33,532 nt of DNA from Bdellovibrionales bacterium RIFOXYD12_FULL_39_22. GTDB lineage: Bacteria; Bdellovibrionota; Bacteriovoracia; Bacteriovoracales; Bacteriovoracaceae. Below, one piece after another: positions 1-33,532 of the stretch. Made by a program: the position numbers and the translations under genes. The first letter of the stretch is position 1. Each line of letters begins with the position of its first letter. The stretch is from NCBI GenBank assembly GCA_001770205.1, contig MEQL01000033.1:1-33532 (forward strand), read 5' to 3'. The notes under the pieces were generated by a model. It was not told the DNA's origin. It saw nothing but the letters and a program-made list of their open reading frames with translations, and searched no databases.

Positions 1-230
1 TACAGCACTTGTAGTATACAAAAAAAATGGCCCTTTTATTATTAATTTTGAATAGTTGTCTGTGTTTTTCGAGATGAGTTTAGTAAACTTGCGCTAGGCA
101 TCAAATAACGCCTGTAAAATGATAAAAGTCGGGACTACAATCTAATTTTTAATCCGTAAGTGATTGAATTAAATAAGTATCTTTAGGTGCTTTGCGATAG
201 ATGGGTTGATCGTGTCAATTATTAGGCCGC

Positions 231-1586
231 TTATGAACTATAAGGAGCTGGCTCATAGGTGAGAGTTTCAAAGCGAGTGTATTCTCCAATCCACTTAAGT
301 TTAACGGTTCCTGTTTCTCCAGAGCGATTTTTACCAACAATTACTTCCGCAATCCCTGGTTCTTTGGTCTCGGGATTATACATTTCATCTCGGTAAATCA
401 TCATAACAATGTCGGCATCTTGTTCGATAGATCCCGATTCTCGCAAGTCAGAAACGTTAGGCCTTTTATTAGGACGGGCCTCGACACTTCGATTTAGCTG
501 TGACAGTGCAAGAACTGGACATTCCAGTTCTTTGGCCATTCCTTTTAGTCCACGTGATATTTCTGATATTTGTTGTTCGCGAGAGGGGTTGTTGGAGTGG
601 GCCTTCATTAGTTGTAGATAGTCAATAACAACAAGGCCTAGTCCCTGTTCGGACTTGATTTTACGACATTGGCTTTGAATATCAAATATGGTTACAACCG
701 AAGAATCGTTAATAAAAATAGGTGTACGCGAAAGTTCAGTGACGGCATGGCCAATTTTAGAAAGATCGGTGTCTAGAAAGTCTTTTCGTTTCATGCGCTT
801 GGAGTCAACGCGCGAGGTGCTGGCCAGTAGGCGCAAACTTAGTTCTGGCGCTAACATTTCTAGGGAGAAAATTGCCACAGGAAATCCGGTACTAATGCTG
901 ACATTAACCGCAATATTTAATCCTAAGGCGGTTTTTCCTGATGCCGGACGCCCGGCACAGATGATTAGTTGTCCAGGCTGCATGCCTAGTAATAGTTCGT
1001 CTAGCTTTGTGTAGCCGGAGGAAAAGCCAGAAATTTCTCCTGGTTTTCTGGAAGTATCTTCTAAGTCTTTTAAATTTTGTTTTAAAAAAGTATTTAACTT
1101 AACCAAACCGCCAAATTTTGCGTCGTTGGTTAATTTAAAAAAACTAGATTCAACCTCCGAGACAAAATCTTGAATTTCTCCTGGATATGATTTGCCCAAT
1201 TCGGCAATTTTGGTTGCTGTGCGCACAATGTTGCGCATGCTTGATTTGTCCTTAACAATTTTGGCGTAGTGATAAATATTTGCGGAGGAAACTTGCTCTT
1301 CTGCAACTTCTAAAATAAATGGCTGTCCGCCAATAATTTCCAGTTGTCCCATACTGGCCAGTTTAGAGCCAATAGTTACATAGTCGATAGGTGCGCGAGT
1401 CATGTAGAGATCTTTAATGGCATCGAAAATCATTCCATATTGTGGATTGAAAAAATCCTCGCGTGACATACACAGGTCAGAAATTTCGTCGAAGTTTAAT
1501 CCATCAATAATCAAACAGCTAAGAAGTGATTTTTCAGCAAGAAGATCGTGAGGTAAATCTTTTGGCAGTGGCGCATGATTTGACAT
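231..1586 (-). CDS. dnaB: Replicative DNA helicase DnaB
   Basis: N-terminal LPHD..AEKSLLS, Walker A GRPASGKT, IFSLEM, VIDYLQL, LSQLNR, DLRESGSIEQDAD, KNRSG; no intein. Confidence 0.98.
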   Translation of the reverse strand: MSNHAPLPKDLPHDLLAEKSLLSCLIIDGLNFDEISDLCMSREDFFNPQYGMIFDAIKDLYMTRAPIDYVTIGSKLASMGQLEIIGGQPFILEVAEEQVSSANIYHYAKIVKDKSSMRNIVRTATKIAELGKSYPGEIQDFVSEVESSFFKLTNDAKFGGLVKLNTFLKQNLKDLEDTSRKPGEISGFSSGYTKLDELLLGMQPGQLIICAGRPASGKTALGLNIAVNVSISTGFPVAIFSLEMLAPELSLRLLASTSRVDSKRMKRKDFLDTDLSKIGHAVTELSRTPIFINDSSVVTIFDIQSQCRKIKSEQGLGLVVIDYLQLMKAHSNNPSREQQISEISRGLKGMAKELECPVLALSQLNRSVEARPNKRPNVSDLRESGSIEQDADIVMMIYRDEMYNPETKEPGIAEVIVGKNRSGETGTVKLKWIGEYTRFETLTYEPAPYSS

Positions 1587-1616
1587 TAGCTTTTCCTCGT
1601 TGATTGCATGCTTGGT

Positions 1617-1665
1617 AAAAAAAGAGATGTGCGGGAATGTTTTTTACATTTTCGCACATCTCTTT
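1617..1665 (-). terminator. Intrinsic terminator-like hairpin between rplI and dnaB
   Basis: 13-bp inverted repeat AAAGAGATGTGCG (1621-1633) / CGCACATCTCTTT (1653-1665); A7 at 1617-1623 reads as a U-tract on the minus-strand transcript. Confidence 0.7.
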
Positions 1666-1703
1666 AATTTGGATGTTAATAAATTTAATAATCAATTAAA
1701 ATT

Positions 1704-1727
1704 AAATCAAATCAAATCAAATCAAAT
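1704..1727. repeat. Pentanucleotide microsatellite (AAATC)4 + AAAT
   Basis: AAATC at 1704, 1709, 1714, 1719 and partial at 1724. Confidence 0.85.
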
Positions 1728-1734
1728 ACAGAAA

Positions 1735-2325
1735 TTATGCTTCAGCATCTGCCGAAGTTTCTTCGGCATCCTTCGCATTTTCGCCTTTGGCGTCTTTGTC
1801 TTTTTTATCACCCTTGTCTTTCTTCTCTTTCTTTTTAGCACTTAATGTTTCGAGGCGCTTTTTTTCTTCCTTTAATTGCTCAGGGTCCATCATTACCTTA
1901 ACTTTAAAGGTGGCCTCAACTTCTGCAAAAAGTTTTGCCTTAACTTCGAATTGGCCAAGAGACTTGATAGGTTTTTCGATAACAATTAAACGACGCTCTA
2001 CATCGACACCGCGTTGTGCTAGTTCTGTTGATAGCTCAACGTTGGTTACTGTTCCAAAAAGTTTACCGCTGCCGCCAACTTTTTTAAACATTTCAATAGT
2101 TATCCCTTCCAGTTTTTTCTTGGTCTCTAGAGCAACATTTTTTTGCTCTGAGATTTTTTTTGAAAGGCCTTTTTTGCTATTCACGAGCTGTTTTTCGGTA
2201 GCAGCATCAGCAATTACGGCCATGCGATTGGGGATTAAAAAATTTCTGGCGTGGCCGGCGGATACTTTCACGATTTCACCGACGTTGCCAAGTTTGGGAA
2301 CTCTTTCTGTTAATATAACTTTCAT
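1735..2325 (-). CDS. rplI: 50S ribosomal protein L9 with charged C-terminal extension
   Basis: MKVILTERVPKLGNVGEIVKVSAGHARNFLIP and GKLFGTVT motifs; position upstream of dnaB. Confidence 0.97.
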   Translation of the reverse strand: MKVILTERVPKLGNVGEIVKVSAGHARNFLIPNRMAVIADAATEKQLVNSKKGLSKKISEQKNVALETKKKLEGITIEMFKKVGGSGKLFGTVTNVELSTELAQRGVDVERRLIVIEKPIKSLGQFEVKAKLFAEVEATFKVKVMMDPEQLKEEKKRLETLSAKKKEKKDKGDKKDKDAKGENAKDAEETSADAEA

Positions 2326-3386
2326 AACGAATCTCCTTCTTTATCATTTTTTTTTAAGAATTTTCTAAAATCAAACCATAAGTCGAAAACCCCGATGATG
2401 ACGACAATTCTCCACTCCAAATAAATTGTAAAAACAATAAACAAAGAGCGCATGAATCCGAAAATCTTCACATGGGTTAAAAAATCTAATAAAACACCAA
2501 ATCCTTGCAGAAAGTAAAAAACACTTAAGCCGGTTAGTAAGTTTTGGCCAAAGGCCATTCCTAACTTCCCGACAAAATGTTCTCCTGCCAAAACAAGGCC
2601 CAGTCCAGCAATAAGCGGCCATACCAGATATTCATTGACCTTAAAGTAGACAAGTTCTTTAAGTGCATATTTATAGGGGGTGAAAAATCTCCACGCCCGA
2701 ATGTTTTGCAGTGCCATGAATAGGTTTATCCACAAAGATATAAAAATAGTTGCAAATGCCATCGATGGTAGCCAAGGAATAACGTCCGCGACTAAACGCT
2801 CAGGTTTATCCAGTAGATCTTTTAATACTGCCGCTTCTTCTCCGCTTTCTTCTAGTAGTTTTGCATTTTCCGTTTTGAACTGAGTTAATTTTTCCGAAAT
2901 TGCCGTAGATAGATATTTTTCTAGCGAAAAATCACTGGAAAGATAAATCATCGTAAAAATTGCGGCCACAATGAGAACAATTCCCCCCCCAGCTTTTAAC
3001 AGTCCGGTAATGGGATGTTCTTGACGTAATATTATCTCTGCTAATAAAGCAGCGAAAAGAAAGTTCATCAAAAAAATACCCATGATTAGGTGAGAGCGGT
3101 CTAATTGAGCAGAAAAAGCAACAAGAAGTAGCAAGATGCCAAGTCCCAGGATGTGGCCCTTTAGGCGGCCATAGATCAAAAAGACGGAAAGTAGAGGGAA
3201 TGGAGCAAAAATAGAAAGAGGGCCTAGTGTACATAGTATTACGCTTGTTAGTCCCATAAAAAACCAGCGGCCCCACGAGTTTTGAATCTGCAATAGATTC
3301 CTCAGGTGAGTTGCCGTGTTCTCTTTCGGAGAGGCTTCCGCATTGGAAGTTTCCGGAGAGGTTGTTTTTTGTTCTGTTTTGCTCAT
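2322..3386 (-). CDS. DUF2232/YybS-family integral membrane protein
   Basis: Multiple hydrophobic segments, YFLQGFGV and C-terminal IGVFDLWFDFRK motifs; canonical position between rpsR and rplI; 4-nt overlap with rplI. Confidence 0.85.
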   Translation of the reverse strand: MSKTEQKTTSPETSNAEASPKENTATHLRNLLQIQNSWGRWFFMGLTSVILCTLGPLSIFAPFPLLSVFLIYGRLKGHILGLGILLLLVAFSAQLDRSHLIMGIFLMNFLFAALLAEIILRQEHPITGLLKAGGGIVLIVAAIFTMIYLSSDFSLEKYLSTAISEKLTQFKTENAKLLEESGEEAAVLKDLLDKPERLVADVIPWLPSMAFATIFISLWINLFMALQNIRAWRFFTPYKYALKELVYFKVNEYLVWPLIAGLGLVLAGEHFVGKLGMAFGQNLLTGLSVFYFLQGFGVLLDFLTHVKIFGFMRSLFIVFTIYLEWRIVVIIGVFDLWFDFRKFLKKNDKEGDSL

Positions 3387-3426
3387 ATTCTACCAATATC
3401 TGTCGTCTATGATTAAACGCTTCTGC

Positions 3427-4068
3427 TTACTCAGCAATCCTGTTTGAAAGATAACTGGCAATGCCAAGTTGTCTGGCCATTTTTATTTCAGAGGTTATTC
3501 TTCTCTGATATTTACGGCTAATACCACTTACTCTAGCAGGGGAAATTTTACCAAATTCTGAAATTAACCAGGAATAGGTAGCAGGATCTTTCCAGCTAGG
3601 AGTAATTTTTTTAGCAGTAAACCAACAGCTTCGGCGCTTAGAGAATTTGCGTTTGTCTGCTTCTGGATCTTCGAAATCTTCTTCTCCGGTAGTAGCGGCT
3701 GCTTCGGGAGCGGCGGCCGAACCATGATACTTTTTAGAAAAGGGAGTTTTGTATGCTTTGACGATGGATTCGCGCTTTGCGTCTTCGCCAAGTTTAACAA
3801 AAAGTGATCGGATAACCTTTTCATCGATGCCTAGACGGCGATTGATCTCTACATTACAAGTAGTATCAGCATTGTAAATGTAGTAGAGGTAGCGACCTTT
3901 GGTAACACCGTGTTTGGTGGCCTGCGCGAAGGTGCGCACTCCCCAATCATCTTGAATGAGAACGTCACCGTTGTTCTCTTTTACGACATCTGAAATCATT
4001 TTAGTGAAAGACGCAATCTTGTCGTCGATTACATCCGCATGGGCCAATATGGCCAGTTCATAAATCAT
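3427..4068 (-). CDS. rpsF-rpsR: Fused 30S ribosomal protein S6-S18 (213 aa)
   Basis: ATG at 4068 with CAGGAGG SD. The N-terminus is S6 (MIYE..., DDWGVRTFA, KGRY, EINRRLGIDEKVIR). An Ala/acidic linker follows, then S18 (KRRSCWF, WKD, ISEFGKISPARVSG, QRRITSEIKMARQLG), with no intervening stop. Confidence 0.9.
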   Translation of the reverse strand: MIYELAILAHADVIDDKIASFTKMISDVVKENNGDVLIQDDWGVRTFAQATKHGVTKGRYLYYIYNADTTCNVEINRRLGIDEKVIRSLFVKLGEDAKRESIVKAYKTPFSKKYHGSAAAPEAAATTGEEDFEDPEADKRKFSKRRSCWFTAKKITPSWKDPATYSWLISEFGKISPARVSGISRKYQRRITSEIKMARQLGIASYLSNRIAE

Positions 4069-4128
4069 AATAACCTCCTGGATTATTTTTATTAAGCCCT
4101 CGTACTGTTTCAACGAGAGCGAGTAGTT
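4069..4128 (-). promoter_or_regulatory. Putative S6:S18 ribosomal protein leader RNA
   Basis: On the minus strand, GCUCUCGU/ACGAGGGC stem, then AAUAAU-CCA-GGAGG; upstream AAC..CUC can pair with GAGGUU of the SD. Confidence 0.65.
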
Positions 4129-4273
4129 AGTTTATGATTTTTACAACCGGTCCCAGAACAAAAAGCCTATGTAGAGGCATGAGTGCAATGGGAAAACCGC
4201 AAAAATTTTATCGAAACTAACATCAAATGTGTTTTATGGCAACCAGTAAGAATTAATAGGTCTATGGCCACAG

Positions 4274-5860
4274 TTAGTATTCTTGAGGAAAAATCTCATA
4301 CTGTTCTACGTGGTAATTATTTTCGGAACGAATTATTAAGCTTTTCCCAAAGGCGTCCTCTAGGTTTTCAATAATATCTAGATCTTCTCCGCATAATCGG
4401 GCCGAGACTTCGGGGTGAGCGTAGATATGTACTTTGGATCCTTTGCTTTTCTTTAAAACTTTTAATAATTCTCTAATGAGTTCATAGCAAACGGTAAGAA
4501 TTGTTTTTACTTTGCCAGTACCTTCGCAGTGGGGGCAATTTTCGGTCAGAAGCCTTGTTAGGGTGTCGCGAGTTCTTTTTCTGGTCATCTCAACCAGGCC
4601 AAGTGCGGATATTGGAAGAACGTTGGTTTTGGCGCGATCTTTTTTTAGGGCCTCAAGGAGTGCATTATAGACGGCAACACGATTTTCTTCTTTTTGCATG
4701 TCGATAAAGTCGATAATGATTATACCGCCGCAGTTGCGTAGCCGTAATTGATAGGCAATTTCCTTAACTGCTTCTAGGTTTGTATTGAGGATGGTGTCTT
4801 CTAATGTTTTTCTTCCGACATACTTCCCGGTGTTAACATCAATCGATACCAGTGCTTCGGTTTGATCAATATTAATGGAGCCACCTGAGCGCAAAAAAAC
4901 TTTATTGCTTAAGGCCCGTTCAATTTCAAGGTCGATGCCGAAATATTCAAAAATGGGGGTTTCGCCATCATAGAGTTCGCATTTCCCCTTTATGGTTTGC
5001 ATATATTTAAGAGCAAATTTATCTACTTCTTTTAAATTTTCTTTGGTGTCGACAATGATTTTGGCCAAATCTTCATCGGTTATGTCGCGCAGAACTCGTT
5101 GAACGAAATTTAAATCTTTGTATATCATGATGGGCGCCTTAGTTTTTTCGGTGCGCTTCAAGATATCTTTCCAGATTTTAACAAGCATGTTGTAGTCGGC
5201 CTTCAATGTCTTATATGATTGTGCTTCTGCCACTGTTCTGGCTATAACTCCCTTTCCTTCTGGACGAATGGTTTCAATAATTTCTTTAAGACGTGTTCTT
5301 TCTTCTTCATTTTCGATTCGGCGAGAAACTCCTGTGTGTTCAATGAATGGCATATATACAATATGTCGTCCTGCCAAAGTTATGTGTCTGGTCACGCGAG
5401 GGCCCTTGGTAGATATCGGTTCTTTTGCCACTTGCACTATAATTTCTTGGCCCTCTTTTAAAAAGGTTTCAATTGGTCGATCTTTACAAAAACCCATGTT
5501 TACGGTTTCAGAGAGAGTGCTTAGTTCATCCGGGATAACTTCTCCTAGTCGTTCTCTGGCCGATTCTTCTAGGCCATTTTGGGCGATAAGTTTTGCCATA
5601 TCTCGCTGCTCTTGCAGAGTCGGGATGTAGGCATCGTCGACGTAAAGAAAGGCGGCCTTCTCGTAACCTATATCTACGAACGCTGACTGCATGCCCGGTA
5701 ACACTCGCAACACCTTACCTTTGTATATATTGCCTAGGCTTGGAATGCCGGCGTTGTCATCGCTGCTACGGTCCATGACAAAATCTATAATCTCGCCATT
5801 TTCCAACAGTGCCGCCCGACATTCGTTCAATGTTTGATTGATGATTAGCTCTTTGGGCAT
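4274..5860 (-). CDS. rng: Ribonuclease G/E family (Rne/Rng)
   Basis: GNIYKGKVLRVLPGMQSAFVDIG S1 domain, VQVAKEPISTKGPR, IDVNTG, LRLRNCGGIIIIDFIDM, EMTRKR, CPHCEG. Confidence 0.95.
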   Translation of the reverse strand: MPKELIINQTLNECRAALLENGEIIDFVMDRSSDDNAGIPSLGNIYKGKVLRVLPGMQSAFVDIGYEKAAFLYVDDAYIPTLQEQRDMAKLIAQNGLEESARERLGEVIPDELSTLSETVNMGFCKDRPIETFLKEGQEIIVQVAKEPISTKGPRVTRHITLAGRHIVYMPFIEHTGVSRRIENEEERTRLKEIIETIRPEGKGVIARTVAEAQSYKTLKADYNMLVKIWKDILKRTEKTKAPIMIYKDLNFVQRVLRDITDEDLAKIIVDTKENLKEVDKFALKYMQTIKGKCELYDGETPIFEYFGIDLEIERALSNKVFLRSGGSINIDQTEALVSIDVNTGKYVGRKTLEDTILNTNLEAVKEIAYQLRLRNCGGIIIIDFIDMQKEENRVAVYNALLEALKKDRAKTNVLPISALGLVEMTRKRTRDTLTRLLTENCPHCEGTGKVKTILTVCYELIRELLKVLKKSKGSKVHIYAHPEVSARLCGEDLDIIENLEDAFGKSLIIRSENNYHVEQYEIFPQEY

Positions 5861-5878
5861 TGACGGTTCCTTTTGACT

Positions 5879-6358
5879 CTAAAACGAAAAGCTATGCACA
5901 AAGATAGTATTCCGAGTTGTCTGATCAGATAATATTTCTCTCTCCATTTCACTTTTGTGCCATGCCATGCGTAGCGGAGTGGTAAATGTCGCAGGAGCTG
6001 CAGATGATTGCTTCCCTGCGTTTTTTAAATAAAGTTCTTGGCTCTTCCCTGCCTGTTGGTAAACAACTATACCGACCCCCAATATAATCCCAATGGCCGC
6101 ACCAACGACAACACTTTTGAGATGTTCTTCAGGAACGTCCACAAAAGATAATGTCGACAGTCCCAATATTGCTCCGCCGGCGGCAGTTCCGATAATTATT
6201 TGCGCATCTCGCATAGAATCATCCAGTACGTTAAAATCAGATTTTCCTGCCATTGCCGCAAAAGAAGTTTGATTTAAAATAAAGAATGACAAAAAAAGTA
6301 TGATTTTGGCCGCACTATTTATTTTAACTTTTTTCTGGATCACATCCACCACCATCAT
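5879..6358 (-). CDS. Hypothetical exported/membrane protein with glycine-rich helices
   Basis: Signal-peptide-like N-terminus; GTAAGGAILGLSTL and VVVGAAIGIILGVG segments; start uncertain. Confidence 0.7.
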   Translation of the reverse strand: MMVVDVIQKKVKINSAAKIILFLSFFILNQTSFAAMAGKSDFNVLDDSMRDAQIIIGTAAGGAILGLSTLSFVDVPEEHLKSVVVGAAIGIILGVGIVVYQQAGKSQELYLKNAGKQSSAAPATFTTPLRMAWHKSEMEREILSDQTTRNTIFVHSFSF

Positions 6359-6493
6359 TTTTATTTTTTAATTGTTCCCCAAGTTTAGCGCTTTACCTTT
6401 GCGGGAATATTATTAATAATCTTATGTGCGCTCGCCACGTGCAAGCGAGCGACAGTATATTACTGACATATTAACAATGCTTTGTTTTTGCCA

Positions 6494-7867
6494 ATGAGTC
6501 AAGAGATGATGGCCAGATCAGTTGATGGTGAACAAAATGATTTTTCGCCATACAAGATAATTCAAAAGAAGCGAGATGGTGAAGAACTGTCGTCGCAGGA
6601 AATTACTTGGTTTATTAAAAACTATACTAACGAAGTAATTCCTGATTATCAGATGTCGGCGCTTTTAATGGCCATTTATTTAAAGGGCATGAGTAGTAAA
6701 GAAACTGCCGCCCTTACAGATGCGATGCTTTATTCTGGAAAAGTATTAGATTTCAAAGATAAAAAAGTTATCGACAAGCATTCTACCGGCGGAATCGGTG
6801 ATAAAACCTCATTTATTTTGGCCCCTATTGCGGCGGCATGTGGCGTGAAAGTTCCCATGATCGCGGGGAGAGGACTTGGGCATACCGGAGGAACTGTTGA
6901 TAAAATTGAATCTATTGCTAATTTTCGTACGGCACTACCACTAGAGGATTTTTCTAGACTGCTTTCTACAGTAGGAGTGGTGTTGATCGGACAAACTGCA
7001 GACATTGCACCTGCCGATAAGAAAATATATGCCCTTAGAGATGTAACCGCGACAGTGGAATCTATTCCCTTGATCACAGCTTCTATTATGAGTAAAAAAC
7101 TAGCAGAGGGAACCAGTGGTATTATGATGGATATTAAGGTTGGCTCTGGGGCGTTTATGAAAACTTTGCCGCGAGCAAGGGCACTGGCCCGCAGTATTCA
7201 AGAGACCACTTTGCGCTTTAAAAAAAATATTACTACTATGATAACCGATATGTCACAGCCTCTGGGTAATGCGATTGGAAATAGTCTTGAAATTATCGAG
7301 AGCATTGAAACATTAAAAGGAAAAGGCCCGCGTGATTTAACGGATCTTTCTTTGCAATTGGCCGGAGGAATGGTCTATTTGGCCGGGTTGGCAAAATCCC
7401 ACAAAGAAGGAGTTAAAAAGGCACAGACCGCACTTACTTCTGGGGCCGCCCTCTCTAAATTTAAAGAAATGATTGCGGCACAGGGTGGTGATTCTTCAGT
7501 GGTTGATGATTATAAAAAATTTCCAGTGGCCAAATGTATTACCAAAGTGGAGGCCCGCACAGATGGATATGTAGCGGCAATTGATGGTGTTGAGCTGGGA
7601 TTGCATTGTGTAGATCTTGGCGCCGGCCGCAAACAGGCCAGTGATAAAGTTGATTATTCTACGGGTATTATTATTGCTAAAAAATTGGGAGAGCGAGTTA
7701 AAAAAGGGGATCTTCTGGCCGAGATATATCATCATCAAGAGCAGCAAATGGTTGTGAAAAAAATTAAAAAAGCAATTTTAACAACGACCTTTAAATTTAG
7801 CAAAAATCATTCTAAGAAAGCAGCGAAGTTGATAATTGAAGTGCAAACAAAGTGGAGTAAAAAATAA
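6494..7867 (+). CDS. pdp: Pyrimidine-nucleoside/thymidine phosphorylase
   Basis: KKRDG, PDYQMSALLMAI, DKHSTGGIGDK, GRGLGHTGGT, ALRDVTATV, SIMSKKLAEG; start uncertain (6494/6506/6509). Confidence 0.95.
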   Translation: MSQEMMARSVDGEQNDFSPYKIIQKKRDGEELSSQEITWFIKNYTNEVIPDYQMSALLMAIYLKGMSSKETAALTDAMLYSGKVLDFKDKKVIDKHSTGGIGDKTSFILAPIAAACGVKVPMIAGRGLGHTGGTVDKIESIANFRTALPLEDFSRLLSTVGVVLIGQTADIAPADKKIYALRDVTATVESIPLITASIMSKKLAEGTSGIMMDIKVGSGAFMKTLPRARALARSIQETTLRFKKNITTMITDMSQPLGNAIGNSLEIIESIETLKGKGPRDLTDLSLQLAGGMVYLAGLAKSHKEGVKKAQTALTSGAALSKFKEMIAAQGGDSSVVDDYKKFPVAKCITKVEARTDGYVAAIDGVELGLHCVDLGAGRKQASDKVDYSTGIIIAKKLGERVKKGDLLAEIYHHQEQQMVVKKIKKAILTTTFKFSKNHSKKAAKLIIEVQTKWSKK

Positions 7868-8697
7868 TGTTCCAGCAAATAAAAAAAGCGGCCACCCACA
7901 TCCAGGCATTACATAAAACAAGGCCGCAAGTAGGGATCGTCTTAGGATCTGGCCTTGGTGCCTTCGTAGATATAGTTGAAAATCCAACCATAATCCCATA
8001 TTCAGAGATTCCTTTTTTCCGAGATACTACAGTGGAAGGCCACGAGGGACGCTTGATTATTGGCCGAATTGGAAATGTGGAGATTGCTATACTTCAAGGG
8101 CGTTTTCATGCTTACGAAGGCGCACCAATGGAAGAGGTAGTTTTCCCTGTGCGTGTATTGGCGATGTTAGGCATTGAGGTTTTAGTTTTAACAAATGCTG
8201 CCGGTGGTATAAATACTAAGTTTGTATCGGGGGATTTGGTAATAATCGAAGATCATATAAATATGATGGCCAAAAATCCATTAGTGGGGACAAATATTTC
8301 AGAGTTAGGGCCACGATTTCCAGATATGACGCATGCCTATGATTTAGATTTGTTGCAGACATTACAGACAGTGGCAAAAAATAAAAAAATTGGGATAAAA
8401 AAAGGGGTCTATGCTGGCGTGTTAGGGCCAACATATGAAACACCTGCTGAAATCAGAATGCTGCGAATACTTGGCGCTGACATGGTTGGAATGAGTACTG
8501 TTCCTGAATCCATAGCCGCCAACCACCTAGGCTTACGGGTTGCGGGAATTTCTTGCATTACTAATATGGCCGCCGGGATTGAAAATGTTAAATTAAAACA
8601 TGAAGATGTAAAGGCCCAGGCCTTGAAGGTTATGGATTTATTTAAGGATTTATTAGAGGGATTTATTGGCGAAATTGGGAATAAAGGAAATGGATAA
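7867..8697 (+). CDS. punA: Purine-nucleoside phosphorylase (trimeric type)
   Basis: LGSGLG, GRFHAYEG, TNAAGG, GPTYETPAE, VGMSTVPE, ITNMAAG; TAATG overlap with pdp. Confidence 0.96.
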   Translation: MFQQIKKAATHIQALHKTRPQVGIVLGSGLGAFVDIVENPTIIPYSEIPFFRDTTVEGHEGRLIIGRIGNVEIAILQGRFHAYEGAPMEEVVFPVRVLAMLGIEVLVLTNAAGGINTKFVSGDLVIIEDHINMMAKNPLVGTNISELGPRFPDMTHAYDLDLLQTLQTVAKNKKIGIKKGVYAGVLGPTYETPAEIRMLRILGADMVGMSTVPESIAANHLGLRVAGISCITNMAAGIENVKLKHEDVKAQALKVMDLFKDLLEGFIGEIGNKGNG

Positions 8698-9094
8698 TCA
8701 AGAAACCATCAAATTAATGCGAGACATGGCCATGGATGCTTCGCAGAAAGCATATTCACCGTATTCGAAGGCAAAAATAGGAAGTACTGTTTTAACGGTA
8801 GAGAGAAAATATTTTAGTGGCAGCAATGTAGAAAATAGTAGCTATGGGGCAACCATATGTGCCGAGCGAGTGGCCATTTTAAAGGCCGTTTCAAATGGTT
8901 TTACTAAATTAAGTAAAATATATGTATACTCGAAAGATGGTTGGCCGCCTTGCGGGATGTGCCGCCAGATGATTAGTGAATTTGCGACCAATGATTTGGA
9001 AATAATAATCGGTGACAAGGAAGGGAATGAGCGAGTTTATAAATTTACAGAACTTTTCCCTGAAGCATTTACACCGGAGCATTTAAGAAAATAA
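8690..9094 (+). CDS. cdd: Cytidine deaminase (homotetrameric type)
   Basis: AYSPYS, NVENSSYG, CAERVAI, PCGMCRQ; ATG 8690 overlaps the end of punA. Confidence 0.95.
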   Translation: MDNQETIKLMRDMAMDASQKAYSPYSKAKIGSTVLTVERKYFSGSNVENSSYGATICAERVAILKAVSNGFTKLSKIYVYSKDGWPPCGMCRQMISEFATNDLEIIIGDKEGNERVYKFTELFPEAFTPEHLRK

Positions 9095-9113
9095 TTTTCA
9101 CGGGATTTAATAA

Positions 9114-10532
9114 ATGGATACTGTACAGGATGAAGCAGTTCATATCGAAGATCGTTCAGATGAAGAACATGAGATGTTAGATAGAGTGGCCAAAAAAAAT
9201 TTGGCGCAGGAGATGTTGTCTCAGTTGAAATTTTGTGTTTTTGATTTAGAGACCACTGGCGGAAGCCACCAAGACGATAACATCATTGAGATTGGATTAG
9301 TTCGGGTTGAGAACTTAAAAATAACCGAAAAGAAAAAGTTTTTAATTAGGCCAGATAAAAAGATTCCAGATTTTATTCAAAAGTTGACGTCTATTCATCC
9401 TCAGGATTTGAAAAATGCGCCGAAGATTGAAGAAGTGATTGACGAAATTTTGGATTTTATGGAGGACTCCATTTTGGTTGCACATAACACTGCTTTTGAC
9501 ATACCTTTTTTTAATTCGGTATTGACGAGATTGTCGCGTCCCCCTATGACAAATAAAAGTATCTGCACCAACATGATGACTAAATATCTCATTCCGAATT
9601 TGATGAACTCAAATTTAAGCTATATGAGTAAAATATTAGGGATTAAGCACAAGAAGGCGCACAGGGCACTAGATGATGCCATGGCAACGGCTGAGCTTCT
9701 CCTAAGCTACTTAAATATTTTCATTGATAAAAATATAAACAAGGTAAATCACCTATATTATCCTCGCAATCGCTACGAACTAGATCGTATCCATTTAAAG
9801 AGCAAGACTGCCACGATTAAACAATTAGAGGAGCGCTTGGAAGCACTAAAATCTCCTTTTTTGGTAACGGTAAAAGGACATGATGGGGTGATTTTGTTCG
9901 CACTTCCTTCCAATAATAGTGAAGAGGATAAAAGATTTATTATAAAAAAGATAAAGACTTTAGATTGGGAAATTACCACGATTAGAATTTTTGGCCCGTT
10001 TATCGAGTGCCTAATTCACTTTAATAGCTTCTTTATGAAGCTGGATGTCAAAATGAGAAACGACATCATCAAATTTTTATGGAAAACGCACTTGCCAGAT
10101 CTGCGCCCCAAAAATCGTTCGGAAGAAGAGATGGATGCTTTATCATCCAGCAATTTTAAAAATCAAATTGGAGATTTTCTGATAGTTAACCACCTTGTTC
10201 CAGAGCAATATCTGGTTTATCCTATCGAATCACTGCATAAAGATGCTGGACTTATTTTCCGCTATCCAGGGCATCAGAAAAAACTCTTGCAGTTTATTAG
10301 TTCTCGTTCTTCTCGGCCGCAATCTAATAAATTAAAGAAAGTTAAATTCCATTTCCAGATAAAAGATTTTATTGATACCTATTTGCTCAATTGCAAAGAA
10401 AAAGGTGGACAGTTTTTTATATTCGACAAAGCGTTACCGTTAAAAAACACGACAGAATTTTTAAGAAAATTTGATGAATACTTGTCCGCACATCCCAATC
10501 AGTATAATTTTCCCAAAGAATATGTGCGATAA
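9114..10532 (+). CDS. DEDDh 3'-5' exonuclease (DnaQ/PolC-like) with extended C-terminal region
   Basis: FDLETTG, IIEIG, VAHNTAFD, HRALDDA motifs in the first ~200 aa. Confidence 0.85.
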   Translation: MDTVQDEAVHIEDRSDEEHEMLDRVAKKNLAQEMLSQLKFCVFDLETTGGSHQDDNIIEIGLVRVENLKITEKKKFLIRPDKKIPDFIQKLTSIHPQDLKNAPKIEEVIDEILDFMEDSILVAHNTAFDIPFFNSVLTRLSRPPMTNKSICTNMMTKYLIPNLMNSNLSYMSKILGIKHKKAHRALDDAMATAELLLSYLNIFIDKNINKVNHLYYPRNRYELDRIHLKSKTATIKQLEERLEALKSPFLVTVKGHDGVILFALPSNNSEEDKRFIIKKIKTLDWEITTIRIFGPFIECLIHFNSFFMKLDVKMRNDIIKFLWKTHLPDLRPKNRSEEEMDALSSSNFKNQIGDFLIVNHLVPEQYLVYPIESLHKDAGLIFRYPGHQKKLLQFISSRSSRPQSNKLKKVKFHFQIKDFIDTYLLNCKEKGGQFFIFDKALPLKNTTEFLRKFDEYLSAHPNQYNFPKEYVR

Positions 10533-10557
10533 ATTTTAAATAAAGTGGAGGCCTTTT

Positions 10558-11328
10558 TTGAAGGGAACAATGTTTGATAGACCGTTGGAATACACCTTGA
10601 ATGTTTCTGGCGAGAGATGGCGCCAGGGAGATAAAGTACAAGGGGCGCTCATCATAAAAAACCATAGCAATGAAAGCTTCAAACTTTCAGGGATTAAGCT
10701 CTCTCTGGCCAGCGGTGAGTATAAAGATGTTCGCAAGGGGAATGCAGAGGGGCTTGTCATAGAAAAGGATATTTTATTTTTACAGGACGTGATAATTGCT
10801 GCTAGCGATATGCTGCATACGCCCTGGGAATTCCAATTAAAAGATGATTGCAACATTACGGATAAATCCGGAGGTTATTTTTTGGCCTATGGGGCAATCG
10901 AAGCAAATAAGGTCAACGCCAGTCTTGAGTTGTGTGTAGATGTTATCGAGCCTATTGATCAATTTATTACAATTTTTGAAAATTTTTTCCGCTTTAAGGC
11001 AACTGCAAAAAAATATAAAAAAGGGCATGTGGAAATTAAATTTTCTCCGCCAGGCGCATCAAAGGAAATGAGTGCCGTAGAGGCACTTACCTGTGACATG
11101 CGTCTAAATGATAAAAACCTGGAAATAAAGTACAACTTTAAATTAAAGAAACTTATTGCTGGGGGCGTTGATGTTGCCTCTGTGAAGGTGGAAAGACAAA
11201 ATAAATTTTTTGAACAACGATTGTCGGCCAAAGAATATTCGAGTTGGGGTGGGGCTCCGAATCAAGAGATTATTATTGTTAAAATAAAAGAAGTGTTACG
11301 AGAAGTTGTTCCGAAAATAATCTACTAA
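10558..11328 (+). CDS. Spo0M/arrestin-like protein
   Basis: TTG start with GGAGG at 10547-10551; QGDKVQGALIIKN, PWEFQLKDDCNIT and VEIKFSP resemble the Spo0M pattern by eye. Confidence 0.55.
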   Translation: MKGTMFDRPLEYTLNVSGERWRQGDKVQGALIIKNHSNESFKLSGIKLSLASGEYKDVRKGNAEGLVIEKDILFLQDVIIAASDMLHTPWEFQLKDDCNITDKSGGYFLAYGAIEANKVNASLELCVDVIEPIDQFITIFENFFRFKATAKKYKKGHVEIKFSPPGASKEMSAVEALTCDMRLNDKNLEIKYNFKLKKLIAGGVDVASVKVERQNKFFEQRLSAKEYSSWGGAPNQEIIIVKIKEVLREVVPKIIY

Positions 11329-11792
11329 CGTAGTTCGCCATCTGTCTTATCATTAAAAATGAACGCCCGATGCTTAAGTCCGGCATCTACCGCATGAATA
11401 GTGAGAATTACTGGAAAAAGTAGCTTGAAAATATTAAACACCTCGCCTCGGTCATAATTGAAATCGAAAATATTCACAATTGCCGCCGGCATCGTAAAAA
11501 TTGAAACAATAATAATGGGAAAAAAAACCTCAAAAAAGAGCTTTCTCCGTGGAATAGATGTGCCATCACTCTCAACTGGCCGTCGAAAAAGTCTATATAA
11601 ATGGTATGCCAGAAGAATTGCGAAAGTAACTGCCTCCGGATAAAGTAACATTGCAGGATCTGGAAAAAGTTCAATGTAAAAAATCGAAATAATTAAAATT
11701 ACCGTTAAAACAGCATAAATCTGAGTAATAATGGTGGCCCGAGCAAGTGTTTTAAGCATTGCCGTAGTGAAAAGTATTTCGTCTTTTAGCAT
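11325..11792 (-). CDS. Hypothetical membrane protein (~4 TM)
   Basis: 155-aa ORF with hydrophobic stretches; converges on and overlaps the preceding gene by 4 nt. Confidence 0.65.
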   Translation of the reverse strand: MLKDEILFTTAMLKTLARATIITQIYAVLTVILIISIFYIELFPDPAMLLYPEAVTFAILLAYHLYRLFRRPVESDGTSIPRRKLFFEVFFPIIIVSIFTMPAAIVNIFDFNYDRGEVFNIFKLLFPVILTIHAVDAGLKHRAFIFNDKTDGELR

Positions 11793-11927
11793 AGGTTGGA
11801 ATTCCTTCGTATTTCACACAGTGAATAGTTGTGGAGCAAGTATATTTAGCTTCCGCTGCTTTGGCGATGGCCAGACAAGAAAAAATGAGAAATAAGTACA
11901 TTTTTGTTAATTGTGAAAAATAAATGC

Positions 11928-11957
11928 TTGACAAAGTTACGGCGCGCAAATAAATAT
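11928..11957 (+). promoter_or_regulatory. Putative sigma70 promoter of the S10 cluster
   Basis: Perfect TTGACA at 11928-11933, 17-bp spacer, imperfect -10 (TAAATAT) ~33 nt before rpsJ. Confidence 0.5.
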
Positions 11958-11989
11958 CAACTTTCATTTATTAATTCGAGGTAATACAG

Positions 11990-12298
11990 ATGAGAGCCAC
12001 CCGACTTAGAATAAAGCTTAGAGCTTATGATCATGGTTTGCTTGACAAATCGGTTAATGAAATTGTTCAAACCGCTAAAGAAACCGGGGCCAGGATTGCT
12101 GGGCCAATTCCTCTTCCAACCGAAATTAATAAATTTACGATTCTTAGATCTCCACATATTGACAAGAAATCACGCGAGCAATTTGAGATGCGAACACACA
12201 AGCGCATGGTGGATATCTTAGATCCTACGCAGCAGACGGTCGATAGCTTAATGAAGCTGGATCTATCTTCAGGCGTTGATGTTGAAATTAAGTATTAA
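11990..12298 (+). CDS. rpsJ: 30S ribosomal protein S10
   Basis: [25 protein letters not shown]. Confidence 0.98.
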
Positions 12299-12383
12299 TA
12301 CTTAAGGTAAGTTAAAGTTGAGTTAGTTTGAATATAAACCATGCATGCATCCCTGAGAACAGGGTGATGCTGTGGAGGAAAAG

Positions 12384-13043
12384 ATGGCAGAGGAAAGTAA
12401 AGTAGAACTTTCTACGTTCTATGGAATTAAGGCTGGGATGACGCGCGTTTTTAGTGAATCTGGAGACCACGTTCCCGTAACAGTTATCAAATTAATCCCT
12501 AATGTAATTTCACAAGTCAAAACTAAAGAGAAAGATGGTTACGAGGCTTATCAAGTCGCTTTCTGCGAGAAGCGCGAAAAGCTAGTTAATAAGAGCGTCA
12601 AGGGACATCTGGCGAAAGCATCTATCAAGCAAAGCTTTTCAAAGTGCGCAGAGATCAGGGTTGACGGCGTTAGTGCTGAAAACCTAGGGAAAGAAATATC
12701 AATTGAGTCTTTTAAACCCTCAACATATATAGATGTCACCGGAGTAAGTATCGGTAAAGGTTTTCAAGGGGTAATGAAGCGATTTAATTTTCAAGGTGGA
12801 CCAGCTGCCCACGGTTCGCATTTTCATCGCCGCCCAGGATCAATTGGAAATCGTGCAACTCCTGCGCGAGTATTTGCGGAGAAAAAAATGCCTGGACACA
12901 TGGGGTGTGTGACCAAAACGCAGCAAAACAATATTGTATATGAAGTAAATATGGCGAATGGCTACCTGCTTATTAAAGGATCAGTTCCTGGCCCTAAAAA
13001 TGGTGTGGTGAAAATTTCTAAGGCCATCAAAAAGCAAGGGTAG
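12384..13043 (+). CDS. rplC: 50S ribosomal protein L3
   Basis: KAGMT, DGYEAYQV, GKGFQGVMKR, HGSHFHRRPGSIG; ATG 12384 with GGAGG at 12374-12378. Confidence 0.97.
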   Translation: MAEESKVELSTFYGIKAGMTRVFSESGDHVPVTVIKLIPNVISQVKTKEKDGYEAYQVAFCEKREKLVNKSVKGHLAKASIKQSFSKCAEIRVDGVSAENLGKEISIESFKPSTYIDVTGVSIGKGFQGVMKRFNFQGGPAAHGSHFHRRPGSIGNRATPARVFAEKKMPGHMGCVTKTQQNNIVYEVNMANGYLLIKGSVPGPKNGVVKISKAIKKQG

Positions 13044-13055
13044 TGAGGAGTCGAT

Positions 13056-13673
13056 ATGACAGAGATAGTGGTATTAAATTCAAAATTTGAAGCAGCAGGA
13101 AAGATCAATACGGATGTAAGCTTGAGTCCCGAGGACATAAATGTTCCCGTTGTCCATCAGGTGGTCAAGGCAACATTGGCCAGTCGCAGACAAGGTAACG
13201 CTAGCACAAAAACAAAAGCAGAAGTTTCTGGCGGCGGAAAGAAACCTTTTAAACAAAAGGGAACTGGTCGTGCCCGCCAAGGAAGTAGTCGAGCACCTCA
13301 CATGCCTGGTGGTGGAGTAGCTTTTGGTCCAAAGCCGCGTGATTTTGAACAGAAAGTTAATAAAAAAATGATGCTAAAATCAATTCAAGCCATTCTTGCG
13401 GATAAGCTTCAATCGGGAAAATTGCTAGTGGTGGATACAATAGCATCCGATGGAAAAACAAAAACAATGCAGACAATGCTGAGTGGCCGCAATTTACTTC
13501 CTGCGCTTTTAGTTACAACGAAGGCGGATTCATTAGCGCTTCGGGCAGTAAAAAATTTGCAGTACGGCAAGGGAATGGCAGTTGAGGGCTTTAGTGTTTA
13601 TGAAGCTGTTAAATATGAAAATTTAGTAATTGAAAAAGATGCTCTAACAACATTGTTGAAGAGATTGGAGTAG
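13056..13673 (+). CDS. rplD: 50S ribosomal protein L4
   Basis: RQGNASTKTKAEVSGGGKKPFKQKGTGRARQGS. Confidence 0.97.
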   Translation: MTEIVVLNSKFEAAGKINTDVSLSPEDINVPVVHQVVKATLASRRQGNASTKTKAEVSGGGKKPFKQKGTGRARQGSSRAPHMPGGGVAFGPKPRDFEQKVNKKMMLKSIQAILADKLQSGKLLVVDTIASDGKTKTMQTMLSGRNLLPALLVTTKADSLALRAVKNLQYGKGMAVEGFSVYEAVKYENLVIEKDALTTLLKRLE

Positions 13674-13676
13674 TCC

Positions 13677-13967
13677 ATGGCACACCTAGAAGACATTTTG
13701 ATAAAACCATCAATCACAGAGAAAGCATCATTTGCTTCCGAGAATTATAACCGATATGGTTTTATTGTAAATGTGGCAGCAAATAAGAACCAGATTAAAA
13801 TGGCAATTGAGAAATTGTATGATGTTAAAGTTTTGAATGTGAAAACATCTACTATTCCTGGCAAAATAAAAAGAGCTGGGCACGGATTTAAAAAATCTGG
13901 AAGTTATAAGAAGGCCTTTGTTCAATTGAAACAAGGACAAAGAATAGAGTTTTTTAAGGGTGTTTAG
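13677..13967 (+). CDS. rplW: 50S ribosomal protein L23
   Basis: PSITEKA, ANKNQIK, YKKAFVQL. Confidence 0.96.
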   Translation: MAHLEDILIKPSITEKASFASENYNRYGFIVNVAANKNQIKMAIEKLYDVKVLNVKTSTIPGKIKRAGHGFKKSGSYKKAFVQLKQGQRIEFFKGV

Positions 13968-14003
13968 ATAGTTGTCTAAACCTGCTGATTTTGAGGAAGA
14001 TAT

Positions 14004-14828
14004 ATGGCGATAAAAAAATTTAAACCTACGACTCCGTCACGAAGAAAAATGGCAGTATTAAACTCTGCTGATCTAACAGTGGATGCTAACGTTCCGCGTT
14101 CACTATTGGTAGCAACTAAATCCAAAGCGGGCCGCAATAATCACGGCAGAATTACAACTCGTCACCAAGGTGGAGGCGCAAAGCAAAAATACAGAATAAT
14201 TGACTTTAAAAGGAACAAATTTGATATTCCTGCTAAAGTTGAAGCGATTGTTTATGATCCGAACAGAACATGTAATATCGCTCTTTTGTGCTACGCTGAT
14301 GGGTTGAAGAATTTTATTTTGGCACCACTTGGGATGAATGTTGGTGATACGATCATTTCATCAAATGATGCGGACATTAAACCAGGAAACTCTAAGCAAC
14401 TAAAAGATGTTCCAATTGGAACTCTTGTTCACAATGTTGAGTTACACGTTGGCGCAGGTGGGCAAATGGCACGTTCTGCGGGATCATATGTTCAAGTTAT
14501 GGCCAAAGAAGGCGAGACAGTCTTGTTACGACTTCCTTCTGGTGAATTAAGAAGAGTTCGCGACAATTGTCGTGCAACGATTGGCCAAGTTGGAAATTTG
14601 GATCATGAAAATAGAGTTATTGGAAAGGCGGGAGCGAATAGGCACAGAGGTGTTCGACCAGCTGTTCGGGGTGTTGCAATGAACCCGATTGACCATCCAC
14701 ACGGAGGTGGTGAAGGGCGTACGTCTGGTGGACGTCATCCTGTTACTCCTTGGGGCCAACCAACAAGAGGCTATAAAACGAGAAATAATAAGAGAACTGA
14801 TAAGTTTATCGTTAAACGAAGAAAATAA
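14004..14828 (+). CDS. rplB: 50S ribosomal protein L2
   Basis: [32 protein letters not shown]. Confidence 0.99.
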
Positions 14829-14839
14829 GGAAACAGTCT

Positions 14840-15127
14840 ATGTCACGTTCATTAAAGAAAGGGCCTTTTGTAGATGATCATTTGATCAAAAAGGCCATGA
14901 GTTTACAAAATGATAGTAATAAGGCCGGAAAGGTAATTAAGACATGGTCGCGAAGATCAACAATTGTTCCAGAATTTGTTGGAATGACATTTGCGGTACA
15001 TAACGGCAAGAAATTTGTGCCGGTGTACGTTACCGACAACATGATAGGAATGAAATTAGGCGAGTTTTCGCATACTAGAACTTTCCATGGCCATTCCGGC
15101 GACAAGAAAGCAAAAAAACCGGAATAA
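14840..15127 (+). CDS. rpsS: 30S ribosomal protein S19
   Basis: [20 protein letters not shown]. Confidence 0.98.
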
Positions 15128-15146
15128 TATACAGGAGTAGATTACG

Positions 15147-15482
15147 ATGTCTGTTATAGTAAAAAATAGAATGGTACAGATTGCGCCTAGAAAAATTCGC
15201 CTAGTTTGTGATCTGATAAGAAAAAAGAAGGCCTCTGAAGCAATGAAAATTTTGCGGTTTTGTGAGAAGCGAGAAATTGCAATTGTTCTCACAAAGCTGA
15301 TTAATAGTGGACTGGCCATTGCTTCTGAATCTGGAAAATATGATTTAGATAATTTGGTAATAAGTAGAATTTTTGCTGATGAAGGACCTACCATGAAGCG
15401 AATTCAAGCTCGTGCTCAGGGCCGTGCATATAGAATTAGAAAAAGAACTGGCCATATAACAGTGGAATTAAACGAAGCATAG
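15147..15482 (+). CDS. rplV: 50S ribosomal protein L22
   Basis: PRKIRLVCDLIR, DEGPTMKR, RAQGRA. Confidence 0.96.
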   Translation: MSVIVKNRMVQIAPRKIRLVCDLIRKKKASEAMKILRFCEKREIAIVLTKLINSGLAIASESGKYDLDNLVISRIFADEGPTMKRIQARAQGRAYRIRKRTGHITVELNEA

Positions 15483-15492
15483 GAAGGACGCA

Positions 15493-16119
15493 ATGGGACA
15501 AAAAGTACATCCGTATGGATTTAGATTAGGTTACATTAGAAGTTGGCACTCCAACTGGTATGCAAAAGATGGATATGCAAGAATGCTGCAAGAAGACATT
15601 GCAATTCGGAAATACATCGAAAAGCAGATGAAGAGTGCTTCCGTTTCACGTACCGAGATATCGCGTGCTTCTGATCAGGTTAAGGTTACGGTTTATACCG
15701 CTAAGCCTGGTGTGGCGATTGGTAAAAAAGGCTCCGGTATTGATAAGATCAGAGCAGATCTTAATAAGATGATAAAGGGCAAGTTGATTTTTAATATATC
15801 AGAAGTTAAGCGTCCAGACGCTGATGCGAAAATCATTGCTGAAAATATAGCAGCACAACTTGAAAAGCGTGTTGCCTTTCGAAAGGCCATGAAAAAAGTT
15901 ATGCAAGCAGCTTTTAGAGCTGGAGTTAAGGGGATTAAGGTTCGAACAGCTGGCCGCTTGGCTGGAGCGGAGATGGCCAGAACAGAAGGATATGCAGAGA
16001 GAAAAGTACCGCTCCACACTTTGAGAGCAGATATTGATTATAATACCGCAGAAGCCTCTACCTCGTATGGAATTATTGGGGTTAAGGTCTGGGTCTACAA
16101 GGGCGAGATTTATAAATAG
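15493..16119 (+). CDS. rpsC: 30S ribosomal protein S3
   Basis: MGQKVHPYGFRLG, GRLAGAEMARTE, VPLHTLRADIDY. Confidence 0.98.
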   Translation: MGQKVHPYGFRLGYIRSWHSNWYAKDGYARMLQEDIAIRKYIEKQMKSASVSRTEISRASDQVKVTVYTAKPGVAIGKKGSGIDKIRADLNKMIKGKLIFNISEVKRPDADAKIIAENIAAQLEKRVAFRKAMKKVMQAAFRAGVKGIKVRTAGRLAGAEMARTEGYAERKVPLHTLRADIDYNTAEASTSYGIIGVKVWVYKGEIYK

Positions 16120-16155
16120 TTACCTTATGCCGAGGTATATGAAGAGGAAGTTACC

Positions 16156-16572
16156 ATGTTAAGTCCAAAGAAAGTTAAGTGGAGAAAACAACAGAAGGGA
16201 AGAATGAAGGGAGCTGCCAGTCGTGGTAATACGATTGCGTATGGTGAATATGCTCTTCAGGCCACTACCTGTGGCTATATAACGAGTCGACAACTTGAAG
16301 CAGCACGTATTGCCATTTCGCGACATACTAAAAGGGTTGGACAACTATGGGTTAAAATTTTTCCAGATAAGCCACTTACAAAGAAGCCAGCGGAAGTGCG
16401 AATGGGAAAAGGAAAAGGTGCCGTGGAGCAGTGGGTAGCGGTTATTCGTCCAGGCCGAGTTCTGTTTGAGGTTGGTGGTGTAGATAAAACTATCGGACAC
16501 GAGGCCTTGAAGCTAGCAAAGTACAAGCTTCCCGTTAGAACAAAGATAATTTCGAAAGAAAAACTTGATTAA
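16156..16572 (+). CDS. rplP: 50S ribosomal protein L16
   Basis: [24 protein letters not shown]. Confidence 0.98.
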
Positions 16573-16635
16573 TGTAGTGATATTGACCTATAAGTGGCGA
16601 AATATTTTTTTGTCACGTGATACTTGGGGAATTAT

Positions 16636-16836
16636 ATGTTGAAGATGAGTGAGATTAATAATTTTGATGATAAGATGATCGGGAACAAGGTTCGTGAATT
16701 AAAGAAGGAACTGTTCACATTTAGAATGCAGAAGGTAACTTCGGGAATAGAAAAACCTCATAAAATTCACGAGGCAAAAAAAGACATTGCTAGAATGCTT
16801 ACGTCGCTAAATAGCAGAAAGAATAAAAAGTCGTAA
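16636..16836 (+). CDS. rpmC: 50S ribosomal protein L29
   Basis: LKKELFTFRMQ, KKDIARMLT; ATG 16636 with GGGGA SD; synteny. Confidence 0.92.
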   Translation: MLKMSEINNFDDKMIGNKVRELKKELFTFRMQKVTSGIEKPHKIHEAKKDIARMLTSLNSRKNKKS

Positions 16837-16857
16837 TTAAAGAGAGAGCAGTAATTT

Positions 16858-17115
16858 ATGGTAACAGCAAATGAAGCAAAGAAATTTAAAAGAAAACTAA
16901 CAGGCGTGGTTGTTAGCGATAAGCCTAACAAAACAGTTGTAGTTAATGTTAGTAGGAAATTTATGCACGCCAAGTACAGCAAGTTTATTCAGCAAGATAA
17001 AAAATATCATGCACATGATGAGAATAATAGTGCCAAAACCGGTGATAAAGTTGTGATTATTGAGTCTAGGCCACATTCAAAGATGAAGAAATGGGAGTTA
17101 TTGAAAATCCTCTAA
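16858..17115 (+). CDS. rpsQ: 30S ribosomal protein S17
   Basis: [21 protein letters not shown]. Confidence 0.96.
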
Positions 17116-17150
17116 ACCTTAAGATGGATTTTCTAACATAGGAGTTAGCG

Positions 17151-17519
17151 ATGATACAAATGCAGACAAAAATGGAAGTGGCAGACAACTCTGGAGCGAA
17201 AGAAGTTAGATGCATCAAGGTTTTGGGTGGATCTAAAAGAATGACTGCCACGCTGGGCGATATAATTGTTGTTTCTGTGCAGGATGCTTTGCCAGGTGGA
17301 AAAATGAAAAAGGGCGAGGTAAAGAAGGCGGTTATCGTCCGAACAAAGTACCCTATAAGGCGTGAGGATGGAACATATATTAATTTCGATAACAATAGTG
17401 TTGTAATTCTGGGTGCAGGAAATGAACCGGTTGGTACTCGTATTTTTGGGCCTGTTGCCCGCGAGCTTCGGAATAAGAATTTTACAAAAATTTGTTCATT
17501 AGCACCAGAAGTGCTTTAA
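17151..17519 (+). CDS. rplN: 50S ribosomal protein L14
   Basis: [27 protein letters not shown]. Confidence 0.98.
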
Positions 17520-17535
17520 GAGTTAGGTGGAATTT

Positions 17536-17847
17536 ATGCGAAAAATTTTAATTGATGATACAGTTATGGTGACCAAAGGGAAAGATAAAGGAAAAACCGG
17601 CAAGATTAAGAAAATTCTTGGCGAGGACAGGGTTATTGTTGAGGGCCTGAATATTGTAAAAAAGGCCATGCGGCCGACTCAAAATAATCAGACTGGAGGA
17701 ATTACAACGAAAGAAGCAACAGTTCATATTAGCAATGTTGCCCTTCTGAGTCCAAAGACTAATAAACCGACGAGAGTGCGGATTGAAGAGAAAGATGGAA
17801 AAAGGGTTAGAGTTGCAGTTGCATGTGGCACTGTAATAAGCAAATAG
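17536..17847 (+). CDS. rplX: 50S ribosomal protein L24
   Basis: GKDKGKTG KOW motif, EATVHISNV. Confidence 0.96.
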   Translation: MRKILIDDTVMVTKGKDKGKTGKIKKILGEDRVIVEGLNIVKKAMRPTQNNQTGGITTKEATVHISNVALLSPKTNKPTRVRIEEKDGKRVRVAVACGTVISK

Positions 17848-17861
17848 TTTTTTTGAGGTAA

Positions 17862-18410
17862 ATGAAGATGAGCAGGTTAAGTAAACACTATAAAGAAAAT
17901 GTTACAAAAAGCATGATGGCAAAGTACAAGTACGACAATGTCAACATGGTTCCAAAAGTACAAAAAATTGTTGTTAATTGTACAACAAAGGACTGTGTTG
18001 TTAATGGAAAGATTGTTAACAACATTATGGACGATCTTGCTGCCATAACCGGCCAAAAGCCAGTCGTTGCTAAATCAAAGAAATCAATTGCGCAGTTTAA
18101 GCTGAGGACAGGCCAAGCAATTGGCGCATTTGTTACATTACGCGGTGAGCGGATGTATGAGTTTTTAGACCGGTTAATTTCTTTATCATTGCCACGGGTC
18201 CGAGATTTTAGAGGTGTTGACCCGAAATGCTTCGATGGACGAGGAAATTATACTCTTGGCCTAAAAGAGCAGATTATTTTTCCGGAAATTGATTACGATA
18301 AAATTGATAAAGTTCGTGGGCTGGGAATTTCAATTATAACCACGGCAACTAATAATGAAGAAGGTAGAGAGCTGTTGACACAGATGGGAATGCCTTTTAG
18401 AGAGAAATAG
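17862..18410 (+). CDS. rplE: 50S ribosomal protein L5
   Basis: [32 protein letters not shown]. Confidence 0.98.
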
Positions 18411-18423
18411 CAAGAGGGATAAA

Positions 18424-18609
18424 ATGGCAAGATTAGCAAAAATTGTAGCGTCGAAAAGAAAACCAAAGTTTAGTACTCGGCAAAAGAACAGGTGTGAAGT
18501 TTGTGGCCGGCCACGTTCATACATGCGGACATTCAGACTGTGCCGTTGTTGTTTTCGAGAACTATCCTTAAAAGGGATGGTTCCTGGCGTAACAAAGTCA
18601 AGCTGGTAG
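18424..18609 (+). CDS. rpsN: 30S ribosomal protein S14, short zinc-binding type Z
   Basis: 61 aa; NRCEVCGRP...LCRCCFRE...KSSW. Confidence 0.96.
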
Positions 18610-18632
18610 ATATTTAGAGGAGCATATTTTTT

Positions 18633-19016
18633 ATGATGACAGATCCAATTGCAGACATGTTGACAAGAATACGAAACGCCATAAAGGCCGGAGAGGAGAA
18701 AGTTGATTTCCCTGCTAGCAAAATTAAGGCCGCTATATGCAAGGTTTTAAAGGATGAAGGGTATATTCGTTCTTTTAAAATTGTGGCAAAAAGTCAAAGC
18801 GACGTTACAATCAGAGTTGCTTTAAAAGAAGGTGCGATTGTTGGCCTAAAGAGAGTTTCAACTCCGGGATTGCGCCAGTATCGCGGCTGCGGAAAAATGC
18901 CAAGAGTTTTAAGTGGACTTGGCATTGCAATATTATCAACGTCCAAAGGAATTCTTTCTTCCCGAGATGCGAAGACAATGAAGGTTGGCGGCGAAGTACT
19001 TTGTAGTGTGTGGTAG
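18633..19016 (+). CDS. rpsH: 30S ribosomal protein S8
   Basis: TDPIADMLTRIRNA, STPGLRQY, GGEVLC. Confidence 0.97.
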   Translation: MMTDPIADMLTRIRNAIKAGEEKVDFPASKIKAAICKVLKDEGYIRSFKIVAKSQSDVTIRVALKEGAIVGLKRVSTPGLRQYRGCGKMPRVLSGLGIAILSTSKGILSSRDAKTMKVGGEVLCSVW

Positions 19017-19025
19017 GAGATATAT

Positions 19026-19565
19026 ATGTCACGGATCGGAAAAAAACCAATAGTGATTCCAGAGAAAGTTGAAGTTCAGATTACTAAAAATAGCATTTCA
19101 GTTAAGGGGCCAAAGGGGCAGTTGACTCATAACTTTTCTGATATGATTAAATTTGAAAAAAAAGATAAGACAGTAGTAATTACACCAAGTGATTCCACGA
19201 AAGAAAGCTCTGCCATGTGGGGTACTGCTCGTGCATTAATAAGTAACATGTTTGTTGGTGTGACTACGGGCTTCACTAAGGAATTGGAATTCACAGGTGT
19301 TGGGTATAAGGCCCAGGTTACCGGGGATACTCTTAATTTGAGCTTGGGATATTCTCATCAAATTGACTACAAACTTCCCCCTAAAATTACCGCAAAGGCA
19401 GATAAAAATTTAATTAGTATTACCGGAATGGATAAGGAACTGGTTGGATTTGTTGCGGCCAAAGTTCGCTCTTTTAGGCCACCAGAGCCATACAAGGGCA
19501 AAGGAATTAAATACGCTACAGAAACTATCTTAAGAAAAGCAGGAAAGGCTGGGGCTAAAAAATAG
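19026..19565 (+). CDS. rplF: 50S ribosomal protein L6
   Basis: MSRIGKKP, GVGYKA, RPPEPYKGKGI. Confidence 0.98.
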   Translation: MSRIGKKPIVIPEKVEVQITKNSISVKGPKGQLTHNFSDMIKFEKKDKTVVITPSDSTKESSAMWGTARALISNMFVGVTTGFTKELEFTGVGYKAQVTGDTLNLSLGYSHQIDYKLPPKITAKADKNLISITGMDKELVGFVAAKVRSFRPPEPYKGKGIKYATETILRKAGKAGAKK

Positions 19566-19608
19566 ATTTTAAATGAGACTGAGTGTATCAGGCTAAGAGG
19601 TTGAATAA

Positions 19609-19983
19609 ATGAGAAAGTATATTGGAAAAATTAAAGATGTATCTGAAAAAAGAAGACAACGACGAAGATTGTCAGCGAGAAAAATTTTGATTGGGACTGC
19701 AGAGCGTCCGCGCATCTGTGTTAATCGAAGCAATAAAAATATTTTTGTGCAAGTTGTTGATGATAGCACTTCAAAGACACTTTTTTCCGTACAGACATTT
19801 GGTAAAAATGCTACAGCGGAGGGTAATGGACTGGAAAGTGCCAAAAGCATTGGAGTCAAAATTGCTGAGGGGTTGAAGGGAAAAAAAATAGAACAAGCCG
19901 TGTTTGACAGATGTGGATGTCGATATACTGGAGCATTGGCGGCATTGGCAGACAGCATAAGAGGCGCAGGAATAAAAATTTAA
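19609..19983 (+). CDS. rplR: 50S ribosomal protein L18
   Basis: GTAERPR, RSNKNI, VFDR. Confidence 0.95.
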
Positions 19984-20034
19984 ATGCCAGAGTATATGAT
20001 CTGGAAAATGTATAACAGGACATAAGAGGATTTC

Positions 20035-20649
20035 ATGAGTGAAGAATCAAATGAAGTAGTTGAATCAGAAAATGGTGGAGAAACAGAAAATGCACCTGTT
20101 GCCAAAAGCGGTAAAAAGCATTTCGATTCTAAGAAATCGTTTGCGAAGAAACCGAACCCAAATCTCGATCCTGAAATGGAGGAACGGGTTGTTGCAGTCA
20201 ACCGAGTAGCAAAAGTTGTTAAAGGTGGTAGGAGATTTTCATTTTCTGCTTTGGTTGTTGTTGGCGATAAAAAAGGAAATGTTGGCTACGGACTTGGTAA
20301 AGCAAAAGAAGTTCCTGAAGCGATAAGAAAGGGCATTCAAGCTGCTCGCAAGCAGATGACGCTCGTTCCACTAGACAAGGGGACTATTCCGCATATGGTT
20401 TTCGGCAGACATGATGCTGGCTACATTCTATTCAAACCAGCAGCAGAGGGATGCGGAATAAAGGCAGCTGGTGCTTGCCGTTCTATTTTAGAATTGGCCG
20501 GAGTAAAGAACGTATTGACGAAATCATTAAGAGGAACGAATTCCCATAATGTTGTTAAAGCAACATTCGACGCACTAAGGACATTGCGATCGGCGGAATT
20601 AATTGCTGCCGCAAGAGGTAAAGACGTAAAAGGATTGCGGATTAAGTAG
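20035..20649 (+). CDS. rpsE: 30S ribosomal protein S5 with acidic N-terminal extension
   Basis: [22 protein letters not shown]. Confidence 0.97.
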
Positions 20650-20676
20650 CTAGTAAGATTTAAGGTAAGGTGGTTT

Positions 20677-20862
20677 ATGGCAAAAAAAACGATAACAGTT
20701 AAATTAAAAAAAAGCACCAACGGGATCACAGAAAAATTAAAGGCCAATGTTCGAGGGCTGGGATTAAGAAAAATTAATAGCACCAGAACTCTGGAAAATA
20801 CTCCATGTGTTCGCGGTATGATTAAAAAAGTTATTCATCTCGTAGAGATAAATGAAAAATAA
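20677..20862 (+). CDS. rpmD: 50S ribosomal protein L30
   Basis: LGLRKIN, RGMIKKV. Confidence 0.93.
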   Translation: MAKKTITVKLKKSTNGITEKLKANVRGLGLRKINSTRTLENTPCVRGMIKKVIHLVEINEK

Positions 20863-20896
20863 TTTCACTATTGTTGAAAAATAGAATGAGGAAAAG

Positions 20897-21364
20897 ATGT
20901 TAAAGCTAAATAATTTAAAAAGTTCGCCAGGGGCAAACAGAAATACTAAAAGAATTGGCCGAGGGTTGGCCTCTGGACAAGGTAAGCAGGCAGGAAAGGG
21001 ACACAAGGGACAAAAAGCCAGGAAAAGTGGCCATGTTCGCATTGGATTTGAAGGTGGTTCAATGCCTATTTACATGCGTCTTCCTAAGAAAGGTTTTAAA
21101 AATTATCCATTTAAGGATATTTTTGCGGTAGTTAATTTCAAGCAATTGGCCGCCAATAAATTTGATGGAAACAAAGTTACTCGCGAAGCTTTGATAGCTT
21201 GTGGATTATTGAGTGGCGCAAACAAAAAACGTCCAATTAAAATTTTGGCAAACGGCAAATTGGGAGCTCCGCTTGTTTTTAGCGGCACTTTTAAATTTTC
21301 CAAGACTGCGCTAGAGCAAATAACTGCCGCCGGCGGAAAAGTTTTAAACGAAAATAATATTTAA
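20897..21364 (+). CDS. rplO: 50S ribosomal protein L15
   Basis: RIGRG, GKGHKGQKAR, GFEGG. Confidence 0.97.
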   Translation: MLKLNNLKSSPGANRNTKRIGRGLASGQGKQAGKGHKGQKARKSGHVRIGFEGGSMPIYMRLPKKGFKNYPFKDIFAVVNFKQLAANKFDGNKVTREALIACGLLSGANKKRPIKILANGKLGAPLVFSGTFKFSKTALEQITAAGGKVLNENNI

Positions 21365-21391
21365 TTTTTTTGCGCAAGGAAAGGATAGACG

Positions 21392-22699
21392 ATGACTATT
21401 GCTCATGGAAAACTCGAAGAGCTCAAAACAAAAATATTTTTTACTTTCATGCTACTTGTAGTTTTCAGGATAGCATCCCAAGTTCCTGTTCCCGGAGTAG
21501 ATGCGGTTGCCATTAAGGCATACTTTTCTGATGCGTCGGGCGGTTTTTTTGATTTAATTAATACATTTAGCGGTGGTGCATTTAAGAGATTTTCGGTTGT
21601 AGCACTTGGGATTATGCCATATATAACCACATCAATTATTTTTAGCTTGCTGGGAGAGGTCATTCCGCAGATACAAGAATTGCAAGAAGATGCAGATGGC
21701 CATAAAAAAATACAACGCTATGTTCGCTACTTTACAGTACTTCTTTGCAGTGTTCAGGGATACGGGATGGCAGCAGCTTTTGAAACATTCAAGGCACCTA
21801 GTGGCGCGCCGGTAATTCCTGACCCCGGGATGCTTTTTAGAATTAGCACGATGATCACACTAACTGCTGGTACAATGTTTTTATTATGGCTGGGAGAGCG
21901 CATTACCGAGTATGGTTTAGAAAATGGTGTTTCATTAATCATCTTTGCAGGTATTGCTGTTGCGCTTCCATCGGAAGTCGCACAGACGATAAGTTTATAT
22001 CGCAGTGGAGAGATTTTAGGAATAAAGCTTCTGATTAGTTTTGCCATGGTAATATTTACCTTTTATTTTGTTGCGTACATTGAGAGTGCATTTAGGGCGA
22101 TTCCTGTTCAATATGCAAAAAAGGTAGTTCACAACAGAGTGTACGGCGGAACTCAGACATTGCCAGTTCGAGTTGATACTGCGGGGGTAATGCCGCCGAT
22201 TTTAGCATCATCTCTGTTGGCCGCCCCTGCGACATTTACACATTTTATCTCTCCAACAAATCCACTCAAGCCATATCTCGATACTATCCAACAATCACTA
22301 TATCCTGGGCAATTATTATTCAATCTCCTGTTTGCCGGCCTCATCGTATATATGACATATTTTTATGCACCTATTCAGTTTAAAACCAAGAAAATAACTG
22401 AAATGCTGCAAAAAAATAACGCCTTTGTTCCGGGAATTCGGCCAGGTTCTAAAACAAAAGAATATTTAGATTTTATTCTTTTTCGAGTTTCATTTTTTGG
22501 TGCTATTTTCTTAGTAATTGTTTGTATAGTTCCTACTTTTGCAATGGATCACCAGACTAGATTTGGTGGAACTTCCATGTTAATTCTCGTCAGCGTTGCC
22601 ATAAGAGTAATGATGAATGTCCAATCATTTTTATATGCTGATCGCTATTCTTCTGCTTATAAGTCTCGTGGTAAATATTCAGGAAGTAGAAGGTTTTGA
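21392..22699 (+). CDS. secY: Preprotein translocase subunit SecY
   Basis: ALGIMPYIT, WLGERITEYG, NGVSLIIFAGI, PGIRPG, FGGTS; multiple TM segments. Confidence 0.98.
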   Translation: MTIAHGKLEELKTKIFFTFMLLVVFRIASQVPVPGVDAVAIKAYFSDASGGFFDLINTFSGGAFKRFSVVALGIMPYITTSIIFSLLGEVIPQIQELQEDADGHKKIQRYVRYFTVLLCSVQGYGMAAAFETFKAPSGAPVIPDPGMLFRISTMITLTAGTMFLLWLGERITEYGLENGVSLIIFAGIAVALPSEVAQTISLYRSGEILGIKLLISFAMVIFTFYFVAYIESAFRAIPVQYAKKVVHNRVYGGTQTLPVRVDTAGVMPPILASSLLAAPATFTHFISPTNPLKPYLDTIQQSLYPGQLLFNLLFAGLIVYMTYFYAPIQFKTKKITEMLQKNNAFVPGIRPGSKTKEYLDFILFRVSFFGAIFLVIVCIVPTFAMDHQTRFGGTSMLILVSVAIRVMMNVQSFLYADRYSSAYKSRGKYSGSRRF

Positions 22700-23343
22700 T
22701 GAATCCTCATATAATTTTATTAGGTGCTCCTGGTTCGGGTAAAGGAACTCAAGCAGTAAAGATGGTTGAAGACTACGGCTTTTTACATGTTTCTACTGGC
22801 GAATTATTGCGTACCGAAGTAAAAAAAGGATCCTCTTTAGGCAAGGCAATTCAAAAAACAATTGAAACGGGCAAGTTGGTTGACAATCCAACGATGCTGG
22901 AACTGCTTAATGCTAATTGCGACTTTAATAAAAGCAGTTATATTTTAGATGGCTATCCAAGAAATATTGATCAAGTTAAAGCACTAAATCAACTTGATCT
23001 GGTTAAGCATAAATTTTACGCTCTCTACTTTGACGTAAACATGGATGCTTTGCAAAAAAGGATTGTAAACCGCAGAAGCTGTAAAAAATGCAGCAGAATT
23101 TTTAATTTAGCGTTCGACCCGCCAAAGCATAGCTCTGTTTGTGATAGCTGTGGCGGAGAACTAATACAGCGAAGCGATGATACCGAGGAAGTAGTAAAAA
23201 AGCGAATGACTGTCTATAACTCTACAATTACTCCGGTGTTGGATTATTATAGAGGTAGGAAGGTTTTGATTGAAGTAAACGCATCAAAAACGCCGAATGA
23301 AGTTTATGCAGAACTAAAAGAGAAGTTAAAAATGATATTATAA
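22699..23343 (+). CDS. adk: Adenylate kinase with zinc-binding LID
   Basis: GAPGSGKGTQ, LDGYPR, CKKC...CDSC, RSDD; TGATG overlap with secY. Confidence 0.97.
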   Translation: MNPHIILLGAPGSGKGTQAVKMVEDYGFLHVSTGELLRTEVKKGSSLGKAIQKTIETGKLVDNPTMLELLNANCDFNKSSYILDGYPRNIDQVKALNQLDLVKHKFYALYFDVNMDALQKRIVNRRSCKKCSRIFNLAFDPPKHSSVCDSCGGELIQRSDDTEEVVKKRMTVYNSTITPVLDYYRGRKVLIEVNASKTPNEVYAELKEKLKMIL

Positions 23344-23418
23344 TCAGTGTTTTTTTAGTTTGCACTTGCACAAATGTGCAAGGTTAATATATACACACTA
23401 ACGTTGGAAAAAAAATAG

Positions 23419-23640
23419 ATGGCAAATGACGAAGTAATAGAGGTTGAGGGCGAAGTTACGGAACTTTTACCGAATACAAAATTTAGAGTCAAGTTGCCAA
23501 ATGGACATAAGATTATTGCTCATATCAGCGGTAAAATGAGAATGCACTTTATCAAAATTTTACCAGGGGATAAGGTTCTTGTAGAAGTTAGTAGATATGA
23601 CTTAACGAAAGGTAGAATAGTATATAGAAGCAAGGGCTGA
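23419..23640 (+). CDS. infA: Translation initiation factor IF-1
   Basis: [23 protein letters not shown]. Confidence 0.98.
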
Positions 23641-23683
23641 TTTATTTGTTGATTGGCCATAAACAAGGTTAAAGGGTAGGAAA

Positions 23684-23800
23684 ATGAAAGTTAGATCATC
23701 AGTGAAAGGGATATGCAAGGATTGCAAAGTCATCAAGAGAAAAGGCGTTTTAAGAGTTGTTTGCAAAAAAAATCCAAAACATAAGCAGAGACAAGGTTAG
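23684..23800 (+). CDS. rpmJ: 50S ribosomal protein L36 (absent from the ORF track)
   Basis: Hand translation [38 protein letters not shown], zinc-ribbon form. Confidence 0.97.
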
Positions 23801-23812
23801 TAGGAGAAAAAA

Positions 23813-24196
23813 ATGGCACGAATACTTGGAGTTGACATACCTAGAGATAAAGCAATGGTGGTTGCGCTACAATCACTTTATGGCGTGGGCCCGACAACCG
23901 CAAAGGATGTTCTTTCAGAGGCCAAAATAGCGAATGATAAAAATTCAAACGATATAACGGAAGAAGAAATTCAAATAATCAGAAAAATCATTGAAGACAA
24001 TTATACTGTCGAAGGTGATTTACGGCGAGAGATTGGACTTAATATTAAACGACTAAAGGACGTAGGCTGCTACAGAGGGGCACGTCACAGAAAAGGATTG
24101 CCTGTTAGGGGACAAAGAACCCATACCAACGCGAGAACAAGAAAAGGCAAAGCCGTAGCTATCGCTGGTAAAAAATCTGTTAAGCAATTGAAGTAA
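23813..24196 (+). CDS. rpsM: 30S ribosomal protein S13
   Basis: [31 protein letters not shown]. Confidence 0.98.
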
Positions 24197-24232
24197 TATT
24201 AATCGGTTAATAAAAAATATTAGGGAAGTTAT

Positions 24233-24619
24233 ATGGTAGTAAAGAAAGTCGCAAAGAAAAAGGTTAAAAAAAATGTATCTCATGGAGTATGCCATGTACA
24301 AGCTTCTTTTAACAATACGATTGTTACCTTCACTGATACTAGTGGTAATGCACTGGCCTGGAGCAGTGCTGGCCAGTTGGGATTCCGTGGTTCAAAAAAA
24401 TCAACTCCTTTTGCTGCACAAACTGCTTCGCTTGAAGCTGCAAAAAAGGCAGTTGAGCATGGACTCAGCAGTGTAGAAGTTAGAGTTACAGGCCCCGGTG
24501 CCGGTAGAGAAAATGCTGTCAGAGCATTGGTTGGAGCAGGACTTAGAATTACATCTGTTTCTGATAAAAGTCATATTCCTCATAACGGATGCCGAGCACC
24601 AAAAAGAAGAAGGGTATAA
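24233..24619 (+). CDS. rpsK: 30S ribosomal protein S11
   Basis: [27 protein letters not shown]. Confidence 0.98.
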
Positions 24620-24670
24620 GCGAAATTAAATTGTTCATATAATTAATATCAAAACTAGAGGAGGAAGAAC

Positions 24671-25297
24671 ATGTCCAGACACATCGGTTCTGTTTGTAAA
24701 CTCTGTAGACGCGAAAGTGAGAAACTTTTCCTGAAAGGATCTCGTTGCTATACAGATAAATGTGCGATTGAAAGAAGAGGTTATCCACCCGGCCAACATG
24801 GCCAGAGGCGAGCTAAAATTTCAGATTTTGGCGTTCAGCTTCGCGAAAAGCAAAAATTAAAAAGACTGTATGGTATTCAAGAGCGGCCAATGCGAAATGT
24901 TTTCCAGCTTGCTACGCGCATGAAAGGTATTACAGGTGAAAATTTATTGGCTCTAATAGAAAGAAGATTGGATAATGTTGTTTACCGTATCGGATTTGCC
25001 TCCTCTCGAAAAGAGGCTCGGCAATTGGTCAAGCATAAACACTTTACTATTAATGGCAAGAAGGCAAATGTTCCATCAATGAAAGTCGACAAGGGTGATA
25101 TCATTGAATTGGTTAAAGGCTCAAGAGAGTCCGCTAAGTTGGTTGGTGCGCTTGAGGCCAATGCAATGAGAGAAGTTCCTGCTTGGATTGAAGTTGATAA
25201 ACATAATTTTAAAGGGATTATTAGAGACCTACCAAAACGCGATGATATTACCTCGAAGATTGAGGAGCGATTGGTTGTTGAGTTGTACGGTAAGTAA
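24671..25297 (+). CDS. rpsD: 30S ribosomal protein S4 (Cys-containing type)
   Basis: CKLCRRE, PPGQHG, QLREKQK, ERRLDNVVYR. Confidence 0.98.
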   Translation: MSRHIGSVCKLCRRESEKLFLKGSRCYTDKCAIERRGYPPGQHGQRRAKISDFGVQLREKQKLKRLYGIQERPMRNVFQLATRMKGITGENLLALIERRLDNVVYRIGFASSRKEARQLVKHKHFTINGKKANVPSMKVDKGDIIELVKGSRESAKLVGALEANAMREVPAWIEVDKHNFKGIIRDLPKRDDITSKIEERLVVELYGK

Positions 25298-25370
25298 TCG
25301 TCTGAAATGCAGACAATACGTTGATTACTGAAATACTATTCCTAATAAAATTTTTGTTAAGGAGATTTAA

Positions 25371-26420
25371 ATGGACGCATATGTAGCAAAAAATTGGACA
25401 GGCATGATTCGGCCAGTGGCACTTGAGGTTGATAGTGATAATTATAAAACTAATTACGGTAAATTTGTTGCTAAGCCACTAGAGCGTGGCTACGGACAGA
25501 CGCTTGGAAACTCTCTCCGAAGAGTATTGCTTTCATCACTTCAGGGGGCAGGTATCGTTGCAATAAAAATTCAGGGCGTTGACCATGAATTTGGCACCAT
25601 TAATAACGTCAAAGAAGAGGTTTCAGAAATTATTCTTAACCTTAAAGAAGTTCGATTTAAGATTAAGGGAACTGAGGATGTGGTTTTATTTTTAGAGAAA
25701 AACAGCGAAGGTGTTGTTAAGGCCGGAGATATTAGCGAAAATGCTAATGTTCAGGTTTTGAATCCGGAGCATGTTATTTGTAACATTTCCTCTGGTGGCT
25801 CTATCAGCATGGAGTTGAAAATTGCTAGAGGCAAAGGATACGTCTCTGCTAGCGACAATAAAGATACTTTTGAATTGCCAATTGGCTGGATTTATATCGA
25901 TACATTGTTTTCTCCTGTTTCCAGGGTTAATTTTTCTGTTACTAACAGTCGTGTCGGGAAGAGAACGGATTATGACAAGTTGACAATGGAAATTTGGACT
26001 AACGCAGGAATTGATCCGCGTGATGCAATTGCTTTTTCTGCAAAAATTTTGCGTGATCAATTTGCAGTATTCTTGAGTTTTGAGGACGAAGATCAAGTTG
26101 CCAGGACCGATAGTCGGCCGACCCAATCAAGTTCACCCGCCAACAATGCTCTAATGAAGCCAGTTTCTGAGTTAGAGCTTTCGGTGCGATCTGCCAACTG
26201 TTTACAAAATGCCAATATTAAGTACATTTATGAGTTGGTATCTAAAACAGAAGGCGAGATGTTGAGGACCAAAAATTTTGGCCGAAAATCATTAAATGAG
26301 ATCAAAGAAATACTAACGGGAATGGGCCTTGGGCTTGGAATGAAAGTAGACGGGCTAATTAAAGAAATTAAAGAATCGCAGGAGAAGGAACTGCAGGCGT
26401 CAACTACCCACGGCCAATAA
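25371..26420 (+). CDS. rpoA: RNA polymerase alpha subunit
   Basis: [40 protein letters not shown]. Confidence 0.99.
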
Positions 26421-26456
26421 AGCAAGGGGAGTGATTCCGAGCATAGGAGATAAGTT

Positions 26457-26810
26457 ATGAGACATCAAAATTATAAGTACAATATTGGATCATCACCGGC
26501 ACATAGAAAAGCTCTGCTTCGAAATTTAGCGGCGGAGATTATTGATCATGGGAAAATAAAAACCACTCACGCCAAGTGTAAGGCAGTAAGAGTTTTTCTT
26601 GAAAGACTTATTACTATCGCCAAGAATGATACTTTGGCCAATAGGCGGCTTGCGCTAAAAAAATTGCACAGCAAAAATGCTGTTCATAAACTTTTTGCAG
26701 AAGTAGCTCCAAAATATAAGGAGCGCGCAGGTGGCTATACAAGAGTGTTGCAGATTGCTGATGGAAGAGTTGGTGACAACTCACAGATGAGTTCTATTTC
26801 GTTGGTATAG
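26457..26810 (+). CDS. rplQ: 50S ribosomal protein L17
   Basis: [28 protein letters not shown]. Confidence 0.97.
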
Positions 26811-26839
26811 TAGAGATTGCCAAAAGGCACAAGAATATC

Positions 26840-27409
26840 ATGAAATTAGTGGCCATATATAAGCTGATTGCGTTATGTGCGATCAGCTTTTCAGTTTTTT
26901 TCTATGCGGATTATAAGAAAGGGATTAACGAGCAACTAAATAACCCGGCCGCTAGATTTATTTTACAGAAAATGCCAGCATTCACACTTAATGTTCTTAA
27001 TGGCACATATGCTTTTGATGGTAAACAAGAGATAGTTAGCAGTGATACAATTTTAAATGGAACATCCCAAACACTGTTTATACATTTCTGGGCAACATGG
27101 TGTGCTCCTTGTTTGGATGAAATGCCGAGTTTATTGAAATATGCAAAATCAGTAGAGGAATCTAAAAAAATGTTTTTACTGGTGGCGGCACAGAATGAAC
27201 GGATTGAGGTTTTAAAATTTATAAAAAAAATCAATATTGAGATTCCTAAAAATGTTATAATTGCCAGCGATAACGAAGGTGACGTTATGCTCAAATTTGG
27301 TACGGTGAAAGTGCCTGAAACCTATGTTTTTGATCAAAATGGACAGATTATGCACAAAATGATTGGACAACAAGAGTGGTCAGATAATTCATTTGTAAGC
27401 AGATTTTAA
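26840..27409 (+). CDS. TlpA/ResA-family thiol-disulfide oxidoreductase
   Basis: N-terminal TM anchor, FWATWCAPC, VPETYVFD. Confidence 0.9.
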   Translation: MKLVAIYKLIALCAISFSVFFYADYKKGINEQLNNPAARFILQKMPAFTLNVLNGTYAFDGKQEIVSSDTILNGTSQTLFIHFWATWCAPCLDEMPSLLKYAKSVEESKKMFLLVAAQNERIEVLKFIKKINIEIPKNVIIASDNEGDVMLKFGTVKVPETYVFDQNGQIMHKMIGQQEWSDNSFVSRF

Positions 27410-27553
27410 TTTTTGATATAAAAATTTGAAATTATATTTTTTTACTCCGACAATTTCAGTCTACAATTAATTCGTATTTTTGAATTTTTAATTTAAATTA
27501 TAGTTTTCTTAATAAAAAATTTCAGTGATTCCGAGAAGGTAACAACAAAATAA

Positions 27554-28717
27554 ATGAGGAGTCAGATGGAACGAGATCGTCAGGAGAATGCAAAGTTTTT
27601 AGGAGACTTTGATGAGTTATTTGATATCAAAAATTCCACGGAGGAGTTGGCCCTTGTGGAGAACTTGGCAGTAACACCGGCCGAAGTTTATCCAATTTCG
27701 ATTGAAAGCGTTATGGAGATGATATTTACCCCTGGAGAAATTTATTGGAAAAAGAAAAGCGGTAAGCTGATTAAGGTTTTGAGGGCCGGAGAGGCGGTGG
27801 ATGTTAAGGCCGTGACAAAGTTTAAAGAGCGAAAAATGGATTTGGCCATCAAATGGATGTCCAGTACGGAAATGGTAGATTTAGTGAGTGGCCATTTTGA
27901 GCAATTAAAAAATGCAATAAATGAATTGGAGAGAGTTGAATTAAGAAAAAAAATATTGGAGTGGTTCAAAGAAAGTTATTGGAGAGCGGACAAGAAGGCC
28001 AATTTTTTAGACCTGACGCAAATTGGTGAAAAGGTTTTTTATACGTTTAACGAAGAGATGTCAGAAATATTGAAAGGAACAAGTCAAATGATCTTTGAGC
28101 GTGCCGCTCTGGTGGGGACAATTGGCGTTTTTTCGGCCTTGGCACTTGGACACACAGATTTTAAAACGCTTCAGGACATATATGGATTGTGCTATTTATT
28201 TGATTTTGCTTTTGATAAGAATTCATACAGTTTCAACCTTAATAAGGCCACAGAGCTTGAACGGGCGGCCCCGGGAGATGGGGTGGCATTTTTGATTGTT
28301 GGAGAGGATACTGGGCCAGAGCTCGGGCCTTTTATGCAACACACCTTTAGAGGTGCTAGATTGGCCAGGGAGCGGTGTGGAAAATTTTTTCATAGTGAGG
28401 GAATTTTAAAAAACATAACAATTCATCATGAACGAATTAATGGCAATGGATTTCCGTTAAGAATAAATGAAGATGAGATGTCAGATGTGGAAGAATTAAT
28501 AATATTTCTAAATAGCGTAATTCCATATCGTTGCTTTAATTATGAGCTAAATGATGCAAAAGGGTTTTTTAAAAAAATTGTTTATGAGAGCGAAGTTTTT
28601 GGATTGAATGAGTCTATAACAAAAAGATTTAAAAAAATGATTATAAAAGTGATGGAGGGCATAGGTGCTGAAGAAAACCCATCTCCTATTCCTTCAATTG
28701 TGGAAGCAACTAAATGA
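27554..28717 (+). CDS. Degenerate HD-GYP domain protein
   Basis: HHERINGNGFP matches HHExxDGxGYP; the HD position reads YLFDF; alternative start 27566 has a GAGGAG SD. Confidence 0.75.
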   Translation: MRSQMERDRQENAKFLGDFDELFDIKNSTEELALVENLAVTPAEVYPISIESVMEMIFTPGEIYWKKKSGKLIKVLRAGEAVDVKAVTKFKERKMDLAIKWMSSTEMVDLVSGHFEQLKNAINELERVELRKKILEWFKESYWRADKKANFLDLTQIGEKVFYTFNEEMSEILKGTSQMIFERAALVGTIGVFSALALGHTDFKTLQDIYGLCYLFDFAFDKNSYSFNLNKATELERAAPGDGVAFLIVGEDTGPELGPFMQHTFRGARLARERCGKFFHSEGILKNITIHHERINGNGFPLRINEDEMSDVEELIIFLNSVIPYRCFNYELNDAKGFFKKIVYESEVFGLNESITKRFKKMIIKVMEGIGAEENPSPIPSIVEATK

Positions 28718-31563
28718 GCAGTAAAAGAGTTGTCTTGAACTTGGCGGGAGATTTATCAGAAGAATTATCTTCTCTAGTGAAGGTCAGCGAATTATCTATT
28801 GTTTCGTCCGCGGAAGAATTGAGAGATAGCAATTTAGCATATATTTTTATTAAAAGTCATATGGGCTCATTTGCGCGCTACAATGATTTATATGGAACAT
28901 TGGCAAAAAATATCCCCATTATCGCGTTAAGTGATGTGGAAAACAAGATGGATTTTTTAGGATACAACGGAAAGGGAATTATTAATGAATCCTTTTTGAA
29001 GACCAAGTCTGCTGCAAAAATTGTTGAAAGGATGTTGTCAAAAAAGTCATCGCTAAAAATTGAAAATGCCTATGAAGACATTTTTAAAGAATTTAAAACA
29101 ATCAAAATAGATTCACATGAAAGTATTGGTTTTTATGCTGACTTATTATCTAGAGAATCGGATGGAAAAGGATTTGACTCTCTGGCAATTAGAAATTATT
29201 TCGTCAGCGTTGTATCTTATTTGGCAAATCTGAAGAGATTCAAATTAGTAGATCTTCCATACGATGTTGAGTATGGGGAAAACCAGAATGAATTTTTGGT
29301 TCAGATTTTTGCCAAAGCAACAAATTTTGTCTCTGATCATGTGAATAACTCTTTTGATAGCGGCAACTCCAGTGAGATGCATAAATTTCTGCTCAAAATG
29401 TGCTCAGCAATGGCAAATGTTTTTGATATTTATTTTTTAAAGAGTTCCTCTAAAATTGTTCTAACAGCTGTTTGGCTAGACCGAAGAGTTGTAAATAAGT
29501 CTAACTATTACCCGATGCTATTGGTTAATAATATTGATTCATTTGGACAAATTAGAAAAGAGTGGGATGAGGTAAAAACAACACCACAGGTTGCCATAGA
29601 TGCGGTTAAAGAAAAAATTAAAGAGAAGATGTCTGCTGGGGAAGTATCCACAGGGCGTCTTGACTTAGCAATAAGCAGTGCACTGTGGATTGCTAAATTT
29701 CCAATGCTTTTAAAAAAAATCGTTAAATATATACAAGATTGCAGGAGCAAAGAAGTTTACAGTAAGGATATAAATGCAATTACAGAAAAAGATATTGCGG
29801 GATATTTAGTAGATTATCCACAGGAAAAAGTTGTCAAAAAATTAACTAGTGGAGATTATGAATTAATTTTACGCGCATTGGTTAATCCGGAAATCATAAC
29901 GAGCATTGAGGAATCTTTGGCCCAAACTGAAGAAAAAATTGCAGAGGATCAAATTGTTAGGGGGCAATACTTTGATAGTGTCTCAAAGACTTTTGAACAA
30001 ATTGACATTGATGGGGTCAATGAATTATTGCAAAGCGGTAAAGTTATTGTAAAAGGACAAAGAGAGGTATTAAAAGATGAAATAATTCGTATTCATGGTG
30101 ATCCAAAAGATGGACGTATTGATGAATCCATTATCCGTGTTCATGGAGGAAGGGAAACAGTTAGTGATCTCGCCGATGGTGCTGGTGATGATATTGATGT
30201 CGAAGATATTATCTATTTAACTGATCACGGGTATGAGATTAACGAGAAGATTTGGAATGAAAAGCGAGGACTACTTGTGGCCGAAGTGGAGGCGCAAGCA
30301 AGGGCAGCTAAAGACCGAGGTGCAACGGTAGAAGAAATTAGAAGCGATATGCTAGAAATTTTTTCAAAAATACTTGATGTTGATAACGATACTGCCGCAA
30401 TATTGATTGATGGTGTCTTCGAAAATGCCAAAGGTCTGTTTGCTAACGAGAAAATGTTTGCAGAATTACAGCAAATCGCTAACACCTATAGCGCAGAAAT
30501 TAACGAACTTCGTTTGCGAGAAGAATTGGCAAAAAAAAGTGTGCAAATTAGTAATTTATCGAAAGTCGTTGATGCACTAAAAATTGAAAATAACTCTCTT
30601 AAGCAATCAAATGCGGCACTAGGGGCCGGTGCCAATGATGGTGATAAAAATTTGCTGGAGGAGTTGGAACTGGCCAATAAAAAAATTCAAGGCCGAGACT
30701 TGGTAATTGAGCGATTAAAGCAAAGCACTCATCAAAATGTTGCGGCACGAGAAGGAGAGATGGAGCAATTACGAGCGCAGTTGGATGAATTGCTAAAGGA
30801 TCGCTTGGAAAGAGGAAGTGCCTTGGATTTAAATGAGTATAAGCGAATTGTGGAAGAAAATAATACTTATCGCGGACTTATCGAAGTATCTAATAATCAA
30901 ATTGCACAATTAAACGAAAGCCTAGAAAAATTAAAAAAACAGACAACAGTTCCTGGTGAGGGGGACGTCTTTAAGGCAAAAGATAGCTATATGCTCGCTG
31001 TTCAGCAGCTGGACAACCAGAAAAAAGAAAATGAAAAACTTCGAGAGCGGCTAAAGCGATTAGAAGATAAGTTTCACTTTATAAAAAACAAAATGTCATC
31101 CGAAGGTATCGGATCTAGAGAGATTGTGATTGAACAAGCAGGAGTGGGGGACAGTGAAAAAAGTGCGTTGATTGCTCGCTTGGAAAGTGCTCAGAGTATG
31201 GCAAATCAACGCTTGAAAGAGCAAAGTTTAAAAATAAAAGAATTAAGCCAGAAAATTGTTTATCTCGAATCTGGCGCCGTTGTTGGAAACAATGCGGCAG
31301 CATCTGCCATTAATGCGCAAGAAGCAAAAGAGGCCGCCAATAAGTCTTCTGATTATAAAATAAAGCAATTGGAGATATTGAACGAAAAACTAGTGAGAGC
31401 AAGTGCAAAAACACAGGGCGATTTAATGGCCAGTAAAAAAGAGGTTATGGTTCTACGTTCTGAAAACGGAGCATATAAGAATAACTTGCAATCTTTAGAA
31501 AAGAAGCTCGAAAAATATAAAAACTTGATAGATGATTACGAGGCCAGGAATAAGCGGCATTAA
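28714..31563 (+). CDS. Large hypothetical protein with C-terminal coiled coils
   Basis: 949-aa ORF; heptad E/K/L-rich C-terminal third; ATGA overlap with the upstream gene. Confidence 0.8.
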   Translation: MSSKRVVLNLAGDLSEELSSLVKVSELSIVSSAEELRDSNLAYIFIKSHMGSFARYNDLYGTLAKNIPIIALSDVENKMDFLGYNGKGIINESFLKTKSAAKIVERMLSKKSSLKIENAYEDIFKEFKTIKIDSHESIGFYADLLSRESDGKGFDSLAIRNYFVSVVSYLANLKRFKLVDLPYDVEYGENQNEFLVQIFAKATNFVSDHVNNSFDSGNSSEMHKFLLKMCSAMANVFDIYFLKSSSKIVLTAVWLDRRVVNKSNYYPMLLVNNIDSFGQIRKEWDEVKTTPQVAIDAVKEKIKEKMSAGEVSTGRLDLAISSALWIAKFPMLLKKIVKYIQDCRSKEVYSKDINAITEKDIAGYLVDYPQEKVVKKLTSGDYELILRALVNPEIITSIEESLAQTEEKIAEDQIVRGQYFDSVSKTFEQIDIDGVNELLQSGKVIVKGQREVLKDEIIRIHGDPKDGRIDESIIRVHGGRETVSDLADGAGDDIDVEDIIYLTDHGYEINEKIWNEKRGLLVAEVEAQARAAKDRGATVEEIRSDMLEIFSKILDVDNDTAAILIDGVFENAKGLFANEKMFAELQQIANTYSAEINELRLREELAKKSVQISNLSKVVDALKIENNSLKQSNAALGAGANDGDKNLLEELELANKKIQGRDLVIERLKQSTHQNVAAREGEMEQLRAQLDELLKDRLERGSALDLNEYKRIVEENNTYRGLIEVSNNQIAQLNESLEKLKKQTTVPGEGDVFKAKDSYMLAVQQLDNQKKENEKLRERLKRLEDKFHFIKNKMSSEGIGSREIVIEQAGVGDSEKSALIARLESAQSMANQRLKEQSLKIKELSQKIVYLESGAVVGNNAAASAINAQEAKEAANKSSDYKIKQLEILNEKLVRASAKTQGDLMASKKEVMVLRSENGAYKNNLQSLEKKLEKYKNLIDDYEARNKRH

Positions 31564-31671
31564 CAACTCAAAAAATAAAATATTTCTTGTCAGCTTTATT
31601 ATAAATGAGTAAAAAAGAGCACAGTTCAATAGAAATAAGATCTGTAAACACGAGCACTATATTGTGATTAT

Positions 31672-31755
31672 GCCCAGGTGGTGAAATGGCAGACACACCA
31701 GACTTAGGATCTGGCGCCGTAAGGTGTGGAGGTTCAAGTCCTCTCCTGGGCACCA
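31672..31755 (+). tRNA. tRNA-Leu (anticodon TAG)
   Basis: Acceptor GCCCAGG/CCTGGGC, anticodon arm CCAGA-CTTAGGA-TCTGG, long variable arm, T-loop TTCAAGT, encoded CCA. Confidence 0.97.
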
Positions 31756-31763
31756 AATAAATT

Positions 31764-31790
31764 AAAGGGAACCGAAAGGTTCCCTTTTTT
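31764..31790. terminator. Intrinsic terminator after tRNA-Leu, probably bidirectional
   Basis: AAAGGGAACC-GAAA-GGTTCCCTTT followed by further T; lies between the convergent tRNA and integrase. Confidence 0.9.
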
Positions 31791-31804
31791 GTTTTTGGAA
31801 TCAG

Positions 31805-33007
31805 TTAGTTAGCTTGCCTGGATAAATGTAAGATTTCGCCCATTTTTGCTCTGTGGTTCAATAGTGGTTCAGTCTGCAAAAAATCCTCTCCCAAATTTGC
31901 CTCTAGTTTTGGCCGTGGTTCACTTTGTGGTTCAGAAAAATCAACCGCAAGCCCCATGTCCATAAATCTAGTGGCCGTCTGTAGATGTTCTGGTGAAAAG
32001 TGCGCATAGCGCATGGTTATCTCTATCTTGGTGTGGCCCAAAATCTTTTGCAGGTCAAAAAGATTTCCACCGTTCATCATAAACTGCGAAGCAAAGGTAT
32101 GCCGCAGATCATGAAAGCGAATTAACCGCTTTATCCCCGCACGCCTTTGGGCCAGTTTAAATGCCCTATAGACGTGTCCGTAGTCGACTTCCTCACCAGT
32201 TTCTTTCGCAAATACGTAAATCGGATTAAGCTGTCTTTTCATCAATCCCCACAGCAAGTTCTTTACCATCGGGACCATTGGAATAATGCGCTTCATTTTG
32301 GTTTTGGTGGTCTCCCGCAATCCAACCTTGTCACGCATCCTCGTCACCGTAATTTGGTTGAGGCCAAAATCTACCCGATCCCAGCAAAGGCCACAAAGCT
32401 CGGCCAATCGCATTCCTGTGTGTATGGCCGTAAAAAATAGCGCATAAAGCTCATGTTGACTGTTTGGCAGGAAAAATTGCTCAATCTCCTTTTTTGTCCA
32501 ATAAGCCTCGCAGGTCAAATCGGCGCGCTGCTTGGAGATATTTTCAAACGGATGCTTGAAAATATAGTGCTTCTTCACTGCGTAGTTCATGATACTCTTT
32601 AACACCCCAACGATGTTGTTGATGCCCTTAGGACGATGCCCAGAGTCTTGCAATTTTGTCACTAGCTTGCGTCCATGTTCTTCCCGGATATGCTGTACTA
32701 ATATTTCTCCCAGCATTGGAAGTAGATGCACTCGCAATGCAGTAGTGTAGTGCTCATAGGTTCTGGCCGCACAGTTGGATCTAATTTTTTCTTCCAGCCA
32801 CTTGTTAGCAAATTCAGCGAATGTAATTTTAACGTTGATGTACTCACTATCACCATTTACCGCGCATTTGCTTTTTTCCATCTCCATGCGAGACTTCCAC
32901 TCTTTGGCATCACTCTTTCTTAAAAATGCCGGGCCTTTAATAACGTTGCCGCTGATGCGGATCATTTCGCGATAGCGAGTTCCTGTTTTTCTCTTAATGA
33001 CTTCCAT
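31805..33007 (-). CDS. Tyrosine recombinase / phage integrase
   Basis: TGMRLAEL, TTKTK, FHDLRH, LGH, TMRYAH catalytic set; SAM-like core-binding region; ATG 33007 with AAGGAGA SD. Confidence 0.95.
   Translation of the reverse strand: MEVIKRKTGTRYREMIRISGNVIKGPAFLRKSDAKEWKSRMEMEKSKCAVNGDSEYINVKITFAEFANKWLEEKIRSNCAARTYEHYTTALRVHLLPMLGEILVQHIREEHGRKLVTKLQDSGHRPKGINNIVGVLKSIMNYAVKKHYIFKHPFENISKQRADLTCEAYWTKKEIEQFFLPNSQHELYALFFTAIHTGMRLAELCGLCWDRVDFGLNQITVTRMRDKVGLRETTKTKMKRIIPMVPMVKNLLWGLMKRQLNPIYVFAKETGEEVDYGHVYRAFKLAQRRAGIKRLIRFHDLRHTFASQFMMNGGNLFDLQKILGHTKIEITMRYAHFSPEHLQTATRFMDMGLAVDFSEPQSEPRPKLEANLGEDFLQTEPLLNHRAKMGEILHLSRQAN
31853..31934. repeat. Four direct GTGGTTCA repeats in two pairs (putative integrase arm-type sites)
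   Basis: Copies at 31853, 31864, 31915 and 31927. Confidence 0.75.
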
Positions 33008-33082
33008 AAATTCTCCTTTGATTAGGTGAATCGGAAGCATTTGTCGTCTGCCAATATTTAATTGTTAAAGAGCTGCAAGCCG

Positions 33083-33316
33083 CTAACATAGCACACCTCT
33101 GCTTGTTGTGCACGTCCGTTTGTTTATCCACTCCTCCAGATGATTGCGCCGGAAGCGAATAAGCCACCCAAGCTTGATGTAATCAATTTCCTTTCGGAAG
33201 ATTGCCATTCGCAGTCGCGATATTTTTATATTTAAATATGCGGCTGCTTCGCTGATTGTTAGAAGTCCTGTCAAATTTATCTCTGACCCGTGATTATTAC
33301 CTGTCTGTGTACCCAT
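33083..33316 (-). CDS. Excisionase-family helix-turn-helix protein
   Basis: LLTISEAAAYLNI...YIKLGWLIRFRRNHLEEWI; ATG 33316 with GAGGAGA SD; directly upstream of the integrase. Confidence 0.88.
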   Translation of the reverse strand: MGTQTGNNHGSEINLTGLLTISEAAAYLNIKISRLRMAIFRKEIDYIKLGWLIRFRRNHLEEWINKRTCTTSRGVLC

Positions 33317-33532
33317 AAACTTTCTCCTCACCCTTGTAATTTTCTTTTGCTCAATGCATTTTTTTCTCTCTCTTGGAGAGTCCATTTTTTTGTCATGAAT
33401 TTTAATTTTCTTATTTACTTAATTTTTTTCATAATCCTCCTTTGTTATACCAATTATGTAAAATAAAAGTGGGCCAAATGTACTAAGTTTGCTAAATTTT
33501 TCGGATGGAAAATTTAAAAGATTTAGTAAAAA

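Follow-up and report, generated by a model that had tools for sequence, protein, structure and literature searches.

Ribosomal proteins S6 and S18 are encoded as a single polypeptide in most sampled Bacteriovoracales, behind a predicted rpsF-type leader

The window analyzed here, a 33,532-nt stretch of DNA from Bdellovibrionales bacterium RIFOXYD12_FULL_39_22, carries on its minus strand a frame of 213 codons (3427..4068) that runs without interruption to a TAA stop and encodes ribosomal protein S6 (bS6) followed by ribosomal protein S18 (bS18), an rpsF-rpsR fusion. Its ATG is preceded, 5 nt upstream, by AGGAGG, a strong ribosome-binding site. Both Pfam domains are present in the translated frame: Ribosomal_S6 (PF01250) at residues 3-92 (3793..4062, minus strand), with 62.6 bits against a cutoff of 27 and with profile positions 2-90 of 90 covered, and a complete Ribosomal_S18 (PF01084) at residues 153-203 (3460-3612), with 55.9 bits against a cutoff of 21. 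The S18 part as a whole, made up of a basic N-terminal segment and the core, extends over residues 141-213 (3430..3648, minus strand). A preliminary description of this DNA, made from its letters, had proposed that one open 213-aa frame encodes S6 and then S18, with no ssb or priB between the halves; the reading frame and the scan with the two domain models agree with this, no ssb or priB is present at the locus, and the linker string and coordinates that the description gave were correct.

Searches of the whole genome (62 contigs, 3.95 Mb, 94.6% complete) returned a single match each for S6 and S18, both of them inside this frame, which is this genome's only source of either protein. In NCBIfam, the S18 equivalog model TIGR00165 scored 52.9, above its cutoff of 38.75, the S6 equivalog model TIGR00166 scored 40.6, slightly below its cutoff of 42.9, and no dedicated model for a fused protein was matched. 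The S6 score falling under the cutoff is probably why public records of relatives are labeled "30S ribosomal protein S18" only, and genomes can consequently appear to be without S6 in public records, where the protein carries the name S18 alone.

The next gene in the probable operon encodes a DUF2232 membrane protein (2322..3386, minus strand; PF09991, 70 bits), and its stop overlaps the start of rplI, which encodes bL9 (1735..2325, minus strand; PF01281 and PF03948, with TIGR00158 at 115 bits). A DUF2232 gene lies downstream of the fused gene at 84 of 85 distinct loci of relatives. An RNase E/G gene lies upstream of the fused gene, an arrangement kept at 20 of those 85 loci. The bL9 protein is 196 aa long; its two Pfam domains reach residue 145, leaving a tail of some 50 residues rich in Lys, Asp and Glu.

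We modeled the fused chain with AlphaFold2, using a 45-sequence alignment, and obtained a mean pLDDT of 79.6 and a pTM of 0.72 for the whole chain. The model was confident over residues 1-105 (block means of 87-97), where it showed the strand-helix pattern of S6 and an extra helix at residues 96-105, and moderate over the S18 part, with block-mean pLDDT of 63-84. Foldseek comparison of the model with bS6 chains gave TM scores, relative to the target, of up to 0.89 at an rmsd of 1.4-1.7 Å (for example, 0.89 and 1.6 Å for 8buu_f, and a TM of 0.79 for 1g1x_A). By sequence, the closest solved S18 relative is that of B. subtilis (3j9w_AR, E 1.6e-11), and the S18 core can be aligned with solved bS18 over residues 140-210. 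Within that core, K196 and R199 show no variation among 45 fused homologues and occupy, in the alignment, the positions of K60 and R63 in the 75-residue bS18 chain 9h90_r; sections of Matelska 2013 (PMC3854524) name K60 and R63 as residues with which E. coli S18 contacts the CCG in the RNA.

The preliminary description had also called the S18 half divergent, with W for Y in xKD and F for R in ExGKI, and the alignment agrees. Both residues are present in genera with split genes and absent from outgroups; given that relatives with separate genes share them, these divergent residues predate the fusion and were not caused by it. Pfam scores for S18 range from 47 to 66 bits across the window's family, versus 60-95 elsewhere in the phylum. 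Cysteines of the Cys-x-x-Cys...Cys type, which we take to mark zinc-binding forms of S18, are kept in the basal unfused S18 proteins (except that of G018) and in the outgroups, and only the first Cys is found in the fused forms.

We surveyed how widely the fusion occurs, using the fused protein as a query. Matches were obtained in 40 of 41 related genomes and in 197 of 201 genomes of the order (those with records named Bacteriovoracaceae or Bacteriovoracales), and a genome was counted as fused only if it gave a full-length match without stops or if its locus had been checked at the level of the open reading frame (ORF). A single full-length match at E <= 1.4e-44 was present in 187 of the 201 genomes, and all 150 of the 150 rows among the matches listed covered the whole length of the query with no stop. 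Eight genomes gave two matches, and in two of these, G150 and G025, ORF inspection showed a fusion as well; in all, the fusion is conserved in about 189 of the 201 genomes. Two genomes gave partial matches only, and four, which are 81-89% complete, gave none. Among named genome records, 222 relatives were returned, with titles such as Bacteriovoracaceae, Halobacteriovoraceae and Bacteriovorax sp. and with two cultured isolates included, those of records NZ_AUNE01000006.1 and NZ_AUNJ01000465.1, and all 80 of the 80 loci kept consist of one uninterrupted ORF with both halves. ORF-level inspection likewise found one open frame with both halves at 93 of 93 loci, 86 of them distinct. This order-wide conservation, together with the two domains and their sole copy in the genome, supports the claim that S6 and S18 are encoded as one polypeptide. 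A survey of relatives, which the preliminary description had suggested as a check, thus upheld the fusion in most of the order, yet six genomes from five genera (G167, G174, G217, G123, G002 and G018) have separate, adjacent rpsF and rpsR genes (loci L016-L019, L025 and L026). The unfused S18 of these six has its own ATG and a low-complexity N-terminal extension of 40-60 residues rich in Asn, Asp and Arg. Given that these six genomes belong to the same family and use separate genes, the tether is not indispensable.

Outside the window's family, we scanned the phylum for S18. In all 24 genomes of the family, S18 lay in open frames of 203-321 aa, and in the 25 other families a match was obtained in 122 of 127 genomes, in frames of 79-161 aa, bar one of 222 aa. 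No fusion was found among those 122 genomes with an S18 match. The 222-aa frame (G310, L115 417-1085) was rejected as a fusion; its N-terminal extension consists of a Gly/Arg/Asp repeat of the GDRGG type, and it contains no S6. The genomes G167, G174 and G030 had looked fused in tblastn alignments that read through stops; when their DNA was aligned and ORFs were drawn from stop to stop, the genes proved to be separate.

We built a maximum-likelihood tree from the trait's own S6 and S18 proteins (204 columns, 22 rows) and rooted it with two outgroups. At its base, the six split genomes make up a paraphyletic grade, and the fused forms fall into two clades, a crown group of 12 that includes the window and G025, and a second clade of G006 and G150. 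The split genome G018 meets both fused clades in an unresolved three-way fork; the tree as drawn requires two state changes, and its well-supported branches are compatible with one. The junctions of the two clades differ, with YKTPFSKKYxGS and an acidic stretch in one versus a shorter YKNPNH-type junction in the G006/G150 clade. In two outgroup genomes, rpsF and rpsR are neighbors that share a reading frame but are separated by a stop. These comparisons point to a fusion that arose once or twice inside the order and joined genes that already lay side by side. G025 (L027, G025:C2:48472-51696) is the sole sampled member of the order's second family and has a 0.9-Mb genome that is 96% complete; its fusion has a short non-acidic linker and a very long branch.

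Upstream of the fused gene lies a predicted 5' leader of the type that binds the S6:S18 complex (4074..4124, minus strand), recognized from conservation, covariation and a covariance model. Its parts are a CUC (4123-4121), the hairpin H2 (4120-4114 paired with 4102-4096), a 3' bulge, a CC (4081-4080), an A, and the GGAGG (4078-4074) of the Shine-Dalgarno (SD) sequence. Across 25 aligned upstream regions the pattern reads ACUCG, a hairpin that varies between genomes, a bulge, (U)CC-A-GGAG(G) and the start codon. A CC(A/G) stands beside the SD in 78 of 82 distinct upstream regions of fused genes, and the window has it as CC-A-GGAGG at 4081-4074.

Support for the hairpin depended on how the sequences were aligned. 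RNAalifold recovered only three invariant pairs from a plain MAFFT alignment of the 25 upstream regions, and the hairpin pairs could be counted only after one homogeneous group had been aligned and a model built. In that group (17 sequences), both sides change in 8 of 10 H2 pairs, and 97.5% of the H2 cells are paired, compared to 79.4% in shuffles and 20-57% when the pairing is slid. In the model-fitted alignment (42 distinct rows), 91.9% of cells are paired versus 63.8% in shuffles. At E <= 1, the covariance model from the homogeneous group picked up the element in 47 of the 85 other sources, with every match ending at the fused gene's start codon, and on the window it matched 4066-4132 with 29.9 bits and an E of 2e-4. 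An outer pairing between the CUC and the GAG of the SD is possible in 22-25 of the 25 sequences; these positions are invariant and show no covariation, and the pairing is absent from the minimum-free-energy (MFE) fold of the window. The 214-nt region upstream of the window's gene folds weakly better than its shuffles (z = -1.9).

These features resemble the known rpsF leader, for which sections of two papers (PMC3854524, PMC3895269) describe a variable hairpin, a CC(R) bulge by the SD and an outer stem able to hide the SD. Like the leader described in parts of Matelska 2013 (PMC3854524), Fu 2014 (PMC3895269) and Babina 2015 (PMC4647458), the predicted element combines a covarying hairpin with a CC(A/G) bulge beside the SD and stands before rpsF. 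It differs from that leader in having no Rfam match and in that its presumed ligand is a single chain. Rfam (release 15) gave no matches at E <= 10 over positions 3300-4600 of the window, and Rfam's rpsF-leader model gave no match at E <= 1 across 19 loci. Rfam's one listed match, a snoRNA at E 0.98, was set aside as chance. The rpsF leader of this clade thus escapes the Rfam models. Versions of the leader also stand before the separate genes of the basal genera and before those of one outgroup, which argues that the leader was inherited and is not a consequence of the fusion. The fused protein presumably binds it.

Two other features of the upstream regions came to light. In one genus-like group (L057, L061, L069, L073, L086, L089-L094, L096, L100, L101, L106 and L110), a stretch of the UUCCCCUGG type lies far upstream, about 60-75 nt ahead of the start codon, and is able to pair along the entire CCAGGGGGA ribosome-binding region. 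The resulting folds, at -25 to -35 kcal/mol, would hide the CC as well as the SD, and they may represent an alternative or extended outer helix. Many relatives also have a TGnTAnnnT-like stretch (e.g., GGTGCTATGTT and GGTGTTAGGTT) about 35-50 nt before the ACUCG, which looks like an extended -10 promoter; at the matching place the window has TTGTAAAAAT. A promoter scan returned 3 sites versus 6.2 expected by chance.

S6 and S18 are a textbook pair of ribosomal proteins, which have to dimerize before binding rRNA and together repress their own mRNA. Judged from conservation, the fused gene is real, functional and lineage-wide, and it keeps both the RNA-contact residues and an autoregulatory-type leader. 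Since the cell has no other S6 or S18, both proteins must be supplied to the 30S platform by this chain. We consider it probable that this is a genuine rpsF-rpsR fusion that works as an intact, self-pairing and self-regulating chain. Residues 1 to ~105 would fold as bS6 and residues ~141-207 as bS18, with the junction motif and about 25 acidic disordered residues between them, and the junction and linker would correspond to the usual floppy C-terminal tail of S6 and the N-terminal extension of S18. The two halves would form an intramolecular counterpart of the usual S6:S18 heterodimer, dock as a preformed 1:1 unit onto the central domain of 16S rRNA once S15 has primed it, and repress translation of their own message via the hairpin-CC-SD leader directly upstream; the chain would presumably stay intact in the ribosome. 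As to its origin, adjacent genes with no ssb or priB between them probably lost a stop codon and a short spacer. According to part of the text of Fu 2014 (PMC3895269), rpsF and rpsR are adjacent without an intervening gene in most Deltaproteobacteria.

Compared to the canonical bS6:bS18 pair (1G1X, 4YBB, 3J9W), the fused protein has both domains complete, the S6 fold, the S18 core and the RNA-contact K and R. It differs in being one polypeptide with a conserved motif and about 25 acidic residues in the middle, such that neither the S6 C-terminus nor the S18 N-terminus is free. Since the order in which the genes are fused, which includes cultured predators of the Bacteriovorax/Halobacteriovorax type, can be set against its split relatives, the two offer a natural comparison for 30S central-domain assembly, stoichiometry and autoregulation.

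The segment that joins the halves has two parts. The first is a junction motif at residues 104-117 (KAYKTPFSKKYHGS; 3718..3759, minus strand), identified from the model and from the alignment of 45 fused homologues, in which K104, P109, S111 and G116 are invariant. It is modeled as the end of a helix and an extended stretch, with block-mean pLDDT of 85 and then 71, and its YKxP part is already found at the S6 C-terminus of unfused relatives. The second is a variable acidic linker at residues 118-140 (3649..3717, minus strand), delimited by pLDDT, which falls below 50 at residues 123-133, and by the homologue alignment, in which both its sequence and its length differ. Across 86 distinct fused genes, the interval between the YKxP motif and the basic block, the conserved FSKKYxGS included, measures 14-30 residues and is 30% D+E.

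E. coli S6 is glutamylated at its C-terminus and E. coli S18 is acetylated at its N-terminus, and joined termini would preclude both modifications. One reading of the conserved junction is that the tether is adaptive and not the product of neutral stop loss, with YKTPFSKKYxGS serving as a new element of the 30S platform, S18 being chaperoned by the link, central-domain assembly altered and possibly also the reading of initiation sites. We regard this as unlikely. If it were true, the junction, once fixed on one or two occasions in the order, would have gone on to acquire the invariant motif, the motif would sit beside the 16S 3' tail, the mRNA exit and bS21, and the link would chaperone an S18 that lacks two of the three cysteines kept by unfused relatives.

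Alternatively, the fused chain could be a polyprotein that is cut in the linker, with KTPFSKKYxGS as the recognition site, so that separate S6 and S18 enter the ribosome. Members of the main fused group all keep the junction motif unchanged, it adjoins a stretch that the model places as exposed and disordered, and the S6 of unfused relatives stops right after YKxP(F), which puts a natural S6 C-terminus at that very spot. However, we could identify neither a protease nor a cleavage motif, the second fused group (G006/G150 type) is still fused even though it is without FSKKYxGS, and fusions with a very short linker exist elsewhere (P0182, below). Moreover, it is hard to see what cleavage would offer beyond separate genes, which the basal genera already have. 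On balance, we find processing of this kind improbable, and we continue to favor an intact chain.

It is also conceivable that a second start in the linker, either noncanonical or driven by an SD-like sequence, gives free S18 beside the fusion. The acidic linker is rich in purines, and in 17 of 86 distinct fused genes of relatives an in-frame ATG stands behind a purine-rich, SD-like stretch in the junction, an arrangement that, given the acidic codons, has likely come about by chance. The preliminary description had noted a linker without Met; beyond that, the window's gene has no in-frame ATG, GTG or TTG at all from codon 45 to codon 196, and ATC (codon 102) and ATT (codon 155) are its only near-starts. 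With no canonical in-frame start over those codons, S18 must come as part of the fusion here. An in-frame start codon is present in the junction in 47 of the 86 distinct fused genes and absent in 39, and since those 39 are without a junction start, internal initiation is not the general mechanism. We therefore hold it to be very unlikely as an explanation, although in species whose junctions carry start codons some extra free S18 may be made.

That the fusion is accidental or nonfunctional, the result of a sequencing or assembly error or of recent stop-codon loss, was worth asking of a metagenome-derived assembly in 62 contigs, and it is effectively refuted by conservation, the decisive evidence: the in-frame fusion recurs at 44-63% identity across the ~189 of 201 fused genomes, records of cultured isolates among them, with a conserved junction and, in this genome, no other S6 or S18. 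The assembly itself reads consistently. The stretch is present in eight public metagenome runs from groundwater and soil, with no RNA run listed among those that contain it; in three of them (X1, X5 and X7) a contig spans positions 3300-4300 with 0 differences and 0 gaps, and in a fourth (X8) the region is covered in two pieces with an identical reading. Continuity across the linker is thus borne out by contigs from four runs, a comparison that is not fully independent, and weak by itself, because the runs may include the window's own source.

Fused S6-S18 proteins are not restricted to this order. A search of 1.84 billion representative proteins returned numerous distant fused forms, and both Pfam domains were found in 26 of the 27 distant representatives tested, which range from 149 to 295 aa and share 24-40% identity. 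Among 20 distant fused proteins traced to their clusters, one cluster contains named records; it has 9 members, and Gemmatimonadota or Longimicrobiales appear among the names. Most of the other distant clusters are single putative proteins from metagenomes. In the main texts of openly available papers that were searched, parts of Yutin 2012 and Babina 2015 included, we found no description of a natural S6-S18 fusion. The suggestion that the fusion is little described therefore holds for print but not for databases, where hundreds of public records exist under automatic names and similar fusions occur in other lineages. Apparently, the fusion is recurrent in bacteria, mislabeled in databases and undescribed in print. 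Given that it recurs in other lineages, and that nothing suggests a new mechanism, we regard it as modestly surprising.

A curated precedent for a ribosomal protein within a longer chain is NCBIfam PRK14538, [quoted passage not shown] In that case a ribosomal protein is joined to a nonribosomal domain, whereas both parts of the present fusion are ribosomal proteins, and they bind each other directly as separate chains. The distant S6-S18 fusions share the domain order, S6 and then S18, with the window's protein, but they have other linkers and lack the YKTPFSKKYxGS junction. The protein P0182 accommodates both domains within 149 aa, which suggests that the geometry of the pair may tolerate almost no linker.
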